From: a virus
DNA length: 64,000 bases
IMG/VR virus record: IMGVR_UViG_3300046777_002520
Coordinates: 127,967 to 191,966 of that record
Reading direction: 5' to 3' (one strand)
In this document: positions 1-64,000 of the stretch, one piece after another
Layout: the number at the start of each line of letters is the position of its first letter
How positions within the stretch are numbered: position 1 is the first letter of the stretch
Position numbers and translations under genes: made by a program
The notes under the pieces: model-generated
Database searches by the model: none
What the model was told of the DNA's origin: nothing
Seen by the model: only the letters and a program-made list of their open reading frames with translations

Positions 1-1
1 C

Positions 2-355
2 CCTCCTGGCGCTAAAAGCTACAGATTTTATGATGGCAAGGGATTGGCCAGAGCCGCTTTGCCTTCCGTCAAAGGCTCGGTAGGTGCCGCAGGTCTGGCG
101 TTGGCTAGCAACTACGGCCTGCCGTATCTCAACAACAACCCAGAAGCCAGAACCGAGAACACCCAGAGCTTCCTCGACAAGCTGCGTCAGGACATGGCTA
201 CAGCCAAGTCTCCAGAGATCGCTGGCAGCAGAGAGCAGATCCTCAAATCTCTGGACGAACTGCGCAGCGGTCTGGGTAGCGACCTCGAAAGGACCGACGT
301 CCGCGACCTCTTCGACAAGCTTAACGACATTGTGCCCCAGAGGAGTCAGAACTAA
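2..355 (+). CDS. 5'-truncated hypothetical protein, probably virion-associated
   Basis: Frame is open from position 2 (PPGAKSYRFYDGKGLARAALP...) to TAA at 353-355, which overlaps the next ATG. Contains a Gly/Ala hydrophobic stretch (GSVGAAGLALASNYG). Confidence 0.6.
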   Translation, partial: PPGAKSYRFYDGKGLARAALPSVKGSVGAAGLALASNYGLPYLNNNPEARTENTQSFLDKLRQDMATAKSPEIAGSREQILKSLDELRSGLGSDLERTDVRDLFDKLNDIVPQRSQN

Positions 356-1815
356 TGATCAAGATCATCTCTCCCGACTCCCAGACCTTCGACGTTCCGA
401 CCATGGAAATGGTCAAGATGTCGAACCGAGGTCTGCGTGGCGACGACCTGCGCTCCTTTGTGAAAAGGGCTGGCCATGAATTCGCTGACAAGCTCCGCGA
501 TGTGCATGTTGCGCCAGGTGAGCAGCTTGTTCACCTTATCGCTATCGGTTCTACTGAAGCTTACGGTCCTAACCGTAACGGAGATGGTTTCAAGTCTGCG
601 ACTTGTAGAAAGTACCATCCAACATTTGTTAAGCACGCCAGATGGTACCGAAACCACCAGAACAAGGATGAGTCCAAGAGCTACGGCATCATCAAGATGT
701 CGGCGTTTAACGAGGCGATGAAGCGCATCGAGCTGCTTGTCGCCTTGAATGGCACCAAGGAAGCTGCAGACCGTAATGGCGGTTTGATAGCTGACAAAGA
801 GATGCAGAAGATTGCATCTGGCTCTGGAGACTGGGGTGTCTCCATGGCGTGTAGGGTTCCTTTCGACGTATGCTCTGGCTGTGGCAATAAAGCGCCCAGT
901 AGAGCTCAGTACTGCAAGGAAGCTAGCTGCAAGTATGGTGGCTGCTACAACAACCTGACCAAGGTCGCTGAAGATGGCCACGTTCTACACGTCGATAATC
1001 CTGAGCCTACTTGGTTTGATATTTCTGACGTATATAGACCAGCCGACAGAATAGCTTACGTCTTCGGCCACATGAAAGCAGCCAGCCACGGTGGCGTGGG
1101 TGGCGCGCTGCTGGCTGAGGAGCTGGGCGTCACGGCTCCCTACCGTCTGAACCTCGACTCTTTCGACGACAGGTCGATGCAGCTGATCAAGCTGGCTTAC
1201 GAGCTGGCCGAGCTGGAGAACGATCTGGAGTCTGGCAGAATGGGCACCTCCCTGAAGGATGCCGTCATTCTTAACGATAAGACTGCCAGCCTGAAGGACA
1301 TTCCCACGGGACGACTCACCACGCTGCAGATCTGGCGTGCGCTGAGCCGTGAGAAAGTGGCCCTGAGCGTCAAGGACTGGCTCGATGTCATCAGCCAGGA
1401 CACCGACAATCTGGCCATCAAGAGCGCTTCCGCAGCAGAGATCAGCAGAGCTCTGCCAGGAGTGTTCAGCAGGCTTGTGGCTGACAACGTCAACCTTGAG
1501 CACTGCATCAGCGAGCGTACTTGTGATCCTTCCATGGCTTTTCCTGGAGAGCGTGTTCAGGAATGGGCTACGAAGATAGCCAGTGCGAAATCGATTAACC
1601 CTAATCACTTCGAGAGAAGGGTTATGAGGCAAGCTGTAACTGGTTCGGAGAAGCGTGCTAGCTTTTCTGACAGCAAGGTCGCTGTTAGCGCCGAAGCTGA
1701 GCAGTTAGCTAGACGCTATGGTACTTATCAGTTATATTTCCTAAACGAACTTAGGAATGATTCGAATTTCGGCTGGTATAAGGAGCACGCTGTTCGTTCC
1801 AATTACTTAGCTTGA
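355..1815 (+). CDS. prohead (capsid maturation) protease-like protein with Cys-rich Zn-binding segment
   Basis: Motifs GPNRNGDGF, RNHQNKD (candidate catalytic His) and GVSMACRVPFDVCSGCGN (candidate catalytic Ser plus CxxC) resemble HK97/T4-gp21/assemblin-type proteases. Lies upstream of scaffold-like and capsid genes. Confidence 0.72.
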   Translation: MIKIISPDSQTFDVPTMEMVKMSNRGLRGDDLRSFVKRAGHEFADKLRDVHVAPGEQLVHLIAIGSTEAYGPNRNGDGFKSATCRKYHPTFVKHARWYRNHQNKDESKSYGIIKMSAFNEAMKRIELLVALNGTKEAADRNGGLIADKEMQKIASGSGDWGVSMACRVPFDVCSGCGNKAPSRAQYCKEASCKYGGCYNNLTKVAEDGHVLHVDNPEPTWFDISDVYRPADRIAYVFGHMKAASHGGVGGALLAEELGVTAPYRLNLDSFDDRSMQLIKLAYELAELENDLESGRMGTSLKDAVILNDKTASLKDIPTGRLTTLQIWRALSREKVALSVKDWLDVISQDTDNLAIKSASAAEISRALPGVFSRLVADNVNLEHCISERTCDPSMAFPGERVQEWATKIASAKSINPNHFERRVMRQAVTGSEKRASFSDSKVAVSAEAEQLARRYGTYQLYFLNELRNDSNFGWYKEHAVRSNYLA

Positions 1816-1901
1816 AATCCGCAAAAATTACTCTTGCGGACTTGGTGTTCTATAGTGACAATCTAAGTTAGGTGTCTGATACTGACACAAGGAGTTTAAT
1901 C

Positions 1902-3197
1902 ATGGCGCTATTTGATGAACTGCGTAGCTTTTTGGCTGAAGTCGAAACTCAGCAGGTTAAAGCTGCTTCCGCAAAGAAGGCTGAGGCTAACACCGAAGCT
2001 GGCAGCTATGAGGGTGGCACCAGCCATCCCGTCAAGTCTGTTGATGATCAGACTTCCGACGCTTCCGAAGGCGAGCGTTCCTCCGAGAACAGCGCCGACG
2101 TGAAGTCCCAGGTGCCTGCTGGTGGTGTTGACTCCAACAACGCCAAGCCACCCGAGCAAGAAGGCCAGCAGTTCGATGTCGGCCTGAAGTCCACCTCGAC
2201 CGGCGAAGACCCCGCCCACGAGGACGACTACAAGGGCACAAAGGACGATCCTGGCACGGCTCATCCCGCCAAGACCGAAGACGGCGAGAAGTACAGCTCG
2301 ATGAACTTCAGCCAGCTGAAGAAGCTGACCGAGAAGAAGGCCAACGCCATTCTCGCTTCGGTTGCCGTGGCTCTGAACAAGAAGGCCGAGCTGAAAGGCG
2401 AACAGCACAAGCTGGACGTTGACGGCGACAAGAAGATCGAAGGCACTGACCTCGCCAAGCTGCGCAAGGGTCAGACCGCCCACAAGGCTCCCGCCGCTCC
2501 TGCTCCCGCCGCCCATAAGATGGACGAGAAGAAGGCAGCCGCCGTGGGCTACGACCAGGCCGTCCAGGCTGGCGTGCTGTCCCAGGAGGACGCTTCCTCT
2601 TTTTTTAAGTCTGCCTCCGAGAACCTGATTCGCGGTGCTCTCTCGGCGGCATCGGCAACCGGCCAATACCTCACCGCTTTCAACCAGCAGCTTTTGACCA
2701 AGGCCGCTGAGGAGAGCGAAGAGCACGAAAGCGACGAGCCCGCTGGGCACGAGGAGTCAGAATCTCCCGCCCAGGAATCTGCTGAGAACTCTGGTGACAT
2801 CGGTGTGGACGAAGGCGACCTGGCCGCTATGGCTGGTGAGGCTCCTCCTGCTGGCGGCGCTATGGGTGGAGAGGAAGGGGGCGTTGATGAGCTCCTGGCC
2901 GCTCTGGCTGAAATGGGCGTTAGCCCCGACGAGGTCATGGCTGCTCTGGGCGCTCAGGGCGCTGGTGCAGGTGGTGCTCCCGCTCCCGAAGCGATGGGCG
3001 CTGTTCCTGCCGAAGCCCTTGCCGCCGAAGCTCCCAAGATGGCTTCTGCCGGTGCCAACCAGCAAATTGCCGGTCTGATGAAGGCCGCAAAAGCCCGTGC
3101 TCGTAGCGGCAAATTCCAGATTTCTGCCGCGAAGACCGCTGGACAGCGCAAGCTTCGCGACGAGATCAAGAAGTGCATCGCTGAAATCGTTGGTTAA
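1902..3197 (+). CDS. scaffold-like / internal head protein
   Basis: RBS AAGGAG at 1889-1894 favours ATG 1902 over the tracked GTG 1872. Acidic, Ala/Gly-rich low-complexity sequence with many K-x-A motifs, between protease and capsid genes. Confidence 0.55.
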   Translation: MALFDELRSFLAEVETQQVKAASAKKAEANTEAGSYEGGTSHPVKSVDDQTSDASEGERSSENSADVKSQVPAGGVDSNNAKPPEQEGQQFDVGLKSTSTGEDPAHEDDYKGTKDDPGTAHPAKTEDGEKYSSMNFSQLKKLTEKKANAILASVAVALNKKAELKGEQHKLDVDGDKKIEGTDLAKLRKGQTAHKAPAAPAPAAHKMDEKKAAAVGYDQAVQAGVLSQEDASSFFKSASENLIRGALSAASATGQYLTAFNQQLLTKAAEESEEHESDEPAGHEESESPAQESAENSGDIGVDEGDLAAMAGEAPPAGGAMGGEEGGVDELLAALAEMGVSPDEVMAALGAQGAGAGGAPAPEAMGAVPAEALAAEAPKMASAGANQQIAGLMKAAKARARSGKFQISAAKTAGQRKLRDEIKKCIAEIVG

Positions 3198-3217
3198 TCC
3201 ATAAAGGGAGGCTTGTA

Positions 3218-3601
3218 ATGAGCGACCTGAACGCTGTTGTTGATTACGTCGAGTGCAGCGCTGCTGCTCTCGACGCTGCCGAGAAGATTATCAAGCAAGC
3301 GGAAGATGCCCAGAAGAAGGCTTCTGAGAAGATCGCCGCTGTGGTTGACGCCCTCATCGCGCATGAGCGTATCGACCCCAAAGACCGCGAAAAGTGCGCG
3401 GCTATGCTGAAGGACCCAGTCAAGGTGCTGGAAATCCTTGAAAAGACTGCTGACACGAATCGCACGATTCGTCCTCATCAGCTTGGTAAAGCCGTTCAGG
3501 AGAAGAAGGCCTCAGCTTCCTCTCCCTACGTTGGCTTGCGTTCTTCCCAGGCGCGTGCCAGTGATCTGCGGTTTGACGAGGTCCTGGGTATTAACGGTTG
3601 A
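3218..3601 (+). CDS. helical head-module protein (scaffold-like)
   Basis: Strong RBS (AAGGGAGG). Predicted helical, with K-x-A motifs (KQAED, KKASE, KTADT, KKASAS). Confidence 0.55.
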   Translation: MSDLNAVVDYVECSAAALDAAEKIIKQAEDAQKKASEKIAAVVDALIAHERIDPKDREKCAAMLKDPVKVLEILEKTADTNRTIRPHQLGKAVQEKKASASSPYVGLRSSQARASDLRFDEVLGING

Positions 3602-3638
3602 TTCTAAAGTGCCCCATAAGGCATAGGAGGTTCTTTCC

Positions 3639-4187
3639 ATGGCTCAGATGTTTGATCATACCCTGGACGCTGTCAAGGGTTGGTTCCACATGGCTGCGCT
3701 TGACTTCACCGCCAAGCTCAGCGACACCGAAACCGTCACCGCTTACGCCGGTCGCGTCGTTCACCTGAACAACGACGGCGAGTTCGAGCTGGGTTGCAAA
3801 GGCAGTCAGATGCCTATCTTCCTGCTGCAGAACGAAGGCGACTCGGACGTCAGCAACAACGGCGGTACCACCTGGTATCCCATCGGACCTGACGGCAACC
3901 TGACCGGATTGGTCGGCAAAGGTGCTTACGAACTCGAAACCACCGAGTACGACAGCGCCAGCGGTACCGACTACGTCCCCAACCAGCTCCTGAAGGCCAT
4001 CAACACCGATGATGACGCCGACAAGGGTAAGCTGACCAACACAGGAATCAGCACCTTGGAGAACGGTGGTTCTAACCCCACCGCCATCGTAGGCGTTGTG
4101 AGCCGCGCTCCCCGTAAGCGACAGAGCGACCGCAACACCGTGTTGTCGTTCTGGCCAGTTTACAAGCCAGGCAAGACTGGTTACTAA
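3639..4187 (+). CDS. putative capsid decoration/cement protein
   Basis: RBS AGGAGG. About 180 aa, beta-rich, immediately upstream of the MCP, a usual position for decoration proteins. Function inferred from position. Confidence 0.45.
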   Translation: MAQMFDHTLDAVKGWFHMAALDFTAKLSDTETVTAYAGRVVHLNNDGEFELGCKGSQMPIFLLQNEGDSDVSNNGGTTWYPIGPDGNLTGLVGKGAYELETTEYDSASGTDYVPNQLLKAINTDDDADKGKLTNTGISTLENGGSNPTAIVGVVSRAPRKRQSDRNTVLSFWPVYKPGKTGY

Positions 4188-4221
4188 TCTTAACCCAACG
4201 CCACTAAGGAGGTAATTTACC

Positions 4222-5154
4222 ATGGCATCGGTTAATGATGATGTCAGGCTGCGCAACGAGACCTTTATTTCTTACCTGGAAACTCCGGGTATGGAGAAGC
4301 GCGCCCTGGACGCCGTGAATGACTTCACACGCTATCGTATGCGTGAAGAGGGTTTCTATCGTCGCATTCTGCCGCCCGTGCAGATCAGCAACGATGACCT
4401 CGACCGTCAGGTTGACACCGACAAGCCGGTGAAGATCGTTGACCGCGAACCGGATTCCCCGGCCGCGATCAGCATCCCCTTCGCCACGCTGCCGCTCAGC
4501 CTGTACATCCGTGGCCAGCGCTACCGCGTTAGCTTCGACCGCATCGTCACTCCTCGCTTCACCAAGGACGTTGACGAACTGCGCACCTACTACATCGACA
4601 TCCGTCAGGTGCTGTCGGACAACTCGATCAAGGACATGCTGGCTGAAGAAGACCGCAAGTTCTTGGCCGCTGTTGACGCTGGCCTGGGTGGCTCGGCTGA
4701 CGCCGTCAACCCGACCTCCGGTGTCGTCCAGTGGGAGACCCTGTACGGCGGTATCACCCGTGATACCCTCCAGGACGCTTTCAAGATTCTGCCCCGCACC
4801 ATCAGCCGCCTCGAAACCGGCACCGTGTTGCTGAACAACCTCACGATCCGCGAGATCATGAAGTTTGGCCGCGAAGAGATGGGTGGCGACTTCAGCCAGG
4901 ACGTTTTCAAGAACGGCTGGTCTGAGCAGAACTTCATGAACGCCAACTGGATCATCACCATCAAGCAGGACCTGGTGCCTAACGACTCCATGTACCTGTT
5001 CGCTGATCCCAAGTTCATGGGCAAGTCCTACGTCCTCGAAGACACCACAATGTACATCGAGCGTAAGGCTTACATGCTTGAATTCTTTGCCTACGAGACC
5101 CTGGGTGGAGCCATCGGCAACACCAACTCGCTGGCAAGAGTTGACTTTGCTTGA
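4222..5154 (+). CDS. major capsid protein (HK97-like fold, inferred)
   Basis: RBS AAGGAGGT, strongly C/G-ending codons, 310 aa. MREEGFYRRILPP N-terminal motif and ETLGGAIGNTNSLARVDF C-terminus are typical of large-phage MCPs. Followed by a strong hairpin. Confidence 0.72.
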   Translation: MASVNDDVRLRNETFISYLETPGMEKRALDAVNDFTRYRMREEGFYRRILPPVQISNDDLDRQVDTDKPVKIVDREPDSPAAISIPFATLPLSLYIRGQRYRVSFDRIVTPRFTKDVDELRTYYIDIRQVLSDNSIKDMLAEEDRKFLAAVDAGLGGSADAVNPTSGVVQWETLYGGITRDTLQDAFKILPRTISRLETGTVLLNNLTIREIMKFGREEMGGDFSQDVFKNGWSEQNFMNANWIITIKQDLVPNDSMYLFADPKFMGKSYVLEDTTMYIERKAYMLEFFAYETLGGAIGNTNSLARVDFA

Positions 5155-5167
5155 TAACGGTTAGTTG

Positions 5168-5193
5168 AAGCGGCCTCGGCAACGGGGCCGCTT
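5168..5193 (+). terminator. GC-rich hairpin with GCAA tetraloop after the MCP (terminator or mRNA stabiliser)
   Basis: AAGCGGCCTCG-GCAA-CGGGGCCGCTT; only a short T-run follows. Confidence 0.55.
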
Positions 5194-5219
5194 TGACAAC
5201 CCCTTTTAAGGAGCTTTCG

Positions 5220-5621
5220 ATGTCTGAGCAAATCACACCAGAAGCAGCCCATGGATTCCTGATGCAGGAAGTCTATGTGCCCGTCTTCTTGGAAAAGCTG
5301 GCCAACGACTTCGGCATCGTTCCCCAGAACGAGCAAGAAGTTGAGAACCTGCTCAAGATTGCCAGCCACTTGACCGCCCTGCAAGAGCAAGAGCAAGTCA
5401 AGCAGGCTTCTTCTCGAAGCACCTTGATCAGCGCCGCTACCGACAGCCTGGAAAATGTGATGGGTCAACTTGGCTACGCCAGCCCCGCCGCAGAAAAGCA
5501 GGCCGCTCAGGAAGAAAGCTTGATCAAAGCCGCCTCCGAGAACCTGGCAATCAATCCTTCCATCCAAGCCGCCTTCGCTGTCTACCACGACGCGCTGGCT
5601 CAACAACTGGCCAATTCCTAA
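5220..5621 (+). CDS. head-module hypothetical protein
   Basis: RBS AAGGAG supports ATG 5220. Helical, with KIASH, KQASS, KQAAQ and KAASE motifs. Confidence 0.6.
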   Translation: MSEQITPEAAHGFLMQEVYVPVFLEKLANDFGIVPQNEQEVENLLKIASHLTALQEQEQVKQASSRSTLISAATDSLENVMGQLGYASPAAEKQAAQEESLIKAASENLAINPSIQAAFAVYHDALAQQLANS

Positions 5622-5633
5622 TCGGAGGTAATC

Positions 5634-5972
5634 ATGGCTGATAGCAATTGCCTTCAAACGAAGGTGCGCAACATGAGTGGGAAGGAGGCCTTTTTCGGCT
5701 TTCTGCCTCCCCATGGCAAGCGTCTCGCTTCGGGCGAAGAATACACTTTCTTTGGTTCTCCTGAGGCCCTGTTGGCTTCTGTGACCAAGAAGCGCCAGCG
5801 CACTGCCCTGCAGAACGCTCTGGTCAGCGGCAAAGTCGTGATCGTCTCGACTCCCGCAGTCCACGCTTACGACGCCACCCTCGACGTCACCAAGACCCTT
5901 GGTGTCACGAACGGCAGCGTCACGGCTTCCGATCCCTGCTGGGGCCAATACTCCAGCTCCATCGGCAGCTAA
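5634..5972 (+). CDS. small virion protein, hypothetical
   Basis: RBS GGAGGT. Last gene before a terminator; ends YSSSIGS. Confidence 0.65.
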   Translation: MADSNCLQTKVRNMSGKEAFFGFLPPHGKRLASGEEYTFFGSPEALLASVTKKRQRTALQNALVSGKVVIVSTPAVHAYDATLDVTKTLGVTNGSVTASDPCWGQYSSSIGS

Positions 5973-5997
5973 GCTGACGGCTAAAAAAAATTCAGAG

Positions 5998-6025
5998 AGC
6001 CCACCCTTTGCAGGGTGGGCTTTTT
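5998..6025 (+). terminator. intrinsic terminator ending the head operon
   Basis: AGCCCACCCT-TTGC-AGGGTGGGCT followed by TTTT. Confidence 0.85.
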
Positions 6026-6027
6026 GC

Positions 6028-6055
6028 TTAATTGACGCAAAATAACAGGCATAAT
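6028..6055 (+). promoter_or_regulatory. cassette promoter-like motif, copy 1
   Basis: TTAATT(6028-6033)-N16-CATAAT(6050-6055), then CAGAT. Confidence 0.7.
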
Positions 6056-6118
6056 CAGATGACCGATATATAGCTGTGACAGGAGTTGCAGGTGTATCGG
6101 AAATTGAAGGAGATAGTC

Positions 6119-6361
6119 ATGAAGACTACTCTGGCCTGTGGTTCTAGGTTAGTTATTGGCACCGTTGTCAACGACTATGTCGTTGACATGCGACGGAGGC
6201 GTCGTGAGGCTCAAGAAGCCATTCTGTGGCACCTGGCCCAGAAGGGGTTACTTGAAATCGACGAGGTAATCAACCTCGTCGAGTCCAGCCGCAAGGCTGG
6301 ACCGTTCACTGGCTCTGCCATGAGGCAGGAAGCCATCGACCGCTACAAGGCGGTCGCATAA
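6119..6361 (+). CDS. small hypothetical protein, cassette 1 payload
   Basis: RBS AAGGAG then ATG 6119, 80 aa. Flanked by the promoter motif and a hairpin/T7-AGCT boundary. Confidence 0.7.
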   Translation: MKTTLACGSRLVIGTVVNDYVVDMRRRRREAQEAILWHLAQKGLLEIDEVINLVESSRKAGPFTGSAMRQEAIDRYKAVA

Positions 6362-6367
6362 CTTCAT

Positions 6368-6415
6368 AGCCCCTTAAAGCGGGGGCTTTATAAATACGCT
6401 TTTTTTAGCTATTGG
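6368..6415 (+). repeat. cassette boundary: hairpin + TTATAAATACGC + T7-AGCT-ATTGG
   Basis: AGCCCC-ttaaagcg-GGGGCT, a 12-nt spacer, then TTTTTTTAGCT at 6400-6410. Near-identical to 7130-7168. Confidence 0.7.
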
Positions 6416-6420
6416 CTGAT

Positions 6421-6448
6421 TTAATCCAAGCAACTTACAAGTCATAAT
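6421..6448 (+). promoter_or_regulatory. cassette promoter-like motif, copy 2
   Basis: TTAATC(6421-6426)-N16-CATAAT(6443-6448), then CAGAT. Confidence 0.7.
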
Positions 6449-6451
6449 CAG

Positions 6452-6589
6452 ATGCAAATCTATAATGAACTCAGTCCAGTCACCGCTGGACCACTAGAAC
6501 AAACAAGCGGTGTTTGACTCCTTGGATTCCACGCTGAATCGCGTGAAGGAGCACAGGTCCGAACCTGTGATCTAGACTTTTTTTTAGCT
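6452..6589 (+). ncRNA. candidate small structured RNA, cassette 2 payload
   Basis: No ORF over about 21 codons and no RBS-led start. Stems CTCCTT/AAGGAG enclosing CACGC/GCGTG, and CACAGGT-ccga-ACCTGTG. Ends at T8-AGCT (6578-6589). Confidence 0.45.
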
Positions 6590-6601
6590 GTCAGACGCTG
6601 C

Positions 6602-6629
6602 TTAATTCAGAGAAAAAACCAGTCATATT
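6602..6629 (+). promoter_or_regulatory. cassette promoter-like motif, copy 3
   Basis: TTAATT(6602-6607)-N16-CATATT(6624-6629), then CAGAT. Confidence 0.7.
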
Positions 6630-6703
6630 CAGATGATATAGACATACCTATTTTAGGTGTGTCGAGGCCCCGTCGCCTATTTCAAGACGGAGAGGGTTAT
6701 TTC

Positions 6704-7123
6704 ATGAACACTGGTAAAATGGCTGTGCTGTACGTTATCCTGGCTTTTGTGTTCTGCTCAGGCATATACCTGCATGTCAGCAAGCCCCAGGAGAAAGCAG
6801 AAATCCAGAGGTGGACTCTGGTGACAGACAAGACCACACACAAAGGGCAGGCCTTGACTGACCTTGACCTGATGTGGGTGATCTCCCCCAAAGGGGAGTG
6901 GTTTGTAGTTCCTGAGGCTCAGAAAACTCGCTTCAAAGCGAGCAAGAGTGGGGAGCATATCCAGCTTCCAGAATCGGCCCACCTGTGGGACCGAGTCCTG
7001 ATGGCCCCTGACAAGGCCGATTCGGCAAAGCTGAGAATGGGTCTGCCTGTGAGCAGGACCAACAGCATCAACACTGACATCGAGTCAGTGCTCATTCCTT
7101 CCTACTTTTACAGTAGGTCTTAA
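6704..7123 (+). CDS. N-terminally anchored membrane/secreted hypothetical protein, cassette 3 payload
   Basis: GGAGAGG RBS then ATG 6704. Hydrophobic stretch MAVLYVILAFVFCSGIYL. Confidence 0.7.
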   Translation: MNTGKMAVLYVILAFVFCSGIYLHVSKPQEKAEIQRWTLVTDKTTHKGQALTDLDLMWVISPKGEWFVVPEAQKTRFKASKSGEHIQLPESAHLWDRVLMAPDKADSAKLRMGLPVSRTNSINTDIESVLIPSYFYSRS

Positions 7124-7129
7124 CCCACA

Positions 7130-7171
7130 GTCCTGGCGAGGACGTTAAAGATACGCTTTTTTTTAGCTATC
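7130..7171 (+). repeat. cassette boundary: hairpin + TTAAAGATACGC + T8-AGCT
   Basis: GTCCT-ggcg-AGGAC, a spacer, ATACGC (7151-7156), T8, then AGCT (7165-7168). Confidence 0.7.
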
Positions 7172-7237
7172 AGACAAATCAGCAGACGTGGTATGATACA
7201 TAAAAGTGTATAGCTACTTACGTTAGAGGGACAGTTC

Positions 7238-8155
7238 ATGGCTGATCCATCCAGCGTCGATTGTGCGGACCAACTCATCATTCGACCCAGAATAACAAGA
7301 GTCGAAGGTCAACCTATCCTCGCCAAAGTTCCGTCCTTGCTGACCAGCCAAGGCGTCACGCCGTTTATCGAGATGGTGCTCAGGGATAGCGAAGGCCGAC
7401 CTGTCAACCTGACGAGCTGTGGGTTTAACTCCTCCAACAGTTCGTCCATAGGTTCTGGTGTCAGTGTTGTTGGCAAGCTTAGGGAGGCCATGGGCCTTTC
7501 TTCCAACCTGCCTGCCATAACCCTGGATGCAGCCGTCTGGAATGCCGAGTCTGGAACCATACGTGCGCGCGTGCCTGCCGAGGCCACGGATCTCAACCAG
7601 ATTCTGCGAGGCCAGTGGGCCGTCGTGGACAGCGACAACTCCGTGCTGTTTACCTGCCCGTTCTTCCTGTTTGTGGACCGTGGCGAGTTCGGCTCTGTCT
7701 TCAACCCCAAGGGCGTGCCCAGCCCCAGCGACATTCGTGTGTTCCTCAGGGACAGCGCTCCAGAGGACAACTACCTGCTGAACGAGCTGGAGTTTGATCT
7801 GACAGAAATCGTTGAGTCAGCGATTCGCTGCATCGATCACTTCAACAGCGCCCAGCCGCCTATTCCCCAGAAGTTTACCACCAGCAGCTTTCCCAACACG
7901 GCCATACTGCTGACTGGCATCATGGGGTATCTCTATCAGATAGCGGCCAAGCACTATCGACGCAACCACCTGCCTTACAGCGCTGGTGGTATTCAGGTCG
8001 ATGACAAGAACAAGGCTTCCGAGTACGAGCAGCTCGGTATGCAGATGGTTGCTGAATATCAGCAGTGGACCAAGAACAAGAAGGCTCAGTTCAACCTGCA
8101 GAATTTCAACGGAACACTTGGTTCAGGATACGAATACAGCGGCAGATGGAGGTAA
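7238..8155 (+). CDS. putative neck/head-tail adaptor protein with N-terminal Ig-like domain
   Basis: First gene of the tail operon. C-terminal YRRNHLPYSAGGIQVDDKNK segment resembles large-myovirus neck proteins. Inferred from position and motif. Confidence 0.5.
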   Translation: MADPSSVDCADQLIIRPRITRVEGQPILAKVPSLLTSQGVTPFIEMVLRDSEGRPVNLTSCGFNSSNSSSIGSGVSVVGKLREAMGLSSNLPAITLDAAVWNAESGTIRARVPAEATDLNQILRGQWAVVDSDNSVLFTCPFFLFVDRGEFGSVFNPKGVPSPSDIRVFLRDSAPEDNYLLNELEFDLTEIVESAIRCIDHFNSAQPPIPQKFTTSSFPNTAILLTGIMGYLYQIAAKHYRRNHLPYSAGGIQVDDKNKASEYEQLGMQMVAEYQQWTKNKKAQFNLQNFNGTLGSGYEYSGRWR

Positions 8156-8158
8156 GCC

Positions 8159-8977
8159 ATGACTGACCGCTCCAGAATAGCCAGCCCTTTTGAACGAGTC
8201 CGCATTCGCTATTCCGTGGACGGTTCCACTCGCGTGGAGTGGGACCTGTCCAGGCTTTTCACGGACCCTCAGCCCCACACGTTCACGCTGCAGGGTACTC
8301 ACTCCTCCACGGACAACACAACCTTCGCCAACATCGGCCTGCCTGCCCAGAATACCCAGGCTCTTGTGGACGATGAAAAGAGAGTGTTTGCCCAGACCCA
8401 GGACTTCTACTACAGGGTCAAGCTGGTCACACCAGTACGGACTTACTACTCCGAGATTGTCTCTGCCTTCAAGAACCTGAATTTCAGGGACTGGCGACTG
8501 GCCAGGGACGTGCTGCGCAAGGAGCAGCTCAGGCACAGCAAGTACACTTCGTTGCAGGGATTTCTCCTAAAAAGGAAACGTTACGGGTCGCGATGTACTG
8601 CCTGCACGGACTACCTGACGGATGAAGTGACCAACAGCTCATGCGCTGTATGCAACGGTACAGGCATCGTTGATGGCTATTTTGCAGCTGTTCCGTCGTT
8701 TCTTGAGCTGCCTCCCACATCTACACGTGAGGAGATGGACAACGCTCAGGCAGTAGGCACAAAGAAAGACGTCATATACCAAAACTGCAGAATGCTTGGA
8801 GAGCCGATACCTGACAGTTATGATGTCTTTGTAGACAGTGGCAGCGACAGAAGATTTATAATCCACGAGATAACTTCTTCAGCTATCATGCGTGGATACC
8901 CTGTGGCTTTTAACGTGAATGTCAGGCAGGCTAATTTTTCAGATATTGTTTACTCCATACCAATGGAGGGGACATGA
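8159..8977 (+). CDS. putative neck/head-closure protein with CxxC...CxxCxGTG Zn finger
   Basis: CTAC...CAVCNGTG motif; lies between the adaptor and tail-terminator-like genes. Confidence 0.45.
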   Translation: MTDRSRIASPFERVRIRYSVDGSTRVEWDLSRLFTDPQPHTFTLQGTHSSTDNTTFANIGLPAQNTQALVDDEKRVFAQTQDFYYRVKLVTPVRTYYSEIVSAFKNLNFRDWRLARDVLRKEQLRHSKYTSLQGFLLKRKRYGSRCTACTDYLTDEVTNSSCAVCNGTGIVDGYFAAVPSFLELPPTSTREEMDNAQAVGTKKDVIYQNCRMLGEPIPDSYDVFVDSGSDRRFIIHEITSSAIMRGYPVAFNVNVRQANFSDIVYSIPMEGT

Positions 8978-9135
8978 TGGAAAAGCCAGACAAGCAGACC
9001 GAGAAGAAAACAAGCCTGCTGCCCAAAGTAAAGATCATGGACTGGAAACCTGACGAAAGTCTTAACGCCAAGATAAACGAGTCATGGGGTCTGGAGGGCA
9101 GAGATGAGCGATCCTCAGCCGATAGACCCAAGTAA
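8974..9135 (+). CDS. 53-aa hypothetical protein (not in ORF track)
   Basis: ATGA overlap with the previous stop and RBS GGAGGG. Translates MMEKPDKQTEKKTSLLPKVKIMDWKPDESLNAKINESWGLEGRDERSSADRPK. Confidence 0.4.
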   Translation: MMEKPDKQTEKKTSLLPKVKIMDWKPDESLNAKINESWGLEGRDERSSADRPK

Positions 9136-9730
9136 ACCGAGCAACTGGTGCAGCATAGCGCCCAGACCCCATCTGATGACTGGGTTCTTCAGGGAGTGGT
9201 TTATCAACCACTTTGCCAACCCTGACAACATTGAAGCCAAAGAGCTTAGAGGAAAGCTGTGGAAGGCAGTACCTTCTACAGATATAGTCGTTGAATCTAT
9301 CACTCAATGGCGTCCAGACTTGACGCAAAAAAGACCCGCAATCATAATTAAACGTAATGACTGGCAAGTTAATCGCGTAAGTATACGTGACGAGCTGCAC
9401 GGCACAATAAACTGGGATGGCTCAAAAGACTATGCGGTAATGGTATCTGGAAGCCATACACTTTTTTGCCTTGCTGGAAAAGGCGCAGAAGCCGAGATAT
9501 TAGCTGGTGAAGTATACAGAGACTTGATGCAGTTCGCACCAGTCATCAGAGACGAACTAGCTTTAATCAAGTTTGTAGTGGTTTCTGTAGGCAGTCTTTT
9601 TGAGCTTGAAGAAGCCAGAGAGATTTACGGAGTACCTGTCACAGTGTCCTATGTTGCAGGTGAATCTTGGAAGATTATACCGCAAGCGCCGGTTTTAAAA
9701 AGTATTGTGTTATCTAAGTTCATTCCTTAA
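9104..9730 (+). CDS. putative tail terminator/completion protein
   Basis: 208 aa directly upstream of the sheath, with an alpha/beta pattern (RPAIIIKR...HTLFCLA...AEILA) like tail terminators. Confidence 0.5.
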   Translation: MSDPQPIDPSKPSNWCSIAPRPHLMTGFFREWFINHFANPDNIEAKELRGKLWKAVPSTDIVVESITQWRPDLTQKRPAIIIKRNDWQVNRVSIRDELHGTINWDGSKDYAVMVSGSHTLFCLAGKGAEAEILAGEVYRDLMQFAPVIRDELALIKFVVVSVGSLFELEEAREIYGVPVTVSYVAGESWKIIPQAPVLKSIVLSKFIP

Positions 9731-9776
9731 ACTAAGAGTTAGATAGCGTGTCTAATCAGACACAACGGAGGAGATC

Positions 9777-12467
9777 ATGGCTTACGTTCTTCCACAGGTT
9801 ACAGTATTCCAAGAGTTCAACATTGTTCCTGCCAATGCAGCAGCTCCAAGAGCTGTTCACATTACTGGCGGGCACGCTAAGCTTTTCCGTTACAGCAACG
9901 CTGACGAAAAAGCCATCATCAACCTTGGTGAATACGACAGCGTAGCCGACCAGGCTTACCTGTGGCCCGAGCGACCTGCTGGCGGCGTGGTGGATCACAC
10001 CTTCACCAAGCTGTACGTTGAAGACGCTCTTCTTGAGTACTACGTCAACAACGCCAGCTCTGGCAATGCCGTGGCTCCTGTCTCTGGCTACAAGAACCGC
10101 GTTCGCGATTCTGGCACCAGCTTCAAGACCAACACCGCCAGCTATCCCCGTTCAGCCGCCCTGTACGACCGTGACGCCAAGGTTGGCGACTACGTCTACA
10201 TTCGTGGCGTCTCTAGCGGCACCGAGTACACGCTCAACACCACGATCCGTGGTTTCGTGGGTGACGCTGTGGCCGCTGTGACTGGCGCTGCCTCCTCCGC
10301 TGGCAGCAACAAGGCCAGCCAGAGCCTGTCCACCAACATCGACATCCTCGGCCTGAAGAACTCGATCACCCTGACCGCCGACGCTTCCGGTTACAACGGC
10401 CTGGAAGACGGCGACATCGACGAGTCCTACACCGTCGAGGTGACCCAGAGCTCCATCGGCGGCGACCTGACCACAGCTCGCCTGCGCGTGACCAGCTCCA
10501 GCGGCAACGACAACCAGTTCGACGTGAACTCCACCGCGTCGGCCAGCTCTCATGCCGACGGCGAAGACATCAGCCCGAACGACCTGGTGGTCGGTCAGAA
10601 GTGGCGCGTCCGCGTGAAGCAGGCCTTCACTCCCCCGTCGGCAACCTCGGGCGGCACCTACACCGGCCTGCGCGACACCACCTACATCGTCCAAGTGACC
10701 AAGGGCGGCACCTACGCTTCCAGCCCCGAAATCACCGTCAGCACCACCACCGGCTACGACGTCGGCTCCCCTGTCGTCGTGTCGGCATCCGCCACGGCTG
10801 TCGCCGTCGGTAACTACGGTGTCACCGTCAGCTTCAACCAGACTGCCCTCTGCAAGGGCGACAAGTACTACATTGTCGTCACCGCCGCAGGTCAGGGTGC
10901 CATGAAGACCCTGATTCTGGCCGACGACCTGCCCGAAGAGCTGGAGTCCGCAGTTGACCTCGACCTGAAGCTGTACATCAAGAAGAACATCCTTGTCGAG
11001 AAGAACCTCGAAGCCGACGCCCCCAACGTCGCTTACACGGTCAGCGACACGGAGATCACCGTCCAGTCTGGCATCATGCTGCACGACAGCACCTGGACCG
11101 ACGCTGGCGCTCTGCAGCCCTTGCCGCTGAAGGGCGGCACCCTGTTCGTTGAGTACAGAGCCTGGCTTCCCGACTACGTCGCCACCGTCGAGAGCATCAC
11201 CGATCCCGCCGAGATCTCCTCGCTGCTCGGTCAGCTCAGCCCCGACAACCCGCTCTGCTGGGGCGTCTACCTGGCCCTGCAGAACGCCAACGGCCAGCCT
11301 GTGTTCTTCACATCGGTCACCGACCCTGACAACGTGGACGACTGGACCATCGCCCTCGAAGGTCTGGACGGGCAGGACCAGATCTACAACCTGGTGCCGC
11401 TGACGACCAACGAGACCGTGCTCGGCCTGTGGAAAGCCCACGTCGAGTCGCAGTCCGGTCCTGAAGTAGGCAACTGGCGCGCCGCCGTCTTCAGCATCGC
11501 CGTCACAGGCGTCAAGAAGATCCTCAGCGACGCCAACAGCGTGGACGGCAATGTCATCCTCGCCAAGCTGGCCGACGACAACACCACCTCGGGCACGCAG
11601 TACACCCTGCTGTCGGTTCCCGCCAACAACGCCAAGTTCCTCACGAAGGGCGTCAAGGCTGGCGACACCGTCCGCTACCTGTACAGCACCGACGCCTTCG
11701 GTCAGGAAACCTACAGCGAGTTCGTCGTTGACGAGGTCCTGTCCGAGTCCAGCATCCGTCTGGTGACTGGCAACGGCAGCCCCATCACCGTCGGTCAGAA
11801 GGTCGAAATCTGGCGCACCCTGGATCGCGCCGGTCGCGCAGCTGAGGCCATCGAGCAGATCGGTGCCCACAGCAGCCGCCGCGTGGTTGTCATCGCCAAC
11901 CCGACCGTGGGCCTGGAAGGCGCTACCTTCCCAGGCTACTTCGCAGCCTGCGCCGTGGCTGGTCTTCGCTCGGGCGTCCTGCCCCAGCAGGGCCTGACCA
12001 GGGTCACCATCTCCGGTATCGATGACGTTGGCGAGCTTGTCACCGAGTTGAACGGCAGCCAGCTCAACCTGATTGCCGGTGCCGGTGGTTGGATTCTCGC
12101 CAAGGACGCTACTGGCTCGATCTTCAACCGTCACGCCATCACCACCGACACGACTGACACCAACACTCGTGAAGAGGTGATTCGCGTCAACGTTGACTCG
12201 ATCTCCTACCAGTACAAGGCAGCCTTCGAGCCTTATATCGGTAGAGTCAACATCACACCTGGCACTCTCGACCTGCTTCGACAGCGCTTTGAAATGATGA
12301 CCGAAGAGCTGCGCGTCAACGGTACTCCCAACACAGGCGGTCAGCTTATCTCTGCTGAGATTGCTGACATCCGCCAGCACGCAGTGTTCAAGGACAAGGT
12401 TGTGATTCAGGCCAACCTGAACATTCCTTACCCGATGAACAACATCGAACTGAAGCTGGTTGTCTGA
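9777..12467 (+). CDS. tail sheath protein
   Basis: 896 aa with RBS GGAGGAG and strong codon bias. C-terminal sheath-like region (RVNVDSISYQYKAAFEPYIGRVNIT...QANLNIPYPMNNIELKLVV). Followed by a tube-sized gene. Confidence 0.85.
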   Translation: MAYVLPQVTVFQEFNIVPANAAAPRAVHITGGHAKLFRYSNADEKAIINLGEYDSVADQAYLWPERPAGGVVDHTFTKLYVEDALLEYYVNNASSGNAVAPVSGYKNRVRDSGTSFKTNTASYPRSAALYDRDAKVGDYVYIRGVSSGTEYTLNTTIRGFVGDAVAAVTGAASSAGSNKASQSLSTNIDILGLKNSITLTADASGYNGLEDGDIDESYTVEVTQSSIGGDLTTARLRVTSSSGNDNQFDVNSTASASSHADGEDISPNDLVVGQKWRVRVKQAFTPPSATSGGTYTGLRDTTYIVQVTKGGTYASSPEITVSTTTGYDVGSPVVVSASATAVAVGNYGVTVSFNQTALCKGDKYYIVVTAAGQGAMKTLILADDLPEELESAVDLDLKLYIKKNILVEKNLEADAPNVAYTVSDTEITVQSGIMLHDSTWTDAGALQPLPLKGGTLFVEYRAWLPDYVATVESITDPAEISSLLGQLSPDNPLCWGVYLALQNANGQPVFFTSVTDPDNVDDWTIALEGLDGQDQIYNLVPLTTNETVLGLWKAHVESQSGPEVGNWRAAVFSIAVTGVKKILSDANSVDGNVILAKLADDNTTSGTQYTLLSVPANNAKFLTKGVKAGDTVRYLYSTDAFGQETYSEFVVDEVLSESSIRLVTGNGSPITVGQKVEIWRTLDRAGRAAEAIEQIGAHSSRRVVVIANPTVGLEGATFPGYFAACAVAGLRSGVLPQQGLTRVTISGIDDVGELVTELNGSQLNLIAGAGGWILAKDATGSIFNRHAITTDTTDTNTREEVIRVNVDSISYQYKAAFEPYIGRVNITPGTLDLLRQRFEMMTEELRVNGTPNTGGQLISAEIADIRQHAVFKDKVVIQANLNIPYPMNNIELKLVV

Positions 12468-12491
12468 TCTACCTTAAGGAGGTAACTTTCG

Positions 12492-12950
12492 ATGGCAGAC
12501 GTATTTGGAAGAAACGACGGCGGCACAGCCGGTGTATTCCTGAGCGAAGGCGGTAGCACCAGCGTTAACGGCGAGGGTGCTAACCTCCTGTTGCAGAATG
12601 TCCAGGTGACCTACCAGCGCCCTATCAACTTCATCTTCGGCCTTGGTGACACCAAGCGCTACATGGTGGTTGGTCGTGCGCAGGGCAGCTTCAGCATCGG
12701 CCGCATCGTCGGCCCTGCTCCAGCCAACGCTAACTTCTTGAAGGGTATGGCCGATCCTTGCGCCAATCCTAGAGGTGCCAGCGTCACCCTGAAGCTGGGC
12801 GGCGGTTGCCCCATCGGCCAGGGTGCCAACAATGTTACCCTGAGTCTTGGCGGTGCCTTCCTTACCAGCGTGGGCTACTCCATCCAGGCTCAGGACGTTA
12901 TGATTAACGAAAACCTGCAGGGCATCTGCTCGACTGTAAGCGTCGCCTAA
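12492..12950 (+). CDS. tail tube protein
   Basis: 152 aa, RBS AAGGAGGT, immediately after the sheath. Beta-rich pattern (LLLQNVQVTYQR...GRAQGSFSIGRIVG). Confidence 0.7.
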   Translation: MADVFGRNDGGTAGVFLSEGGSTSVNGEGANLLLQNVQVTYQRPINFIFGLGDTKRYMVVGRAQGSFSIGRIVGPAPANANFLKGMADPCANPRGASVTLKLGGGCPIGQGANNVTLSLGGAFLTSVGYSIQAQDVMINENLQGICSTVSVA

Positions 12951-12981
12951 TGCAGTCTTATCGTTAAGAAAGACGGTTGCT

Positions 12982-15606
12982 ATGGCCTCTCCTATCAAAC
13001 TAGCCGAGATCTTGCAGTTCCTAATTGGCGAGACAAAAAGGCTGGCGGCAAGAATTGACGGTGTGGACTACACCAACAATAACCTGCCAAAGAGAGACCC
13101 TAGCAATCAGTTAACCTCAAGTCGGACACCAGCTGGTATTTCATACCGGTTGGTGTCCGGTTCCATTATTGACACCATAGGAACCACTGGTTGGTACGGT
13201 GTTCAGACAGACGACAACATGAATGTCGCCTGTAACGCCCTGAGCGAAACATCTCTGGCTCTGGTGGGCGTGAAGAAGATAGGAGCCATACAGCCAGGCT
13301 GCAGAGTCTTCGTCATCCTCAACGAGCAGCTACGGCACGGCACTATTATCGGTGTGATTCCTGTGGTGTCTCCTCCTGACGCCGTGAGAATCCACGACTA
13401 TGTTTCTCAAGTGTCAACAAACAACATGCTCTTTGACACCTTCCTGGCGCATCACGCCTTCAGGGTGCCCAAGCCACTACAGTACGAAAACCACGCACCC
13501 ATCGACGAGACTGCTCTCGGAGAATGGGGACGGATCAACGAGTCTGGCGGTGCTGTGTTCCTGGACTCGTTCATGGCTTTTCTCAGGTCTGACGAGAACT
13601 GCGGATTCTGGGCGTTCTGGCACGACCAGCTGGCCCGAATGCAGGGCCACAACCTGCAGCTCAGATCACCAGCCCTGGACCTTTACGCCTTCGATGACGA
13701 GGACGAGCTCTCCATCATAAAAGGCGTCGCCACATACCTGTGGGAGGCGCTTGGCAGGTTTGAGCCTGGCAAGATAGCCAACCTGCGCTCAGAGGAAGAA
13801 ATCAACCAGGTGGTCAACGCCGAGTATGCGTTGGCAGACCCCATCGACAACGCACAGGTGCCTTTCCACAGGCTGCGAACGTTTGAAGGTTACCTGGGTC
13901 AGGGTTTCAAGAGACAGCTCAGGCTGCCTCCCCAGCAGCTGTCTGGTAACACGATCAACACGCTTACGGAGCCCAAGACAGGCCCGTCCGTCTGGGAAGA
14001 GCACCTGGCTCTGGACGGCAACTACCACATCGTTTCGTCTCAGGGCATATTTATCGCCCACGCGCCCGTGTTCCAAACGCCTGTGCAGAAGAAGCTGCCA
14101 GAAGATCCCACAGGGGATACAGCCAAGAGCGGTTACTCCAGAGACAAGGCGAAGATCAAGCCAGGTCCAGACCGCAACACCAGGCTGGACGGCATCGGAC
14201 CAGCCCTGACGGCCAACGACGAGCTCGCTTACGGCCTGCAGTGGCGGTCTGCGCATCCGTTTTACTACCGAGAGAAAGACTGGAAGATCGAAGAGGACAA
14301 CAGGCAGCACATTCCTCCTGTGCCTGACTTCGGGACGCTGAGAAACGCCCAGTACCTCAACAAGACGCAGCCAGAGCTGCTCAACGTGGACCAGCGTGAG
14401 CAGCAGGCCGAGTTTTACAAGACGCTCAGCTTCCTCTCCATCCTGCGCGACGGGACTGTGGTGATCGCTGGCCCAGGCGGCGAAGAGATCCGCATGGGTG
14501 GTGGCAACATCGAGATCAGCTGCCCAGGCGATATACAGCTGAGACCAGGGCGCAGCTGCGTGACTCTGGCAGGCAGGGACGCCATCGTCAGGGCCAACAA
14601 GAACGTTGAGCTGTCTGCCAACACGGAAGACGTGCGGATCAAGTCAGACAGAAACATGCAGATAATGGCTGGCAACTCGGGTGTCGGCGGGTTACTGCTG
14701 GAAAGCAGAAGCACAGGAGAGTTGCAGGATTACACCAAGGTAGGCAGCGAAGTTGTCTCCAATGGCGTGACTATAAAAGCCAAGTCTTTTGTGTCTTGCC
14801 TTGGTAGAGACGTATACCTGAGAAGCCACGATACAGGTTACGGCATAGGCCAGGTTATTATCGATGCAGGTGCTGGCGAAGGTAGCATCGTCACTACATC
14901 TAGAGACACAATTAACTACAACGTCAACAACATACAGCAATACTTCGGACCTCCAGACGCACCGACAGGGGTTAACCAGTACACGGACACAATATCGCGG
15001 CTGGCTGGCGGTTTTGTCTGCAGCTACGGGTCTGTTGCTTATATTAACGGCGGTTTAGTAACAAAAGGCCAGGTAGCTATAATCGACGGTCACGTAGCCA
15101 GTACGGCTGACACGCCTTATGTCGGCACGATTAAGGGCGAGGCTCTTGATCAAGCCAGGGCTGCTTTTGAAGAGCTGGCGCAGCAGGAAGAGACATCCAA
15201 GCAGCAGGCTGCTGACAGCTACGAGACCTCCGTGACCGAAAGGCTGCATGGCGAGAATAAAATAGGTAACGAGAAGGTTCTCAAGCAGATTGGCTTCTCG
15301 TTTAGGACGACTGATCAGTACAAGGCTGGCAACTTCACGCTCTTTGAAAGCCGATGGGCGCAGATAGCCAGAGGGTCTGGCCAGCCTTCGGTTTACTGGC
15401 AAGAGAAGATAGTCAAGGCAAACGAGCGCAACACCATGCCGTATCCTGGCTTTGAGGCTTGGACAGGCAGCTCGGCTTATTGCAAAGTAGATAACAAGCT
15501 GTACACTGAAACAGGTCCAGAGCCTACTGGCAAGGTTTACGAAGACGCTCCAAGTTCAGAACAGTCGAAAACAGCTGCAGAAAACAGCTATCCTGTGATT
15601 GCTTGA
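12982..15606 (+). CDS. putative baseplate hub/spike (VgrG/gp5-like) protein
   Basis: 874 aa. N-terminal OB-fold-like segment (PGCRVFVIL), then a beta-helix-like repeat region (GNIEISCPGDIQLRPGRSCVTLAGRDAIVRANKNVELSA). Confidence 0.55.
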   Translation: MASPIKLAEILQFLIGETKRLAARIDGVDYTNNNLPKRDPSNQLTSSRTPAGISYRLVSGSIIDTIGTTGWYGVQTDDNMNVACNALSETSLALVGVKKIGAIQPGCRVFVILNEQLRHGTIIGVIPVVSPPDAVRIHDYVSQVSTNNMLFDTFLAHHAFRVPKPLQYENHAPIDETALGEWGRINESGGAVFLDSFMAFLRSDENCGFWAFWHDQLARMQGHNLQLRSPALDLYAFDDEDELSIIKGVATYLWEALGRFEPGKIANLRSEEEINQVVNAEYALADPIDNAQVPFHRLRTFEGYLGQGFKRQLRLPPQQLSGNTINTLTEPKTGPSVWEEHLALDGNYHIVSSQGIFIAHAPVFQTPVQKKLPEDPTGDTAKSGYSRDKAKIKPGPDRNTRLDGIGPALTANDELAYGLQWRSAHPFYYREKDWKIEEDNRQHIPPVPDFGTLRNAQYLNKTQPELLNVDQREQQAEFYKTLSFLSILRDGTVVIAGPGGEEIRMGGGNIEISCPGDIQLRPGRSCVTLAGRDAIVRANKNVELSANTEDVRIKSDRNMQIMAGNSGVGGLLLESRSTGELQDYTKVGSEVVSNGVTIKAKSFVSCLGRDVYLRSHDTGYGIGQVIIDAGAGEGSIVTTSRDTINYNVNNIQQYFGPPDAPTGVNQYTDTISRLAGGFVCSYGSVAYINGGLVTKGQVAIIDGHVASTADTPYVGTIKGEALDQARAAFEELAQQEETSKQQAADSYETSVTERLHGENKIGNEKVLKQIGFSFRTTDQYKAGNFTLFESRWAQIARGSGQPSVYWQEKIVKANERNTMPYPGFEAWTGSSAYCKVDNKLYTETGPEPTGKVYEDAPSSEQSKTAAENSYPVIA

Positions 15607-15616
15607 AAGGGAAAAG

Positions 15617-16612
15617 ATGGATAAGCCAATCAAGAAACTGACTTCGTTCAAGAAGCTGCCTGCCGTTTCCCCAGCTTCCAAGCCAGAGATTACTCCGACG
15701 AGTGCTTCCGTGGCACCTGCTGAGAAGATGTCCAGCAAGGTCTCTCTGACGGAGTTTGAAAAGGAAGCGCTTAGCAAGCTTGGCGTTGAGGGAGACGTCA
15801 CCGTACTGCCAGCCAACATCGCGGAGAAGATAGAGGCTGTCGGCGCAGGGCTGGGCAACACCATCAACTTCGACGATCTGCCAGAAGACAAGAAGAAGGA
15901 AATCGCTGAGTTTATCAAGCAAGCTCCTGCGCAGAAAGCTGAAGAAGCTTCCAACAACTTCAACGCGGTTTCTAGTGGTGTAAACATTCCCAAGCCCGTC
16001 ATCATCGACGATCTGGAAGAAAAGGCCAAGGTTGAGAAAGAGCCAGAAGCGGAACTGCCACCTCTGAATGGCGCTTCCGTGATCTGCCCACACTGCGGCT
16101 GGGATACGCGCAAGGAAGACCTGACCGAAGTCACCAAAGAAGACAAGATAAACTTTGTTCAGACCGTCCTTGGCGGTCTCAGGTTCAAGAAAACCTACGA
16201 GCTGTTTGGCGGTAAGCTGCGTGTCACTTTCAGGACTCTCACCACGGCAGAGTCCGACATGGCTTACAAGCAGATAATCACAGACTCGCAGAAAGACATC
16301 AGAAACTACTCGATAGGAGACACGTCTTTCTACTGGAAGACGCTTATGGCTTACAGAGCCGTCATGGCTATCGAAAAGGTGGAAAGCGATTACAACGTCG
16401 TGGAAGTGCCGCCTATTGCTGAGATCGACGTTGATCCACCAGAAGGGGCGAACACCAAAGTATTTGCTGTTTTCGATAGCCTCGTTGAGCAGATTATGCC
16501 CAACGAAGCTATGCGAAACGCCATCGCTCACACGTACACAGAATTTAACTCACTGTGTGAAAAACTTCAATCCATGGCTGAATCAAAGGATTTTTGGAAC
16601 GCGATCAAATAG
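15617..16612 (+). CDS. putative tail assembly chaperone (G-like) with CPHC motif
   Basis: ATG 15617 after AAAGGGAAA; two ORFs before the tape measure gene. Confidence 0.5.
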   Translation: MDKPIKKLTSFKKLPAVSPASKPEITPTSASVAPAEKMSSKVSLTEFEKEALSKLGVEGDVTVLPANIAEKIEAVGAGLGNTINFDDLPEDKKKEIAEFIKQAPAQKAEEASNNFNAVSSGVNIPKPVIIDDLEEKAKVEKEPEAELPPLNGASVICPHCGWDTRKEDLTEVTKEDKINFVQTVLGGLRFKKTYELFGGKLRVTFRTLTTAESDMAYKQIITDSQKDIRNYSIGDTSFYWKTLMAYRAVMAIEKVESDYNVVEVPPIAEIDVDPPEGANTKVFAVFDSLVEQIMPNEAMRNAIAHTYTEFNSLCEKLQSMAESKDFWNAIK

Positions 16613-16986
16613 CGTCCCTGTTTACAGGGATGGCAGTCGATGGCGTTGTAGACTTCTCCAAAGCCAATCTATCTGATCGCAACTGGAACATTCGACTGCT
16701 GTTGCTATCTAGGGCATACAAGAATAGCAAAGAAGCAGCCTATCTGGCTATGTGCTTCCAGCGAACCGTTGCTGGCATTGGCTACGGTAATGCTGAATTT
16801 GCCAAGAAGTGTATAGAGCATTCTGAAGAGCTTGTTGACAAGTTCAACAAGCTGAATATGCCTTGGCTTGATACAGACACAGCCCCAAAAACTAAATACA
16901 ATGAGTATTTAAGTGCTATAGAAGAATACAAGAGACGCTTTGGCAACGAGAATAAAGACGCCTCCAATGCCCAAGAGGGTAAATAA
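16594..16986 (+). CDS. putative second chaperone segment (T-like); start uncertain
   Basis: Lies in the -1 frame relative to the previous gene and overlaps its end. Only a weakly placed TTG start or a downstream ATG (16630). Directly precedes the tape measure gene. Confidence 0.45.
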   Translation: MERDQIASLFTGMAVDGVVDFSKANLSDRNWNIRLLLLSRAYKNSKEAAYLAMCFQRTVAGIGYGNAEFAKKCIEHSEELVDKFNKLNMPWLDTDTAPKTKYNEYLSAIEEYKRRFGNENKDASNAQEGK

Positions 16987-16988
16987 CC

Positions 16989-19829
16989 TTGGAGCAAGAC
17001 AGCCCAAATAGTTTAGCTGCCCTAGCGGCCATGTTCGGCGGTCCTGGAACTATGTTCACAGGTACGCCTAATACGCCTGCTCCTACGTTTAACGTGGGCG
17101 AGGCTTTCGGCCTGCAAGGCCCGTCAGCGATGCTGGCCAACATGGCCGTGCAGTCGTTTATACCCTCGTTTTTTGGCAACAAGGGAGACGTATTCGGACA
17201 GTTCTCGCCAAAGATAGGTTTTGGTGAGCAGCTGCGTAGGCAGAACGCCTACTCTATGCAGCAAGAGGTTGTGGCCGACGCCTCCAAGCTCGACGAGGCT
17301 ACTTATCAGAAGATGCTTGAAGGTATAGCCAACCTTCACGGAACACCTTTTGGCGAAAGAGAGAAAAAAGCAGCTGCTACTAACGCTAGAGACATGGCTT
17401 CGTTCATGTCTCTGGCAGCTCAGGTCAGGCCAGACTTTGTTGATCAGGTGCACGGGACACGTGGCTCGGTAACCGTTATGGCCAACCGCATGGCCAGCGC
17501 TTCCAGATACATGCAGGACCCTACCACTGGGGCTATAGGCTTAAGCAAAGAAAGCCTGAGCAACCTTGTCAACACGTTCAACGAATCGATGTTCGGGCCA
17601 AATGCCGATCTGTCAAGAATGCGTGGCATCTCGGCTGGTCAGGCTGGGGCCATGTTCGACCAGATGACCAGACGTGGCCTTCTGGGCAGCTCGATGCCTG
17701 ACCTTGAGCAAGTGGCCAAAGAGCAGGGCAAGACCATCGAGGAGCTGTCGAAGCTTCCAGACTTCAGCGCCAAAGTCCAGCAGTTCCAGGCCAACAGAAC
17801 GGCTGACAGGCTTAAAGCCATGACTGGCGCTGTCTCCGCGATGAAGGATATCTTTGGCGAGAACGGGCAAGCCAATGCCCCTATGGAGCAGATATTCAAT
17901 GCCCTGCAGCAGGTGACGCAGAACAAGCTGGGCACAATGAGCGGTGCCGAGATCGAGAAGACTGTCCGAGATATGAGTAACGCTTCCAAGATGGCTGGCC
18001 TAGACATGCAGGGCATGATGCGAGTCAACGCCATGGCTGGTCAGGCCACCGATAGACTGGGTTTAGACAGGTCTTTTGCTCCAAAGATCGCCACAGGAGC
18101 TATGACATACGCTGCGGCTTACGGAAGCCAGACAGGCAACATGCGCGCTTTCGGCATGTTTGACAAGGAGAAGATGCTGCAGGTCGGCGCTAACATGCAG
18201 GCGGCTGCCACGGGCAGTACCGAAGCCAACGAAGCTGCCGCACTTCTGCGTTTAGAGCGCTCAGGTGCGCTCGATCTCGGCAAGTCGCCAGAGCTGGCTG
18301 ACTATCTGAATAAGATCAAATCTGGTGAGCGCGTTGAGCCGATAAGCAGCAGCAAGCTCAGAAGCATGGTCAGTCAGGCTGGCGTCACAGACGCCCAGTT
18401 CACGGCGTTTGCTGCTCAGAGGGAGCAGAACCAGGCCCTAATCTCTGAACGAGACCTGGGACGTGTTGTGGGACAGCAGGCGTTTACTAAACAAGCCAGG
18501 GCCATGGTCGGACGAGGTTTGATGTCGGGGCTTACCCAGACAGGTCTCAAGACAGACCCAGACGCAGGCAAGGCGTTCATATCCAGCGTTGTTGAAGATA
18601 TCTCCAACTTTACTTCGGAGCAGCGAGAGGAGTTCGCTAAAGGAAACTTCAAACCTTTCCTGGACAAAGTCAGAGCCAACTACAAGGCATCCACTGGCAA
18701 AGAGATGTCGGAAAAAGAAGCCTCTATGTTCTTGGAGTACGGCACAGGTCAAATAACAAGGGCGGCCGCTCGTCGTGGTTATGGTAGGGATGTGAATCTC
18801 ATCAACATGATCAGCAAGAATGTGTTGCAGGACCAGGACCTGCGCGAGCAACAGGTGCAGGCAACTTCAGAATTCGATAAGGCTTTGTCTAAATTCGGTC
18901 GCGGTACGCCCACGCAACGTTTTGCAGACGCGCTGATGCGCGGAAAGCCAAACCAGACAGTCGGGGAGTTTGTCCGAGACGTGTTTGGAGCCGTGCCTCA
19001 GGACCAGCTCAGAGCGGCGTTGGCTCAGGGTCTGGAAAAAGACGTTCAAGACTTTCAAGCCATCAACAACAGAGACACCATAAAAGACACAGGCACGCTT
19101 CTAACCACGGCAAGTGCTGGCAAGCTTAACAATCTGACAAAAGAGCAACAGGCCGAGCTGGACGTAATAAAGAAGACATACGGTCTAAGCGATGACGATC
19201 TTAAAAACATGAAAGGCTTGGATCAGAGAGGCATAATAAGGAAGCTTAACTACAAAGGAAATCTGTCAAAAGCTGCTGTTCTGGACAAAATAGACAAAAC
19301 TTTTGTGGACACAGGTATTTCCAAGCTAGAGCCTCCTCCAGTGCCACAGCAGGGCGCGCAGCCTGCAGCTCAACCAGGAACACCTCCTGGAACGCCACCT
19401 GGAACATCTCCTGGAACGCCACCTGGAACACCGCCAGTGCCTGCTCAGACGGGGCCTGGGTTTTTCTCCAACATTGTCAACGACGCCGTGTCGGCTTTAA
19501 GTTCTGTAATACCTGGGCAGGCAGGAAAGCCTACCAACGCAGCAGCTGGCTCTAGTGCGACAGATAAGGATAAACCCTCCACTTTTGGAGATTTGTTTAA
19601 GTCTTTCGATCTGAGCAAGATATCTACGGAGACTATAAAGCAGTATGCCTCTGGAGGCGGGCTTCTCGGCATGTTCTCCAAAGCAGAAAAGCAAAAACAG
19701 GAAGAGGCAGAGAAATCTGCAGCCAAGGTTCAAACTGTGCGACTTGAAGGCGGTACAGAGCTCACAGGTCGTCTGAACATCGTGTCTGAAGAAATCATGA
19801 TGAAGATACCACAGACACAAAAGATTTGA
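16989..19829 (+). CDS. tape measure protein
   Basis: 946 aa, Ala/Gln/Met/Gly-rich and helical, between chaperone-like and baseplate genes. Confidence 0.7.
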   Translation: MEQDSPNSLAALAAMFGGPGTMFTGTPNTPAPTFNVGEAFGLQGPSAMLANMAVQSFIPSFFGNKGDVFGQFSPKIGFGEQLRRQNAYSMQQEVVADASKLDEATYQKMLEGIANLHGTPFGEREKKAAATNARDMASFMSLAAQVRPDFVDQVHGTRGSVTVMANRMASASRYMQDPTTGAIGLSKESLSNLVNTFNESMFGPNADLSRMRGISAGQAGAMFDQMTRRGLLGSSMPDLEQVAKEQGKTIEELSKLPDFSAKVQQFQANRTADRLKAMTGAVSAMKDIFGENGQANAPMEQIFNALQQVTQNKLGTMSGAEIEKTVRDMSNASKMAGLDMQGMMRVNAMAGQATDRLGLDRSFAPKIATGAMTYAAAYGSQTGNMRAFGMFDKEKMLQVGANMQAAATGSTEANEAAALLRLERSGALDLGKSPELADYLNKIKSGERVEPISSSKLRSMVSQAGVTDAQFTAFAAQREQNQALISERDLGRVVGQQAFTKQARAMVGRGLMSGLTQTGLKTDPDAGKAFISSVVEDISNFTSEQREEFAKGNFKPFLDKVRANYKASTGKEMSEKEASMFLEYGTGQITRAAARRGYGRDVNLINMISKNVLQDQDLREQQVQATSEFDKALSKFGRGTPTQRFADALMRGKPNQTVGEFVRDVFGAVPQDQLRAALAQGLEKDVQDFQAINNRDTIKDTGTLLTTASAGKLNNLTKEQQAELDVIKKTYGLSDDDLKNMKGLDQRGIIRKLNYKGNLSKAAVLDKIDKTFVDTGISKLEPPPVPQQGAQPAAQPGTPPGTPPGTSPGTPPGTPPVPAQTGPGFFSNIVNDAVSALSSVIPGQAGKPTNAAAGSSATDKDKPSTFGDLFKSFDLSKISTETIKQYASGGGLLGMFSKAEKQKQEEAEKSAAKVQTVRLEGGTELTGRLNIVSEEIMMKIPQTQKI
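19374..19436 (+). repeat. 12-bp tandem repeat encoding (PGTP/PGTS)x5
   Basis: CCAGGAACACCT CCTGGAACGCCA CCTGGAACATCT CCTGGAACGCCA CCTGGAACACCG CCA. Confidence 0.9.
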
Positions 19830-19839
19830 GGTTTAAACC

Positions 19840-20334
19840 ATGGCTCTAAACATGCAGTTTGACCCTTCAGTCTTTTTAAGCTCAGAAGGTTGCGTTGCTG
19901 TTCTGTCTGGCAACGCTCAGAACGCTGGATTCAGTATCAGCGTGTCGTCCTTGAGCGCGGATTCTGCTTATGACAATTTAAAGTCCATTGTCACATCGGT
20001 AACGATGAACGAGTCGGCTAACGTGCAATTCACGCCGACTTTAGACAAATCTATATTCATGTATGTGTTTGGAGACCAGATCTCTACTCTAGACGTTTCT
20101 GGGGTTTGCTTCCTAGCGCCCCAGAAGAACGGCGTGTCTGGCGTAGCGGCTATGAAAGACTTCTACAAAGGCAACAAGGTCTCCACGTCTGGCAGTCCTG
20201 TCGGCGTGACCATCAGCTCAGGTGGAGGTCCAGGATTGTCGTTCAACGCGTTCCTCACGGGTGGAACGTTCTCGGCAAACGATCCGCAAAACATGCTTGG
20301 AAGCTTTTCCCTGAAGCTGAGCTACCTCCCATGA
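19840..20334 (+). CDS. tube-like baseplate/tail-initiator protein
   Basis: 164 aa after the TMP. Beta-rich, with FMYVFGDQISTLDVSG resembling tube-fold initiators. Confidence 0.5.
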   Translation: MALNMQFDPSVFLSSEGCVAVLSGNAQNAGFSISVSSLSADSAYDNLKSIVTSVTMNESANVQFTPTLDKSIFMYVFGDQISTLDVSGVCFLAPQKNGVSGVAAMKDFYKGNKVSTSGSPVGVTISSGGGPGLSFNAFLTGGTFSANDPQNMLGSFSLKLSYLP

Positions 20335-21203
20335 TAAACCACATAAGAACCCTGCTTCTTGACGAAGAAGGCTCCAACAAGCCTGGCAACAGCTACCCCC
20401 TAGAGGAGTTTGTGCCCACAGCCTTCAAGCCTGCCAGAATGCCGTTCGAGCTCAGAAAGGTGTGGAACACTCTGTTTGGCAACAAGCCTGACAGGGCTTA
20501 CAAGAACTGGAGACTTTCCCAGCTGAGCGAGCTGGCCCAAGCTTCAGACCTGCTGGAGCATTGGCAGACCTTCGATAAAAGAATCACCCACTTTGACAAG
20601 CCTTCTGGCGACTACTCGAAAGAGTACGGGAAAGTCTTAGCGTCAAGAGTCCAGAACGGCGCTGTTGTAAGCATTGTCATGGCTTATGCCAATGGCGTCA
20701 TCTCGGTCCTGCCCAGCGAGCAGTCTGTCAACCAGACAAACAACCAAGAAGACTTGGGACTGCTGTTCACGGGCAAGATACTTGCTGACGAAGTTCTTGG
20801 CAGGTCTTACTCGGTGTGGCAGCTGGATTTGAATGCTGACAACTACCTGGACATCAAAAACCTGACTGACTCGATGATTCAGGAGTCACAGCAGCTCTCC
20901 TTCACACAAGGGCTGTCCCAGGCTGTGACGCTGAAAGGCACTGGCTTGGACCTGAAGTTCAAGAACGCAGGCCCAGCCAGCTGGACATTCGACATCATCG
21001 CCAGACCCAGCAAAGACATAGGCGTGGTGCTGGCCAATCTGGACAACCTGCCAAGGTACGAGCTTGAGACTTTTTTTGCAGGCAAGCACAAGGACCTGGC
21101 CAAGTTCAAAGACTACTGGTTCAAAAACGACGAGCTGTGCGAGCGCATGACGGCCATCTCGCTCGCTCTGGCTTACAAGCTAGAAGAAAGGCGTGAAGGA
21201 TAA
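20331..21203 (+). CDS. baseplate-module hypothetical protein
   Basis: ATGA overlap at 20331-20334 gives a better start than the tracked TTG 20106; 290 aa. Confidence 0.55.
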   Translation: MINHIRTLLLDEEGSNKPGNSYPLEEFVPTAFKPARMPFELRKVWNTLFGNKPDRAYKNWRLSQLSELAQASDLLEHWQTFDKRITHFDKPSGDYSKEYGKVLASRVQNGAVVSIVMAYANGVISVLPSEQSVNQTNNQEDLGLLFTGKILADEVLGRSYSVWQLDLNADNYLDIKNLTDSMIQESQQLSFTQGLSQAVTLKGTGLDLKFKNAGPASWTFDIIARPSKDIGVVLANLDNLPRYELETFFAGKHKDLAKFKDYWFKNDELCERMTAISLALAYKLEERREG

Positions 21204-22813
21204 TGGCGTCAGACAACAGCATCCAGTTATACGACATTGAAGCTTACCTGGCGCTGAGTCTTCCAGGTGCTTCAAGCAGTACCAATCTGCCCCTGACGAG
21301 GTTCTCTGCCCAGTTTCCGATCAACAGCATTCCCCAAGCTAGCTGCTCGGTTGCTTTGGGTATCAATCTGGCTGATTCCAATCCGTCTGGGATACACAAC
21401 ATTCTGAGAGGGCAGCTGCAGTATCGCATACCAGCCAAGGTATATGCGAAAGTCAAACTGGCTTACGAAGAGAACAACGCTAACTTAAAGATAACTAAAG
21501 ATAAAATCTTTGATGGCAGACTTTTTGTTTTGTTTGATGGCTACATGTCTGGCTCAGGTTACAGACGCTCAGGCAGCACTATCGAGTACACGGTCTCTCT
21601 GGAGCACTGGTTGTCTGACCTGGCTGTAGCTTCTGGCATGAGCCAGGACATTCAGCCAGGAACGGCTGATGACTTTGTCTTTCCAGCCACTTACTACGAT
21701 CCTGTGCTTGTTGACGCTGGAGTTATCCTGCCAACTGACGCGGCTGAGGAGGCCTTGGCTGCGATCATCTCAGACGATGTTTGGTTTGGCATAAAAGCTT
21801 TCTTCACAGAACTGTGCTTGAAGGCTAAGCCTGTAGGTGTTGATGACATCTATCAGAGTGGAGGGTTCAGGGACAACAAGCCTGCTGCCGATGCCCTTGG
21901 AAAGTTTCTTGAGCAGAAACCTTACCAAAGCATGACGCTAAAAGGAGTAACTCCTGGCATAGCTAACTCTATACAAGACACAATCAGAGCAAAAGCTGAG
22001 AGCACGTATGTAGGAAACTCCATATGGGACAATCTGATTATCTTCTCCTCAGCCCTTTTGTTTAATGTCGTGCCTTTGATTGAAAAAGCTGTGATAGGTC
22101 AGAAGAACCCCAACCTCAGAGGCACCTACAAGACCATAGACGCTGGAGAAGTGTTCAGCTTCGACCTGTCTACGAATATGCCTAAGTTTATATCTGGCAT
22201 TGTGCTCAAGAACCATCAAGCTGCTGGGTTTACCTTCTACACGGCTCAGTCAGCCGAACCAGGACTGTCCAAAAGGAATCTGGTTGTCGGTTCTTACTTC
22301 GCAGAGAACCAAGTTGGCACTGTGGCCTTCCAGATGAGCCCTGAGTGGCTTATAGAGCCAGCCACTCCAGACGACGAACCTGTGGTACCTCCCCCCATGG
22401 CTGCGAAACAGCCAAACGGAGCAGCCCAAGCCAACGGACAGCAGGCAGCAAGGGACATGCGCAGCTTCGCTGACAAGTTTGCCCAGGCCATGTACGGCAA
22501 CGAGGTGCTCAAGTATCGAAACGGACAGCTCGCTGGCAGACTAAGGCTGGACATCTCTCCTGGATCGATAATCAAGATCGAGGCCTCGACAAATGCCACA
22601 GTCAAGAATGACAACCTGAACAACACGATTGTCGCTCACGTCGATAGCGTCGGCATATACCTGGACGCTGCTGCTGGACAAGCTTCAACGTCTTTCGGCC
22701 TGTCGAGTATCAGGTATGAGCAAGAGAACGCTTCTGGTAACTTAACTATTGACAGCAATCCTATGTACGTAGGCAGCTTCAACGGTGCTCCTTTACACTT
22801 AGGTAACCTGTGA
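21203..22813 (+). CDS. putative baseplate hub (gp27/late control D-like)
   Basis: 536 aa. C-terminal LAGRLRLDISPGSIIKI...VDSV...TSFGLSSIR pattern is typical of hub proteins; position is consistent. Confidence 0.55.
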   Translation: MASDNSIQLYDIEAYLALSLPGASSSTNLPLTRFSAQFPINSIPQASCSVALGINLADSNPSGIHNILRGQLQYRIPAKVYAKVKLAYEENNANLKITKDKIFDGRLFVLFDGYMSGSGYRRSGSTIEYTVSLEHWLSDLAVASGMSQDIQPGTADDFVFPATYYDPVLVDAGVILPTDAAEEALAAIISDDVWFGIKAFFTELCLKAKPVGVDDIYQSGGFRDNKPAADALGKFLEQKPYQSMTLKGVTPGIANSIQDTIRAKAESTYVGNSIWDNLIIFSSALLFNVVPLIEKAVIGQKNPNLRGTYKTIDAGEVFSFDLSTNMPKFISGIVLKNHQAAGFTFYTAQSAEPGLSKRNLVVGSYFAENQVGTVAFQMSPEWLIEPATPDDEPVVPPPMAAKQPNGAAQANGQQAARDMRSFADKFAQAMYGNEVLKYRNGQLAGRLRLDISPGSIIKIEASTNATVKNDNLNNTIVAHVDSVGIYLDAAAGQASTSFGLSSIRYEQENASGNLTIDSNPMYVGSFNGAPLHLGNL

Positions 22814-23643
22814 TGCCTGGACCATACGATCTTCCTGGTATTCCCAAGCCTACACAGCCCACAGGAGGCCCCAAGCCTCCGTCTGCGTTTACAGCGCAGC
22901 CTCAGATCGCTTTGGAGCCAGAGTACCAGAACGCTTACGAGACTTGGAAGTCAAACCAAGGCCCAGAAGGCAATGACATGCTGCTAAAGTCATTGCAGCC
23001 AGTTATAGACAATGCTGTCAAAGCATACGCAGGCAACGCCAGCCCCATAGTCAGAAGCAAAGCCAAGAAGATAGTCATAGACTCTCTGCCCAACTATGAC
23101 CCACAAGGCTCCAAGCTGAAGACCTACCTGTTCAACCAGCTTCAAGGCCTCAAACGCTTCTCGATGCAGCAGGGGCAGATCATCAGCGTGCCAGAGCAGG
23201 TCCAGCTCGATTACTCGAACCTCAAAAAGAAAGAGAACGAGCTTAAGGAAGAACTGGGCAGAGATCCGTCCACGGAAGAGCTGGCTGACGCGACCAACCT
23301 GTCCACCAAGAGGATCAATTACGTCAGAGGCCTCAAGACGCCGATGAGCGAAGGCTTCACGTCGCGTCCAGCTCCCAACTCTGAAGGGACTGATTACGGC
23401 GACCCATCTGTCGTGGGCGCGTCTGGCAAGCAGGACGCTGCTGCCTGGCACGACTTCGTTTACAGCAGCCTGGGCGCTACTGACAAGCTGATCATGGAGC
23501 ACACTCTGGGCCTTTATGGTAAAGGCGTGCTGTCCAACGAGCAGATAGCCAGAAAGCTGGGAGTCAGCCCTGCTGCGATAAGCATCAGAAAAAACAAAAT
23601 ACAGCAAGAGCTAGATAAACGCTATCAGCTTAACATCCTCTAA
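22813..23643 (+). CDS. sigma70-family RNA polymerase sigma factor (FliA/SigF-like regions 2-4)
   Basis: NYDPQGSKLKTYLFNQL (region 2), ELKEELGRDPSTEELADATNLS (region 3), LSNEQIARKLGVSPAAISIRKNKI (region 4 HTH). Confidence 0.85.
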   Translation: MPGPYDLPGIPKPTQPTGGPKPPSAFTAQPQIALEPEYQNAYETWKSNQGPEGNDMLLKSLQPVIDNAVKAYAGNASPIVRSKAKKIVIDSLPNYDPQGSKLKTYLFNQLQGLKRFSMQQGQIISVPEQVQLDYSNLKKKENELKEELGRDPSTEELADATNLSTKRINYVRGLKTPMSEGFTSRPAPNSEGTDYGDPSVVGASGKQDAAAWHDFVYSSLGATDKLIMEHTLGLYGKGVLSNEQIARKLGVSPAAISIRKNKIQQELDKRYQLNIL

Positions 23644-23660
23644 CAGGATTGGAGACAGCC

Positions 23661-24092
23661 ATGGCTGAAGGCAAGTCAAAATCAATATACGACAGCACAC
23701 TCGACGCTCAGGTGCAGAAACTGATCGCAGACAATAAGGCGATCTCAGAAGCTGGGCTGTCCACAGGTACTGGCAGAGTCTGGATTCACGGCTCCAACGA
23801 TTACGAGCTTACTGACATCAGTGGGCTGAAGAATCCGTTCAAGCGAGAAGACCTGCAGGCCAACTACGCCATAGTCATGCTGGACCCTGATCCAGGCACG
23901 GCTGCCGACAAAGTGGCCATCAAGTTCCAGAGCGACTACCTGGCTGCGATGGAACGGGCTTACAGGCTTAGGCACACAGGACTGGTGAGGACAGAGGTGT
24001 TCTCAGCCATGCGACGCAAACTGCAGGCTGACACGAACCTTCTGGAGTTTACCAAGGCCAACTTTGAACGTATGCGCCTGAGGGGCGAGTAA
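23661..24092 (+). CDS. hypothetical protein in the baseplate module
   Basis: ATG 23661 after GGAG; stop overlaps the next start. Confidence 0.6.
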   Translation: MAEGKSKSIYDSTLDAQVQKLIADNKAISEAGLSTGTGRVWIHGSNDYELTDISGLKNPFKREDLQANYAIVMLDPDPGTAADKVAIKFQSDYLAAMERAYRLRHTGLVRTEVFSAMRRKLQADTNLLEFTKANFERMRLRGE

Positions 24093-24568
24093 TGAGCACA
24101 GTAGCTGATTACCAAGACAGGAAGATCGACATACTCGCCTTCCAGCTGAACGACAACCTAACACAGCTGTCCCAGACCCTAGCGAAGGACAACTCAGGGG
24201 GGAACATATGTACAGGTATCCAGAAGCTTGCCCAGCGCTGGGTTCTAGAGTTCCTTACGCCTGCTGGTTCCGTGCCCTACAAGCCTAGCCTTGGCACACC
24301 ATTCACCGACCAGGTGCGACGAGGCTTGCTCAAGAACAACTTTGACATCGTCTCCTACTTCTCTGCGTCAGCACTCATCGTTGAGATCAACCTGAAGAAA
24401 GAGGATCAAAGCACAGATCCAGCTGACGAGAGGCTAGATAGAGCGACTTTGGACGGGTTTTCTTTTGATAACAGCGGTAAACTAATACTTAACGTCACTG
24501 TGCTGAGTGCGGCTGGTACATCAAGAAAAGTGATAATGCCGATCAGCGTAACAACGGGGTTGATCTAA
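24092..24568 (+). CDS. baseplate wedge protein (gp25/GPW-like)
   Basis: GIQKLAQRWVLEFLTPAGSVPYKPSLGT matches the gp25 family pattern; precedes a baseplate J-like gene. Confidence 0.7.
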   Translation: MSTVADYQDRKIDILAFQLNDNLTQLSQTLAKDNSGGNICTGIQKLAQRWVLEFLTPAGSVPYKPSLGTPFTDQVRRGLLKNNFDIVSYFSASALIVEINLKKEDQSTDPADERLDRATLDGFSFDNSGKLILNVTVLSAAGTSRKVIMPISVTTGLI

Positions 24569-24569
24569 C

Positions 24570-26222
24570 ATGGCCATCACTCTTCCCGACTTCCTTACCC
24601 TTGACTCTGCCGCTGTCGAGCAGGCCCATCTGTACATAGCGCAGAAGATAGGCGAATACGCTCCCAGCATCGAAACAAAGCGTGGCGTGCTGCATGACAT
24701 ACTTTTCCATCTGGAAGCCATACTGCAGACCGGACAGGACGTGTATGCCGACAACCTGAGGAAGTCAGGATCGCTGCTGGCCATCTCTGAGGACCCCGCT
24801 CTGGCCACCGACCGCAACCTGGACGAGCTGGCCTCCAACTTCAGGGCTGCCAGGTTTCCAGGAACCAAGGCCGCAGGCACGGCAGTGATTGTCCTCTCCC
24901 AGGCAGTCACCACATCGATCAGCACGGGCTTCACCTTCAACGCAGCTGGCAAGAACTTCACCCCGCGAGGCGACTTTGTCGGCAGAGTGGCCAGCAACCA
25001 GGTTGTCACCGAGTTCGACCGCATCATCAAGCCTGTTGGCGACGGCACCTACTACTTCACAATCGAACTGGAAGCGGACGATGTGGGCGCTGACGGCAAT
25101 ATCAAGAGAAACACGAAGCTGGCCCCCGCTGCTACCATTCCGTATTTCGTGACGGCATACGCCGAGAGCAGCTTCACCTCCGGTTCAGACTACGACAGCA
25201 ACGCCAGTTTCCTGAAGCGACTGCAGGAGGGCATCGCTGGTAAAAACCCATCGAACCGTGTCACCCTGAGCGCCATGCTGAAAAACCAGGAGCTGTTCAA
25301 GGCGTTCCTGGATGTCTCGACCATTGGTTTTGGTGACGCTGAGCAGATCCGCTACCACAGTCTCTTCCCTGTAGCCGCTGGCAACAGGCTGGACGTGTAC
25401 GTGCGCCCACAGGGTATTCCAGACAGCAAGAGGCTTGTCAAAGAAGCCGTGCTGGTCGGCAGGCAGGACGGTGGAGGCCTGTGGCAGGCCTCAATAACCA
25501 GGGATGACGCGCCTGGTTTCTACGACATCGAGAAAGTCATCAAGGCCAGCGTAGCCGACCCGGAGTCCCAGACTGGTCACCTCGTTGTCCAGGACAATCG
25601 TGGCTACGACCTTTCAGACGACGGAACAAACTTCCTTCCAGACATCACCACCTACGAGGAAGCAGCCTACTCGAAGTACCAGACAGCCGTCGTGCGCTTC
25701 GTGGACCTGAGCACCAGCCCTGACCTGCCAGAAGGCACCACGGAAGACTACGCCCTGTACGTGCGCGCCATGCCGCTCATCAAGTCGGCGCAGGGATTCC
25801 TGGGAGGCAGGGACGTGCGCCCCACGGCGGGAGACGTGCTGGTCAAAGCCGCAATACCTTGTGATCTAAAATTATCTTTTGTTATATACAAGAAGGTCAG
25901 CGAGGCAGACATCTCCGTAGCAGCCATTCAGCAGGCTGTGGCCACAAGGGTCAACAGCCTAGGGTTCTCCAGCAGCCTGTCCGCGTCGTTTCTGCACTCG
26001 GTCATTCACAGCTTCCTGAGGGAAGGTCAGACAGTCAGCGCGATAGAGTTGTTTGGAGCCATCCGCAGACCTAATGGCACCAAGAAGTACATCAGGGCGT
26101 TTGACTCACTGGAGATACCTAGTGAGCCATCCAAGATGGTGTCTTCCAGGACTACAGCTTTCATTCTCGACCCGGAGAATGTGGCTATATCAGTTCAGAA
26201 CGTAGACTACACAGTCATCTGA
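24570..26222 (+). CDS. baseplate J/gp6-like protein
   Basis: LDELASNFRAARFPGTKAAGTAVI...ELEADDVGADGNI...GSDYDSNASFLKRL matches the baseplate J pattern. Confidence 0.8.
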   Translation: MAITLPDFLTLDSAAVEQAHLYIAQKIGEYAPSIETKRGVLHDILFHLEAILQTGQDVYADNLRKSGSLLAISEDPALATDRNLDELASNFRAARFPGTKAAGTAVIVLSQAVTTSISTGFTFNAAGKNFTPRGDFVGRVASNQVVTEFDRIIKPVGDGTYYFTIELEADDVGADGNIKRNTKLAPAATIPYFVTAYAESSFTSGSDYDSNASFLKRLQEGIAGKNPSNRVTLSAMLKNQELFKAFLDVSTIGFGDAEQIRYHSLFPVAAGNRLDVYVRPQGIPDSKRLVKEAVLVGRQDGGGLWQASITRDDAPGFYDIEKVIKASVADPESQTGHLVVQDNRGYDLSDDGTNFLPDITTYEEAAYSKYQTAVVRFVDLSTSPDLPEGTTEDYALYVRAMPLIKSAQGFLGGRDVRPTAGDVLVKAAIPCDLKLSFVIYKKVSEADISVAAIQQAVATRVNSLGFSSSLSASFLHSVIHSFLREGQTVSAIELFGAIRRPNGTKKYIRAFDSLEIPSEPSKMVSSRTTAFILDPENVAISVQNVDYTVI

Positions 26223-26252
26223 CAAATAGCTGTCGAAACACAGTAAGCTCTA

Positions 26253-26261
26253 TGTTACAAT
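26253..26261 (+). promoter_or_regulatory. possible extended -10 promoter (TGnTACAAT)
   Basis: TGTTACAAT in the intergenic gap upstream of the 26296/26622 pair. Confidence 0.35.
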
Positions 26262-26295
26262 GACTCTGCAACTGTCGTTGCAGAAGGAGGTTCGC

Positions 26296-26610
26296 ATGTC
26301 TGCCGAATTTGAAGCCAAGATTAGCATTCCTACCGATTTGATTCAGGAGTTCGTCGAACTGCTGACGAACAAGGAGTCTTTCGATAAGTGGAAGGCTGTT
26401 CAATTGGCACTGAAAGTCGCTCAATGGTTGGTTGACAGTTTTGGCGGTCTTTCCGCTACAGCTGAAGGCAAGCCTGAAGAGCTGACCGAAGAGCAGCTGG
26501 CTGAAGCCTTGAAGCCTTACGCGTCCGAAGGCGCTGTAACCGCTTCCGCGCTTCCTGTCTGGCTTCTCCCCATCATCATCAAGCTGGTCATCAAGTGGCT
26601 GGCTAAGTAA
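26296..26610 (+). CDS. small protein with C-terminal hydrophobic/amphipathic helix
   Basis: RBS AAGGAGGT then ATG 26296; ends LPVWLLPIIIKLVIKWLAK. Confidence 0.7.
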   Translation: MSAEFEAKISIPTDLIQEFVELLTNKESFDKWKAVQLALKVAQWLVDSFGGLSATAEGKPEELTEEQLAEALKPYASEGAVTASALPVWLLPIIIKLVIKWLAK

Positions 26611-26621
26611 GAGGTCGCGAC

Positions 26622-27704
26622 ATGGCACGATCTGGCCCAGAGTTCCGTATTCCTCATTTCAATGTCCAGCAACTTGTGGTTGCCTGCTCTGAAACGGTGG
26701 ACTGGAGCTTGACAGAATTCGACATTCCTAGCCTGTGGAAAAAGACCACGGGAAAAGGCGTGAAGGTAGCTGTGCTGGACACAGGTTGTGCCGTATTGCA
26801 CCCAGACCTGAAGGATCAACTGCTCGATGCAGTTGACTTCACGAACAGCAAAGTGGGTCCCGCTGACACGAACGGTCACGGGACTCATTGCTGTGGCGTC
26901 ATCGCCGCCCAGCGAAACAAGGTCGGCATAGTAGGCGTGGCTCCCGAGGCTAAACTGCTTGTCGGCAAGGTGCTCGGTGACGGCGGTGTGGGTTCCGTAG
27001 AAACCATCGTCAAAGGCATCGAGTGGGCTGTCAGCAAAAAGGCAGACATCATCTCGATGAGCTTCGGGGCCAATGTCTCCGACAAGCGCCTGCAGAAGGC
27101 CATCGAGCTGGCTCACAGCAAAGGCGTGCTGCTGATCGCCGCAGCAGGCAACGAAGGGCCTGGTCCGCAGACTGTCGGCTACCCAGCCAGGTACCCGCAG
27201 GTGCTGTCGGTGGCCGCTATCGACCCGAACCGCAAAGTCGCCAAGTTCTCCAGCCGTGGCCCTGAGGTGGACATCGCCGCACCTGGCGTGGACATCCTCT
27301 CCTGCTACCCGCCCAAGAACTACGCCAAGCTGTCTGGCACCTCGATGGCTACCCCGTTTGTGGCTGGTGTGGTTGCCTTGCTTCTCTCCTACAACAGGGC
27401 GAAAGGCATCAGCAGCGTCAGGAACACCCCGGATCTCATCGAGGCGGTCAAAGCCACGGCCTTTGACGCAGGCAGTCAGGGTTTCGACAACGAGTACGGC
27501 TGGGGCCTTATCAACCCCAAAGGCCTGATTCTCGGCGTGCAGACCACGGCGCACAAGCGCATCAAGCTGCCAGACGCCCAGTGCCACTTCGGTGTGCGCT
27601 TCACGTCTGCGGACCTGACTAAGTCTGGCAAAGAGAAGCTGAAGCAGGTCTTTGGCGACTGCGAGCATCTCAGCTTCAACTTCGAGTTCCGTGGCGGCAA
27701 ATAA
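26622..27704 (+). CDS. subtilisin-family (S8) serine peptidase
   Basis: Full triad motifs VAVLDTG, HGTHCCG and GTSMATP, plus oxyanion AAAGNEG. No evident signal peptide. Confidence 0.93.
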   Translation: MARSGPEFRIPHFNVQQLVVACSETVDWSLTEFDIPSLWKKTTGKGVKVAVLDTGCAVLHPDLKDQLLDAVDFTNSKVGPADTNGHGTHCCGVIAAQRNKVGIVGVAPEAKLLVGKVLGDGGVGSVETIVKGIEWAVSKKADIISMSFGANVSDKRLQKAIELAHSKGVLLIAAAGNEGPGPQTVGYPARYPQVLSVAAIDPNRKVAKFSSRGPEVDIAAPGVDILSCYPPKNYAKLSGTSMATPFVAGVVALLLSYNRAKGISSVRNTPDLIEAVKATAFDAGSQGFDNEYGWGLINPKGLILGVQTTAHKRIKLPDAQCHFGVRFTSADLTKSGKEKLKQVFGDCEHLSFNFEFRGGK

Positions 27705-27718
27705 GGTGAAAGCTACAG

Positions 27719-29212
27719 ATGGTTCCATTTCCAGCGCAACTGGACGATAAGGAACAGATTCTCCGACTGCTCGGAGGGTTCTGGAGCTACACGTACGAAG
27801 GTCAGGACCTGCTGGCCGAGGCCCTGAAGGCCAGGTACAACCTCACCGAGCAGACGTTTGAACGGCTTCAGGAAGCATCGGACTGCCGAAGCCGTTTGAA
27901 CATACCGCTGTTCAGGAAAGAGACCTGGCGCTACTTCACGATCAGCAGCAAGGACATACAGAACTTCCCGAATCTGTATGGCGAGAACACGACCTACAAC
28001 GACTCAAGCGTGTACGGTCGCAGATCCTCCTCGCTGCCTTTTGTCTGTCCTTTTCCAGAAGAGATACTGGATTGCCAGCTGATAAGCAACAGGCTGAGCA
28101 ACTCGTCTGTCACGCTCGTGCGCGGGCTGGATTTCTCCATAGACAACGCCAAGAAAATAATACGACTCAGCAGCAATCCTTTTACCGACGACAGGATAGC
28201 TAAACAAAAAACAGACGACGGATATGAAGAAGTCGTACTGTGGCTGTACAAGCCACGTATCGATAAGCAGTACATCTACTATCACTTTGGTCACATCATA
28301 AACATGTGGGCAAAGAGCAGTAAAGAATACAAAGACATAGTCAATAACGTATACGACTGTCTCTGTGACGGAACGTCAATAGGCAAGACTCTTGACGCCA
28401 TATCTATTGCGACAGGTATACCGCTTGCCAAAGGCGACGAGACCGTCGAGTACATAGAAGACGACAAGCTGCACAAGCTGCTAATAACAGACAAGAACGT
28501 CTACAAGTTCAGCAGGAAAGCAAACACCATTGTGACTGTCGGCAGCACCCTGTCCCAGGACCAGCCGCTGACGGACGGTTTCACCTACGAGGAATTCAAC
28601 AGGGGCCAGGTGCCGTCCTCGGCCCAGGCACTCAGTCTGTCTCCCGAGGTTCTCAGCAAGAGACTGGTGAGCGAGATAGGCTTCGCCAACGGCTCGAAGG
28701 AGTTGGTCGTCGAGTCCGATATTAACGGTAAGACAAAAGTCAGCTTTGAGATTGGTGGTCACCCGTTTGATGTCGAGGCTTTCTGGGACGAGATCCATGC
28801 CAGGGGCCTGGACTCAGGCAAAACTCTCGCCAACTATCTGGACACGCGAGTCAACAAGGACGGCGAGCCAGAAGCTTCCAACCTGCCAGCGACCATAAAC
28901 CCCTTGGGCTTTCTTGTCGAGAACCTGTTCAGGTACGGCGGCATGTTTGTCCGCATAAACTCGGCAGACGTTATCGGCAATGCTGTGGGCGTAGACAAGC
29001 TGTCCTACGTCAGGCGTCTGCTGCCGCCACACTCACACCTGTTTCTGCTGCTGTCTCTTCCGTCTATTGAAGAAGATGTCAATTTATACGAAGATGGTTA
29101 TGTGCCAGAAACTGATACTTTTACAGCAGCAAACACGCTTGAAGATGAAATAGACCAGACAGATACACAAGAAACAATAGTGGGTAGGGTAGTTTCTGGC
29201 GGCTGCATGTGA
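27719..29212 (+). CDS. putative baseplate wedge protein
   Basis: 497 aa. Ends with a ...LSYVRRLLPPHSHLFL motif typical of wedge/P2-I-like proteins; position follows baseplate J. Confidence 0.5.
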   Translation: MVPFPAQLDDKEQILRLLGGFWSYTYEGQDLLAEALKARYNLTEQTFERLQEASDCRSRLNIPLFRKETWRYFTISSKDIQNFPNLYGENTTYNDSSVYGRRSSSLPFVCPFPEEILDCQLISNRLSNSSVTLVRGLDFSIDNAKKIIRLSSNPFTDDRIAKQKTDDGYEEVVLWLYKPRIDKQYIYYHFGHIINMWAKSSKEYKDIVNNVYDCLCDGTSIGKTLDAISIATGIPLAKGDETVEYIEDDKLHKLLITDKNVYKFSRKANTIVTVGSTLSQDQPLTDGFTYEEFNRGQVPSSAQALSLSPEVLSKRLVSEIGFANGSKELVVESDINGKTKVSFEIGGHPFDVEAFWDEIHARGLDSGKTLANYLDTRVNKDGEPEASNLPATINPLGFLVENLFRYGGMFVRINSADVIGNAVGVDKLSYVRRLLPPHSHLFLLLSLPSIEEDVNLYEDGYVPETDTFTAANTLEDEIDQTDTQETIVGRVVSGGCM

Positions 29213-29219
29213 GGAAGCT

Positions 29220-29792
29220 ATGGAAAACTTTCCAGAAGTAAGCGGAATTGTTTCTCTGTTCGATATCGATCAAAACAATCGATGGTCGAAGCTTTCCGAG
29301 TCAGCCAACCAGATCCAGTGGGGTTGGGGTGAGATTGCCTGCCATCTCTTTGGCGACGGCAACAAAGACTACAAGGTCAACGCGATGTATATCGAGTTCG
29401 AGAACACGGCGCTGATCCCGTCCACGCCCAGCTACGAGAGAAGCGAAGGCGTCGAGTATTACGAGAACCTGGTGCTTTCTGCCACCAAGGATTTTCTCAG
29501 GGTGCCTCTGATCGCAGCGCCTGCCAAGGGCCTGGCTTCAGGTTACAGCAACCTCAACTTCAACCAGCTGACCTTTCTTGCCCAGACTGCTGGCACGCAA
29601 GGCGTCCACGGCAAGACTTTCTCAGACAGCGTGAACAGCAAGGTGTATGGCCTGGCTCTGGTGGCCGCTCCCGTGTGGAACGACAGGACGCAGGACTTGA
29701 TCTTTGCCAGAAAATACTACGACACGGCTGACCAGGTCATGAAGCAGGCCTCCAGCCAGATCGGCGTCAGCTGGGTTGAGAAGTTCAAATGA
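29220..29792 (+). CDS. baseplate/tail-fibre attachment protein, hypothetical
   Basis: 190 aa in the baseplate operon; ...IFARKY...KQASSQIGVSW C-terminus resembles fibre-attachment N-terminal domains. Confidence 0.45.
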   Translation: MENFPEVSGIVSLFDIDQNNRWSKLSESANQIQWGWGEIACHLFGDGNKDYKVNAMYIEFENTALIPSTPSYERSEGVEYYENLVLSATKDFLRVPLIAAPAKGLASGYSNLNFNQLTFLAQTAGTQGVHGKTFSDSVNSKVYGLALVAAPVWNDRTQDLIFARKYYDTADQVMKQASSQIGVSWVEKFK

Positions 29793-30991
29793 GCAACATC
29801 AAGCTAGCCTTCTTCTCGACTCTCAGCCCAGAGGCCAAAGGCGCTCTGATCGGCTCGTTGGTTGTCGGCGGGGCCAGTGCCCTGGGCCGCTACACCGACG
29901 AGGCAGCTGACTACGAGCTGCCAGAGGGTGTTGACTTCTATTCGCTCACCGACAAGCAGAAAGCCAGGCTCAAGAAAAAGGGCGGCAAGTTCTTTGACGT
30001 TCTAGGAGCTGGCCTGGGCGGTGCTGCCATGGGCGGCGGTCTGGGGTATCTGGCAGGACGGGTGTTCGGCGGCGCGACAGCAATGGCGGGCTCTGGCAGA
30101 GGCGGCAATCCAGAAAGCCTGCCGACACCGCCAACATCGAAAGAAAAAGATCCAGACATAAGAGCCAACATGCCCCTGAGCAACAGGGAAGCCGCCAAGT
30201 TGGGAGTTCCTTCAGGTACCAGGGCTGGTGAAGTTGTTGCGATGGGCAGCAGCAACCTTCCAGACTTCAGGGGTCAGGAAGGGACTGTAACCAAGCCAGA
30301 AAAGATTACCACCATAAGATCGCATCTGGAACCAGTCTACGAAAACGCTCCAGGCGGTCTGGAAAAAGCCGTGGATGAAGCGCAGCGCTGGCAGAGCGAG
30401 GCAGAGCGTGCTGGCCTTGTCTCTTGGGACAGAGGCGCTATCGACAGACCGGTGCGCTGGACAGACGACCCCAACAAGTGGTCCAGAGCCGTCGGCAAGC
30501 AGTTCTCGTTCGGGCAGACCAGGGGATTCAACGTCCCGCTTGTCAACTGGAGCTACATTGACCCGAAGCTGAAAGGCAACGAAAAGGCCAAGGTGCTGCA
30601 GCATGAGCTGACGCACTCGGTCTTGCGCAAGCCTGGTATGGCAGGCATGGACCAGGCTGTTAAGTCCAAGGACAGCGTATCCCCAAATAATTACTCTCCT
30701 AGCTCCTTAAAAGGCCAGCTCTGGAAATACGTGAGCAGGCCTGAGGAGTGGAAAGCGCACTTCGCTGAGGTCAAGCGAGACTGGGTCAAGAACAACAAAG
30801 ACCAGCTCGACACTCCAGCCAAGGCACTAGACGCCATGCGCGAGTATCTGAAAGATCCAGAGAACCGCAATTCAGCAGTCACGCCGTTGATCGAAGACAT
30901 ACTCAAAGACCCTGACGCCAAGGAAAAAGCTATCCTCCAGCTTTTGTCCATCGTGCGCGGCGGCGGCAAATCCAAGTCAACCAACGCTTGA
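29789..30991 (+). CDS. hypothetical virion protein with Gly-rich hydrophobic helices and an HExxH metallopeptidase-like domain
   Basis: GALIGSLVVGGASALG and LGAGLGGAAMGGGLGYLAG helices; QHELTH (30602-30616) with downstream YVSRPEEWKA. Confidence 0.6.
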   Translation: MSNIKLAFFSTLSPEAKGALIGSLVVGGASALGRYTDEAADYELPEGVDFYSLTDKQKARLKKKGGKFFDVLGAGLGGAAMGGGLGYLAGRVFGGATAMAGSGRGGNPESLPTPPTSKEKDPDIRANMPLSNREAAKLGVPSGTRAGEVVAMGSSNLPDFRGQEGTVTKPEKITTIRSHLEPVYENAPGGLEKAVDEAQRWQSEAERAGLVSWDRGAIDRPVRWTDDPNKWSRAVGKQFSFGQTRGFNVPLVNWSYIDPKLKGNEKAKVLQHELTHSVLRKPGMAGMDQAVKSKDSVSPNNYSPSSLKGQLWKYVSRPEEWKAHFAEVKRDWVKNNKDQLDTPAKALDAMREYLKDPENRNSAVTPLIEDILKDPDAKEKAILQLLSIVRGGGKSKSTNA

Positions 30992-31002
30992 GGTAATTGA
31001 AA

Positions 31003-32820
31003 ATGGCTGGAAGCTGGAACGCCAACATTAACTTCATCCAGGATGGCGAAAGAGTTGACGCCAACGTGTCCGGTCGTCCAGACCGTGCTCTCAGCGACCG
31101 CACCAGCTACCTGAAAGACAGAATCGACGCCATCGACAACGGTCAGGCCTTGTTTGCATTCGACGTAGCCGTCGAGGCATCCACTCTGGTCGGTCAGGCT
31201 GTCTACTGGAACGCGTCGTCGCAGAAGTTCGAGAAGGCCCTGGCTTCCGTGGTCATCGACGCTGAGGGAAGCCTGGTCAATTCTCCAGAATCCGAAGTCG
31301 TTGGCGTGGTCTTCAGCAAGACCTCCAGCACCGTGGCGACGCTGCTCATCTCTGGCAAGGCCAAGCTGGACATCAGCAACGCCATCGCTGTCGCGCTGCA
31401 GCCAGGTCGGTACTTCCTGTCGGCAAACACGGCTGGTCAGCTTGAGCGCCAGTCTGAGGGTGCTTCCATCCCCGTGCTGTACTCCGACGGCAACGGCGAG
31501 GTGTATGTACAACCGCAATACAAGAACATAGCCGAGAACCACTGCCACTTTAAGTTCGACCTGTACACGTCTGTGGCTGGCGTACACAACATACCGGCCC
31601 CAGGTGGACGGCACGTCATCAGCAATCCAGACGCGTCCAAGCCTGGCTGGCTTCCTGCCAGCCACGAGTCGTTTCAGGGTCTGGCTCCCAGAGGCGCTGC
31701 CTTTGGCTACAACCTGTCGCAGCACTCCGACCTGAACAGGGTCTGGCCTCCCATGCCAGCCGAGTACGCAGCCGTCGTGCTGTTCAGCGGCGACAAGGCC
31801 CTGGGGCAAGAGCTGCCGATGGGCGAGACGGGGCTGGTGGTCATAGACAGGCACGGCCTGTGGTGGATGAGCGACTGCTACGGCGACGTGCCGTGGGACA
31901 TCAATTACACGACATCGTTTTCCAGCTCCGAGGTGTCGCAGGGCGAGACCCCTGAGTGCCCGAGAGACTTGACCAGAAAGCTTGTGCTTTACTTCGCCAA
32001 GGTTCGGTACGGCGGCAAGGCCACGGTAGTGACCAGCCTCAGGACGGACAGCGCCCTGTCGCCCCTGATCATCACCGATCTGGACGACAACCCGTCCAAC
32101 GTCGGAGACCTGAAGATCAAGTTCGACGGCGGTCTGATGATCGCCAACGACACGGCCACAGGCAGCCTGGTGTTCAAGGAGTTCTCCAACAACCAGTTCA
32201 GGCGCGGCCGCATCGTTGAAGGCATCAAGTCCACGAACAACTCGGTCACCATCACCAGCACAGCCTCGCGCCTGGACGGCGGCGTCACGCTGCATCAGGG
32301 TATCGTGTCCATCGAGGCGAACCTGGACGGTGTCGAGCGCCTGATCATTCCGCAGGTGGTGCGCCTGATCGATGTCAGGGAGCGCTACGAGAACGACATC
32401 ATGTATCTGGGCTTTCCGTCTGCCATCAGGACGGAAGTTCGCTACAAGTTCAAGCTGCCTGGCGCTGACGGCTTCCCAGCCTCTGGCCAGGTCAAGCTGC
32501 GCCTGTGGGTGACGGGAGACGCCACCACGGCGGCGCTTCCCAAGTTTGACGTGGCGTACAGGCGTCTGCCCAGAGCCACTACAGCCACAGCCATACCCAC
32601 GACCGACACCATCGTGAACTGGTCGGCTGCGTCACTAACCAGCGGCTCGTTTGGATCGATCACGGCAGATCAGTATCTGGAAGTCACCACGGAGCCTTTC
32701 TCCGTGGAGGAATCCGACGTTGTCCTGTTCTCCGTGATCAGAAACCTGAACGGCGACGACGGGTACGGTGGCGAGATCGGTATTCTTGACGCGGTAGCTG
32801 TTCTGTCTCCAGGCGCATAA
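31003..32820 (+). CDS. tail fibre/baseplate-associated protein
   Basis: N-terminus NFIQDGERVDANVSGRPDRALSDRTSYLKDRID resembles phage fibre N-termini; beta-rich; ATG 31003 after GAGGT. Confidence 0.55.
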   Translation: MAGSWNANINFIQDGERVDANVSGRPDRALSDRTSYLKDRIDAIDNGQALFAFDVAVEASTLVGQAVYWNASSQKFEKALASVVIDAEGSLVNSPESEVVGVVFSKTSSTVATLLISGKAKLDISNAIAVALQPGRYFLSANTAGQLERQSEGASIPVLYSDGNGEVYVQPQYKNIAENHCHFKFDLYTSVAGVHNIPAPGGRHVISNPDASKPGWLPASHESFQGLAPRGAAFGYNLSQHSDLNRVWPPMPAEYAAVVLFSGDKALGQELPMGETGLVVIDRHGLWWMSDCYGDVPWDINYTTSFSSSEVSQGETPECPRDLTRKLVLYFAKVRYGGKATVVTSLRTDSALSPLIITDLDDNPSNVGDLKIKFDGGLMIANDTATGSLVFKEFSNNQFRRGRIVEGIKSTNNSVTITSTASRLDGGVTLHQGIVSIEANLDGVERLIIPQVVRLIDVRERYENDIMYLGFPSAIRTEVRYKFKLPGADGFPASGQVKLRLWVTGDATTAALPKFDVAYRRLPRATTATAIPTTDTIVNWSAASLTSGSFGSITADQYLEVTTEPFSVEESDVVLFSVIRNLNGDDGYGGEIGILDAVAVLSPGA

Positions 32821-32833
32821 TCGGAGCTGAAAC

Positions 32834-33790
32834 ATGCCAGCCAACCACGTATGGGGCATTGAATGGCTAAACGCCAACTCAATGCGCAGCTATCCCCTGT
32901 CGGACAGCGCCTCCAAGACCAACGGCTCGTTCCGTATTCCTGACGGACTGATTCTGGCCCTGTACTTTCCCGTAAACGCCAGCGTCAACGTCGAGCCTGA
33001 GAACTTCTTTATCAGTTCCCTGACGGTCTTCGGAACAGGCCTGAGCCTGACTCTGGGTTATTACGACGGCACCAGCTCCATAACCGCAGCCACAGCTGTC
33101 ATGTCCTTTGACGGGCACACGGAGTACAAGAGCTACGCCTTGGCTGGCTCCGGTGACTTTGTGGACTCGGTCGGCAAGGTTGTGTTTGGAAAGCTGGAAT
33201 ACATAGAGAAGCTCGACGCAGGGCAGCACACGTTTACTTACAGCCAGTCCAAGCTCGACACGGACTGCGTTCGCCCTGTCATACGGGGCGTGTCATCTGT
33301 CGTGCTGGTCAACGGCTCAGACAGATCGGAGCGTTTGAACGGAATTCTGGAGCTGGTGGCTGGCAACAACATGCGCTTGTCTGTTGTCAGTTCCTCCAGC
33401 GCGTCAAACGATGTCACCCAGATACGGTTTGACGCCATCTCTGGCGAGGGCTTGGTAAACACCTGCGTCTGTACCGACAGCGACGAAACGGCACCGTGCA
33501 TCACGACGATAAACGGCATACCTCCAACCCTGGCAGGCGATTTCAGCCTGCTCACGGATGAATGCCTTGAGCTCACGGCCCAGACCAACGGTTTGAAGAT
33601 TACCGACATCTGCTCCAAGCCATGCTGCGGCTGCGCCGAGCTGGAGGCTGTCACCAGCGACCTTACAAGGTTCGGTGACGCGGCTCTGACGCTGCAGAAC
33701 TACCTGAACAGGCTGGAAGGCAGCGTGAACAGAATGAACATAACGATTCTGGGCAGCCGACTGGGTGACGCTGGTTGCGTTAACTGCTAA
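32834..33790 (+). CDS. Cys-rich tail-tip protein (paralogue family member 1)
   Basis: EWLNANSMRSYPL, ITTINGIPP and CSKPCCGC motifs; C-terminal coiled coil. Confidence 0.6.
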   Translation: MPANHVWGIEWLNANSMRSYPLSDSASKTNGSFRIPDGLILALYFPVNASVNVEPENFFISSLTVFGTGLSLTLGYYDGTSSITAATAVMSFDGHTEYKSYALAGSGDFVDSVGKVVFGKLEYIEKLDAGQHTFTYSQSKLDTDCVRPVIRGVSSVVLVNGSDRSERLNGILELVAGNNMRLSVVSSSSASNDVTQIRFDAISGEGLVNTCVCTDSDETAPCITTINGIPPTLAGDFSLLTDECLELTAQTNGLKITDICSKPCCGCAELEAVTSDLTRFGDAALTLQNYLNRLEGSVNRMNITILGSRLGDAGCVNC

Positions 33791-33807
33791 CGGCTGGAGT
33801 ACTAAGC

Positions 33808-35610
33808 ATGGGCGTTGTGGCTGAAGGCGGTTACGGAACAGGAGTAAACCCAAACGGCGTTTACTTTCCGTTCATTCAGGAGGTGTCAGGAGCCGAGAGG
33901 CTTTTCGCTGACCTGTACCTGGGCCACCGCGTCACAACGGCTGTCTTACCGTTAAGAGTCACCTACATCAAGAATTTCACCCAGCCTGTCACAGAAGGCC
34001 GGGCTGAGATGACCATAGTCGATGCCAACGGCTCAACCGTCTTCAACTCTACCAGCGCCGCCGAGTACAGGAACAAGGACTGGTCTGATCGGTTCAGAAT
34101 CCACGAGTGGATCTCCGATGACGCCGTGCTCAGGGTTGTGCAGCACACAGGCCAGAACGACCTGGAAGACGTGCTGGTCTACCCCAGCGAGCAAACCCTG
34201 ACCAACGCCATTCTCGACGAGAGAACAGCCGAGCTGTGGCCAGACAACGTTTTGAGCTTTGTCGTAAACGGCTATCCCGTAAAAGGCGAGGTTGAGTTCG
34301 TCGGCGGCTATAACTTCGAGACCAAGCTGAACTCAATAACCAGAAGCTCTGGCAAAGCCCACGTCAACAAAGTCTATGTCTCTGCCGAGCCAGGCAGTGG
34401 GCTGGGCAGAGAAGAGGGCTGCACAGGCACCACCGAGTATCCCATACGCGCGATCAACGGCGTAAAGCCAAGAGACGACGGGTCTTTCATACTGTCGCCA
34501 ACGGACTGCCTGTGGTTCGCCAATCCTGGGACTGTAAGCCCCCAGGATCGTATCAAGCACATAGCCTATCAGTTCACCAACGGCTTGCTGCTGAAGAACA
34601 ACTGCCTGCCTTGCTGCTCATGCGATGACTTTGTGAACACCTACCAAGGCATCAGAAAGCTCTACAACACTTACTCCGCTCTGGGAACAAGAGCCACCAA
34701 CGTAAGGAACCAGCACGCAAGCAATGTGGACAGGTGGTTGAATCAGAAAGACTGCAGAGAGACCGACCCTGTAAAGATCAATATAATGCCGTTCAGGGTA
34801 TCAGACGCTTCTGGTTTTAAGATAGGCGTTGGCGTCTGCAACATAGACCCAGGCTGTAGAGGCGAGCTTACTCTTGACCTGAATTTTGAAACTCCACCTG
34901 GTTTAAAAGGTTTTGTAAATAAAGATACGATATTTGCGTACTCTGGTTCTGGTTACAACCCAGATGAATATCAGCTTCTTGGTGGTTGGCCTAACTACCA
35001 GGTTAAGTGGCTGAATGCCAGAGGCCAAAGCATGTCAAAGCTGAAGCTAGACATTTCTTTTGTGCGCATAACAGAACTTTTCTTGTCTAAGCTGTCTTGG
35101 GAAGGTATGTTTCCAATTCATTACGTGGATGACGGCTCTATAGCTTTTAATGTTAGAATGAATACTTGGAGTAAAAATAACGCCTTCCGAACGCATAACA
35201 CTTTTTACGCGCCTTTTGACGATTACCCAGACTACAAGGTGCTACACACAGAAAGTTATAATTCTCTAGTGAACTTAGGCTATGAAACCAACGGTATACC
35301 TTTTTTCAGAGTTTTTGGTTTAGGCTTCAAGATGTATTACGAAGGGATTACAGAGTCTACGTCTTCTAGCATAAAGCCTTTTTCGTTAACTCCTGGGTTT
35401 GTAGACCTTAATTCAAACTTTATAAGCACCATCCCAAAGCTTTTTGCAGAACAAAGAGCGCTGTACATAAAACCTGGAACTATAGTCCCTGCTTCTTATG
35501 ACCCAGGAATAAAGAGCAACGACTACGTTAAACTTACAGCTACAGCCAAGCTTAACGGTGAGACAATAAATAACGGAACGAAGACAGTAACTAGAGGCTT
35601 GAAGGTGTAA
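33808..35610 (+). CDS. Cys-rich tail-tip protein (family member 2) with AT-rich 3' portion
   Basis: IRAINGVKP and CLPCCSC motifs; 600 aa. Confidence 0.6.
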   Translation: MGVVAEGGYGTGVNPNGVYFPFIQEVSGAERLFADLYLGHRVTTAVLPLRVTYIKNFTQPVTEGRAEMTIVDANGSTVFNSTSAAEYRNKDWSDRFRIHEWISDDAVLRVVQHTGQNDLEDVLVYPSEQTLTNAILDERTAELWPDNVLSFVVNGYPVKGEVEFVGGYNFETKLNSITRSSGKAHVNKVYVSAEPGSGLGREEGCTGTTEYPIRAINGVKPRDDGSFILSPTDCLWFANPGTVSPQDRIKHIAYQFTNGLLLKNNCLPCCSCDDFVNTYQGIRKLYNTYSALGTRATNVRNQHASNVDRWLNQKDCRETDPVKINIMPFRVSDASGFKIGVGVCNIDPGCRGELTLDLNFETPPGLKGFVNKDTIFAYSGSGYNPDEYQLLGGWPNYQVKWLNARGQSMSKLKLDISFVRITELFLSKLSWEGMFPIHYVDDGSIAFNVRMNTWSKNNAFRTHNTFYAPFDDYPDYKVLHTESYNSLVNLGYETNGIPFFRVFGLGFKMYYEGITESTSSSIKPFSLTPGFVDLNSNFISTIPKLFAEQRALYIKPGTIVPASYDPGIKSNDYVKLTATAKLNGETINNGTKTVTRGLKV

Positions 35611-35611
35611 C

Positions 35612-37291
35612 GTGTCATCAGTAACCAACAATAACTGGTACAACCTGAACTCGACCAGAAAGTATCCTCTGGACGACGGCTGTACTGGTATTGATGATGC
35701 TGGAAAGGTTTTTCCAGCCACGGCTATTGTTGACTTGAATGTGAGCCTGAAAAAATCGCTGGGCTTGGGCGTAATGATTAGCAGCGTGTCTGCTAACGCC
35801 AACCTGGTGTCAGTCACTTTTCTGGCCATCAACCATCCGATCACGCCGTCTCTTTACGACTCAGCGCCTCCAGCGCTGTCTTTTAGCCCGTTGTGCCTTG
35901 TGACAGTCAGAAAGCCAGTAAGGTTGGGTGTGCCCTACAGACTGACTCCGTTAGTGGACGGTGTTGCTGGCTGGATCGTGTTTGGTGAAGGCATAAACAG
36001 GACGATAAACAGCAGGTTCAGCACTCCCATACAGTCAGCAGTCGCTCCCAAATCCTGTCGCTATTACAACGATTTTCCAGTCACATCCATAGGCAAGCTG
36101 GGGTCGGTTGAAAAGCTGACTGGCTTGGTGCGGCTGCAGGAAGGCAGAGACATAAGCATCACCAAGGAAACAAGGTTTATACAGGGCGAGAACAAAGAGG
36201 TAATAGTCTTTGCCCTGCGCGAGAACGCTGAAAACAACGTGCTCAGCCTTTACACAGGTCCGTGCGGCGGCAGGCCTGAGTCGAACAGCTGTGGTCGAGT
36301 CTCTGTTGAGTACCTGAACACGGTGCAGCCAGACTGCGACGGAAACATAGACATAACCTTCCCAGAGCCGTTCGTGATTGCTGAGGGTGGACCGGGCAGG
36401 CTGTCTCTGGATTACCCAGTTGGCCTGAACGACGCTTGCACAAAGGCAGACAGGCTTCCAGACCCGACAGGACGACTGCCAGGACAGTACGACGACCTGT
36501 GTAACCCAGACTCTGAAGGCGACCCAGACGGAAACATACCCCAGGCTGCACCTGTGCTACCAGCACCCGTAGAGATCAGCAGCTCGACTATCGACTACAC
36601 AGGTTTACCAGCTTGCATAAACTTCGACGACAAGACAACGCAGTCGTGGCAGGTTGTTAAGGGTCAGTTCGACATAACTGAAACAGACAGCCCCATGGAG
36701 CTGTGTCCGACAATACTCAGCAGCGACAGCTCCTCAGCATCGCCTGGCGAGTCGTCTTCGTTTCCAGTGCATGTCTATGGCGCTTACAGAGCCATAATTG
36801 AGGGAGAGAGGAATGTAGCGCTGTGGTACAACCCAGCATATACCTCAACACTAAACATCAGGCTCATAACTGATGTAAGGCTTACATCCAGAAACGTGCC
36901 AGCCAATGGCGCTATCATTCTTAACTACAGGGCAAACTCTGAAGGCATAACTGACGAATACTATTTGGTAGAGATAAACAGAAAAGAATCAGCGTTCGCT
37001 ATAAAAAAATTCAATGGAGCTTTCTTTATAGAAGTAGTGTCAGCCAAGCCTTTGGGCATAGCTCTAGACTCGTGGTACAGGATAAAGGTAGAGGTAACTC
37101 CTGGTACCGCAGGTAAGACGCGCATAGACGCTTATCTCTACTCAGTGCAGGACTACCCAGAAAATCCGCTGGACCTGTTGTCCTACCTCAACTGCGAAGT
37201 GTCAAACTACGCGCCGTACACAGGGAAAGTGGGACTGGGCACAACCAACTCAGAAGCCGCGTTCTCGTTCTTCGTCATGGAGAACATCTGA
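35612..37291 (+). CDS. Cys-rich tail-tip protein (family member 3), possible C-terminal beta-sandwich/lectin-like domain
   Basis: NWYNLNSTRKYPL and YLNTVQPDCDGNI motifs. C-terminal ...WYRIKVEV...GKVGLGT pattern resembles beta-sandwich domains. Confidence 0.55.
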   Translation: MSSVTNNNWYNLNSTRKYPLDDGCTGIDDAGKVFPATAIVDLNVSLKKSLGLGVMISSVSANANLVSVTFLAINHPITPSLYDSAPPALSFSPLCLVTVRKPVRLGVPYRLTPLVDGVAGWIVFGEGINRTINSRFSTPIQSAVAPKSCRYYNDFPVTSIGKLGSVEKLTGLVRLQEGRDISITKETRFIQGENKEVIVFALRENAENNVLSLYTGPCGGRPESNSCGRVSVEYLNTVQPDCDGNIDITFPEPFVIAEGGPGRLSLDYPVGLNDACTKADRLPDPTGRLPGQYDDLCNPDSEGDPDGNIPQAAPVLPAPVEISSSTIDYTGLPACINFDDKTTQSWQVVKGQFDITETDSPMELCPTILSSDSSSASPGESSSFPVHVYGAYRAIIEGERNVALWYNPAYTSTLNIRLITDVRLTSRNVPANGAIILNYRANSEGITDEYYLVEINRKESAFAIKKFNGAFFIEVVSAKPLGIALDSWYRIKVEVTPGTAGKTRIDAYLYSVQDYPENPLDLLSYLNCEVSNYAPYTGKVGLGTTNSEAAFSFFVMENI

Positions 37292-38070
37292 TGCCAGCCC
37301 AGAGAAACATAGTCCCAGAGTGGCGCGACGAGCAGGCAGACTCGCGCTACCCGTTCGCAGACTCGGCCACGCTGACGTCTGGGTCGGCATCCATACCCAA
37401 GGACACGTTCCTGGACGCCATACTGCATCCGATAGGGCTGAACGCTCCGCTATACCTGCGGCAGATAGACGTAGCCACCAACCTCGTCACGATAACCATA
37501 AGCGACACAAGGAACACGATGGCCATAACTGGATCATTCGATCCGTTTGGTGGCGACGACTCCATAGCGCTTATAGACGAATACGGACGAAACGCAGGTC
37601 TTCTGATCTGCGACGAGGACAGGATACGCAGGTTCCAGAGCTGGGCTTTTGGAACCTATGGCTTTGGCGACACGGCTGAGTTCGTGGCTTCAGTCACGGT
37701 TCCGCTTCCAGCCGACTACGTGAGCGGTTTCATCCTGCCTGACGGTTCGGTCATGTCTGGTGACGTCTGGTTTGTCGGTGAGCGAGGCGTGGCGATACGG
37801 AAAGATGACGGAGCCATACGCTTCGACTTCATAGGCGATCCGTTGTTCAAGCGCCTGCTGTGCAAGGACTCGACAGACAGGACAGACCTGTTTGTCACGC
37901 CCAGGTTCCTGAAGACCATCAACGGCGTCCCACCAGACGAATACGGCAACTTCGTCATAACGATCAACAACGAGCTGGCTGGCGACACCATCCTCAGGGT
38001 TTACCCAGACGCTGACAACAACATTTTGAAAATTGAGTTCGTCGGCCAACGGCTGGAGAGCGTGGTATGA
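37291..38070 (+). CDS. tail-tip protein (family member 4)
   Basis: EWRDEQADSRYPF and LKTINGVPPDEYGNF motifs. Confidence 0.6.
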   Translation: MPAQRNIVPEWRDEQADSRYPFADSATLTSGSASIPKDTFLDAILHPIGLNAPLYLRQIDVATNLVTITISDTRNTMAITGSFDPFGGDDSIALIDEYGRNAGLLICDEDRIRRFQSWAFGTYGFGDTAEFVASVTVPLPADYVSGFILPDGSVMSGDVWFVGERGVAIRKDDGAIRFDFIGDPLFKRLLCKDSTDRTDLFVTPRFLKTINGVPPDEYGNFVITINNELAGDTILRVYPDADNNILKIEFVGQRLESVV

Positions 38071-39119
38071 GTCGCGCTGGGTTCTATTCAGACAACGAGC
38101 TGAGAAACTACCCGTTCGTAACGGGTGGTGACTTGCCCCTGCTTGACTCTGTCATAGTTGACTTTGGTTGCGTCATGGGACCGCAGGCAAACTTCGTCAG
38201 CGGTCAGGACAAGGTCTACCTCTACCAGATAACCAGGTTCGAGGATCTTTTCAGATTCGAGTTCAAGACGACGGCGTCAGGCTTGTCTGGTAGATCCCTG
38301 GTGTTTGAGTTCCACGTATCCGACGCCGAGTACTCGACCAGATACGCCACAGACGACATCGCTTTGGGATCATCCTCGGCCGTGTACTCTGGATCGTCTC
38401 AGACGGCTGAAGACGTGAAATGGGAAGGGTTTCTGGTTGTCGGAAAAATCTTGGATGCCGCGTACTCTCTTAGCAATCTTGTGGGTGTTCCGTCTGGAGC
38501 CTTGCTGTGGAGGAACGCGACGGAAGGGCTTCTGTTTAGCAACGGTGGTTTCATTCTGGAGCAGATAGTAACTGTCGAGATAGGCAACTCGGTCTCTGAC
38601 GACAACCAAACGATGGTAATCGAGCCTGCGCTTGTTCAAAATCTGGCTGGCGCTTACGTCGAGCGCATCAACCTGGCTAACAAGAAGAGAACGACTTACA
38701 CACCTCCAGAAGGCTGCTCATTGTCGTCTGAAGTAGACTACGAGCCTTACTACGTTAATGCCACGAACATAACTGGCGATGTAAAAGTAAAAGAAGGATA
38801 CAATTGCACGATATTTGTAAGTAAGGCAGAAAACTCAATAACTTTCGCAGCTAACGTTGGTAGTGGTGCTGGAGAGCCTTGCTCTGAGTTCGTGTTTTAT
38901 GAAGGCGAGCAATCTCCAGACTCTAATCTGCTTACAGGTGGTCCGTCTTGTGGAGAGACTATAAAATCAATTAACGGATTAACTGGAAGAGTGATTAACA
39001 TACAAGGCGGTCTTGGCGTTAGAGTTGACGCAGGAGAAGGCAATAGGCTAATTGTCACGCCAGATCATAACGGAATGGCTTTGTGCGCTAACATACAGAC
39101 GAGCTCTGTCGGAGGTTAG
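38067..39119 (+). CDS. tail-tip protein (family member 5)
   Basis: FYSDNELRNYPF and IKSINGL motifs. Confidence 0.6.
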   Translation: MSRAGFYSDNELRNYPFVTGGDLPLLDSVIVDFGCVMGPQANFVSGQDKVYLYQITRFEDLFRFEFKTTASGLSGRSLVFEFHVSDAEYSTRYATDDIALGSSSAVYSGSSQTAEDVKWEGFLVVGKILDAAYSLSNLVGVPSGALLWRNATEGLLFSNGGFILEQIVTVEIGNSVSDDNQTMVIEPALVQNLAGAYVERINLANKKRTTYTPPEGCSLSSEVDYEPYYVNATNITGDVKVKEGYNCTIFVSKAENSITFAANVGSGAGEPCSEFVFYEGEQSPDSNLLTGGPSCGETIKSINGLTGRVINIQGGLGVRVDAGEGNRLIVTPDHNGMALCANIQTSSVGG

Positions 39120-39121
39120 AC

Positions 39122-40492
39122 GTGGGGTCTGTATTCGACACAAATACCAAGTGCAGTCTTCCGTCGATACCAGCTATCGGCGGTTTTGACTTTATTTCAG
39201 ACTGTACTGTCCCTGACGCGCCTCCACCCATCTACGAATGCCCAGACCTTGAGTTTGATCTGCCTTTCGCTGGTCCTCCTGGACCTCCAGGCGTTCCTGG
39301 CCCTCCAGGCGTTCCTGGTCCTCCAGGAGCTGGAGCGTGTCCTGCCATCAGCGTCAGCGCCACGGGCGACATCGTCCAAAAGAAAACAGTAAGCCAGCCA
39401 GCACTCGATGTTCAGGCCGAGATGGTCAACAAGGACCAGGAGAACTCGTCGTCTCCTTGCGAAAAGAAGCTGGACATCAAAATCAACATGAGCCTGCCGT
39501 GTCCCGACGTGGATTTCGCAGGTAGCCTGGCTGTCAACAAGACAGTACTGGAACCAAAGCTGGACATAGTCACCAGCGAAAAGTACCCAGACTCGGACAA
39601 GTGCGGAAAGATAGTGCAGATCGACATGAGTCTGCCCTGTCCCGATGTTGACTTCACAGGCAGTCTGGCTGTCAACAAGACGGTACTGGAACCAAGGGTT
39701 GAGATCCTAACTACTGACAAATACCCAGACACCGATCAGTGCGGAAAGCTCGTTGAAATAGACATGAGCCTGCCGTGCCCAGAAACTGATTTCACGGGCA
39801 GCCTGGCTTTGAACAAGACTGTCTTAACGCCAAGACTTGAAATAACAGCCACTGACAAATACCCAGACTCGGACAAATGCGGACAGATTGTTGATTTTGG
39901 CGTCAGTATTCCCTGCCCTGAGGTGGAGTTTGCTGGGCATTCAAAGATAGCTCAGGCTAGAAACATAGCCACGCCTAAGCTCAATATCACAGAGACGCCC
40001 AAGTATCCAGAAACTAACCAGTGCGGTGAGAACGTCAGTCTGGGGCTTAGTTTGCCTTGTGCTGACTTTGATTTTACAGGCCAGCTCACCGTGTTGGACG
40101 CAGGCGCTACGCCAACTCTGGAAGTCGAGCAGACCAACAAGTACCCAGCCACACAACAGTGTGGCAGTGTCATCAACTTCAAGTTCAACATTCCCAAAGC
40201 CACAGCGTGGTGCTCTGGTTACGGTCCACCCTCTGTAGGAACATGCGATAACGGTGACTACTATCTAGACCTCGGCAACGGTAATGTTTACATCAAGTCT
40301 GGAGGAGGTTGGTCAGGCCCTGTCACCAACATCAAGGGACAGGACGGTAGCGACGGCAGCGATGGTAGGGATGGTAGTGACGGAAAAGACGGTGAGCCGT
40401 GTACGCCAGACTGCCCAAGAGTTACAGGTGTCGTGTGTACTGGTGGCGTGCTTGTGGTAACATACGCAACTAAGTGCGACGCGGCCCCGTAA
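39122..40492 (+). CDS. collagen-like, repeat-containing tail fibre protein
   Basis: Two Gly-X-Y tracts plus five Cys-bracketed 46-48 aa repeats. Confidence 0.7.
   Translation: MGSVFDTNTKCSLPSIPAIGGFDFISDCTVPDAPPPIYECPDLEFDLPFAGPPGPPGVPGPPGVPGPPGAGACPAISVSATGDIVQKKTVSQPALDVQAEMVNKDQENSSSPCEKKLDIKINMSLPCPDVDFAGSLAVNKTVLEPKLDIVTSEKYPDSDKCGKIVQIDMSLPCPDVDFTGSLAVNKTVLEPRVEILTTDKYPDTDQCGKLVEIDMSLPCPETDFTGSLALNKTVLTPRLEITATDKYPDSDKCGQIVDFGVSIPCPEVEFAGHSKIAQARNIATPKLNITETPKYPETNQCGENVSLGLSLPCADFDFTGQLTVLDAGATPTLEVEQTNKYPATQQCGSVINFKFNIPKATAWCSGYGPPSVGTCDNGDYYLDLGNGNVYIKSGGGWSGPVTNIKGQDGSDGSDGRDGSDGKDGEPCTPDCPRVTGVVCTGGVLVVTYATKCDAAP
39272..39334 (+). repeat. collagen Gly-X-Y tract (GPP/GVP)
   Basis: GPPGPPGVPGPPGVPGPPGAG. 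Confidence 0.9.
39488..40190 (+). repeat. five tandem 138-144 bp repeats (46-48 aa)
   Basis: Units start at 39488, 39626, 39764, 39902 and 40046; consensus SLPCPxxDFxGSLAVNKTVLEPKLxIxxxxKYPDxDxCGKxVxID. Confidence 0.92.
40337..40399 (+). repeat. collagen Gly-X-Asp tract
   Basis: GQDGSDGSDGRDGSDGKDGEP. Confidence 0.88.
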
Positions 40493-40504
40493 GAAAGGTA
40501 AGTC

Positions 40505-41098
40505 ATGGCTAAGGCTAAAAGCAGCAGCGTATCCAGCGAGTCTTGGGAATACGATAAGTTTGGGTGCTACACCAGAGATGTGCTGCTAGACTGTAAAAAC
40601 AAAGCACCTACTTTAACCTTCAGCCCCGTCTACCACATCTGCTGGGGTTTCAGGGCTTTGCCTCAAAGTTTGAATTTTATAGCTGGGCCAACCACTTTTT
40701 TAAGCGACCCACCTGATACAGTGGCCTGTTTTAACTGGCCGACTGAACAGATTACTGGATCAATGACCAGAGGCACTCCAGATGGGTTTTCAGCCTGCTA
40801 TGCGCTGTGGAGCAGCCAACCTCCGTTTAAAATTGTTTTTAACTACAAGCCTTACAATAATTTTGGCGATTTCACCATACCTGACCGATGGCCCATAAGT
40901 ACAACAATCAACAGACCTGATCTGACGGTAGATTTTGCCGTTGGTTTGGATATGCCAGGAGCAATAACTTACTCTGGCACGTCAGGGTCATGTTCACAGA
41001 GCCCATCTCCTGGAGGTACAGTTACCCTGACAATTAGTACCCTGGCTACTATAGAGAATAAGTGCTCCTGTCCAATAACGGTCTGGTACCAGGAATAA
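40505..41098 (+). CDS. Cys-containing hypothetical fibre/receptor-binding-region protein
   Basis: RBS AAGGT; visibly more AT-rich codon use than core structural genes. Confidence 0.6.
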   Translation: MAKAKSSSVSSESWEYDKFGCYTRDVLLDCKNKAPTLTFSPVYHICWGFRALPQSLNFIAGPTTFLSDPPDTVACFNWPTEQITGSMTRGTPDGFSACYALWSSQPPFKIVFNYKPYNNFGDFTIPDRWPISTTINRPDLTVDFAVGLDMPGAITYSGTSGSCSQSPSPGGTVTLTISTLATIENKCSCPITVWYQE

Positions 41099-41101
41099 AT
41101 C

Positions 41102-42313
41102 ATGGCCAAAGGCGCTTGGGCAGAGACTCTGTATGGGGACTGCATAAACAACTTCAAAGGCTGTATGCCTTTCAAGACGGTAACAATCCATACATTGCTG
41201 GGTCCGTCTTTCGGGCCTCAGCCTTTTTATAACGGAGCTGGCTTTTGCTCGTGTGGAAAAGTAGCCCCTGCTGATGACGCAGAGACAGGTTTCGCCTGGG
41301 GCGGTTACAACAATCTAGATTACACGTCTTTTCCACAGGGTCCGCTTTACGGAAGGCAGCCGATGATCTCGGACAGCCCTCCCAGGCCCGTGACTATAAA
41401 ATCATATACCGGCGCACCGCTATACTTTAAAACAGCAGATATCGACAAGGTGAACTCGCGAAGACGTTTCATATTCAATCAGCCTAATTACGTTTCTGGG
41501 CCAGCCATAAAGCGAGTGCATATGGCAACGCCTCTGAAAAGAAGGCTCAAGGGAAACGTAAACCTAAACAATAAAAATTATCAGAACAGGTATGACTTTA
41601 ACTTTACAGATGCCAGCGTTACATCTGCTGACAACTCCGTAGCTGGTGGACCCATATACGGTCAAACAGACTGGCTGGGGCAGATGCACCCAGCTGGTTA
41701 CTTTTGGACCAACTCTGGACTGGACGAGCCTTTCAAGGCAGTTGATTTTTACGAACAAAGCGGACAGCTGCCAAACACATCGGACGCAAACAGAGAGTGG
41801 TACATACCTTTCTGCAGCAACATACCAGCTTACGGCTCTACTTCAAGCAACTCACCGATAGGTTCGTATATAGGCTACACGGTAATATACTACCTATCAT
41901 TTGCCTTCGTTCATTTTGGCGACGCTATCGTTACAGTGACAGACCCAGCCACCGGGCAACAGACAAACAAAAGGCCTTTCCTTCCTTGTGACTATAGAAA
42001 AGAAATACCAGCAGTCGGTGACTGCACCAAGATAGCGCACGCTTACCAGCTTCTGAGCTTAGACGCGCATTGGTTTATGGTTGGTACAGAGGGCATAGGC
42101 AGTCCAAAAATAGGAAGCATAAGAGGCTGGTTCTACAACGATCCCAACCAGGACGCAACGCTGTGTAACCCGTATATGTACGCTATGTTCTTGACGCCTG
42201 CAGCTCTTTCAGCTTCAATTTGGCGTCTTTATGTTAATTTCGACATGCAGGATTTAACGCAGAGACAGGTTACTTTCGGCCTTACTGGTCTTGGGATGTA
42301 CCTATCGCCATGA
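41102..42313 (+). CDS. hypothetical fibre/receptor-binding-region protein
   Basis: 403 aa, rich in aromatic residues, Gly and Cys; tightly coupled to its neighbours. Confidence 0.6.
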   Translation: MAKGAWAETLYGDCINNFKGCMPFKTVTIHTLLGPSFGPQPFYNGAGFCSCGKVAPADDAETGFAWGGYNNLDYTSFPQGPLYGRQPMISDSPPRPVTIKSYTGAPLYFKTADIDKVNSRRRFIFNQPNYVSGPAIKRVHMATPLKRRLKGNVNLNNKNYQNRYDFNFTDASVTSADNSVAGGPIYGQTDWLGQMHPAGYFWTNSGLDEPFKAVDFYEQSGQLPNTSDANREWYIPFCSNIPAYGSTSSNSPIGSYIGYTVIYYLSFAFVHFGDAIVTVTDPATGQQTNKRPFLPCDYRKEIPAVGDCTKIAHAYQLLSLDAHWFMVGTEGIGSPKIGSIRGWFYNDPNQDATLCNPYMYAMFLTPAALSASIWRLYVNFDMQDLTQRQVTFGLTGLGMYLSP

Positions 42314-43776
42314 ATATAGACGTAGCAACCAACGTTTGCGGCGACGAACCATCACTTATCTTCCCGACTATAGACTGCCCCCTGTGCGCTGTGGGTTGGC
42401 CTATGGCTGGAGGTTTCGTCGGCCTGGAGTTTTACGGCCCTTGCTGCGACAAAACAACCTACATCGGTGGTGACTGCGTCTGGAGTTCTGATGGCACAAC
42501 GTGGACAAAGGTCTCTGGCAGCTGCTTGAGCGGTTGCGACTGCCCTTCTCCTCCCATACTGCCGTCGGAGGGGTCGTCCTACATAACGAACTGCAGAATA
42601 CCTACGCCCAGCTACTGGATACGCAGCGGTACAGGCGCATTGCAGTTCACTCTTAAGTGTCCCAACCCTGGAGACAACGCCGAGCCGAGCATAACGAGCT
42701 GGATATCTGAAGGTACATTTAGCGGTAACGTACCTGTCGGCACGGAAGCGGCTAACCGCTACAAGATGCGCACAACCGTGACGCCTCTAGATTCCAACAC
42801 ATTGAGCCTGTCAGGCACAATCTGGTGGCTGGATGAGACAAAAACGTGGCGCAGCTACATGTCGTTCAGTACCACGATGGACGAGCTGCCTACAACCTAC
42901 ATGCCGCCTTTCAGGCAGAGAAACTTCAGATCACAGTACGTTCCTGTGTCTGCCAGCCTGGACGGCGGCATCGGTGATCCTATCAGCTACGTGGTTTTGA
43001 CTGTACAGCTCATCCCTTTCAGAGAAGGCTGTGGCACAGAAGACAACAGCGTACCCAAGTGCGGCTTCTGGGATTACACTGGCTGGCATTCTTGCTTCAG
43101 GGCGCACATAGAGGGCAACAGCACAGCCAGCTTGGACGGGTCATCACCAAACATAGGAAGATTTGTGCAGCTGGGTTTGGACGGAAATCCGTGCGGTGGC
43201 ATAGTGTCAGGAAGTAGCCCTCCAAGCTATGAGAGGCATTGCGCCTGTGACGTTATCAACAACAAAGCGACAGCATTTAGCCATATTGCTGACGAAAACA
43301 ACGACCCTAACTACATAAGCACTTATGCTGTAATAGGCGCACCTGGTTCTGCGCTCTACGCTGCTGAAACTGCGGCTTATTCAAGGCAGCAGGTTCAAAT
43401 CGGTGGTCCTCTGTGTGTGAAAAACGTCAACAATGGGCCGATACATATTGGCTACTTTAACGGGACGGCGTGGGAAACAGCGCTAGCTTCGCAAGTTCAG
43501 GCTACTGGGCCGCACATTTACAAAGCCACGTTTACAGATGTGACTGTCTGGCTGTACTCCTTGAGATTCCCTAACCCTGAAATACTTCCAGAGGGTTGTC
43601 CTGCCACAGAAACAGGTCCTGACTGCGGTGGCAGCTGCTACTACATACAAGATCCGCTCACAGGCGCGTGGGTGCTGCAGCCTGGAAACTGCGGAGAGTG
43701 GTCTGGTTGTTCTTGTCTGCCTCCTGATCCCATGTATCTTGTAGGTGGATACATGTTGACACCCTGCACGTCCTAG
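42310..43776 (+). CDS. Cys-rich hypothetical fibre-region protein
   Basis: ATGA overlap; Cys clusters at both ends (CSG-CDCPSPP, CGGSC...CSCLPP). Confidence 0.6.
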   Translation: MNIDVATNVCGDEPSLIFPTIDCPLCAVGWPMAGGFVGLEFYGPCCDKTTYIGGDCVWSSDGTTWTKVSGSCLSGCDCPSPPILPSEGSSYITNCRIPTPSYWIRSGTGALQFTLKCPNPGDNAEPSITSWISEGTFSGNVPVGTEAANRYKMRTTVTPLDSNTLSLSGTIWWLDETKTWRSYMSFSTTMDELPTTYMPPFRQRNFRSQYVPVSASLDGGIGDPISYVVLTVQLIPFREGCGTEDNSVPKCGFWDYTGWHSCFRAHIEGNSTASLDGSSPNIGRFVQLGLDGNPCGGIVSGSSPPSYERHCACDVINNKATAFSHIADENNDPNYISTYAVIGAPGSALYAAETAAYSRQQVQIGGPLCVKNVNNGPIHIGYFNGTAWETALASQVQATGPHIYKATFTDVTVWLYSLRFPNPEILPEGCPATETGPDCGGSCYYIQDPLTGAWVLQPGNCGEWSGCSCLPPDPMYLVGGYMLTPCTS

Positions 43777-43786
43777 GAGTTAGGCT

Positions 43787-44236
43787 ATGCTGCCCGAAGA
43801 AATACTAAAAAAATGCGAAGAGCATGGCGTAAAGCTGCAGGTTAAAAACGGAAAGCTGTGGCCAGCTGGCAAAATAGACGCAGAGTTTATAAAGCTCAGC
43901 CACACATTTGTTCCGTACAAACAGCAAGTAATTGACTACATCATCCAGAACAAACCTGAAGATGTAGTGTCTGGTCCCGACGAGGATTTCGTAAGGCCTA
44001 CTGCAGTTACTTATCAAGAAGCGCAGAAGCCAGAATACATCGATAGAGTCAGACGACTCAGAATACCTTGCATACATCTAGGCCCACCTCTTGAAAAAGC
44101 TGCTGGATGCGGTTGTAATGGCGCAGTGATGCACAAGTGCGCTATATTTGAAAAATGTAGACGTACAGGAACAAATACAGACGTTGCCGTATGCACCTCG
44201 TGTGAAAAGTACGAAAGCGGCGTAGAAACTCAATGA
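43787..44236 (+). CDS. small protein with C-terminal Cys cluster
   Basis: RBS AGGAG; CIHLG...GCGC...HKC...KC...CTSC motif suggests metal binding or disulfides. Confidence 0.65.
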   Translation: MLPEEILKKCEEHGVKLQVKNGKLWPAGKIDAEFIKLSHTFVPYKQQVIDYIIQNKPEDVVSGPDEDFVRPTAVTYQEAQKPEYIDRVRRLRIPCIHLGPPLEKAAGCGCNGAVMHKCAIFEKCRRTGTNTDVAVCTSCEKYESGVETQ

Positions 44237-44245
44237 AAGGCTTAA

Positions 44246-46264
44246 ATGGAACGCTTGTTGTTGAGGCACCAGAGAGCCCCAGGTGACATTATTGTCATGA
44301 CGGCTCTGGTGCGCGACTTGGCACTAACGTATCCAGGCAAGTACCACATAGGCGTAGACACATCTTTCAAAGAGATATGGAATAACAACCCCTACATACA
44401 GCCTATGCCCGACAAAAAGGGCGCTAAGATAGTCAATCTGACTTATGGCGAGTACATTCGCAAAGCTGCGCACGAGAAGATACACTTTCTTACGGCTTTC
44501 CACAAGAATCTGAAGACTCAGACAGGCATAGACGTACCTCTTCTGTACCCTCATCCAGACCTGCACCTGTCTCCAGCCGAGCAAAAACCGCTGCTAGAAG
44601 GGCGCTACTGGGTTGTCGTGGCTGGAGGTAAGGGAGATTTCACGACAAAGCACTGGGTTTACGAGAGATACCAGAAAGTTGTGGACATTTTGACTGGTTT
44701 GGGCATTCCAGTCGTGCAGATTGGTGGAAAAGGCAGCTATCCAACGCATTTTCACCCAGAATTGAAGAACGTAACCAGTCTTGTCGGTAAGACTGATCTC
44801 CGACAGATGTTCAGAGTGATCAACAACGCGGATGGAGTCATCTGCACCATCACTTCAGCCATGCACATAGCCGCTGCTTTGGGCAAGCCGTGCGTGGTTA
44901 CAGGGGGTGGAAGGGAAGAATGGTGGTGGGAAGCCTACAACAAGGACAATCCTGGCCTCAGTCCAGTACAGCAACTGCTTCCTGTCAGCCACAGATACCT
45001 CCACACCATTGGTAAACTCGACTGCTGCGCCAAAAAAGGGTGTTGGAAGAACAAAGTACAGAAGATGGAGGGCGATAAGAGCTTCTGTCACTACGCCGTA
45101 CCTGCCGAAAGTGGCCAGATGGTGCCATTGTGTATGGATATGATCTCGGTAGAGACGGTTGTTTCCTCTGTTTTGACTTACTACATGGACGGCACTCTGC
45201 CGTTATTGGAGGGCATGGTGCTTCCAGACATCACACAGCGTCTTGTTTTCGATAAAAACGGCGAAAAGTACAGCCTTTTCATGGTAAAAGAGACGGAAGA
45301 CGCTCGTGTAAGCCAAAAAATACTGGAAATGCCGCATCAGGACCCAGAAATAGCTAAAGGTATAAGCAAATTGCAGCCAATTCTGCAGAATAACGAGATA
45401 CCACCCCCTGCACCGACGCTTACAGAGGATCTGAACAAGAAACTCGACGTAAAAACGGCTCAAGTAGTGCCAGTCAATGCGCAAATCGTCCAAAACGCTC
45501 AGAAACCAGCGACAAGACTGATAGATTCCGACGTGATTGGCGGAAAGGTGACGCTTTTCCTGCTGCTATACGGCGACTACGCCAGTATGCACACCAGATG
45601 CCTGACTGCAATCCAGAACACTACCAACAGAAACGACCTGGACCTGAGAGTTTACTGCAACAACGTAGGCACAGAGACCGACAAACTCTGCCAGAAGATG
45701 CTCAACGCTGGCGTTATCTCGTCCATGTACAGGTCTGAGAGCAATAAGTTCAAGTATCCCTGCATGAGAGAGATGTTCCACGACCCCAACAACCCAATAA
45801 AGACGAAATGGTCGGTGTGGTTCGATGACGACACAATGTGTGATGTTGATCCTCTTTGGTTTGACAAGCTTTGTTCTGCTATTAACTCTAACGCTATTGC
45901 TGATCCTGACTTCGGTATGCTGGGACCGATCTACCACTTCTCGATGCAGCCAAAGCATTCAGATTGGTTCAAGAAGGCCGATTGGTATACAGGACGATAC
46001 TTTAGAGATAAGCTGGGGAAGCCTACAGTCAACGGAAGTAGAGTGTTCTTCGTCACTGGAAGCTTCTGGGCCATCAAAAGCGAAGCCATACAGAAGGCAA
46101 ACATTCCAGACGTAAGGCTAAGCCATAACGGTGGTGACATTTGCATAGGCGAGCAGATGTGGCAAAATGGATATACCCTTAAAAACTGGAACGGGGATAA
46201 GCGTATAGTCTGCTGGTCCAGCACCGCCCGACGCGGGGCCAGTCAGCCGCTATTCAATATATAA
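44246..46264 (+). CDS. two-domain glycosyltransferase: GT9 (heptosyltransferase-like) + GT-A (GT2-like)
   Basis: N-terminal APGDIIVMTALVRDL and ITSAMHIAAALGKPCVV (GT9 pattern); C-terminal WSVWFDDDT (DxD) and HNGGDICIG. Confidence 0.8.
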   Translation: MERLLLRHQRAPGDIIVMTALVRDLALTYPGKYHIGVDTSFKEIWNNNPYIQPMPDKKGAKIVNLTYGEYIRKAAHEKIHFLTAFHKNLKTQTGIDVPLLYPHPDLHLSPAEQKPLLEGRYWVVVAGGKGDFTTKHWVYERYQKVVDILTGLGIPVVQIGGKGSYPTHFHPELKNVTSLVGKTDLRQMFRVINNADGVICTITSAMHIAAALGKPCVVTGGGREEWWWEAYNKDNPGLSPVQQLLPVSHRYLHTIGKLDCCAKKGCWKNKVQKMEGDKSFCHYAVPAESGQMVPLCMDMISVETVVSSVLTYYMDGTLPLLEGMVLPDITQRLVFDKNGEKYSLFMVKETEDARVSQKILEMPHQDPEIAKGISKLQPILQNNEIPPPAPTLTEDLNKKLDVKTAQVVPVNAQIVQNAQKPATRLIDSDVIGGKVTLFLLLYGDYASMHTRCLTAIQNTTNRNDLDLRVYCNNVGTETDKLCQKMLNAGVISSMYRSESNKFKYPCMREMFHDPNNPIKTKWSVWFDDDTMCDVDPLWFDKLCSAINSNAIADPDFGMLGPIYHFSMQPKHSDWFKKADWYTGRYFRDKLGKPTVNGSRVFFVTGSFWAIKSEAIQKANIPDVRLSHNGGDICIGEQMWQNGYTLKNWNGDKRIVCWSSTARRGASQPLFNI

Positions 46265-46273
46265 AGGTGAGAC

Positions 46274-46744
46274 ATGTCAACTTCTTCCAGCTCGTCAGTA
46301 GGTGATCCCGTATACGGTAGGGGTATCTGGCTGAAGCGGTTTACCCAGGTGGAATACAAATCGAACAGTATTCACGGCTTCAGGTTCAGGGTGGAGGCTT
46401 ATGGCGCTAACCTGATGCCTAACAAGATCTTCAGGTATACGCGTGAAGCTTTGAATGCCAGGGAAGGCGCTTACAGGTTGGCGTTTGACGGCGTATGCTC
46501 ACCAGCTGACCTGGAGGAGTTCCCAGAAGACGAGCCTCTGGTTAACGTCTACCCAGAGTTCTGCCGACTGGATTATGTCGATCTAGTGTTCAGGTCGCAG
46601 TCTCTGGCTGAGGATGCCTGGACTCTTCTCGTTGAAGAGGTGGGCGCTCTGGTCAACACGCTGAACAAGATGGACGACCTGACGCCTCAAATTGAACTGA
46701 AGATGGGTAACCCACCGCCAGCAACGTACTCGTCGTCGGAGTGA
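46274..46744 (+). CDS. hypothetical protein with Ser-rich termini
   Basis: RBS AAGGTGA; starts MSTSSSSSVG and ends YSSSE. Confidence 0.65.
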   Translation: MSTSSSSSVGDPVYGRGIWLKRFTQVEYKSNSIHGFRFRVEAYGANLMPNKIFRYTREALNAREGAYRLAFDGVCSPADLEEFPEDEPLVNVYPEFCRLDYVDLVFRSQSLAEDAWTLLVEEVGALVNTLNKMDDLTPQIELKMGNPPPATYSSSE

Positions 46745-46747
46745 GCC

Positions 46748-47050
46748 ATGGCAGAAAAGCTAGTCATCGTTGAAGACTCGGTAATAACCAGCTTGCTTAC
46801 CAACCCCAAGATTCTGTCTGACATACCGTCTTTGAAGACAGCAGCGTCGTCAAAGAATCCTGGAAGTCCTTCCTGCAGACCCTGCGCCAGAAAAGCTGCG
46901 GCCAAGTCACTCAACTACGCACAGGCGAAAAGAATCATAGCCAATCTGAGAGGAGAAGCCCTCGCCAGACTTAAGCAGGAGCTGGGCGCAGACAAGATCA
47001 GAGTCATCTACGGCAGCGAGTCAGGTAAGCTAGTTCAGATCACAATGTGA
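46748..47050 (+). CDS. small basic hypothetical protein with CxxC
   Basis: 100 aa containing CRPC; last gene of the long + strand structural run. Confidence 0.6.
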   Translation: MAEKLVIVEDSVITSLLTNPKILSDIPSLKTAASSKNPGSPSCRPCARKAAAKSLNYAQAKRIIANLRGEALARLKQELGADKIRVIYGSESGKLVQITM

Positions 47051-47054
47051 CTGC

Positions 47055-47082
47055 TTAATTCAGCACAAAAACACGTCATACT
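47055..47082 (+). promoter_or_regulatory. cassette promoter-like motif, copy 4
   Basis: TTAATT(47055-47060)-N16-CATACT(47077-47082); shares CTGCTTAATTCAG with copy 3. Confidence 0.7.
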
Positions 47083-47084
47083 AA

Positions 47085-47456
47085 TATGAATGCCAATTAG
47101 CTTTGCTACGACAGCAACAACCGTTGAGCCACGTCGGCGGTCTAGTTGCACGATAGCGCGCAGTTGGTATTACATTACCTGTAATGATTGCAGGAGGTTC
47201 TCACACGCCAGAGTTGTGAGCGGTTGCCGCTACGAGACAGCGAACGTTACCTGTGGCGCATTACACAGGAGGTACTGACGGCTACCAAAACGCAGGTCAT
47301 GCTTCGGTTGCTTCTCTATTTGCAACCGATCATGCATAGTAGAAATAGAGAGGTGTAACCCGCACTGCGTTAAATGGGGGACCGTGAAACTCGGTACTAC
47401 AAGACCAGCAGGCTGACGCATATATTGCGTCGGCTTTGCTGGTTTTGTTTTTAGCT
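47085..47456 (+). ncRNA. candidate ~370-nt structured non-coding RNA with pseudoknot
   Basis: Own promoter motif, multiple stems, loop TTCTCTATTT (47312-47321) complementary to AAATAGAGAG (47343-47352), a ~20-bp terminal hairpin (47401-47446), then T5-AGCT. Confidence 0.55.
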
Positions 47457-47466
47457 ATGGCCTGAA

Positions 47467-47494
47467 TAAATCCACACGGATTTCAGGTCATAAT
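47467..47494 (+). promoter_or_regulatory. cassette promoter-like motif, copy 5
   Basis: TAAATC(47467-47472)-N16-CATAAT(47489-47494). Confidence 0.65.
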
Positions 47495-47535
47495 CTATTG
47501 GTGTTGTATTATCTAGCCCACAGCCAGGAGGCGAC

Positions 47536-47697
47536 ATGAAAGCTATGGTAATGAAAAGCAAAGTTGTAGTCGGCAGGATTCAGACTCAATTGACCGCAAC
47601 CCAGCAGCGGCTGCTGGATTTGGGCGTGTCACTACGGCCGATTGTCTTTACCGCTAACGGCGGTAAACGGCGCTACTTGCGCCAGTTATGCAAATAA
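47536..47697 (+). CDS. 53-aa basic hypothetical protein (not in ORF track), cassette payload
   Basis: RBS AGGAGG then ATG; MKAMVMKSKVVVGRIQTQLTATQQRLLDLGVSLRPIVFTANGGKRRYLRQLCK; followed by a terminator. Confidence 0.65.
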   Translation: MKAMVMKSKVVVGRIQTQLTATQQRLLDLGVSLRPIVFTANGGKRRYLRQLCK

Positions 47698-47715
47698 GCA
47701 ATAACGAGGATTTTC

Positions 47716-47772
47716 CTCACCACCCGCATCTCCCCTAAGGAGTTGCGGGTTTGGTGGGGTTTTTCCTTAGCT
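47716..47772 (+). terminator. long imperfect hairpin + T-run, ending in TTAGCT boundary
   Basis: CTCACCA-CCCGCA-t-CTCC-cctaa-GGAG-t-TGCGGG-tt-TGGTGGG, then TTTTT and CCTTAGCTATTGG. Confidence 0.7.
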
Positions 47773-47846
47773 ATTGGAAAACTCCTGTAGGAAAGCTCCT
47801 GTAAATAAGTTAGGATAGCCCTGGGTCTTTTCAGAAAGGAACAACC

Positions 47847-48119
47847 ATGCGTATTGTCGAAGAAGCTTTTGAGCGGATCGGCCCCAAGGCCACCGTCGTT
47901 GTCGAAGCCGACACGATGGAGAAGGTGAAGAGCCTGGAAGCCCGTAATCTGGCTCTGGACTTTGCCCGAAAGAACGGGTTGTCTGTGCCAGGGTTTACTG
48001 GCGGCTCCTGGACCGAATGGGTGGACGAGACTGGAAAGGCGTTGCTTGGAGAAGACTTCAAAAACGCTTCGACTCGGTTGGTTCGGGCTTCCTATCCTGT
48101 GCAAGAGGCTGTCATCTAA
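47847..48119 (+). CDS. hypothetical protein
   Basis: RBS AAGGA; 90 aa. Confidence 0.7.
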   Translation: MRIVEEAFERIGPKATVVVEADTMEKVKSLEARNLALDFARKNGLSVPGFTGGSWTEWVDETGKALLGEDFKNASTRLVRASYPVQEAVI

Positions 48120-48829
48120 TGCCTGAACTGCGCCATAATCTCAGAACAAGGTTTGAAGCACGCAAAGCTGTATGGCTGAATGCCGACAGTTTCGCAACCA
48201 CACTTCTTACTTTGTTCATCGACACCTATGGCACAGAAGCTCTTGAGTGGGACCCCAAAACAATCGAGAGCGAGATCGAAAGCGACTACGGTATAAAGCT
48301 GCCGAGAAACATACTCGATAGGCTTATGGCAGCAATAGCCGTAGTCGCTACTGATTCATTTTTCCAAGAGTTGCCAGACTTCATAAACCTGTGCAACGTT
48401 TTGTCTGGCGACAGCTTCGATCCGACAACCTTCGATCCTGCTGACGCTGGAGAGTGCGCCTGGGGTATGACTGAGGCTCTTATGCTCAGCCCTCCAGAGG
48501 ACAACGAGTCTGAGCCTTTTGCTCAAGACATCGTTGATTACATTTCTGAGGTTCTCAAGTCTGAAGGTATCTTGACGCCTCCAGACATTCTCAAGGTCGG
48601 TCTTCGTAAGGACTACAAGGAAGTCATAGAGAAAGTTAAGTACGACTTCTCAGATGACCCTGAAATGTTTCAAGCTATATTTGAAACAGAACAGTCCAAG
48701 ACGAAAGACATCAATGACCTGGTCAAGGCAAGGCTGGCTGCTCTCGTGCAGCAGCTGGAAAAACTGCCACTAGCCAATGGTGACGCCTCAGGCGCTGCCA
48801 AGAAGCTGCTGGCTGCTCTGCCCAAGTAA
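48119..48829 (+). CDS. acidic hypothetical protein
   Basis: TAATG coupling at 48117-48121 gives a better start than the tracked 48017; 236 aa. Confidence 0.65.
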   Translation: MPELRHNLRTRFEARKAVWLNADSFATTLLTLFIDTYGTEALEWDPKTIESEIESDYGIKLPRNILDRLMAAIAVVATDSFFQELPDFINLCNVLSGDSFDPTTFDPADAGECAWGMTEALMLSPPEDNESEPFAQDIVDYISEVLKSEGILTPPDILKVGLRKDYKEVIEKVKYDFSDDPEMFQAIFETEQSKTKDINDLVKARLAALVQQLEKLPLANGDASGAAKKLLAALPK

Positions 48830-48883
48830 TCGAAGTTAACTCGGTTTTGTTTAACCAAGCCCGAAAGGCTGAAAGGTACAACC

Positions 48884-50485
48884 ATGCTCCGTAACGCTCA
48901 AGAAGTCGAGAACAAGATCCGTAACTACATCCGCAGCGGTGTTCAGTGCGTCCATCTGGTCTGCGGCGGTCAGATCAACGCTGCCGAGCAGATGCTCAAG
49001 AAGATCGCAGACAGCCTGACCCTGGACTTCAAGACCTGGGACCCAGCCAAGGGTTTCGGCACCAACAACATGATCAATCCGGTCCAGGCGCTAGAAGCCG
49101 TGGCCAGCGGTGACGGTACGGTGCAGGGCAACGCCATCGTCGCCATGCATGATCTGCACTACGACCTCGGCGCTATCCCAGCGCTGGTCAGCAGCCTGAA
49201 GCGCCTTGTCTCGATGCAGGCGTTCAACAACGGACGTCAGCGCCGTCCTCTGTTCATCCTGACCACTGGGTCCGTGATGAATCCCGACGTGATGCCTTAC
49301 GTCAAGATGCTGGAGATGGCTCTTCCCGACAAGGGCCAGCTGGCCACGGTGTTCGACAGCATTCAAGGCTCCATCCGCGACGAGTCCCGCCGACACTGCG
49401 AGCCCGAGCTGCGCCATCAGATCGTGAACAGTCTGTCTGGCTTGACCTGCCCTGACGCTGCCGACGTGCTTGCCGAGTCGTTGATGACACACGGCAAGTT
49501 CTGCGAAGAAGTCATGGATACGGTCGAGGAGGAGAAAGGTCTGCTCCTCAAGAAGTCCGAGGTGTTGACCTACATCAGCAAGAAGGAAATCATGGCCAGC
49601 AACGAGCTGGGTGGTTTCGTCGAGCTGAAGAGCTGGCTCAATCGCCGCAAGGTGGCTTACAGCGAAGAGGCCGAGCGCCTCAACCTGTCGGTCCCCAAGG
49701 GTATTGTTCTGGTCGGCGTGCCTGGTACTGGCAAGTCCGTCTGCGCCAAGGCAGTGGCAAAGCTGCTCCACTTGCCGCTTCTGAAACTCGATGTCGGCGC
49801 TCTGTTCGGCAGCCTCGTCGGTGAGTCCGAGCGTCGGACTCGCGAGGCTATTCAGGTCGCTGACAGCATGAACGGCTCGGTCCTGCTGATCGACGAGGCC
49901 GACAAGGTTCTTGGCGGCGCTGTGGACAGCACGGGCGACAGTGGCGTGACCCGCCGCATCTTCGGCCAGTTGCTGACCTGGCTGGCCGAGAAGACCAGCC
50001 GCACCTTCGTGATCATGACCATGAACCGCGTCTCTGGGATTCCTCCCGAGATGCTGCGCAAGGGTCGCTTCGACGAGATCTTCTTCGTCGATACGCCAGA
50101 TGGCGACGAGCGCCGTCAGATCTTCGAGATCCACATGCGCGCGAAGGGCATCGACCCGACCGGCTTCGACAGCCAGGATTGGGAAGAGATCATCGAGGCT
50201 TCCGAGGGCTTCGTCGGCGCTGAGATCCAGAACGCCGTCTCTGACGCCCAGCTCAACGCTTACGAGCTGGACCGTTCAAGCGAGGGCAAGTTCACCGCCG
50301 CCCAGCTGGTCAGCGAGTTGAAGCTGGTGAACCCCGTCACCAAGATCGACCCGATCAACATCGAACAGATTCGTCAGTTCGGTGCGGAGCGGGCTCGCAA
50401 CGTGTCTGGACGCAATCGCAAGATCGTCCGTCAGCATGTTCGCGCCATGGATATGACCATGGGCGATCCCAACGTCAAGCGCTAA
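48884..50485 (+). CDS. Ycf46-like AAA+ ATPase (degenerate N-terminal + active C-terminal AAA domain)
   Basis: Walker A GVPGTGKS, Walker B LLIDEADK, SRH PPEMLRKGRFDEIFFVDTP, and pore loop LFGSLVGESE. Confidence 0.9.
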   Translation: MLRNAQEVENKIRNYIRSGVQCVHLVCGGQINAAEQMLKKIADSLTLDFKTWDPAKGFGTNNMINPVQALEAVASGDGTVQGNAIVAMHDLHYDLGAIPALVSSLKRLVSMQAFNNGRQRRPLFILTTGSVMNPDVMPYVKMLEMALPDKGQLATVFDSIQGSIRDESRRHCEPELRHQIVNSLSGLTCPDAADVLAESLMTHGKFCEEVMDTVEEEKGLLLKKSEVLTYISKKEIMASNELGGFVELKSWLNRRKVAYSEEAERLNLSVPKGIVLVGVPGTGKSVCAKAVAKLLHLPLLKLDVGALFGSLVGESERRTREAIQVADSMNGSVLLIDEADKVLGGAVDSTGDSGVTRRIFGQLLTWLAEKTSRTFVIMTMNRVSGIPPEMLRKGRFDEIFFVDTPDGDERRQIFEIHMRAKGIDPTGFDSQDWEEIIEASEGFVGAEIQNAVSDAQLNAYELDRSSEGKFTAAQLVSELKLVNPVTKIDPINIEQIRQFGAERARNVSGRNRKIVRQHVRAMDMTMGDPNVKR

Positions 50486-50503
50486 TCGACTGTAGTTCTA
50501 CGT

Positions 50504-50534
50504 GGGGCGCACTCACTTCGAGTGCGCCCCTTTT
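50504..50534 (+). terminator. intrinsic terminator-like hairpin between AAA gene and next gene
   Basis: GGGGCGCACTC-acttc-GAGTGCGCCCC-TTTT. Confidence 0.8.
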
Positions 50535-50549
50535 CTGGAAAGGAATAAC

Positions 50550-51716
50550 ATGAGCACTGAAACCGAGACTCTGCCTGCTGCCCCCGCTGTTTCCGTCCCT
50601 GAAGCTCCCCGCGTCGAAGTCCCAGAACTGGACGTGTCGGAACTCAGCAGCGCGTCATCCGACGTGATGCTGCGCAGCCTGGCCAAAAACTGCGTGGCTT
50701 TGAAGGTGTCGGTGTCGGCCATCGGCTACGAGCGCCTGGTGCAGAATGCCCAGGTCTCCGTCGGTGAGCACGAGATCGCTCCAGAGTTTCTGGCAGGCGC
50801 ACGCTTCAAGGTCGTGCCAGGCAACATCAAGAATCCGCTCGGCCGCATTGCTGGCCACGCCCGACAAGTGCCTTACTCCTACGGCACGCCCTTTATCGGA
50901 GGGGCTTATCTGATTCCGATTGCGAGGGACCGACATGGAAACAGTCCAGCTCGAAAAGCTTTTAGCCGACTGGCCGAAATTCGAGGTGAATACCGAGATA
51001 AGGCTATTGAGCTCCGACCCCTCTGGGAAGCTCACGTCGCCAAAATCCAAGCCGAGTACCCGTTTGAGTACGAAGCGCTCCGACAGTACCTCCCAAACGG
51101 AGAGTCCTTCGTCGCCGCCCACACTATATCATCAATACGTTTTCCTCTGGGAGCTGGGCTTCCTGCCAATTTTCAAGAGAGGCTGGAAGAGGGGTTTGTA
51201 AAAGCCTTCCGTGGCGCTCCCGATGAGGCTTTGCTGCGCAGCCACCAGGCTGAGCTGCTGCGCATCGTGAACGAGGCGGCGGCAGACCCTGGTACGGCTT
51301 TGAGCGAAGGCGCTTCGGAAGCCTGGCTGGCTGAGGCTCAGGAGCAGACCAGTGCGGCTGTGGCGTCTGCCATCAAGGCCATGATCCAGGAACCCCTGAA
51401 GGAGTTTGCCGAGTCTCTGGCAAACATCGAGGGTATACTTGCTCGTGGCTCCAACCTGAAGAGCAGCACGATCAACAACCTCAGGTCATCGTTCGAGAAG
51501 CTCAACGGCTTTTCGTTCATGGCTCCTAACGAGCTGAAGCAGCGTCTTCGTAGCGCTGCCACAATCATCGGGGCTGTCGATATGAAAGATATCAACAGCT
51601 CGGAGAGCGCCAGCCGCGAACTGGCTGAGCACTTCAAGACCATCCGAGAGGGCATGACCTCGGAGGAGACGCACTCCGCTGTCTTCGGTCAATTCATGCG
51701 CGGACTGGACCTGTGA
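50550..51716 (+). CDS. helical hypothetical protein, possibly DUF3150-like
   Basis: RBS AAAGGA then ATG 50550. PFIGGAYLIP and ...LKSSTINNLRSSFEKLNGFSF resemble DUF3150-type proteins seen next to such ATPases (recognition by memory). Confidence 0.5.
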   Translation: MSTETETLPAAPAVSVPEAPRVEVPELDVSELSSASSDVMLRSLAKNCVALKVSVSAIGYERLVQNAQVSVGEHEIAPEFLAGARFKVVPGNIKNPLGRIAGHARQVPYSYGTPFIGGAYLIPIARDRHGNSPARKAFSRLAEIRGEYRDKAIELRPLWEAHVAKIQAEYPFEYEALRQYLPNGESFVAAHTISSIRFPLGAGLPANFQERLEEGFVKAFRGAPDEALLRSHQAELLRIVNEAAADPGTALSEGASEAWLAEAQEQTSAAVASAIKAMIQEPLKEFAESLANIEGILARGSNLKSSTINNLRSSFEKLNGFSFMAPNELKQRLRSAATIIGAVDMKDINSSESASRELAEHFKTIREGMTSEETHSAVFGQFMRGLDL

Positions 51717-51771
51717 TTTTAGGATTGTTTTGTCTTAGCGTTAACACTTTTGATTTGAAAGGATAAAGACC

Positions 51772-52140
51772 ATGTCTCACACCGCTACTGTTCAGACCCA
51801 GATCAGCAACAAAGAGATCGCCAAGAAGACCTGCGAGGAACTCGGATTCGAGTTTCTCGATGTCAAGCAGGTGAGCCTGTACCAGAGCGAGCACCGCAAT
51901 CTGTCATGCGAGTTCGCGTTCAAGCCCAAGGGTTGGAGCTATCCTGTGGCTGTCAAGGCAGACGGTTCTGCCCTGTACGACAACTACAACGGCCACTGGG
52001 GCGAGCAGAAGCACTTCGACGAGTTCCGTCAGAAATATGCAGAGAATGTCGCCCTGGATCACGCACAGCGTCACGGGTACCGCGTGATTCATCGCGGCCT
52101 GAGCCAGGACGGCAGCATCCAGCTGCGCCTGGGTCGCTGA
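51772..52140 (+). CDS. DUF1257 (Ycf35-like) family protein
   Basis: MSHTATVQTQI...ACEELG-type N-terminus and QKYA...HGYRV...QDGSIQLRL C-terminus. Confidence 0.75.
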   Translation: MSHTATVQTQISNKEIAKKTCEELGFEFLDVKQVSLYQSEHRNLSCEFAFKPKGWSYPVAVKADGSALYDNYNGHWGEQKHFDEFRQKYAENVALDHAQRHGYRVIHRGLSQDGSIQLRLGR

Positions 52141-52148
52141 CGTGATTT

Positions 52149-52480
52149 ATACGGCCATAGCCAGCGATAGGATTTTGTCGGCAGTTTGTTCAGACTGCTA
52201 CTTGGTCCACAGAGAAGTCAGGGCATGGCCATTGTCGGGTTACAAGCCGAGGGGGCGTAGTCGAGGTGTTCTTTTTCCTAGAATAGAACGCTTCCACGCC
52301 CCCTCAACTCCTACCGTTGGCGTATTCGAGACCAACACAAGCTCTCTGGAACTTGTCTGGAGAGAAGTACCTGGAACGGCCCTATACGCAGCTATAGGGC
52401 CTTGCGGGTCAGCGCTCAAGCAAGCGCTGGCCCTTAGAACCGTGGAGTATCTGAGTCAGGACTTGGACTACTCCTATACC
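52149..52480 (+). ncRNA. candidate structured RNA / hairpin-dense insert
   Basis: At least seven consecutive stems of 5-11 bp, including a 10+10 bp compound hairpin (52249-52305). Confidence 0.5.
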
Positions 52481-52522
52481 GTGTTTGTTAACAACCATAA
52501 GATCGAAGTGAGGATCAGAAAG

Positions 52523-52714
52523 ATGGCCGCAGAAATTATCGTCAGCATCAGTTCTACAGGCGACACCAAGGTTGAGGTGCAAGGTGGCAGCGGAGGCAGC
52601 TGCACCAGTCTGACCAAGGGTCTTGAGGAGGCTCTGGGTCGGACCACAGAGCAGGCTTACAAGCCTGAGTTCTACAACAAGCCCCAGGAACAACGTATTC
52701 AGAACAGGATCTAA
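52523..52714 (+). CDS. DUF2997 family protein
   Basis: IIVSISSTGDTKVEVQGGSGGSCTSLTKGLEEALG...KPEFY matches the DUF2997 pattern; ATG 52523 after GAGG. Confidence 0.75.
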   Translation: MAAEIIVSISSTGDTKVEVQGGSGGSCTSLTKGLEEALGRTTEQAYKPEFYNKPQEQRIQNRI

Positions 52715-52717
52715 ACC

Positions 52718-52987
52718 ATGCTGATCGAAGTCCGACCTGACGGCTCAATGAAGATGCTCTACGACGATTCCCTCAAGTCCCTGATGGACGAGGGCAAGAC
52801 CGAAGTCGCACGAGCGTCTGATGTTGAGCCTGACGGTAAGGGCGGTTGGACCGCCGACCTCACACGGGTCGGCGGTCCTGTTCTTGGGCCTTTCCCTCTA
52901 CGGGAGGACGCCCTGACCGCCGAAAAGGAATGGCTGTGGAACAACAGTTTCGGAGACAAGGAAGATGGTCGCAATAAACAACTATGA
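52718..52987 (+). CDS. conserved-looking hypothetical protein accompanying DUF2997
   Basis: IEVRPDG...RASDVEPDG.GGW.ADL...GGPVLGPF..R.DAL.AE..WL. Confidence 0.65.
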   Translation: MLIEVRPDGSMKMLYDDSLKSLMDEGKTEVARASDVEPDGKGGWTADLTRVGGPVLGPFPLREDALTAEKEWLWNNSFGDKEDGRNKQL

Positions 52988-53225
52988 TTCAGCCGCATCC
53001 AGGCTGATGACTTCTCAGGCTAAAACAGCCGAAGAGCTGCGCAGTACGCTTGAGGACCTGTACGGCAAAGACAACGTTTTCAGTACGACAGAAGCTACTG
53101 AAAAATTTAGCTTTCTCAGTTTCGCAGCGCCTTTGGTTGCGGTAGAACGTAAAATAGATGGGGTGAAAGGTGTTCTCGAATTCACGCATTCGCCACGATT
53201 CTACTTCAACTTTCGGAGCAACTAA
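52965..53225 (+). CDS. hypothetical protein
   Basis: 86 aa; C-terminal GVKGVLEFTHSPRFYFNF; overlaps the previous stop. Confidence 0.6.
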   Translation: MVAINNYDSAASRLMTSQAKTAEELRSTLEDLYGKDNVFSTTEATEKFSFLSFAAPLVAVERKIDGVKGVLEFTHSPRFYFNFRSN

Positions 53226-53226
53226 A

Positions 53227-53700
53227 ATGAAAGCGCGTTGGATGGAGATCAGACCACAAGACTTTGAAGCTGTTGTGGGTATGGGGGTTACTGTTCTCAA
53301 GAAAAATCCAACCAAGGTTCTTGGCTTGCTCAAGCGCTGTCTGCCAGGCGGTCCCAGGGATCACGCCGCTGTGGTAGTCGAGAACGAGGACGGCATTGTC
53401 GGATATGCTATCTACAGGCACTCGGGAGAGGCCGAGATCAAGATCAAGCAACTGGCTGTCACACCGCATTGTCGCCGTGAAGGCGCTGGCAGGACGGCCC
53501 TTAATTGGATCATCGATTGCTACGCAGCATCCAAGCGGTCAATCGTTGCCGACGTGTCTGAGAACAACTTCGCAGCCCAGAAGCTCTTTTCCTCTGTGGG
53601 GTTCAAAGCCCAGCTTGTCAGGAACAGCCGAGACGACGGCGACAAGTATCGATTCAGCTACAAAACTGCAGAGGACAAAGCGCAGAAAGAGAAAGTGTAA
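53227..53700 (+). CDS. GNAT (RimI-like) acetyltransferase
   Basis: Acetyl-CoA motif A LAVTPHCRREGAG and motif B NFAAQKLFSSVGF; ATG 53227 after GGAG. Confidence 0.8.
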   Translation: MKARWMEIRPQDFEAVVGMGVTVLKKNPTKVLGLLKRCLPGGPRDHAAVVVENEDGIVGYAIYRHSGEAEIKIKQLAVTPHCRREGAGRTALNWIIDCYAASKRSIVADVSENNFAAQKLFSSVGFKAQLVRNSRDDGDKYRFSYKTAEDKAQKEKV

Positions 53701-53930
53701 TGCGCATAACCGCCAGGCTGTATCTGGACTTCAACAAGCTGCATGACCAAAAAGAATTGATCGATAAACTTACGGCTATGCTTAATAGCAAACACGCCCA
53801 TCTGTTGAAGGGCGTGTCTGAGCTTATCGGTGAGATTCAGGAGCAGGCTGTTGACGAGAACAGCGTGCCTCCTAGAGTTGTCTATCTGACTTGTAAGCCT
53901 CAGCCATCTTCAAAAGAGTGCTCTTCTTAG
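53700..53930 (+). CDS. small hypothetical protein
   Basis: TAATG coupling to the GNAT gene; overlaps the convergent minus-strand gene by 59 bp. Confidence 0.5.
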   Translation: MRITARLYLDFNKLHDQKELIDKLTAMLNSKHAHLLKGVSELIGEIQEQAVDENSVPPRVVYLTCKPQPSSKECSS

Positions 53931-55047
53931 CTGAGGCTTCCTTACCGAACGGCTTGACATTGGAGGCTTCGGCAAGCCGTTCAAACAGCCGAGCATCGCC
54001 ACGAGGCAGCGTTCGCAATTCTTCAGCAAGCTTCTCGGCGTCCAGCATCAGGCCACCGGCAGAAACCCTTTCTACAAACTCTTCGCCCAGGATGTCCTTC
54101 AACCCGTCAACGGGAAGGTTCTCCAGGTCGGATTTCTTGTAGAAGCTGCCAGTGGTCAGCTGGACGCTCTCGTTCGAGAAGTCGCTAGCCTGCTTGACCG
54201 TGAACTGGAACAGGTCTTCAGGCTTGCCAATCGACGTGATCTTCTGCAACTTGTACTCGCGGTCGATCTTGTCGATCAGCGTGGCGATCTTGGTCATGCT
54301 GCCCATGTCGTGGGCATACTCCTTGTTGACCAGCAGGGCTTCAGCCGTCTTGGCCAGTGTGCGCTGGACATCCAGGTCCTTGCCCAGACGACGCAGTACC
54401 ATGGCTCGCTTGTAGAGCAGCTCGGCTGCGTTCTTTGCGCTGCCCAAGGCGGCTCCTGCCTGCTTGTAGAGATAGGTCTTGTCCGACTCGGACAGGTTCT
54501 CGGACAGTCCTGCCTTGAGGATCTTCTGGGCGATCTTCACCCTGTCGGAGTAAACAAAGTCGTCGCGGTACTTCTGCAGGTAGTCGCTGGCCGCTTTGAC
54601 TTCGTGAGCGTTGCGCAGGGGCATGTGGCGCTCTTTGGTGCCGTTGTCGTAGGCGACGACAAAAGCGAACTTCTCGTCAGGCAGGGTTTCAAGCGTATCG
54701 GCATTCAAAGCGGCGTGCTTTTCAAGCAGCTGGTCGATATGCCGCTTGATACCGAAAAAGCTAGCTGCCTTGACAATACGCTCGCGTATGTGGGAAGCTT
54801 TCTTGCCGAGACTTCCTTCGTTATCCAGAAGATACATCATGGATACGTAGGTGGCAGGTCCCGTATGACACGGGAAAGAAAGGGTGGTGGGATCGGCAAA
54901 AGCTGTCGGATTCTTTTCTTCAGCCGTATAGCTTATAGCTGACGAAGAAGCAGCCTTAACAAACTCTGGCGCTCCGTACAACTTAACCAGCCTGTGTAGG
55001 GCTTGGCCGTTAGCATCACCCTGCTGGTCGAAACGGATATTTGTCAT
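53872..55047 (-). CDS. K-x-A-rich hypothetical protein, probably internal virion protein
   Basis: RBS GAGGT on the minus strand about 10 nt before ATG (CAT 55045-55047). Repeated VKAASS, VKAASF, VKAASD, VKQASD and GKEASA motifs as in head proteins. Confidence 0.7.
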   Translation of the reverse strand: MTNIRFDQQGDANGQALHRLVKLYGAPEFVKAASSSAISYTAEEKNPTAFADPTTLSFPCHTGPATYVSMMYLLDNEGSLGKKASHIRERIVKAASFFGIKRHIDQLLEKHAALNADTLETLPDEKFAFVVAYDNGTKERHMPLRNAHEVKAASDYLQKYRDDFVYSDRVKIAQKILKAGLSENLSESDKTYLYKQAGAALGSAKNAAELLYKRAMVLRRLGKDLDVQRTLAKTAEALLVNKEYAHDMGSMTKIATLIDKIDREYKLQKITSIGKPEDLFQFTVKQASDFSNESVQLTTGSFYKKSDLENLPVDGLKDILGEEFVERVSAGGLMLDAEKLAEELRTLPRGDARLFERLAEASNVKPFGKEASAKKSTLLKMAEAYKSDRQL

Positions 55048-57733
55048 GATAAAGACAACCTCGCCCTTGTTGGAATTGGTCAAGTGGGAACCGCTTGTTC
55101 GTCATCTAGAATTAGGTGATAGCGTAAACGCCCTGCCTGCCGCAATCAACTGTCCGTTTTGTGGAGGCGTTAAAACAAACATCCTCTACCCCGATCCATT
55201 CTACAACAACGTATGGTTTCACTGCAATAATTGTAAAGCTGCTGGTGATCCCATAATGTTAGCAGCCAAGGCAATGGGTACGGATATACGAAGTACTGCG
55301 TTCACGCTTAAAGCGTTAGAACTTATTGATAATTATTATTACTTTACGGCTGCTTTAGACATATATCAATATAAAGTTTACAAAGCGCATTTGAAACACA
55401 TGGCTTTCTGGGAAAAGTGCAAAGCCAGCGACTTGATCTTCACATCGACAGAGATCAGGACGACCTGCGAAAGACTTGGCATATCCGTGCCCAGAGACGC
55501 CAGATACTGGAATAACGGCATGGGCAAACTGATCGGGTTTGCCAGCAGAGAAGACTGCGAGGCAGGAACGGCCCCACCCAAGATTCACGAGGAGAACGAC
55601 CCCTGCGAGTACACAAGGCATTCTGGAGACTACAGAAGCTTCATAGGAAAGCATTGGAAGAACGTGATAGTCGTACCGTTCTTCGACATGCCTGGGCGCA
55701 TCAGGGAGTTCAAGTTCATAGGCATGAATGAGGGCAGGCTTGTCTACGCGAACAAGATACTGCACCACAGGAAGATTCACCAGAAGTCTGCGGCGTTGGC
55801 TTTCTTCGACCAGATAGTGAAGGGTAGCAACCACGAGAATCTGGTCGTGACTGACACGCTGGAGACGGCCATCAGGCTGCACGCCAAACAGCTCAAGGAA
55901 GGAAGAAGTCTGCTGCCCATCGTTTCCGTGGCAGACTTCAACCAGCTGGACTTCCTGAAGTCGCTGTTCCCCTTCAAATTTACGCTGTGCAATCCCAAGC
56001 TGGGAGTGGAGACCTTTCCAGCCATCAAAGCCTCAAGGTCCAAGGTTTACATCGAGAGCAACGCCAACACGGTTCTTGCCAAGAACTCGACAGCTACCTG
56101 GCTGGACGTGGTGCGCAACTCAGCCAAGGACTGGAAAGACGTGCTGGAAAGCTGGTTGATGACAGTCAGAAAACCAGAGGCTCAGGCAGCTGTTGGAAAC
56201 ATAGAGTTCAGCACTCAAGACTTCCAAGATATAGACCAAGGAAACTATCCAAACATATCTGAAGTGCTTAAAGAGTTAGACAGGCATAATCACCGTGTCG
56301 TCACGGTCATGGGTGAGAAGTTCTATCAGACAGCCGACGGCTGGATTCTGCTCAGCAACCATAACGTGGTGTCGGCAGCTACCGTCACTATAGAGGCTAT
56401 CTTCAAAGACACAGACGATAGAGAAAAGATAGCTGGGTACGTCGCTTACCGACAAGACAGGTTCTCGTTCTTCAAGCCGTCTGTGGAGCTGAAGGACAAA
56501 GGCGCTGACTTCATACGCGACGTTCTAATTGACAACGGCATAGCTTGTGTCGATGTGGACAGAAGATTTACCAAGTTCTTCTACGACATAGCCTTGGCGT
56601 TTCACACACCCAGAGTGGTACACGTCTCTGACAACTTCGGCTGGAATCCGTCGGAGCAGCTGTTCAGGTTCAAGAGCTTCTCGATCAAAATCGACGGCAC
56701 TTACGCTCTGGACGAGATGACAACGCTGCAGCGAAGCCACACGCCTGGCTCGAACGTACTGCCTCCTGACGACGACAGCAAACCGACCATATCGGATTTC
56801 CTGTCCATCTCGGAAGACCACGAGTTTGGCTCGACGTTCTGGCTGCTGGCGGCTTACTGCGTCAGGTCGCTGCTGGCCCCTGTGCTGGGCCTGAAACCGA
56901 TGCCTGTGTTCTACTACTCGAAAAAGAACACGGAGGAGATGGTCCAAAAAGTCTGCGAGGTACTGAGCATCGTCGATACAGACGGACCCAAGTACAGCGA
57001 CAAGGTCAGGCATTGGCCGATGCTTTTGCCAGTCACGCTACGTAAACGGGTCAAGGGTTCGTTTGAGGTTTGGCTGACGACAGAAGACAAGCCAAACTGC
57101 ATTATCGAGGTCAAGCCTCAGGAGCTGCATCCTCTGCGCTTACTGGCCAACTACACGGTGTTCAGTCTCGATGCCACGGTCAGCGGCTCAGCCAACATGG
57201 CGGCTTATCGCAAGGTCATACCGCACTTCATGGTGTGGATGCTCAGCAAGTATGGTTTGAAGCTCCCAGACAGGGGAGACATCATGAAGAGCATACTAGA
57301 CCTGATGCGTCAGTGGCTTATCGAAAACAACTGCGCAGATCCCAAGGTATTTGACAAGGCTGAGGAAAAGATAAGCATAGGCCCAGACGGCTCTCTGGAA
57401 GTGTTAATGGAATGCTTGTCTGGCGTCTGCAGGACATTGGTGAAGAACAAGACTCTTAGCGTTGGCCTGTCGTTCATAAACAACGTCTGGCTTAAAGATG
57501 ACAAGTACGTCTTGATCGAAAAGACGAAGATCCTCAGAGTTTACGAGGAGCTGGGCTTCAGGCTCATAGACAGCCTGGAGATTGGCGACAAGCTGCGAGC
57601 GGCTTATCCTGACTCAAAGTGTCCAGAAGACAGGTGGCCAGTTCCCAGGTCCTGGTGGGACGACGTCGTTTACCAGGTGCAGTTCCAAGAAGCCAACAGG
57701 AAGATAAAGAGAAGGAGACCGAAGCGTGCCTAA
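55046..57733 (+). CDS. large replication-associated protein with N-terminal CHC2-like Zn finger (primase-like)
   Basis: CPFC...WFHCNNCKAAGDPIMLA matches primase Zn-binding domains. Central FGWNPSEQLF segment resembles DUF927-type primase-helicase domains. No intact Walker A seen. Confidence 0.55.
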   Translation: MIKTTSPLLELVKWEPLVRHLELGDSVNALPAAINCPFCGGVKTNILYPDPFYNNVWFHCNNCKAAGDPIMLAAKAMGTDIRSTAFTLKALELIDNYYYFTAALDIYQYKVYKAHLKHMAFWEKCKASDLIFTSTEIRTTCERLGISVPRDARYWNNGMGKLIGFASREDCEAGTAPPKIHEENDPCEYTRHSGDYRSFIGKHWKNVIVVPFFDMPGRIREFKFIGMNEGRLVYANKILHHRKIHQKSAALAFFDQIVKGSNHENLVVTDTLETAIRLHAKQLKEGRSLLPIVSVADFNQLDFLKSLFPFKFTLCNPKLGVETFPAIKASRSKVYIESNANTVLAKNSTATWLDVVRNSAKDWKDVLESWLMTVRKPEAQAAVGNIEFSTQDFQDIDQGNYPNISEVLKELDRHNHRVVTVMGEKFYQTADGWILLSNHNVVSAATVTIEAIFKDTDDREKIAGYVAYRQDRFSFFKPSVELKDKGADFIRDVLIDNGIACVDVDRRFTKFFYDIALAFHTPRVVHVSDNFGWNPSEQLFRFKSFSIKIDGTYALDEMTTLQRSHTPGSNVLPPDDDSKPTISDFLSISEDHEFGSTFWLLAAYCVRSLLAPVLGLKPMPVFYYSKKNTEEMVQKVCEVLSIVDTDGPKYSDKVRHWPMLLPVTLRKRVKGSFEVWLTTEDKPNCIIEVKPQELHPLRLLANYTVFSLDATVSGSANMAAYRKVIPHFMVWMLSKYGLKLPDRGDIMKSILDLMRQWLIENNCADPKVFDKAEEKISIGPDGSLEVLMECLSGVCRTLVKNKTLSVGLSFINNVWLKDDKYVLIEKTKILRVYEELGFRLIDSLEIGDKLRAAYPDSKCPEDRWPVPRSWWDDVVYQVQFQEANRKIKRRRPKRA

Positions 57734-57968
57734 GCCTCCAGAGAACCCGGACCATTACGACGGATACAGGGGAGTCACCTGCATCGAGGCCATTCGCAAC
57801 GCTTTGACCCCTGACGAGTTCAGGGGATTCCTGTGGGGCAACGTGCTGAAATATATGTGGCGTTGGCCCAAGAAGAACGGCAAGATCGACCTGAAAAAAG
57901 CCAGGTGGCTCATTGACCGACTGATCGAGCTGGAAGACGAGAAAGAGCCTACTCCCCCTCCCACGTAG
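57726..57968 (+). CDS. DUF3310 (SaV-like) family protein
   Basis: NPDHY...IEAIR...EFRGFLWGNVLKYMWRWPKKNGKIDLKKARWLIDRLI. Confidence 0.85.
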   Translation: MPKPPENPDHYDGYRGVTCIEAIRNALTPDEFRGFLWGNVLKYMWRWPKKNGKIDLKKARWLIDRLIELEDEKEPTPPPT

Positions 57969-59784
57969 TCGAGGGGTTGAGATGGCGTTCCATCTCCTCG
58001 GAAATGGTGAACTTGTTGGGCGTATTGAGGTTAGGCCACGAGTTGGTCGTGTACCAGAGTCCGCAGGCTCCGATGTTTACAGCCTGGGCGAAGTCATCGC
58101 TCAGCTGCGGATTGCGCGTGATGGTGTAGATGTCTGAACCGATTCTGGTTTCGGTCTTCTGCTCCACCAGCGCCAGGAAGTCGTGGATAAGCCCTGGGTC
58201 ATCCGTTGACCGGTAGTCGTACTTGAAGAAACGAATCTTCTTGAGCTTGATGGCGGCGCAGACAGTCAGCAGCGACCTTGTCTTGTCCACACGGTAATAC
58301 GTTCTGGGATTCCTGTCAGTCGGCTTCACCACGGACATTATCTTGGCCGTAGCAGCCCTGACGTACTGGATCGGTATGATGCGGTTGTAAGGCACCCCAG
58401 CCTGACACAGGAAAGTTTCACGCAACGATCCAGCGCCCGTGTAGTCGTGGGCAACGAACGAGCACCTGAAGACGTTGTAGAACTCAAGGCATTGCTTGGC
58501 TTCTTCCAGGTGGTCGTGTGGCGTCATCAATCTCCTGCCCCACAACACATCAATTGTTCCGTTGTTGGTGATTCCGAGAACCACAGCGACAGTGAGGCTC
58601 ACACCCTCTTCACCGCCGCCACCCCAGTCAACCGCCAGCATGGTGTGTCTGTACTTCTTGAAGTCAATCTGGCACTTCCTGGGGTTCCTCGGATCGTTCT
58701 CGTGAGGCAGCACGCAGGCGTCCTGAAGATCGTACATCGAGACAAGCTGCACGCCTGTGCCGCAGCTCTCTCCAAGAACTTCGTTCATGTACTTTTCTGG
58801 CGTGTAGTTGCCGTAGCCTTCTCGCTTGGCCAGCAGCTCGCCCCACTTGGCCCTGTCGGCGTAGTGAATGTGCATGATGGGCTGGGGAACGTGATAACCG
58901 GCAAACTGGAACCGACGCTCAGGGTACTTGTGAATCCAGCGCCCGTCGCCAGGGTAGATCACCTTGGAGCACTTGGCGCAGACTGTGCCAGGCCGATCCT
59001 CGCAGATGTCGTCGCTGTATGGCCCGATCATCTTCTCAAGGTCGTGTCTTATCGATGAGACATTCAGCTTCTTGCAGGACCGGCAGGGTATGCACCACTC
59101 GGCCTGCGAACTCATCAACCACAAACCCTCTATGGTATTCTCGGGCGTCTTCGGCGTCCCAGAAAACGAACTTATGGCCCATTTGCTAGCTGACATGGTC
59201 TCTTTGATAATCGGGATCAGATCCCGATTCATATCCTGAACTTCGTCGATGACAATCCTATCGGCGCGAATACCACGAACACGGTCGGCATCCAGCGATG
59301 CGAAACTGAACTGCATCATTGAGTGATTACGGAAAGACCTCTGGAGAACGGAGTTTTCCGTATTGTTCCCTAACCACAGGGAACGGATAGGCGACTGTTC
59401 AACGAACGGTCGCACATAGTTGTTTGACAGACGACGCACCTGCTCAAACAACGGAGTTATGTACAACGTGCGGAAGTAAGGAATGGAGGTACACGTTATG
59501 ACACCGTGAGCAGAGCCAACGGTAGACTTGCCCACCTGCCTTCCGGTTTTGAGCACTGTTGACTTCGGCATACGAATGTAGAACAGCGTTTCGAACTGGA
59601 AGTGGTTGTCCAGAGAGTACGGCTTCCCGTCGAGGGTCAGGACGAGGGGCAGAAGAGGAGAGAAGTTGGGTATACGCCCTTCATCGATCAGCTTCAGAAA
59701 GAGGTTCATCTTGTCATTGTCGGAAAGTTTGCTCATTTCCTTTTCGACAAGACTCTTAACGATTTCATCTTCAGGAGAGTGCAT
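57949..59784 (-). CDS. terL: terminase large subunit
   Basis: Walker A KTGRQVGKS, Walker B IVIDEVQD, coupling motif SGTPK, and nuclease acidic motifs AVDWGGG and DDFAQA. Start uncertain (ATG 59784 or TTG 59796). Confidence 0.9.
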   Translation of the reverse strand: MHSPEDEIVKSLVEKEMSKLSDNDKMNLFLKLIDEGRIPNFSPLLPLVLTLDGKPYSLDNHFQFETLFYIRMPKSTVLKTGRQVGKSTVGSAHGVITCTSIPYFRTLYITPLFEQVRRLSNNYVRPFVEQSPIRSLWLGNNTENSVLQRSFRNHSMMQFSFASLDADRVRGIRADRIVIDEVQDMNRDLIPIIKETMSASKWAISSFSGTPKTPENTIEGLWLMSSQAEWCIPCRSCKKLNVSSIRHDLEKMIGPYSDDICEDRPGTVCAKCSKVIYPGDGRWIHKYPERRFQFAGYHVPQPIMHIHYADRAKWGELLAKREGYGNYTPEKYMNEVLGESCGTGVQLVSMYDLQDACVLPHENDPRNPRKCQIDFKKYRHTMLAVDWGGGGEEGVSLTVAVVLGITNNGTIDVLWGRRLMTPHDHLEEAKQCLEFYNVFRCSFVAHDYTGAGSLRETFLCQAGVPYNRIIPIQYVRAATAKIMSVVKPTDRNPRTYYRVDKTRSLLTVCAAIKLKKIRFFKYDYRSTDDPGLIHDFLALVEQKTETRIGSDIYTITRNPQLSDDFAQAVNIGACGLWYTTNSWPNLNTPNKFTISEEMERHLNPSTTWEGE

Positions 59785-59904
59785 ATGAACAGCCAAGACG
59801 AGGATGGGTTTGTAAAAAGTCTATTCAATGATACCAACAATATTATCATTGAGTGTTGGCCTGTTATACTGGTAGTTGTTGTTATTTTGTATTGGGCTTC
59901 ATAG
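59785..59904 (+). CDS. possible 39-aa single-pass membrane protein
   Basis: MNSQDEDGFVKSLFNDTNNIIIECWPVILVVVVILYWAS; hydrophobic C-terminus; no clear RBS. Confidence 0.35.
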   Translation: MNSQDEDGFVKSLFNDTNNIIIECWPVILVVVVILYWAS

Positions 59905-59929
59905 CAGGTAATCAAGATGACCAGTCGCT

Positions 59930-60150
59930 CACCCAGACGGTGGCTTGAAAGGCGGGGGCTTGTCGGTACCTACCGAAAGCCCATGAGTACCATCAGTCTT
60001 CCAGCCCTCAGGTTGCGAGACTATCCTTTGGAGCCGCCTTTGCCACCCGCGAGCACTCGGGGTTATACCCAGGGTGATCCGGTACCGGACAGAGCCACGT
60101 CTGCTGAGTGGCCAAACTAGCAGGAGTTACCTTGCTAGGCGATCTGGGTG
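59930..60150. other. structured intergenic segment closed by a long-range 8-bp stem
   Basis: CACCCAGA (59930-59937) pairs with TCTGGGTG (60143-60150) and encloses several hairpins. Confidence 0.4.
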
Positions 60151-60292
60151 GAATCTTTATATTTACGCTGGCTGGTTGCGCTTTGTTGTGTTTCGTGACT
60201 GGCGGCTTTGTACCAATAGTGTTTGCTGGGGTTATCCTGTACTTTACGCTATATAGCTTTTCTTACGTGCAGGACAAAACCAAGTAAATGAC

Positions 60293-60316
60293 GCGGCCAG
60301 GGGAGACCCTGGCCGC
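60293..60316 (+). promoter_or_regulatory. perfect 10-bp GNRA hairpin upstream of an RBS
   Basis: GCGGCCAGGG-GAGA-CCCTGGCCGC with no T-run; 20 nt before ATG 60336. Confidence 0.6.
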
Positions 60317-60335
60317 TAGTATTTACAGGAGTCTT

Positions 60336-60617
60336 ATGGCTAAGACAAAAGTGGATCTGGGTCAGTGGACGGCCCAGTTTGAATGGCATTTACGGAGAAG
60401 GACTCTCCTTACGAAAAATGACGCAGACATTAGCGAAGAAGATATTAAGCGTGCGATCCAAGCTGGCCTGTCGCCTCTTGAGTACGTACGTGAGTTTATC
60501 GAGGATCGCGACCTTGACGACTGCGTCGAAGAGCCCTGGACCGGCCCGTCACCAGAATACTGGAGAGACTGGGAAAAACAGAATCCGCTACCGAGTCTAC
60601 ACCCAGACGGAGACTGA
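60336..60617 (+). CDS. hypothetical protein
   Basis: RBS AGGAG then ATG 60336; 93 aa. Confidence 0.65.
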   Translation: MAKTKVDLGQWTAQFEWHLRRRTLLTKNDADISEEDIKRAIQAGLSPLEYVREFIEDRDLDDCVEEPWTGPSPEYWRDWEKQNPLPSLHPDGD

Positions 60618-60804
60618 CGCCGGTTATCTGGGTCGAATTCTGGAACAAGCCATCGACGAGGCTCACCTCGCTGAGTATTTCCAGAAAGGTTATGGAAGCT
60701 ACTTCGTCCTCGACTTTCCAGAAGAGTACGAAGCCAAGTTTGAAATGCTGCTCAGCTTCAGCTGCGCAGTCAAATCGTACCACCTGCAGCATGTGAAGGA
60801 ATAA
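60514..60804 (+). CDS. hypothetical protein, start uncertain, overlapping the previous gene
   Basis: Protein-like C-terminal half (RIRYRVYTQ...YFVLDFPEEY); only TTG 60514 (GAGGA upstream) is a plausible start. Confidence 0.4.
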   Translation: MTTASKSPGPARHQNTGETGKNRIRYRVYTQTETDAGYLGRILEQAIDEAHLAEYFQKGYGSYFVLDFPEEYEAKFEMLLSFSCAVKSYHLQHVKE

Positions 60805-60806
60805 CA

Positions 60807-61127
60807 ATGAGTTACGACACTTTCAAAGTCTACGAATCTCGCCGCGTTGCCGTGATCACCGAGAAGAAGCTGCTTAGCCAGCTGCTCGAAACCTGTACGG
60901 CAAACCTGCTCTACATAAACCTGATGAGCGTCTCTGACGTTCAGGTTTTGCGTGAAGAGCTGGCGCTGCTCTGGAAGCGTGAATGCGCCAAGGAGTTCTT
61001 CAGCCAGAACTTCTCGGTTGACGGCGCGCTTCTTGAGCTGGAGGGTGGAGCTACCGTATTCCTGTGCAACCGACATGATGTTGAACAGGAAGACGATTTG
61101 GTCGATACTGAGGCTGCTGCTAAGTAG
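60807..61127 (+). CDS. hypothetical protein
   Basis: RBS AAGGA; 106 aa. Confidence 0.65.
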   Translation: MSYDTFKVYESRRVAVITEKKLLSQLLETCTANLLYINLMSVSDVQVLREELALLWKRECAKEFFSQNFSVDGALLELEGGATVFLCNRHDVEQEDDLVDTEAAAK

Positions 61128-61144
61128 TCTCTAGAGGTTTAGAC

Positions 61145-61543
61145 ATGTCTCAGCTCATGGCTTTCGCTTTGTGTGTACTTGGTTCCAAAGCCATTCTCGA
61201 TGTTTGGTTTGAAGGATCGATATTCGCATACGCGAGAGCGTGGGCTGAGCTGTTTAGAGACGAAGGCAAATGGTGGATAACTAGGAAGTTTGGGGAACTT
61301 CTGTCTTGTCGGTTCTGTTTTTCATACCACTCATCCCTGTGGCTATCGCTGCTGTTTATCCCTATATTACCGTGGTGGTCGCTCATACCATGGTGGTTGG
61401 CAGTCAGAACCACAACGGGGTTTTTAGATACCCTGGAAAGTCTTACCGACAAGACAGAGGAAGTTGAACATGTCAGAGATGCTGCCGGTCCAGAAGACCC
61501 TGAGTCACTTCGAGCAGGCGACGAAGGAGGGTTTTTCGGCTGA
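61145..61543 (+). CDS. membrane protein, DUF1360-like
   Basis: RBS GAGGT; hydrophobic helices flanking FGELLSCRFCFSYHSSLW (CxxC...W). Confidence 0.6.
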   Translation: MSQLMAFALCVLGSKAILDVWFEGSIFAYARAWAELFRDEGKWWITRKFGELLSCRFCFSYHSSLWLSLLFIPILPWWSLIPWWLAVRTTTGFLDTLESLTDKTEEVEHVRDAAGPEDPESLRAGDEGGFFG

Positions 61544-61835
61544 CCCGTATCTGGACACGGTAGCTATTGTCTTCAACTGGAAGGTCGGCAACACCGACCT
61601 TCCTTTCGGTTTGCTGCTTGGTCGAGACGGTTCTGTTGACAATCCCACCAGCCTGGTCGGGATCAGCGGACAGACGTCAAAGATGCTGATGCACCAGGCA
61701 GCTCAGATCAACCAGATGTTTGAAGCCGCTGACTTGGCCGCTGCAGAGCTGGCCCAGCGCCTCAACGCTTTAAAGGAACAGATAGATGAACTTACAGGTA
61801 AACAGGTTTCCAGAGAAGATAAAACTCAAGTCTAA
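61470..61835 (+). CDS. hypothetical protein with C-terminal coiled coil
   Basis: ATG 61470 after GAGG; 121 aa. Confidence 0.6.
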   Translation: MSEMLPVQKTLSHFEQATKEGFSADPYLDTVAIVFNWKVGNTDLPFGLLLGRDGSVDNPTSLVGISGQTSKMLMHQAAQINQMFEAADLAAAELAQRLNALKEQIDELTGKQVSREDKTQV

Positions 61836-63489
61836 CCTTGCCCAATCGCAGGCACTACTGGCAAGGTCCGTCGTAGACTCGGACATGGTCCTGACGCTGA
61901 CGTCCCGTGAAACAGTCCTCTCTCGGGCGTCACGCAGGGACAAATACCCGACATGCCTGTTAGTCTTTGAGAGTGCTCCCAAGCGCCTTGTGTTGTTTTC
62001 CGAGACGGACAACGAGGTGGTGAAGAAGATTGACCTGCCTGGCAACATCATGTCGGCAGCTTTCCACGAGGAGTTTCCCTCCAACGGGCAGATCGTTGTC
62101 CAGTATGTCGAGGAGGACGAGCCGACGCACGTGAGCATCTGCGTCATCAAGTACGACAGAGAAAAGAAGTCAGCGCGAAGATACGCGAACAACCCCATCT
62201 CAAGAGACAAGGTGGGTTGCGGCGTCGATAAGAATCAAAGCACGGTTAACTTGAGTTCTGTCGAAGCTGTTTGCATGTCTGAACTGGTGAGCGGCTCTGA
62301 TGAACTTAGTGTCAAAGACTGGACAACGTTCAAAAAGCCGCACATCATTCTGACTCGACAGATAACGTTCTTCACGCAGTACATGCTGAGTACTACGGCT
62401 GGCAAAAACTCTGAGGGTACGACTGGACGTGATTCGTGTTATCAGCAAAACATTCAGTTCTTTGATTACGTCACGGCGCTTAAGTCTACTCAAGTGCTGG
62501 CTTTCCGTGAGATCGCTCTGCCTACAAGGTACAGGCGTGGCGGCTGCATCATCAGCTCTTCTGACGTGGTTGGAGTTAACGCCAAGCTAGTCATCGGATC
62601 AGCACGTCGAGTGATAGACACGACTGTCAACGAACGCTCGATAGCCATGCTTGTGGCTGACTACAACGACTCCAAGAAGTATGGGTTCTTTCCGTTCAGG
62701 AAGGGTACTGTCAGGTACTCGGACTCAAGTATCTCCAAAAGCATGATGCTGTTCGAGCTCGATATTGAAACGACGCATCTGGCGTCTACAGACACAAAGC
62801 TTTTTGCGGCCTCGCAACGAACTGTGACTGTATACGACAGATTCCAGCATGATTACACAACGGCTCTGACTGACAACGTTGGCTGTGTTCCTGAAGAGCA
62901 AAGAAAGCTGAGTATTCCGTACTTCGACAAGATGCTGCATATTGACCCAGATTTCCACAATCTGTCCAGTCTGCGCAGCACGTATGAGTACGCGCAGAGG
63001 GTTTACTGCGGCAACCTGGACATTCTAAACACGGTTAAGCTGAGCAGCCCGTCGTGCCTTTACCAGTTCCCTGAGAACGAAACTATAACTCACTTAAAGA
63101 CGGCTGGTTATGGCGATATCGAGCTTTTGCTTGTAGTCACCTCTTCAGAAAGCACGTCAAACAGGCACAACAGCGGAATCGCTCCTGACAAGACGTACGT
63201 GTTCCTGAACGGCGTCGAGGTTTTCAGGAAGACGTTCAACGCTCCCATCGAGAAAGCGAAGCTGTACCCAGTACACGCGGCTTCTGACGTGGTAGATCCA
63301 GATCAGTGTTTCCGAAACAACAGGCTTGTAGCTTTCTGCCTGGAGTTACACCTTGTAGGAAACGTCTGTCTGAGTTTTGATGTGTATCCCGACAATAGCT
63401 CGGTAGTTGTCAGGGATCTTGACCGAGAACAGATTCAGACAAGGAATGTCAGTGCGGTTCCTCAGATGTCCAGGTTCATTGACTTCTAG
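61786..63489 (+). CDS. large beta-rich hypothetical protein
   Basis: 567-aa ORF; no motif recognised. Confidence 0.7.
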   Translation: MNLQVNRFPEKIKLKSNLAQSQALLARSVVDSDMVLTLTSRETVLSRASRRDKYPTCLLVFESAPKRLVLFSETDNEVVKKIDLPGNIMSAAFHEEFPSNGQIVVQYVEEDEPTHVSICVIKYDREKKSARRYANNPISRDKVGCGVDKNQSTVNLSSVEAVCMSELVSGSDELSVKDWTTFKKPHIILTRQITFFTQYMLSTTAGKNSEGTTGRDSCYQQNIQFFDYVTALKSTQVLAFREIALPTRYRRGGCIISSSDVVGVNAKLVIGSARRVIDTTVNERSIAMLVADYNDSKKYGFFPFRKGTVRYSDSSISKSMMLFELDIETTHLASTDTKLFAASQRTVTVYDRFQHDYTTALTDNVGCVPEEQRKLSIPYFDKMLHIDPDFHNLSSLRSTYEYAQRVYCGNLDILNTVKLSSPSCLYQFPENETITHLKTAGYGDIELLLVVTSSESTSNRHNSGIAPDKTYVFLNGVEVFRKTFNAPIEKAKLYPVHAASDVVDPDQCFRNNRLVAFCLELHLVGNVCLSFDVYPDNSSVVVRDLDREQIQTRNVSAVPQMSRFIDF

Positions 63490-63500
63490 AAAGGAGTTCT

Positions 63501-63854
63501 ATGTTTACTCTACGAAAGACCAAGACGGTAACGACACCGGTTGAAGCTCCTGTGGACACAACTCTGCAGAGGCTGGACAACTTGGAAAAACGGCTGCGTA
63601 GCCTTGAAGATCACTACACGGAGCTGGAGCACGCCATCTCCGAGAAGGAGCAGGCCTTCAAGGATAGCCTTGAAGAGTACAAAGCCACGGTCAACACGAC
63701 CGTGGCAGACTTCACTTCCAGAGTCCTGGAGCTGCAGCAAGAGCTGCGAAAGACTGGACACTACTCGGTCAAGCACGATGAGCTGAACAAGCTTGTCGGA
63801 AAATTTGCCGAGGCATTTGAGAATATCAAGAAGGACATGGAACTGCCCTTCTGA
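63501..63854 (+). CDS. coiled-coil hypothetical protein
   Basis: RBS AAAGGAG; heptad-like LQRLDNLEKRLRSLEDHYTELEHAI. Confidence 0.7.
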   Translation: MFTLRKTKTVTTPVEAPVDTTLQRLDNLEKRLRSLEDHYTELEHAISEKEQAFKDSLEEYKATVNTTVADFTSRVLELQQELRKTGHYSVKHDELNKLVGKFAEAFENIKKDMELPF

Positions 63855-63892
63855 TATGTGGTCCTGCGGTACCGGCATATCGCAGGATCTAC

Positions 63893-63964
63893 GCCACTGT
63901 AGCTCAACGGTAGAGCTCTGGTTTTGTAAACCAGGGGTTGAGGGTTCGAGTCCCTCCGGTGGCT
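63893..63964 (+). tRNA. trnT: tRNA-Thr(TGT), CCA not encoded
   Basis: Acceptor GCCACTG/CGGTGGC, D arm GCTC-AACGGTA-GAGC, anticodon arm CTGGT-TTTGTAA-ACCAG, T arm GAGGG-TTCGAGT-CCCTC. Confidence 0.95.
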
Positions 63965-64000
63965 TGCTTCCTTAACTGGAAGTAGTTGGTTGTTGGGCGG

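Follow-up and report, generated by a model that had tools for sequence, protein, structure and literature searches.

Morons are autonomous promoter–gene–terminator units of lambdoid and other tailed phages, lying between genes that adjoin one another in related phages, and were reportedly described by Hendrix and colleagues. A second kind of cassette is the promoter-early stem-loop (PeSL) of the T4-type phages RB49/phi1, T4/PST and KVP40/nt-1, with about 50 copies per genome (PMC2839356, PMC4122927). PeSL cassettes carry their own promoter and terminator; the repeated composite terminator/promoter motifs are intergenic, sit in hyperplastic regions and adjoin ORFans, they coincide with the sites where close relatives differ by indels or replaced segments, and the crossover has been proposed to fall in an AT-rich stretch upstream of the −35 box (PMC2839356, PMC4122927). 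Promoter and terminator activity, and excised mini-circles bearing a single chimeric motif, also belong to the PeSL picture. Cassette shuffling at promoter/terminator boundaries is already a known route for phage accessory genes. But how far does it reach beyond the T4-like phages? The locus described here extends modular shuffling of the PeSL/moron type to a clade of freshwater myoviruses that encode an RNAP subunit and a sigma-like protein.

The slot and its phage

The source phage is an uncultured freshwater myovirus of 192 kb (genome 93% complete), and the related clade consists of large uncultured freshwater myoviruses of about 180–230 kb. The window is the whole stretch of 64,000 nt that was analysed, and coordinates refer to it unless the genome is named. 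Between head and tail genes it holds three small units, for a small protein, a non-coding RNA and a membrane protein. The head side has the MCP (4222–5154, called by PHROG 2522) and, as the conserved upstream flank and last gene of the head-gene block, p112 (5634–5972, plus strand), whose homologues adjoin the MCP at the majority of 80 related loci. Comparison of these loci gives p305 (7238–8155, plus strand) as the conserved downstream flank, with the tail sheath (9777–12467, called by PHROG 279) 3′ of it. The MCP has its best cultured match, at 32%, in the orphan phage Arash, and blastn of the locus found nothing among 50,697 phage records. The phage has genes for an RNAP subunit of its own and for a sigma-like protein of 277 aa (22810–23643), in which sigma region 3 was detected and a PF04542 profile search did not find sigma region 2; in the PF00940 (T7-type RNAP) profile search the positive control gave no match. 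RNA contigs from the assembled Logan metatranscriptome cover 5746–5978 only, touching p112 and not the cassettes.

The features of the slot described below lie on the plus strand unless stated otherwise. At the left edge there is, as the original prediction had it, an inverted copy of the boundary tail (5973–5990, minus strand). It reads T8-AGCCGTCAG, a family-consistent variant that recurs on the coding strand in the relative L007, and L004 has a AGCTATCGA-type sequence at this place. Next comes a canonical terminator closing the head operon (5999–6025), with an 8-bp GC stem and T5 (fold −31.3 kcal/mol, z −5.5); the A8 run flanking it makes it potentially bidirectional. Rfam returned only sub-threshold leader/terminator-like matches, on 5953–6033.

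Predicted promoters

Each unit was expected to open with TTAATY, 16 nt, CATAWT and CAGAT, and each does, with CAGATG in all three, far above chance: the pattern search gave three exact and two one-mismatch matches against 0.15 expected from shuffles. The predicted promoters are P1 (6028–6061; TTAATT 6028–6033, N16, CATAAT 6050–6055, CAGATG; 47.6 bits), P2 (6421–6454; TTAATC 6421–6426, N16, CATAAT 6443–6448, CAGATG; 44.7 bits) and P3 (6602–6635; TTAATT 6602–6607, N16, CATATT 6624–6629, CAGATG; 53.1 bits). A position weight matrix finds only seven sites in 192 kb, at 14–53 bits (shuffles at most 10.1). All seven precede small accessory units, three of them ORF-less, and this compact promoter class marks accessory protein and RNA genes. 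Further copies of the composite promoter/stem-loop motif lie at 47055 and 47467 of the window and at 44001 and 95176 of the genome, and the related genome G002 has a five-cassette array at another locus, where the 28-nt promoter is identical in three copies and variant in two. What kind of promoter is this? It agrees with the E. coli sigma-70 consensus at only 8 of 12 positions, and a generic scan calls none. The T4 MotA box ends about 12 nt before the −10; TGCTTAA, which lies 5′ of the −35-like box, resembles it but was dropped as a candidate, since it ends 19 nt before the −10 and neither P2 nor the distant relatives have it. One gene behind this promoter class, in a sister phage, is a mini-CRISPR array.

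Boundary motif and predicted terminators

The T7-8-AGCT said to end each unit was found at all three ends, again far above chance (three matches, 0.06 expected). The unit 1 end (6368–6415) has a hairpin (6368–6387), a 12-nt spacer, T7 (6400–6406) and the tail AGCTATTGG; it is 98–100% identical in L004, L104, L108 and L109, with the CDS there at 66–82%. T8-AGCTGTCAG, the boundary that separates unit 2 from unit 3, is placed at 6578–6594 (T8 6578–6585) by pattern search and junction comparison. The unit 3 end (7130–7173) has a hairpin (7130–7143), a 13-nt spacer, T8 (7157–7164) and the tail AGCTATCAG, and modules of its type stand behind unrelated payloads twice in G002 and also in unit C of L004, where the stem carries a compensatory change; homologous terminator modules also follow unrelated payloads in cassette 3 of L104 and at 97.7 kb of the phage's own genome. 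From the small hairpin to the T-run there are 12 nt in unit 1, 8 nt in unit 2 and 13 nt in unit 3, and RNAfold gives no convincing closing helix in units 1 and 3. With T-runs 12–13 nt from the hairpin, units 1 and 3 do not end in canonical intrinsic terminators, as had been suspected. Downstream of unit 3, TGGTATGAT (7189–7197) is a putative extended −10-like element before the tail-side operon, proposed from its conservation; together with a AGCTATCAGACAAATC tail it is kept upstream of p305 in every array type.

How general is this boundary in the clade? In an unbiased 1.2-Mb sample AGCTAT comes after 16 of 57 strong terminators on the coding strand, compared with 1 of 22 on the opposite one, and roughly two in three strong terminators carry no such tail. 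T6-AGCTAT has 22 matches in five related genomes and the reversed pattern none. Conservation reaches 3 nt past the searched hexamer (CAG or TGG), position 9 being G in 36 of 42 boundary elements, and the T-run is 7–8 long in 41 of the 42. In phages with MCPs at only about 65% identity, T7-8-AGCTATYRG follows many hairpins unrelated to one another; it also occurs where no hairpin adjoins, and it can directly precede the SD and start codon of ordinary genes. Whether the T-run is part of the next promoter, as a fixed UP element, was considered. Its distance to the −35-like box is 13–17 nt for the cassette promoters; before p305 the −10 is 27 nt away. This variable spacing, together with the motif directly before an SD, argues that the T-run is not a constant promoter part. 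As a clade-specific terminator tail the motif bears on termination signals. One tentative and unlikely reading takes T7-8-AGCTATYRG as a dedicated signal of the clade, either for termination/release by the phage's multisubunit RNAP with its sigma-like factor or, for an unrecognised phage enzyme of recombination, as the place of recognition or crossover. In both cases cassette junctions would be sequence-specific, and CTWAAT-N16-17-CATAWT, which is not of the sigma-70 type, would then be the cognate promoter of a phage holoenzyme for private accessory protein and RNA genes.

Payloads

The three payloads are of the kinds that had been claimed. Unit 1 encodes an 80-aa ORFan protein (6119–6361), predicted to be a three-helix bundle (model pLDDT 82), with six homologues at 56–89% identity and 37 invariant columns; matches over 33 aa at 45% in unrelated 25–50-kb contigs were too weak for use. 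Unit 2 is an RNA of about 125 nt without an ORF; it ends in T8 and is delimited by fold and ORF scan at 6455–6585, an interval with no ORF of at least 30 aa on the plus strand; its 21-codon frame is reduced to ATG-TAA in L109 and L135. The RNA is predicted to fold into a multibranch structure (MFE −40.6 kcal/mol, z −3.2) with a 5-bp closing helix that stops 2 nt short of U8. L109 (95%) and L135 have the RNA, L004, L104 and L108 do not, and Rfam gave no family for it, at gathering threshold or at E ≤ 1. Three scans of viral and metagenome contigs for exact patterns found no further copies for covariation, so the structure rests on one fold and two near-identical copies. Complementarity of the RNA to the phage genome was at chance level (10–14-nt matches only).

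Unit 3 begins with a structured 5′ leader (6636–6703), recognised by its conservation, with two hairpins, the second adjoining the SD. The leader is 91–100% identical in relatives whose CDS is at 69–80%; its 8-bp hairpin is kept in seven of seven sequences, and the second hairpin has one compensatory double change. The payload (6704–7123) is an ORFan of 139 aa, predicted from homologues and model to be a single-pass membrane protein, with homologues at 61–75% identity and one at 33%. The model (pLDDT 82.5) has an N-terminal membrane helix (residues 3–25) and then an α/β domain. Neither protein has a Pfam match above cut-off, a PHROG, or a Foldseek-PDB match of its model at E ≤ 0.001. The payloads probably serve host takeover, exclusion or conflict, and since the promoter class marks accessory genes, the mini-CRISPR array of the sister phage included, it offers a handle for finding conflict-related payloads.

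Relatives and breakpoints

Are content and order of the slot fixed among relatives? They are not. The slot is empty in L005, L006 and L013 (p112–p305 gap of about 155 bp) and in many distant relatives (about 170–300 bp), holds unrelated genes in L007 and L008–L012, and elsewhere carries different combinations of cassettes. With units 1 to 3 written as U1 to U3, the array types are U1-U3, U1-U3-58-aa, U1-U3-66-aa, U1-U2-U3 and U1-U2-U3*. In every variant array the modules are intact and the joints fall in a shared stretch of 13–17 nt. At 25 junctions, what lies left of the T-run goes with the upstream payload and what lies right of AGCTAT goes with the downstream unit, which places the joint in T7-8-AGCTAT. 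Payload alleles break elsewhere. In the near-identical relative L109 the regulatory boundaries are 97–100% identical, the unit 1 payload is at 81% and the unit 3 payload is replaced by an allele of 31–40% amino acid identity; per 30 nt there are 0–3 differences in flanks and regulatory modules, 4–11 in the unit 1 payload and 8–28 in the unit 3 CDS, and the density shifts sharply at leader and stop codon. The locus is an unusually clean natural data set, with five array types, one 13–17-nt joint and allele swaps bounded by leader and terminator, and breakpoints at module edges are what the original prediction of payload exchange at conserved boundaries had called for.

Joints placed exactly within the 13–17-nt element could point to a site-specific system, in which an unrecognised phage recombinase, nuclease or transposase-like enzyme would recognise T7-8-AGCTATYRG and cross over there, with excision and insertion as in integrons or IS200/605-type elements. 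Conservation beyond the hexamer, the fixed T7-8 and the occurrence behind unrelated hairpins, or with none adjoining, would fit. However, no match to Phage_integrase (PF00589), Resolvase or Y1_Tnp was found in the 93%-complete genome, where positive controls matched (14 of 14 for PF00589), payload-allele breakpoints lie at the leader and stop codon rather than at the motif, the motif also precedes the SD and start codon of ordinary genes, and many strong terminators lack it. We regard this explanation as improbable.

Could the boundaries instead be regulatory punctuation only, ordinary signals of the clade kept for expression, with illegitimate recombination and divergence shaping the slot and no role for the boundaries in exchange? 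Promoter class and terminator tail are indeed conserved across the clade, also at non-variable positions and before ordinary genes; the assembled Logan contigs hold no cassette joints or circles, and U1 precedes U3 throughout the subclade. Yet intact modules with joints in a shared short stretch, regulatory sequence far better conserved than the payloads beside it, and homologous terminators behind unrelated payloads at different loci are patterns not expected from random breakpoints, which makes punctuation alone unlikely.

A model for cassette exchange

The reading we favour, and consider likely, is a hyperplastic moron slot in which composite terminator–promoter modules act as portable homology for cassette exchange; the modules recur from cassette to cassette, at further loci and in related phages, and this is what makes the homology portable. 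From these patterns we infer promoter and terminator activity, expression timing, the reading polymerase and the recombination mechanism. The slot would be an accessory-gene site at the terminator dividing the head-gene block from the next virion-gene operon. A unit would consist of boundary tail, promoter (CTTAAT-like box, 16 nt, CATAWT), leader, payload, hairpin and T7-8. Each promoter would start an independent short transcript and the hairpin/T-run module would end it, insulating each unit from its neighbours and from the late operons. Recombination inside the modules would delete, insert or replace whole cassettes, with the joint in T7-8-AGCTAT, and recombination in leader and terminator would swap payload alleles. 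Several points count against this model. Classical homologous recombination usually needs more than the roughly 13–17 nt of identity shared at the joint, a Pfam search of the genome detected no RecA-type recombinase, and the array pattern could have arisen by deletions alone from an ancestral long array. The weak agreement of the promoter with sigma-70, the distance of the T-run from the hairpin in units 1 and 3, and a payload GC like that of the flanks also tell against it.

Comparison with known systems

The original prediction had called the array integron- or moron-like. The tandem small single-payload units with a recurring boundary element adjoining a hairpin do recall integrons. However, the PF00589 search of the genome found no IntI-type tyrosine recombinase, the boundaries are hairpin, T-run and AGCTAT rather than an attC-like imperfect inverted repeat, and each unit has its own promoter motif where an integron has a common Pc. 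With no integrase, resolvase or attC-like site found, this is not an integron, and that half of the proposal falls. The moron half stands, as the variable arrays, joints and mosaic pattern show self-contained cassettes. Like morons, the units carry their own predicted promoter and terminator around one payload and are inserted between genes, p112 and p305, that are adjacent in related phages. Unlike morons, they do not deviate in base composition (GC of payload CDSs 52–55%, flanks 54–58%, genome 52.5%) and so show no sign of foreign origin; the phage shows no sign of a temperate lifestyle or lysogen expression, an integrase not being found, and the units form arrays with shared boundary modules instead of single insertions.

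The PeSLs differ in several ways: here the phage is not T4-like and encodes an RNAP subunit and a sigma-like protein, there are only seven promoter copies per genome against about 50, the promoter is not a sigma-70 consensus, whereas PeSL promoters equal or nearly equal that of the host, a conserved AGCTATYRG tail follows a fixed T7-8 run, and some payloads are RNA only. The likeness to PeSLs lies in a repeated intergenic promoter and stem-loop motif, with three copies in the slot and others elsewhere in the genome, in ORFan payloads within a slot of variable content, and in insertions, deletions and replacements between relatives that map to the motifs here too. The array is thus a moron array with PeSL-like composite terminator–promoter modules, in a clade unrelated to the T4-type phages.

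Genomic setting and layout of the units

The window is the final 64 kb of a 192-kb virus record (93% complete, GC 52.5%), and the sequencing runs containing this stretch are freshwater and lake metagenomes. The phage is a myovirus, with the gene for its major head protein (MCP) at 4222-5154 and that for the tail sheath at 9777-12467. Among cultured phages the nearest by MCP, at only 32% identity, are Vibrio phages and Salmonella phage Arash, which has been called an orphan. Three small units occupy the slot that two conserved virion genes flank, p112 (5634-5972) on the left and p305 (7238-8155) on the right. The 3' half of p112 is matched at 99-100% identity by metatranscriptome contigs from two lake/river studies. 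These cover 5746-5978 only, and one ends at 5978, immediately before the terminator, which hints weakly at transcription of the head operon as far as that point; the contigs aligned to the stretch showed no cassette joints.

The original prediction described the units as cassettes with a shared promoter motif and boundary, and every element that it listed was found where it had been placed. The promoter-like TTAATY-N16-CATAWT followed by CAGATG is present at 6028, 6421 and 6602; a scan of the whole window with one mismatch permitted adds copies at 47055 and 47467, giving five against 0.15 expected. T6-AGCT occurs three times in the 64 kb (0.06 expected), each time at a unit end. The payloads of units 1, 2 and 3 are an 80-aa ORF (6119-6361), an ORF-less stretch (6455-6585) and a 139-aa ORF (6704-7123). 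The minus strand at 5973-5990 holds an inverted boundary copy, T8-AGCCGTCAG, a tail variant that one relative carries on its coding strand. How do the units end? The small hairpin stands 12, 8 and 13 nt from the T-run in units 1, 2 and 3. The minimum-free-energy fold of unit 2 is a multibranch structure closed by a 5-bp helix ending 2 nt before U8; folding gave no convincing closing helix for units 1 and 3. The earlier remark that these ends are not canonical intrinsic terminators holds. From sequence we infer promoter and terminator activity for the units, and the timing of their expression.

Both the 80-aa and the 139-aa ORFs are real genes under constraint, with 37 and 26 invariant alignment columns, respectively. 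The former is modelled as a three-helix bundle (pLDDT 82); in the model of the latter, a single membrane helix at the N-terminus is joined to an alpha/beta domain (pLDDT 82.5). Pfam (above cut-off), PHROG and the solved structures gave no relative for either protein. Unit 2 has a more stable fold than its shuffles (z -3.2), matches no Rfam family, and its 21-codon frame is disrupted in two relatives. The unit-3 leader is conserved above its CDS, with two hairpins kept.

Breakpoints and portable modules

Is this content fixed? Among 80 related loci retrieved with the MCP, and more near relatives found via the payload proteins, the p112-p305 slot differs. It is ~155 bp, terminator and leader only, in L005, L006 and L013 (MCP 96%), and ~170-300 bp in many distant relatives; it holds two unrelated ORFs with boundaries of the same type in L007, and one large unrelated gene in L008-L012. 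The closest subclade has five array types in all: units 1 and 3 (L108, L134), the same pair followed by a 58-aa ORF (L004, L132) or a 66-aa ORF (L104, L105), units 1, 2 and 3 (the window), and units 1 and 2 with a diverged unit 3 (the near-identical relative L109). Whole-cassette differences of this kind could stem from deletions alone, starting with a longer ancestral array. Such a history cannot, however, account for L109, whose unit-3 CDS is a replacement allele with 31-40% amino-acid identity to that of the window. Between the two, identity is 95-100% for every promoter and terminator, the unit-2 RNA, the unit-3 leader and both flanking genes (p112 and p305), and 80-81% for the unit-1 leader and CDS. 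Mismatches per 30 nt rise from 0-3 to 4-11 at ~6080-6320 and reach 8-28 between ~6690 and 7129; the terminator again has only 0-1. The unit-1 terminator and tail share 45 nt with L004 at 100% identity, while the unit-1 CDS is alignable only partly (72%).

Where, then, is the joint? Tabulated over 25 junctions, whatever lies left of the T-run invariably tracks the upstream payload, and AGCTAT and everything rightward always tracks the downstream unit; the cassette joint therefore lies inside T7-8-AGCTAT. One example is AGCTATCAGACAAATC with a TGGTATGAT-type box, which precedes p305 be the last cassette unit 3, the 58-aa or the 66-aa unit. Recombination at these boundaries would be the mechanism.

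Modules common to unrelated genes are likewise something that deletion alone cannot explain. The unit-3 terminator type (a 5-6-bp GTCCT stem, a 12-13-nt spacer starting GT[T]AAA, T7-8 and AGCTATCAG) also closes the unrelated 58-aa unit in L004 and L132, with a compensatory change in its stem, and two unrelated ORFs of a five-cassette array at a different locus of the related phage G002; a homologue of the L104 66-aa cassette's terminator stands in the phage's own genome as well, at 97.7 kb behind an unrelated gene. In the G002 array (~104.6-110.3 kb of its record, L124-L130) the five small cassettes carry unrelated ORFs (105-265 aa). The 28-nt promoter occurs there in three identical copies and two variants, two of the copies have a GGAGACGTCTCC palindrome directly 5' of the -35-like box, and every cassette ends in T6-8-AGCTATCA. 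Phages of only 65-70% MCP identity share the tail and the promoter architecture (CTAAATA, A-rich spacer, GGCATATT), both marking cassettes between their p305 and p272 homologues. An unbiased 1.2-Mb sample comprised the own genome and the 80 MCP-anchored loci: in it AGCTAT follows 16/57 distinct strong coding-strand terminators and AGATAT 4/57, against 1/22 on the opposite strand. T6-AGCTAT matches 22 times across five related genomes (21 on the coding strand), the reversed pattern not once. At 42 distinct tail sites the T-run is 7-8 long in 41, the three bases past the hexamer are CAG or TGG, position 9 is G in 36, and a hairpin is present in 40, adjoining in 22 and 11-13 nt off in 11.

A separate difference lies beyond the slot: in L109:3536-6191 a long ORF, cut off at 1040 aa by the end of the locus, directly follows p305, in place of the window's 272-aa gene (8159-8977). 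The point after p305 may be another variable site.

The promoter class across the genome

A weight matrix built from ten promoter copies finds only seven sites in the 192 kb (14-53 bits; shuffled genomes at most 10.1). Small accessory units lie downstream of all seven, three of them ORF-less: unit 2, ~370 nt at window 47085-47450, and a ~90-nt hairpin-rich leader or RNA at genome 95204-95290. The -35-like box matches TTGACA at 3/6 positions, a generic sigma-70 scan called none of the cassette promoters, and near-consensus sigma-70 promoters are scarce in this genome (five loose matches). A 277-aa protein (window 22810-23643) has a Sigma70_r3 match above the Pfam cut-off and a C-terminal HTH, and a 635-aa protein (genome 112746-114653) matches RNA_pol_Rpb1_5 (E 1e-16). 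On these matches the phage has genes for a sigma-like factor and for part, at least, of a multisubunit RNA polymerase; either these or the host enzyme may use the cassette promoters. T-run plus AGCTATYRG tails occur at genome 45073 and 97778 and at window 6400, 6578, 7157, 47448 and 47760.

At genome 44001-45084 and 95176-95320, the cassette promoter is followed at once by a hairpin and T5-6, then by a Shine-Dalgarno (SD) site and a small membrane-protein ORF; such leaders resemble attenuators. The former unit terminates in T8-AGCTATCAG at 45073. Window 47055-47800 is a second array of the same promoter class, with an ORF-less ~370-nt unit (promoter 47055, -40 kcal/mol terminator, T5-AGCTATGG) and one encoding 53 aa (promoter 47467, ORF 47537-47698, terminator with CCTTAGCTATTGG tail). 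In the related phage G001 (IMGVR_UViG_3300021594_000641, MCP 95%) the equivalent slot has other content and a conserved right-hand boundary: on the minus strand of L136:700-1200, a mini-CRISPR-like array stands behind a cassette-type promoter. It has five 29-30-nt repeats with a 60-62-nt period, the last degenerate. The repeat, together with a conserved ~65-nt leader, recurs in three IMG/VR contigs, making up three arrays in each genome, and no protospacers for the spacers were found among the sequences compared.

Comparison with known systems

Integron membership, which the original prediction had entertained, is rejected because the 93%-complete genome has no integrase, resolvase or Y1 transposase, the array lacks attC, and its cassettes all carry promoters of their own. 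Single units fit the definition of morons but differ in that their base composition is not deviant. The closest described system is the promoter-early stem-loop (PeSL) cassette of T4-type phages, in which repeated composite promoter/stem-loop motifs stand beside ORFans in hyperplastic regions, close relatives differ by indels located at these motifs, and the AT-rich part of the motifs has been proposed as the place of recombination (PMC2839356, PMC4122927). What sets the present case apart is its clade and promoter class, a joint fixed at T7-8-AGCTATYRG, and the presence of RNA-only payloads.

Follow-up and report, generated by a model that had tools for sequence, protein, structure and literature searches.

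Locus and Transcription Unit

The window analyzed here, a stretch of 64,000 nt, forms the terminal third of an IMG/VR virus record that is 192 kb long and an estimated 93% complete. In a 485-nt gap between a 100-aa open reading frame (ORF; 46748–47050, + strand) and a 53-aa ORF (47536–47697, +) lies an RNA gene, an ORF-less transcription unit of ~365 nt (47086–47452, +) with a copy number of one in the phage genome. An earlier note had singled out this segment as a candidate structured noncoding RNA (ncRNA), and all of the motifs it listed are present: the stem 47304–47311/47322–47329 and the complement of its loop (47343–47352), two GCT..AGC loops (47105–47115, 47229–47241), the duplicated hexamers CAACCG (47118, 47323) and CGGTTG (47221, 47305), and two CAGGAGGT motifs (47191, 47266).

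The note also credited the RNA with a promoter of its own, which holds for a phage-type cassette promoter and not for a sigma-70 type. A strict sigma-70 scan returned no promoter at the RNA locus while detecting the terminator. The genome has instead a promoter class with a TTAAT-type box, a gap of ~16 nt and (GT)CATAMT, represented here (47055–47082, +) by a TTAATT box at 47055–47060, a spacer, and GTCATACT at 47075–47082. This pattern occurs four times in the window against 0.21 expected (at least four in 0 of 100 shuffles). All four copies (window 6028, 6421, 6602, and 47055) are on the + strand, intergenic, and head a small cassette, with copies also at genome positions 44021, 95196, and 56774. 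Both boxes are conserved and the spacer is variable in 10 homologs of the RNA locus. The spacing of the boxes would place the 5′ end of the transcript at ~47086–47090. ATGC or TTGC usually follows CATAMT by 3 nt in this class, and the cassettes under it end with a hairpin, a T run, and AGCT.

At the 3′ end, the terminator scan and the predicted fold agree on an intrinsic terminator (47399–47452, +) comprising a stem of ~22 bp (47399–47420/47426–47448) and a U tract, in keeping with the ~20-bp terminator previously described; its stem shows compensatory changes among homologs. An AGCT boundary and the promoter of the next gene follow. This next cassette, which lies outside the RNA (47453–47697, +), comprises the boundary AGCTATGG, a palindrome (47461–47487), GTCATAAT at 47487, and the 53-aa ORF, whose protein is conserved in relatives; a small ORF cassette follows the slot in most of them. 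The palindrome is imperfect and overlies the cassette promoter. The 53-aa product is basic and has a motif, common to the relatives, resembling Xis/AlpA-type helix-turn-helix proteins; judged by these features, it may bind DNA and regulate its own expression.

Metatranscriptomes provide a hint of an abundant stable transcript. Words of the stretch were found in four runs, three of which (from two studies) gave contigs wholly within the RNA (47166–47409, 47220–47379, and 47112–47278), one of them being the variant of a close relative (locus L017), and the fourth gave a contig in the 100-aa gene. These contigs are of low depth and the libraries may hold DNA carry-over; equally, the parts of the stretch left uncovered in RNA runs are not evidence of silence.

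Homologs and Distribution

Using the neighboring 156-aa and 100-aa proteins, we collected 60-odd syntenic loci from IMG/VR, JGI, ENA, and Logan. An nhmmer search of these loci recovered 11 other copies of the RNA, which together with the window copy fall into five lineages and range from 311 to 570 nt. The window copy and L017 are 98% identical to each other. The remaining lineages comprise L039, with a minimal natural variant of 311 nt; the L003 type (L003, L024, L025, L026, and L028); L027 with L029; and L062, L063, and L064, with RNAs of ~570 nt.

All RNA-bearing samples are freshwater or lake samples, and the RNA family was found only in a clade of uncultivated ~190-kb freshwater phages. 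A conserved-motif scan of 185,579 species genomes found no copies of the RNA, the same scan of IMG/VR found only the known relatives and one coding chance match (L048), and a blastn search of the RNA against a phage GenBank collection gave zero matches. The AAA ATPase of these phages has a best identity of only ~30% to cultured phages and gives no clue to the host. Presence of the RNA is patchy, some related phages being without it. The RNA core of L039 is closer to the window (68% identity) than that of L003 (58%), yet its neighboring gene is more distant (68% vs. 77%), a discordance compatible with cassette exchange as read from these identities.

Coding Potential

The 62-codon ORF within the segment (47090–47278) is found only in the window and L017. 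Counted from the second ATG, the copies have 62, 62, 7, 18, 26, 38, 38, 8, 46, 46, and 0 codons and the predicted peptides are unrelated, the lineages being separated by large indels whose lengths are not divisible by three. Minus-strand ORFs lie in different regions and none is common to the RNA copies, and a Shine-Dalgarno-plus-start arrangement is absent anywhere in the RNA. The RNA holds no ORF that keeps its length and peptide across the lineages under synonymous bias, as a small protein gene would. The earlier note held that conservation of the 62-codon ORF in homologs that lack covariation would speak against an RNA; the ORF is broken and covariation is present.

One coding-like feature is retained: ATG-N9-TAG at the extreme 5′ end (window 47086–47100) in all five lineages, with a different set of nine bases in L063. 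The same bases belong to a helix, P1, and transcription probably starts downstream of the ATG, which makes a leaderless mini-gene unlikely; retention of the motif is probably a by-product of P1. With its own promoter, an intrinsic terminator, and no conserved ORF, the unit has the makeup of an independent bacterial-type ncRNA gene.

Fold Statistics and Covariation

Thermodynamic folding strongly favors structure on the + strand. The segment 47085–47456 folds at −149 kcal/mol compared with −114 ± 5 for shuffled sequences (z = −7.05), whereas the − strand of the same segment gives z = −2.59; folds of homologs give z = −4.3, −6.2, and −7.6.

MAFFT alignments of the core misplaced three hairpins (h3, h6, and h9), so we used a covariance model built from the conserved 3′ core of L027 and L029, to which the other lineages were aligned. 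Standard pairs occupy 93.2% of cells in the resulting core alignment, against 79.1% with the 3′ letters shuffled and 31–44% with partners slid by 1–3 columns. Both sides have changed in 24 of 46 pairs (shuffled mean 11.7; at least 24 in 0 of 500 shuffles), counts that come from an alignment fitted to the structure, with five lineages and with the L039 row misplaced. G-U intermediates are many and fit a + strand RNA only. Helices are thus kept by compensatory substitutions, as in a structured RNA family, in an alignment fitted to the model. The window itself is a weak match to the covariance model (17 bits, E 0.075), and constraining its fold to the consensus costs 17 kcal/mol relative to the MFE. 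When applied to the full alignment, RNAalifold recovered the structure only partly.

Architecture of the RNA

The RNA comprises a variable 5′ part (domain D1 and hairpins h2, h3, and h4) and a conserved 3′ core, in which a long-range helix closes a junction that holds h5, h6, h7, and h8; h9 and the terminator lie downstream of this junction. All parts lie on the + strand. D1 (47086–47175; helices as in the MFE fold) is built on P1 (~47089–47098/47162–47171), which is retained with altered sequence in L039 and L063, and has a variable apex (47099–47161), which L039 lacks and the L003 type has in a much enlarged form. Next comes module 1 (47178–47220), with h2 (47178–47184/47188–47194), GGAGGU (47193–47198), and h3 (47200–47205/47215–47220). 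In h2 the pair 47183/47189 is A-U in the window and G-C in L017, a single compensatory event, and h4 (47228–47242; stem 47228–47231/47239–47242, 7-nt loop) likewise shows one such event, G-C to A-U in L039.

The long-range helix closing the core junction (47245–47248 with 47373–47376; covariance-model helix 1) has 7 bp in the L003, L027, and L063 lineages but only 4 bp in the window. Within it, module 2 (47250–47299) repeats the pattern of a hairpin, GGAGGU, and a second hairpin whose loop contains (A/G)CC: h5 (47250–47255/47264–47269), GGAGGU (47268–47273, partly inside h5), and h6 (47276–47279/47296–47299) with ACC at 47284–47286. Both h5 and h6 (covariance-model helices 2 and 3) covary. L063 has GCC in place of GGU together with GGC in place of the h6-loop ACC, a paired change that, seen in few lineages, lends weak support to GGU:ACC as a candidate 3-bp H-type pseudoknot. 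Loss of GGAGGU and the loop ACC in the L063 lineage shows that they are not essential as sequence.

Tandem duplication of this module in the window and L039 lineages came to light when the covariance model, built on another lineage's module 2, aligned L039 on its module 1, which also spoiled that row of the alignment. The L027 lineage has a single module, to which module 1 is similar, whereas in module 2 the second hairpin is most like its L063-lineage counterpart. Such resemblances suggest modular recombination among RNA variants.

The variable domain h7 (47301–47351) is ambiguous in the window, where the 8-bp stem (47304–47311/47322–47329) competes with a 9–10-bp pairing of its loop (47312–47321/47343–47352); the free MFE takes the loop pairing and the consensus-constrained fold takes the stem. 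This domain is deleted in L039 and is a nested two-tier covarying hairpin (helices 4 and 5) in the L003, L027, and L063 lineages. Downstream, h8 (47352–47366; 47352–47356/47362–47366) has an invariant AACCC pentaloop (47357–47361) on four different stem sequences, in which 100% of cells are paired. Next comes a conserved single strand (47367–47380) with the UUAAAUGGG motif, which includes the 3′ strand of the long-range helix. AAAUGGG (47372–47378) is invariant in 12 of 12 copies, and L062 and L063 are without one U of UUAAAUGGG. Complementarity of the CCC of the AACCC loop to the G run of this strand makes a second candidate pseudoknot, one that would compete with the extended long-range helix. 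Finally, h9 (47381–47395; 47381–47384/47392–47395; helix 7) has both-side changes in four of five pairs. Three unpaired elements of the RNA are thus nearly invariant: the pentaloop AACCC, the strand with UUAAAUGGG, and GGAGGU together with the h6-loop ACC.

Against this architecture, the stand-alone, noncoding character of the RNA stands, and the features originally offered as its functional core do not. An H-type pseudoknot between 47304–47329 and 47343–47352 is not supported by the comparison: the stem and pseudoknot element (~47301–47347) is wholly missing from L039 and replaced in other lineages, and the stems compete in the window. From pseudoknot geometry, the 8-bp stem and the loop pairing could not both form in full with linkers of 0–1 bases. 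The mutually exclusive CAACCG/CGGTTG folds fare no better, three of the four hexamers being in lineage-specific inserts without a counterpart in L039; simple arithmetic predicts ~16 repeated hexamer pairs in 370 nt by chance, so that their duplication is not evidence of function. Both CAGGAGGT motifs are real and mark the centers of the duplicated module, but the first is not conserved (CAGGCGGT in L017). Both of the twin GCT..AGC loops exist, the first within an insert confined to the window and L017.

Cassettes Occupying the Same Slot

Among relatives the slot is a hot spot for cassettes, each built of promoter, payload, and terminator. L030 carries a promoter-driven tRNA-Arg(CCG) at 2368–2445 (ARAGORN; 38 bits in Rfam), with a second structured RNA after it. 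L040 (2430–2640; also L041–L047) carries an RNA in which a canonical T-arm precedes an acceptor-like strand rich in GC; ARAGORN finds no tRNA there, and Rfam matches only the 3′ end of tmRNA at 14 bits. L006, L007, and L008 (also L021) carry a CRISPR-like array of five 29-nt repeats at 60–62-nt spacing (L007:4973–5245); the L007 repeats have a palindromic core and the last ones are degenerate. A second array of three repeats precedes the AAA ATPase gene (L007:6501–6650). The repeat of these sister phages had no match in 185,579 species genomes and hence points to no host, the array spacers had no target among the syntenic loci collected, and an IMG/VR scan of two of them returned nothing beyond the arrays they came from. 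In several lineages the slot holds just a 75–90-nt hairpin RNA cassette.

Comparison with Known RNAs

Searches against Rfam 15, including tmRNA, RNase P, GOLLD, ROOL, 6S, group I/II introns, riboswitches, and ribozymes, gave no match to the RNA at gathering thresholds or at E = 10; the only E = 10 match in 46900–47900 was to a miRNA (15.8 bits), which falls outside the RNA and is a chance one. Its homologs likewise matched no family. ARAGORN found no tRNA or tmRNA in the RNA or its homologs, the sole call in the window being tRNA-Thr at 63893–63964. These results agree with the note, which recognized no hallmarks of tmRNA, RNase P, or tRNA. The partner genes of retron, DGR, and Y-RNA systems were sought as reverse transcriptase (PF00078), Ro/TROVE (PF05731), and RtcB (PF01139), none of which is present in the 93%-complete record.

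The closest known kind is the GOLLD/ROOL-type RNA of phages and prophages, and the RNA described here is a member of neither family. All are phage-borne, occur at tRNA-gene sites and in lake metagenomes, have many helices and probable pseudoknots, and have no assigned function. GOLLD is carried by phages where relatives carry tRNA genes, and its 3′ region is conserved whereas its 5′ region varies (PMC12286853), an organization that recurs here. In contrast to GOLLD and ROOL (~580 to >800 nt), the present RNA is 310–570 nt, matches neither in Rfam by sequence or structure, and is a swappable cassette with its own promoter and terminator. Phage tRNA genes and tRNA-like RNAs share the promoter-payload-terminator slot, as in L030 and L040, but our RNA is five times longer than a tRNA gene and has no cloverleaf, T-loop, or acceptor end.

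Camara-Wilpert et al. are said to have described, in 2023, RNA anti-CRISPRs in the form of solitary repeat units and phage mini-CRISPR arrays. Like these, our RNA is an accessory phage RNA payload, and 29-nt repeats occupy the same slot in sister phages. Unlike a Cas6-binding mimic, it has an h8 stem that varies freely, and nhmmer detects no similarity between the window RNA and the sister-phage array. The CsrB/RsmZ sponge RNAs resemble it in having many hairpins in a row and a purine motif that recurs, and a trans-acting decoy, as they are, is the mode that we tentatively favor below. They differ in that the RNA here has only three GGA, in stems or junctions and not in loops, and no Rfam match. 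The CsrA decoy proposed earlier is accordingly unlikely, a CsrA/RsmA sponge needing many GGA motifs accessible in the loops of its hairpins. Readings as a CRISPR-repeat mimic, a tRNA anticodon-arm mimic, or a T-box-like element were dropped for want of matching features.

Interpretation

The explanation we favor, with a little better than even confidence in it as a whole, is that the locus is a structured ncRNA gene outside the Rfam families whose abundant product acts in trans, binding a host or phage macromolecule, as an accessory payload. The RNA would be made in large amounts during infection and would act as RNA, most probably by presenting its conserved loops and junctions to the host or phage macromolecule. 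It might do so by decoying a protein or the ribosome or by scaffolding a ribonucleoprotein, and would serve host takeover or counter-defense. Its accessory nature is suggested by relatives that are without the RNA or have a tRNA, a tRNA-like RNA, or a CRISPR-like array in its slot. A more specific version, which we put forward as a tentative possibility, makes the RNA one payload of a system exchanging RNA weapons (tRNAs, CRISPR-like arrays, ornate RNAs) at a fixed slot; as an RNA-only counter-defense or takeover device, it would sequester a host defense or translation factor, or assemble into a higher-order particle, via AACCC, the UUAAAUGGG strand, and GGU:ACC.

Other readings of a functional RNA are less persuasive. 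The invariance of the unpaired motifs, the perfect Shine-Dalgarno GGAGGU without a start codon behind it, and the promoter and Rho-independent terminator like those of classical sRNAs could all be accommodated by a base-pairing regulatory sRNA, with the AACCC loop, the UUAAAUGGG strand, or GGAGGU as a seed against host or phage mRNAs or the 16S anti-Shine-Dalgarno. We consider this unlikely given the absence from the whole phage genome of an antisense match of at least 13 nt at E < 0.8, a size (310–570 nt) and elaboration (about ten helices) far beyond those of seed-type sRNAs, and the position of GGAGGU partly in h5 and its loss in L063. A self-assembling RNA-only particle or a ribosome-associated ornate RNA in the manner of GOLLD and ROOL, which would fit the phage-borne location in the place of tRNA genes and the conserved 3′ and variable 5′ parts (for GOLLD, PMC12286853), is quite doubtful: the RNA is half their size or less, matches neither even at E = 10, and has no conserved self-complementary kissing loop. 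We give somewhat less credence again to a selfish or decaying cassette filler, transcribed and folded but serving only as a stable, hairpin-rich spacer or insulator between operons. Patchy distribution, rapid turnover of inserts, and the many relatives with only a 75–90-nt hairpin cassette are what such a filler would produce, but compensatory changes in at least six helices and invariant loops, in lineages whose neighboring gene is only 66–81% identical at the DNA level, indicate purifying selection on the fold.

Readings that dispense with a trans-acting RNA are very improbable. A peptide gene would have to be either the 62-aa ORF (47090–47278), which is broken or unrelated outside the window and L017, or the leaderless four-codon ATG-N9-TAG, whose constant place in five of five lineages, including L063 with its different nine bases, has to be set against bases that form P1, a first ATG that by its distance from the −10 box is probably at or before the transcript start, and the lack of a Shine-Dalgarno-plus-start arrangement. 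No more credible is a cis element, whether a riboswitch or leader of the 53-aa gene or a DNA site such as an origin or pac. The RNA does lie directly upstream of this small same-strand gene, but a 22-bp terminator with a U tract and then a separate conserved promoter intervene, riboswitch models do not match, unrelated payloads replace the RNA in relatives, and the G-U pairs and strand asymmetry favor RNA over DNA. A ribozyme or switch, which the earlier note had also entertained, has no support from Rfam or from the architecture, in which a constitutive 22-bp terminator lies ahead of the next gene's separate promoter.

GOLLD- and ROOL-type ornate phage RNAs are still without a function, and a smaller, modular relative in kind would be more tractable, its natural minimal 311-nt variant and clear covariation being suited to structure probing and partner discovery. 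A slot otherwise holding tRNAs or CRISPR-like arrays points to phage-host or phage-phage conflict, and the shared arrangement of promoter, payload, terminator, and AGCT boundary suggests how phages trade small RNA and protein payloads.

A separate observation concerns another ORF-less cassette RNA of the window (6452–6589), which is preceded by a T-arm-plus-CCA-like minihelix. By eye, the structured RNA that follows the tRNA-Arg of L030 (~2446–2560) looks homologous to it. The resemblance suggests that these RNAs form a family linked to tRNAs and that cassettes are shuffled from slot to slot.

Follow-up and report, generated by a model that had tools for sequence, protein, structure and literature searches.

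Dense mRNA structure within the coding sequence of X, a rare protein domain fused to DUF2997 in a clade of uncultured phages

In E. coli operons, mRNA structure that extends across an ORF predicts its translation efficiency and isolates it from neighboring ORFs (Burkhardt et al. 2017, PMC5318159), and stable structure just past a stop codon, the RTS arrangement, governs re-initiation (Chemla et al. 2020, PMC7518266). In cyanobacteria and plastids, genes for a Ycf46-like AAA ATPase, Ycf35, and DUF2997 form gene neighborhoods, of which the duf2997-ycf35-fed7 cluster is an example (PMC4284462). The stretch of DNA analyzed here (the window) comprises the final 64 kb of an IMG/VR virus record that is 192 kb long and estimated to be 93% complete. 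As in those neighborhoods, genes of all three families occur in it together, in a single co-oriented module (Table 1). Unlike the cyanobacterial and plastid versions, the viral clade adds a DUF3150-like gene, a gene that we call X, and orf89, with X placed between the DUF1257/DUF2997 pair and, in the window, fused to DUF2997.

The order of genes throughout the clade is Ycf46-like AAA ATPase, DUF3150-like, DUF1257, X, DUF2997, and orf89; in the window, orf86 follows, and a GNAT acetyltransferase gene ends the listed co-oriented run. The PF06868 match of the DUF1257 gene lies above the gathering score and covers the C-terminal half of the profile, and the PF11211 match of DUF2997 scores 55-58 bits (cutoff 24.1) over profile positions 1-47 of 47. 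The DUF1257 stop codon (TGA, 52138-52140) is one base ahead of the GTG at 52142 with which X begins. Elsewhere among viruses, 23 more distant loci place DUF1257 next to DUF2997 with nothing in between, and the flanks fetched for them lack X. Because the pair is adjacent without X in these loci, X is a clade-specific gene that was added between the two, and in that sense the insertion proposed in a preliminary description of this DNA was borne out. Searches of 50,697 deposited phage genomes by blastn with the region and by tblastn with the fused protein gave no match, and all relatives of the AAA ATPase in those genomes are at most 34% identical; the clade is therefore uncultured. The X family is rare, unnamed, and confined to a clade of uncultured phages with genomes of ~190 kb.

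Table 1. Positions in the window of the module genes and of the paired elements in the X coding sequence (MFE, predicted minimum-free-energy fold).
Feature	Position	Strand or orientation	Basis or remark
Ycf46-like AAA ATPase gene	48884-50485	co-oriented run	ORF list and Pfam
DUF3150-like gene	50502-51716	co-oriented run	ORF list and Pfam
DUF1257 (Ycf35-like) gene	51772..52140	+	PF06868, 28.6 bits (cutoff 22.2)
Fused ORF X::DUF2997, 190 aa, GTG start	52142..52714	+	ORF list; full length kept in P0001, P0002, P0003
X domain, 127 codons (the 'insert' of the preliminary description)	52142..52522	+	dN/dS, stand-alone homologues, AlphaFold2
Stem P1, ACGGCCA/TGGCCAT	52151-57 / 52226-32	+	closes 5' domain 52151..52232; MFE folds
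Stem GGCCAT/ATGGCC	52153-58 / 52225-30
Hairpin GCAGT../..ACTGC	52181-98		inside the P1-closed domain
Perfect 10-bp helix GAGGGGGCGT/ACGCCCCCTC	52249-58 / 52296-305	+	outer helix of long hairpin 52249..52305
Hairpin CTCTCTGGA/TCTGGAGAG	52342..52364	+	MFE
Perfect 9-bp hairpin GGCCCTATA/TATAGGGCC	52378..52401	+	over codons for ..LYAAIG..
11-bp hairpin GGGTCAGCGCT/AGCGCTGGCCC	52406..52433	+
Hairpin GGAGTATCTGAGT/ACTTGGACTACTCC	52444..52474	+	MFE
Internal Shine-Dalgarno GAGGA (52510-14) and DUF2997 ATG (52523-25)	52510..52525	+	inside the fused ORF
DUF2997 domain, 63 aa from internal ATG	52523..52714	+	PF11211, E 1e-15
orf89, gene after DUF2997	52718..52987	+	codon-shuffle z in five lineages
orf86, small ORF	52965-53225	co-oriented run	ORF list

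The preliminary description presented segment 52141-52522 as a hairpin-packed insert, possibly a ribozyme, an intron-like element, or an sRNA, and recorded that it was open in frame with DUF2997. The frame is indeed open: it begins at the GTG and reaches the DUF2997 ATG at 52523 after 127 sense codons, uninterrupted by any stop. We conclude that 52142-52522 is the coding sequence of a protein domain of ~125 aa, and we regard it as practically certain that X is coding and fused to DUF2997. As set out below, multiple comparisons support this assignment.

First, four near-identical IMG/VR contigs (L010-L013), with flanking genes at ~80-85% protein identity, have the same arrangement, and in these contigs the frame is open too, with a GTG at the same position and one 3-nt indel. 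Second, in the comparison of the window with L010, its closest relative, changes in X were distributed over the three codon positions as 0.21/0.13/0.43, with a dN/dS of 0.18 and a dS of ~1.0, values indistinguishable from those of the neighboring genes. A second, independent pair (L036 and L037) gave a dN/dS of 0.185 for X, and by these substitution patterns X is under purifying selection. Third, a search of 5.8 billion proteins recovered the full 187-190-aa ORF in three clusters (P0001, P0002, and P0003), which have 93/74/60% identity over residues 1-124 and differ by in-frame indels and conservative replacements. An N-terminal profile searched against 1.84 billion representatives matched only 9 proteins at E <=0.001; six of these are stand-alone proteins of 90-143 aa, and P0036 is a second, distant fusion to DUF2997. 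The weakest profile match (P0040, 512 aa, E 1.4e-4) was left out of the X family, which comprised ~15 clusters after a second profile search. Finally, in three syntenic but more distant phage contigs (L036, L037, and L038; AAA ATPase ~59% identical), X stands alone as a gene encoding 128-134 aa and ends in its own stop codon. There it starts with ATG 0-1 nt past the end of DUF1257, and the X stop overlaps the ATG of DUF2997, which is in another frame. The start position is conserved, as GTG in the window and L010 and as ATG in L036-L038. Scans of viral contigs with P0033, P0035, and P0036 found nothing.

AlphaFold2, run on X alone with a 16-sequence alignment, gave a confident alpha/beta model (pLDDT 84.4, pTM 0.75); the full 190-aa fusion, modeled from a shallow alignment, came out poorly (pLDDT 45). 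Searches with X returned no Pfam or PHROG match, no match in a sequence-profile search of the PDB, nothing but one chance hit when the 16 X sequences were compared with Pfam at E values up to 1, and chance-level plant and methyltransferase rows only in a protein atlas search. Searches with the predicted model gave nothing convincing in the PDB by Foldseek (best E 0.04), a best Z of 5.2 in a VIA-wide fold search, which is within noise, and one unnamed viral protein in BFVD (A0A7S5REL3, TM 0.62), which is not a convincing match either. There is a slight hint that X may have diverged from a paralogue of DUF1257: the two have in common only a C-terminal GY-x-V...DGSI-x-L-like motif, with an hhalign probability of only 4.9% and a pairwise E of 0.008. 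A candidate zinc site, C16-x2-C19-x3-H23...H52, was rejected because C16, H23, and H52 are unconserved beyond the fused clade.

Rosetta-stone gene fusions are one known kind of arrangement and nested in-frame genes that begin at an internal start are another, and this locus resembles both. As in Rosetta-stone fusions, X and DUF2997 are separate in L036-L038 and fused in the window, L010, P0003, and P0036; in the window lineage, the X stop codon has been lost and X reads in frame into DUF2997. In the tree, the fused proteins from the window, P0001, L010, and P0003 group in one clade with support of 100/100, and P0036, which is on a long, unresolved branch, is possibly a second, independent fusion. 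As in nested in-frame genes, a strong internal Shine-Dalgarno sequence and an ATG have been retained within the fused ORF, in L010 as AAGGA plus ATG. Met128, the residue encoded by this ATG, is invariant in all fused proteins, gene calls of 63 aa from the DUF2997 ATG exist in the same protein clusters, and the mRNA from -15 to -1 of the internal start has a predicted probability of being unpaired of 0.73. We infer that the fused locus yields two products, one long and one short, both being predicted here from sequence only. The fusion also suggests that X binds DUF2997, conceivably as an accessory subunit of the ATPase module.

The segment that encodes X is also packed with paired elements. 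Every stem listed in the preliminary description was located at the place given for it, and the hairpin density claimed there is beyond chance: the 382 nt of 52141-52522 fold with an MFE of -151.1 kcal/mol compared to -120.1 +/- 5.5 kcal/mol for 100 dinucleotide shuffles (z -5.63), and 0/100 shuffles folded as well. Codon shuffles, which preserve both the protein and codon usage, gave a z-score of -5.38 for X in the window (100 shuffles), compared to a mean of -1.15 (sd 1.16, minimum -4.53) for 28 random coding segments of the window. In the predicted fold of the window, X pairs mostly inside its own ORF (share 0.93). The long hairpin combines the outer 10-bp helix with an inner helix that is also 10 bp and includes two G-U pairs. 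After adjustment for GC content by regression over 498 sliding windows, the MFE of the segment lies 2.3-2.8 sd below the regression and within the 15 lowest residuals. The lowest GC-adjusted residuals of all are at ~5.9-6.1 kb of the window, and the region at ~47.1-47.6 kb is also among the lowest.

We compared this structure at the DNA level in five lineages (the window, L010, L036, L037, and L038), of which about three are independent. Dinucleotide shuffles gave z-scores for X of -5.6 in the window and -4.8, -5.7, and -4.6 in relatives. Codon shuffles gave -5.4 in the window (127 codons; -4.9 for the first 124), -4.3 in L010, -4.1 in L036, -3.9 in L037, and -4.3 in L038. The corresponding values for orf89, which contains a perfect 12-bp hairpin at 52848-78, were -4.4 (window), -6.6 (L010), -2.4 (L036), -5.3 (L037), and -5.1 (L038). 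By contrast, DUF2997, which lies between these two genes, gave -1.0 (window), -0.6 (L010), +0.1 (L036), -2.4 (L037), and -2.2 (L038); DUF1257 gave -2.3 (window), -1.45 (L036), -1.9 (L037), and -1.2 (L038); and orf86 and the GNAT gene gave -0.6 and +1.4 in the window. Low codon-shuffle z-scores were also found elsewhere in relatives, in DUF3150-like segments (-3.5 and -3.9) and the AAA gene (-2.8). As segments of other genes and one random segment (-4.5) are also low, excess structure is not unique to X; the property, although strong and specific to certain genes, extends beyond X and orf89. In all five lineages, the sense strand folds better than the antisense strand by 12-30 kcal/mol and has more G-U pairs, which points to pairing in mRNA rather than in DNA. 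We consider it likely, with good confidence, that the mRNA structure of X is under selection.

One element of this structure is common to all five lineages. Stem P1, in which ACGGCC pairs with GGCCGU, closes a 5' domain of ~75 nt in 5/5 lineages, its 5' arm starts 11 nt past the DUF1257 stop in each, and the local z-score of the domain ranges from -1.6 to -3.7. Rare synonymous codons maintain P1: Thr is encoded by ACG in 5/5 lineages (usage 0.06-0.28), and Pro by CCG in 4/5 (usage 0.06-0.21). The dS of X is not reduced, and synonymous-site constraint must therefore be local rather than global. For individual hairpins other than P1, position is only partly conserved. The long hairpin, over codons for ..G-x-G-x-G..P-x-x-P.., has local codon-shuffle z-scores of -4.3 in the window, -4.9 in L010, and -4.8 in L038, where a different stem sequence occupies the same alignment columns, but is not significant in L036 or L037; all seven of its outer pairs are kept, two of them through changes on both sides. 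The 9-bp hairpin over ..Y-x-x-x-I-G.. has local z-scores of -3.5 in the window, -4.6 in L036, and -7.7 in L037, is absent from L038, and is replaced at the homologous codons of L036 and L037 by longer stems of different sequence. In L010, the hairpin at 52342..52364 is present with a shifted register, the 11-bp hairpin is kept with one double-sided change from G-C to U-A, and the hairpin at 52444..52474 is weakened.

How does this locus compare with the precedents? As in the operons of PMC5318159, adjacent cistrons differ across whole ORFs, with X and orf89 structured and the DUF2997 cistron between them unstructured. Unlike the cases described there, the structure of X is far more extreme (z of about -4 to -5 compared to shuffles encoding the same protein), is conserved across lineages with ~35% protein identity, and partly persists through amino-acid changes on both arms. 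As in the RTS arrangement (PMC7518266), P1 is a stable and conserved structure 11 nt past the DUF1257 stop, with the next start 0-1 nt away. By contrast with the RTS, which was described as a local element, P1 leads a series of many hairpins that together fill the X ORF. X with its structured mRNA would be a variant of known operon-level translational control.

The layout of the starts is consistent with such control. X has no strong Shine-Dalgarno site, at best a weak GGG or AGG from a Gly codon of DUF1257, and the predicted thermodynamic accessibility of its start region (0.15-0.32) is the lowest of the operon in 5/5 loci, compared to 0.38-0.71 for DUF2997 and 0.34-0.45 for DUF1257; only 0-1 base separates the DUF1257 stop from the X start. 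Because this layout fits the precedents for ORF-wide and post-stop structure, we read the hairpins as a device for throttling and coupling translation. In the proposed mechanism, the dense hairpins would constitute a selected, gene-wide structure of the sense-strand mRNA that keeps translation of X low and dependent on DUF1257. The X-DUF2997 fusion would be made in small amount from a weak and structurally buried GTG, reached mainly by ribosomes finishing DUF1257, and free 63-aa DUF2997 would be made in larger amount from its open internal start, with the hairpins insulating X from the DUF2997 cistron, which is unstructured. The construction of orf89 seems similar to that of X, and orf89 may likewise be kept low relative to DUF2997. 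A coding X, fused to DUF2997, whose gene-wide mRNA structure throttles and couples translation is our best explanation overall, and we hold it with somewhat better than even confidence. That throttling and coupling are the purpose of the structure is a tentative proposal based on modeled accessibility, for which we would put the chances slightly under even. The translational-control element and the stoichiometry control suggested in the preliminary description survive to the extent that the predicted layout fits them.

Could the fold do more than tune the translation of X? In one alternative, which we judge unlikely, the X-coding segment is a dual-function RNA, either an RNase III/RNase E processing or stability element that would give the first and second halves of the operon unequal half-lives, or an RNA that acts as scaffold or ligand of the AAA, DUF1257, or DUF2997 proteins. 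The structure is as strong as that of the window's candidate non-coding RNAs, covers the whole ORF rather than the start alone, and includes, at 52249-52305, a composite helix of ~22 bp. RNase III substrate helices are usually about 22 bp. In addition, stems survive amino-acid changes on both arms, and structured X and orf89 bracket the unstructured DUF2997 cistron in 5/5 lineages. SgrS/SgrT and RNAIII/hld are small regulatory RNAs of dual function, which contain short ORFs and base-pair with known targets, and X resembles them in that one transcript segment combines a conserved fold with an ORF, but differs in that its ORF fills the structure. Against a dual function, no Rfam family matches the segment, and only P1 is common to all lineages; because the other hairpins come and go, a bulk property fits better than a specific fold. 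We give a still lower probability to the stronger proposal that the mRNA fold of X, and likewise that of orf89, is selected strongly enough to steer protein evolution and has an RNA role of its own in the module. On that dual-purpose reading, residues encoded by opposite arms of a stem would change together, and the RNA might either flank the DUF2997 cistron as a bracket for processing or stability or act as a partner of the module proteins.

It is improbable, in our estimate, that the hairpins are functionless by-products, either of template switching that perfects quasi-palindromes or of in-frame selfish palindromic elements of which remnants persist. Perfect stems of at least 9 bp are 2-3 times commoner across the window than in Markov simulations and cluster at 50.5-54 kb, and several of the stems are perfect palindromes, as DNA-level events would give. 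In-frame palindromic elements are known in coding genes of Rickettsia, and, like them, the X hairpin sequence is translated as part of a protein. Unlike the Rickettsia elements, the X hairpins show no length differences of the insertion type, have no further copies in the genome, and evolved by substitution. Specifically, the protein is equally long at hairpin sites in lineages with and without a given hairpin, which argues that the hairpins are not insertions and arose in place by substitution. The 192-kb genome contains no other copy of the segment or of its arms, and no repeat family covers the segment. A dispersed repeat, a mobile element, and a selfish in-frame palindromic or MITE-like insert were accordingly rejected, as the segment is single-copy and without length polymorphism. 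The advantage of the sense strand through G-U pairs in 5/5 lineages also argues against a by-product, as does an excess of structure that is gene-specific and conserved in X and orf89 but not found in DUF2997, orf86, or GNAT.

The idea that a non-coding structured RNA was inserted between DUF1257 and DUF2997, with the open frame incidental, is close to refuted on the sequence comparisons and seems to us very improbable: the strong folding z-scores and the adjacency of the pair in 23 distant viral loci would suit it, but it is opposed by the codon-position pattern of substitution and a dN/dS of ~0.18 in two independent pairs, by an ORF kept with in-frame indels in ~15 protein clusters and with its own stop in three lineages, and by the confident predicted protein fold. 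A terminator-like site, that is, a G+C-rich hairpin followed by a U run, was not found inside 52141-52522. The Rfam check recommended in the preliminary description gave no match to the segment: at gathering threshold, Rfam 15 identified only a tRNA at 63893 in the whole window, and a permissive scan of 51900-52800 (E up to 10) gave four chance-level hits (E 0.3-2.8; 18-21 bits compared to gathering scores of 45-90), three of them to eukaryotic miRNA or snoRNA models. The ribozyme, intron-like element, and sRNA proposed there can be set aside for these reasons and because X has both stand-alone and fused homologues. What stands of the structured RNA element is a real structure, conserved in five lineages and favored on the sense strand; what falls is the non-coding insert. 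Two outcomes had been named beforehand as arguments against that element, folding no better than shuffled controls and conservation of the 190-aa protein among homologues; the protein is conserved, and the segment folds better than the controls. Equally improbable is a DNA-level element in which single-strand hairpins inside the gene serve replication, packaging, or recombination. The antisense strand, too, is more stable than its shuffled versions (z -4.75), as expected wherever inverted repeats occur, but the sense strand is ahead in energy and G-U content in 5/5 lineages and neither a GC-skew switch nor a repeat family is found at the segment.

Even a segment so crowded with hairpins, which folds with a z-score of -5.6 and matches no database entry, can be ordinary coding sequence, and here the question of coding or non-coding was settled by substitution patterns in relatives. 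The module of Ycf46-like ATPase, Ycf35, and DUF2997 gains a member from an unnamed protein family whose fold is predicted with confidence. Direct contact between X and DUF2997 is predicted from their fusion, which occurs in at least one clade. X and orf89 offer compact natural cases for asking whether gene-wide mRNA structure sets the ratios of proteins made from an operon.

Excess mRNA structure was not confined to X, the 127-codon segment fused in frame to DUF2997. In codon shuffles that preserve the encoded protein, orf89 equaled X in this respect in all five lineages, with z values of -4.4 in the window and of -6.6, -2.4, -5.3, and -5.1 in L010, L036, L037, and L038, respectively. Searches of Pfam and PHROG with orf89 gave no match. 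A terminator scan picked up the hairpin within orf89 despite its location inside the reading frame. The hairpin at the start of the DUF3150-like gene is followed on its 3' side by TTTTCT; it might clamp the start region or serve as a terminator after the AAA gene.

Structural features of the window
Feature	Position	Description
Intergenic cassette regions	5889-6530; 47105-47990	several of the window's most stable GC-adjusted folds
Hairpin at DUF3150-like start	50504-50530	perfect, 11 bp, G+C-rich; begins 2 nt into the gene (GTG 50502)
orf89	52718-52987	gene directly after DUF2997
Hairpin inside orf89	52848-52878	perfect, 12 bp
DUF1257 C-terminus	52060-52137	GYRV...DGSIQLRLG
X C-terminus	52442-52513	in relatives, helix, then GY-x-Y-x-V...D-G-S-I-x-I

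Across the 64-kb window, we counted 43 perfect hairpins of at least 9 bp, nested variants included, against a range of 9-28 over five Markov simulations (9-13 in four of the five); 8 of the ~29 distinct hairpins lie within the 3.5 kb from 50500 to 54000. In the intergenic cassette regions, GC-adjusted fold residuals ranged from -3.3 to -4.3 sd (5889-6145) and from -2.2 to -3.0 sd (47105-47617).

The database gene call for the fused reading frame (52142-52714) of the same genome, P0004, is 170 aa long, as would fit initiation at codon 21, a TTG. Two observations support GTG 52142 as the true start: relatives that begin with ATG are homologous here, and the predicted model has a confident strand and helix at its N-terminus.

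Module order varies among phage groups. DUF1257-DUF2997-AAA is found in loci L002-L009, and DUF2997 followed directly by DUF1257 in L018-L032, the latter arrangement being that of cyanobacteria. Among the groups compared, only the X-bearing clade has the order AAA-DUF3150-DUF1257-X-DUF2997. The C-terminus of X resembles that of DUF1257, and X may have arisen through an ancient tandem duplication of the DUF1257 gene.
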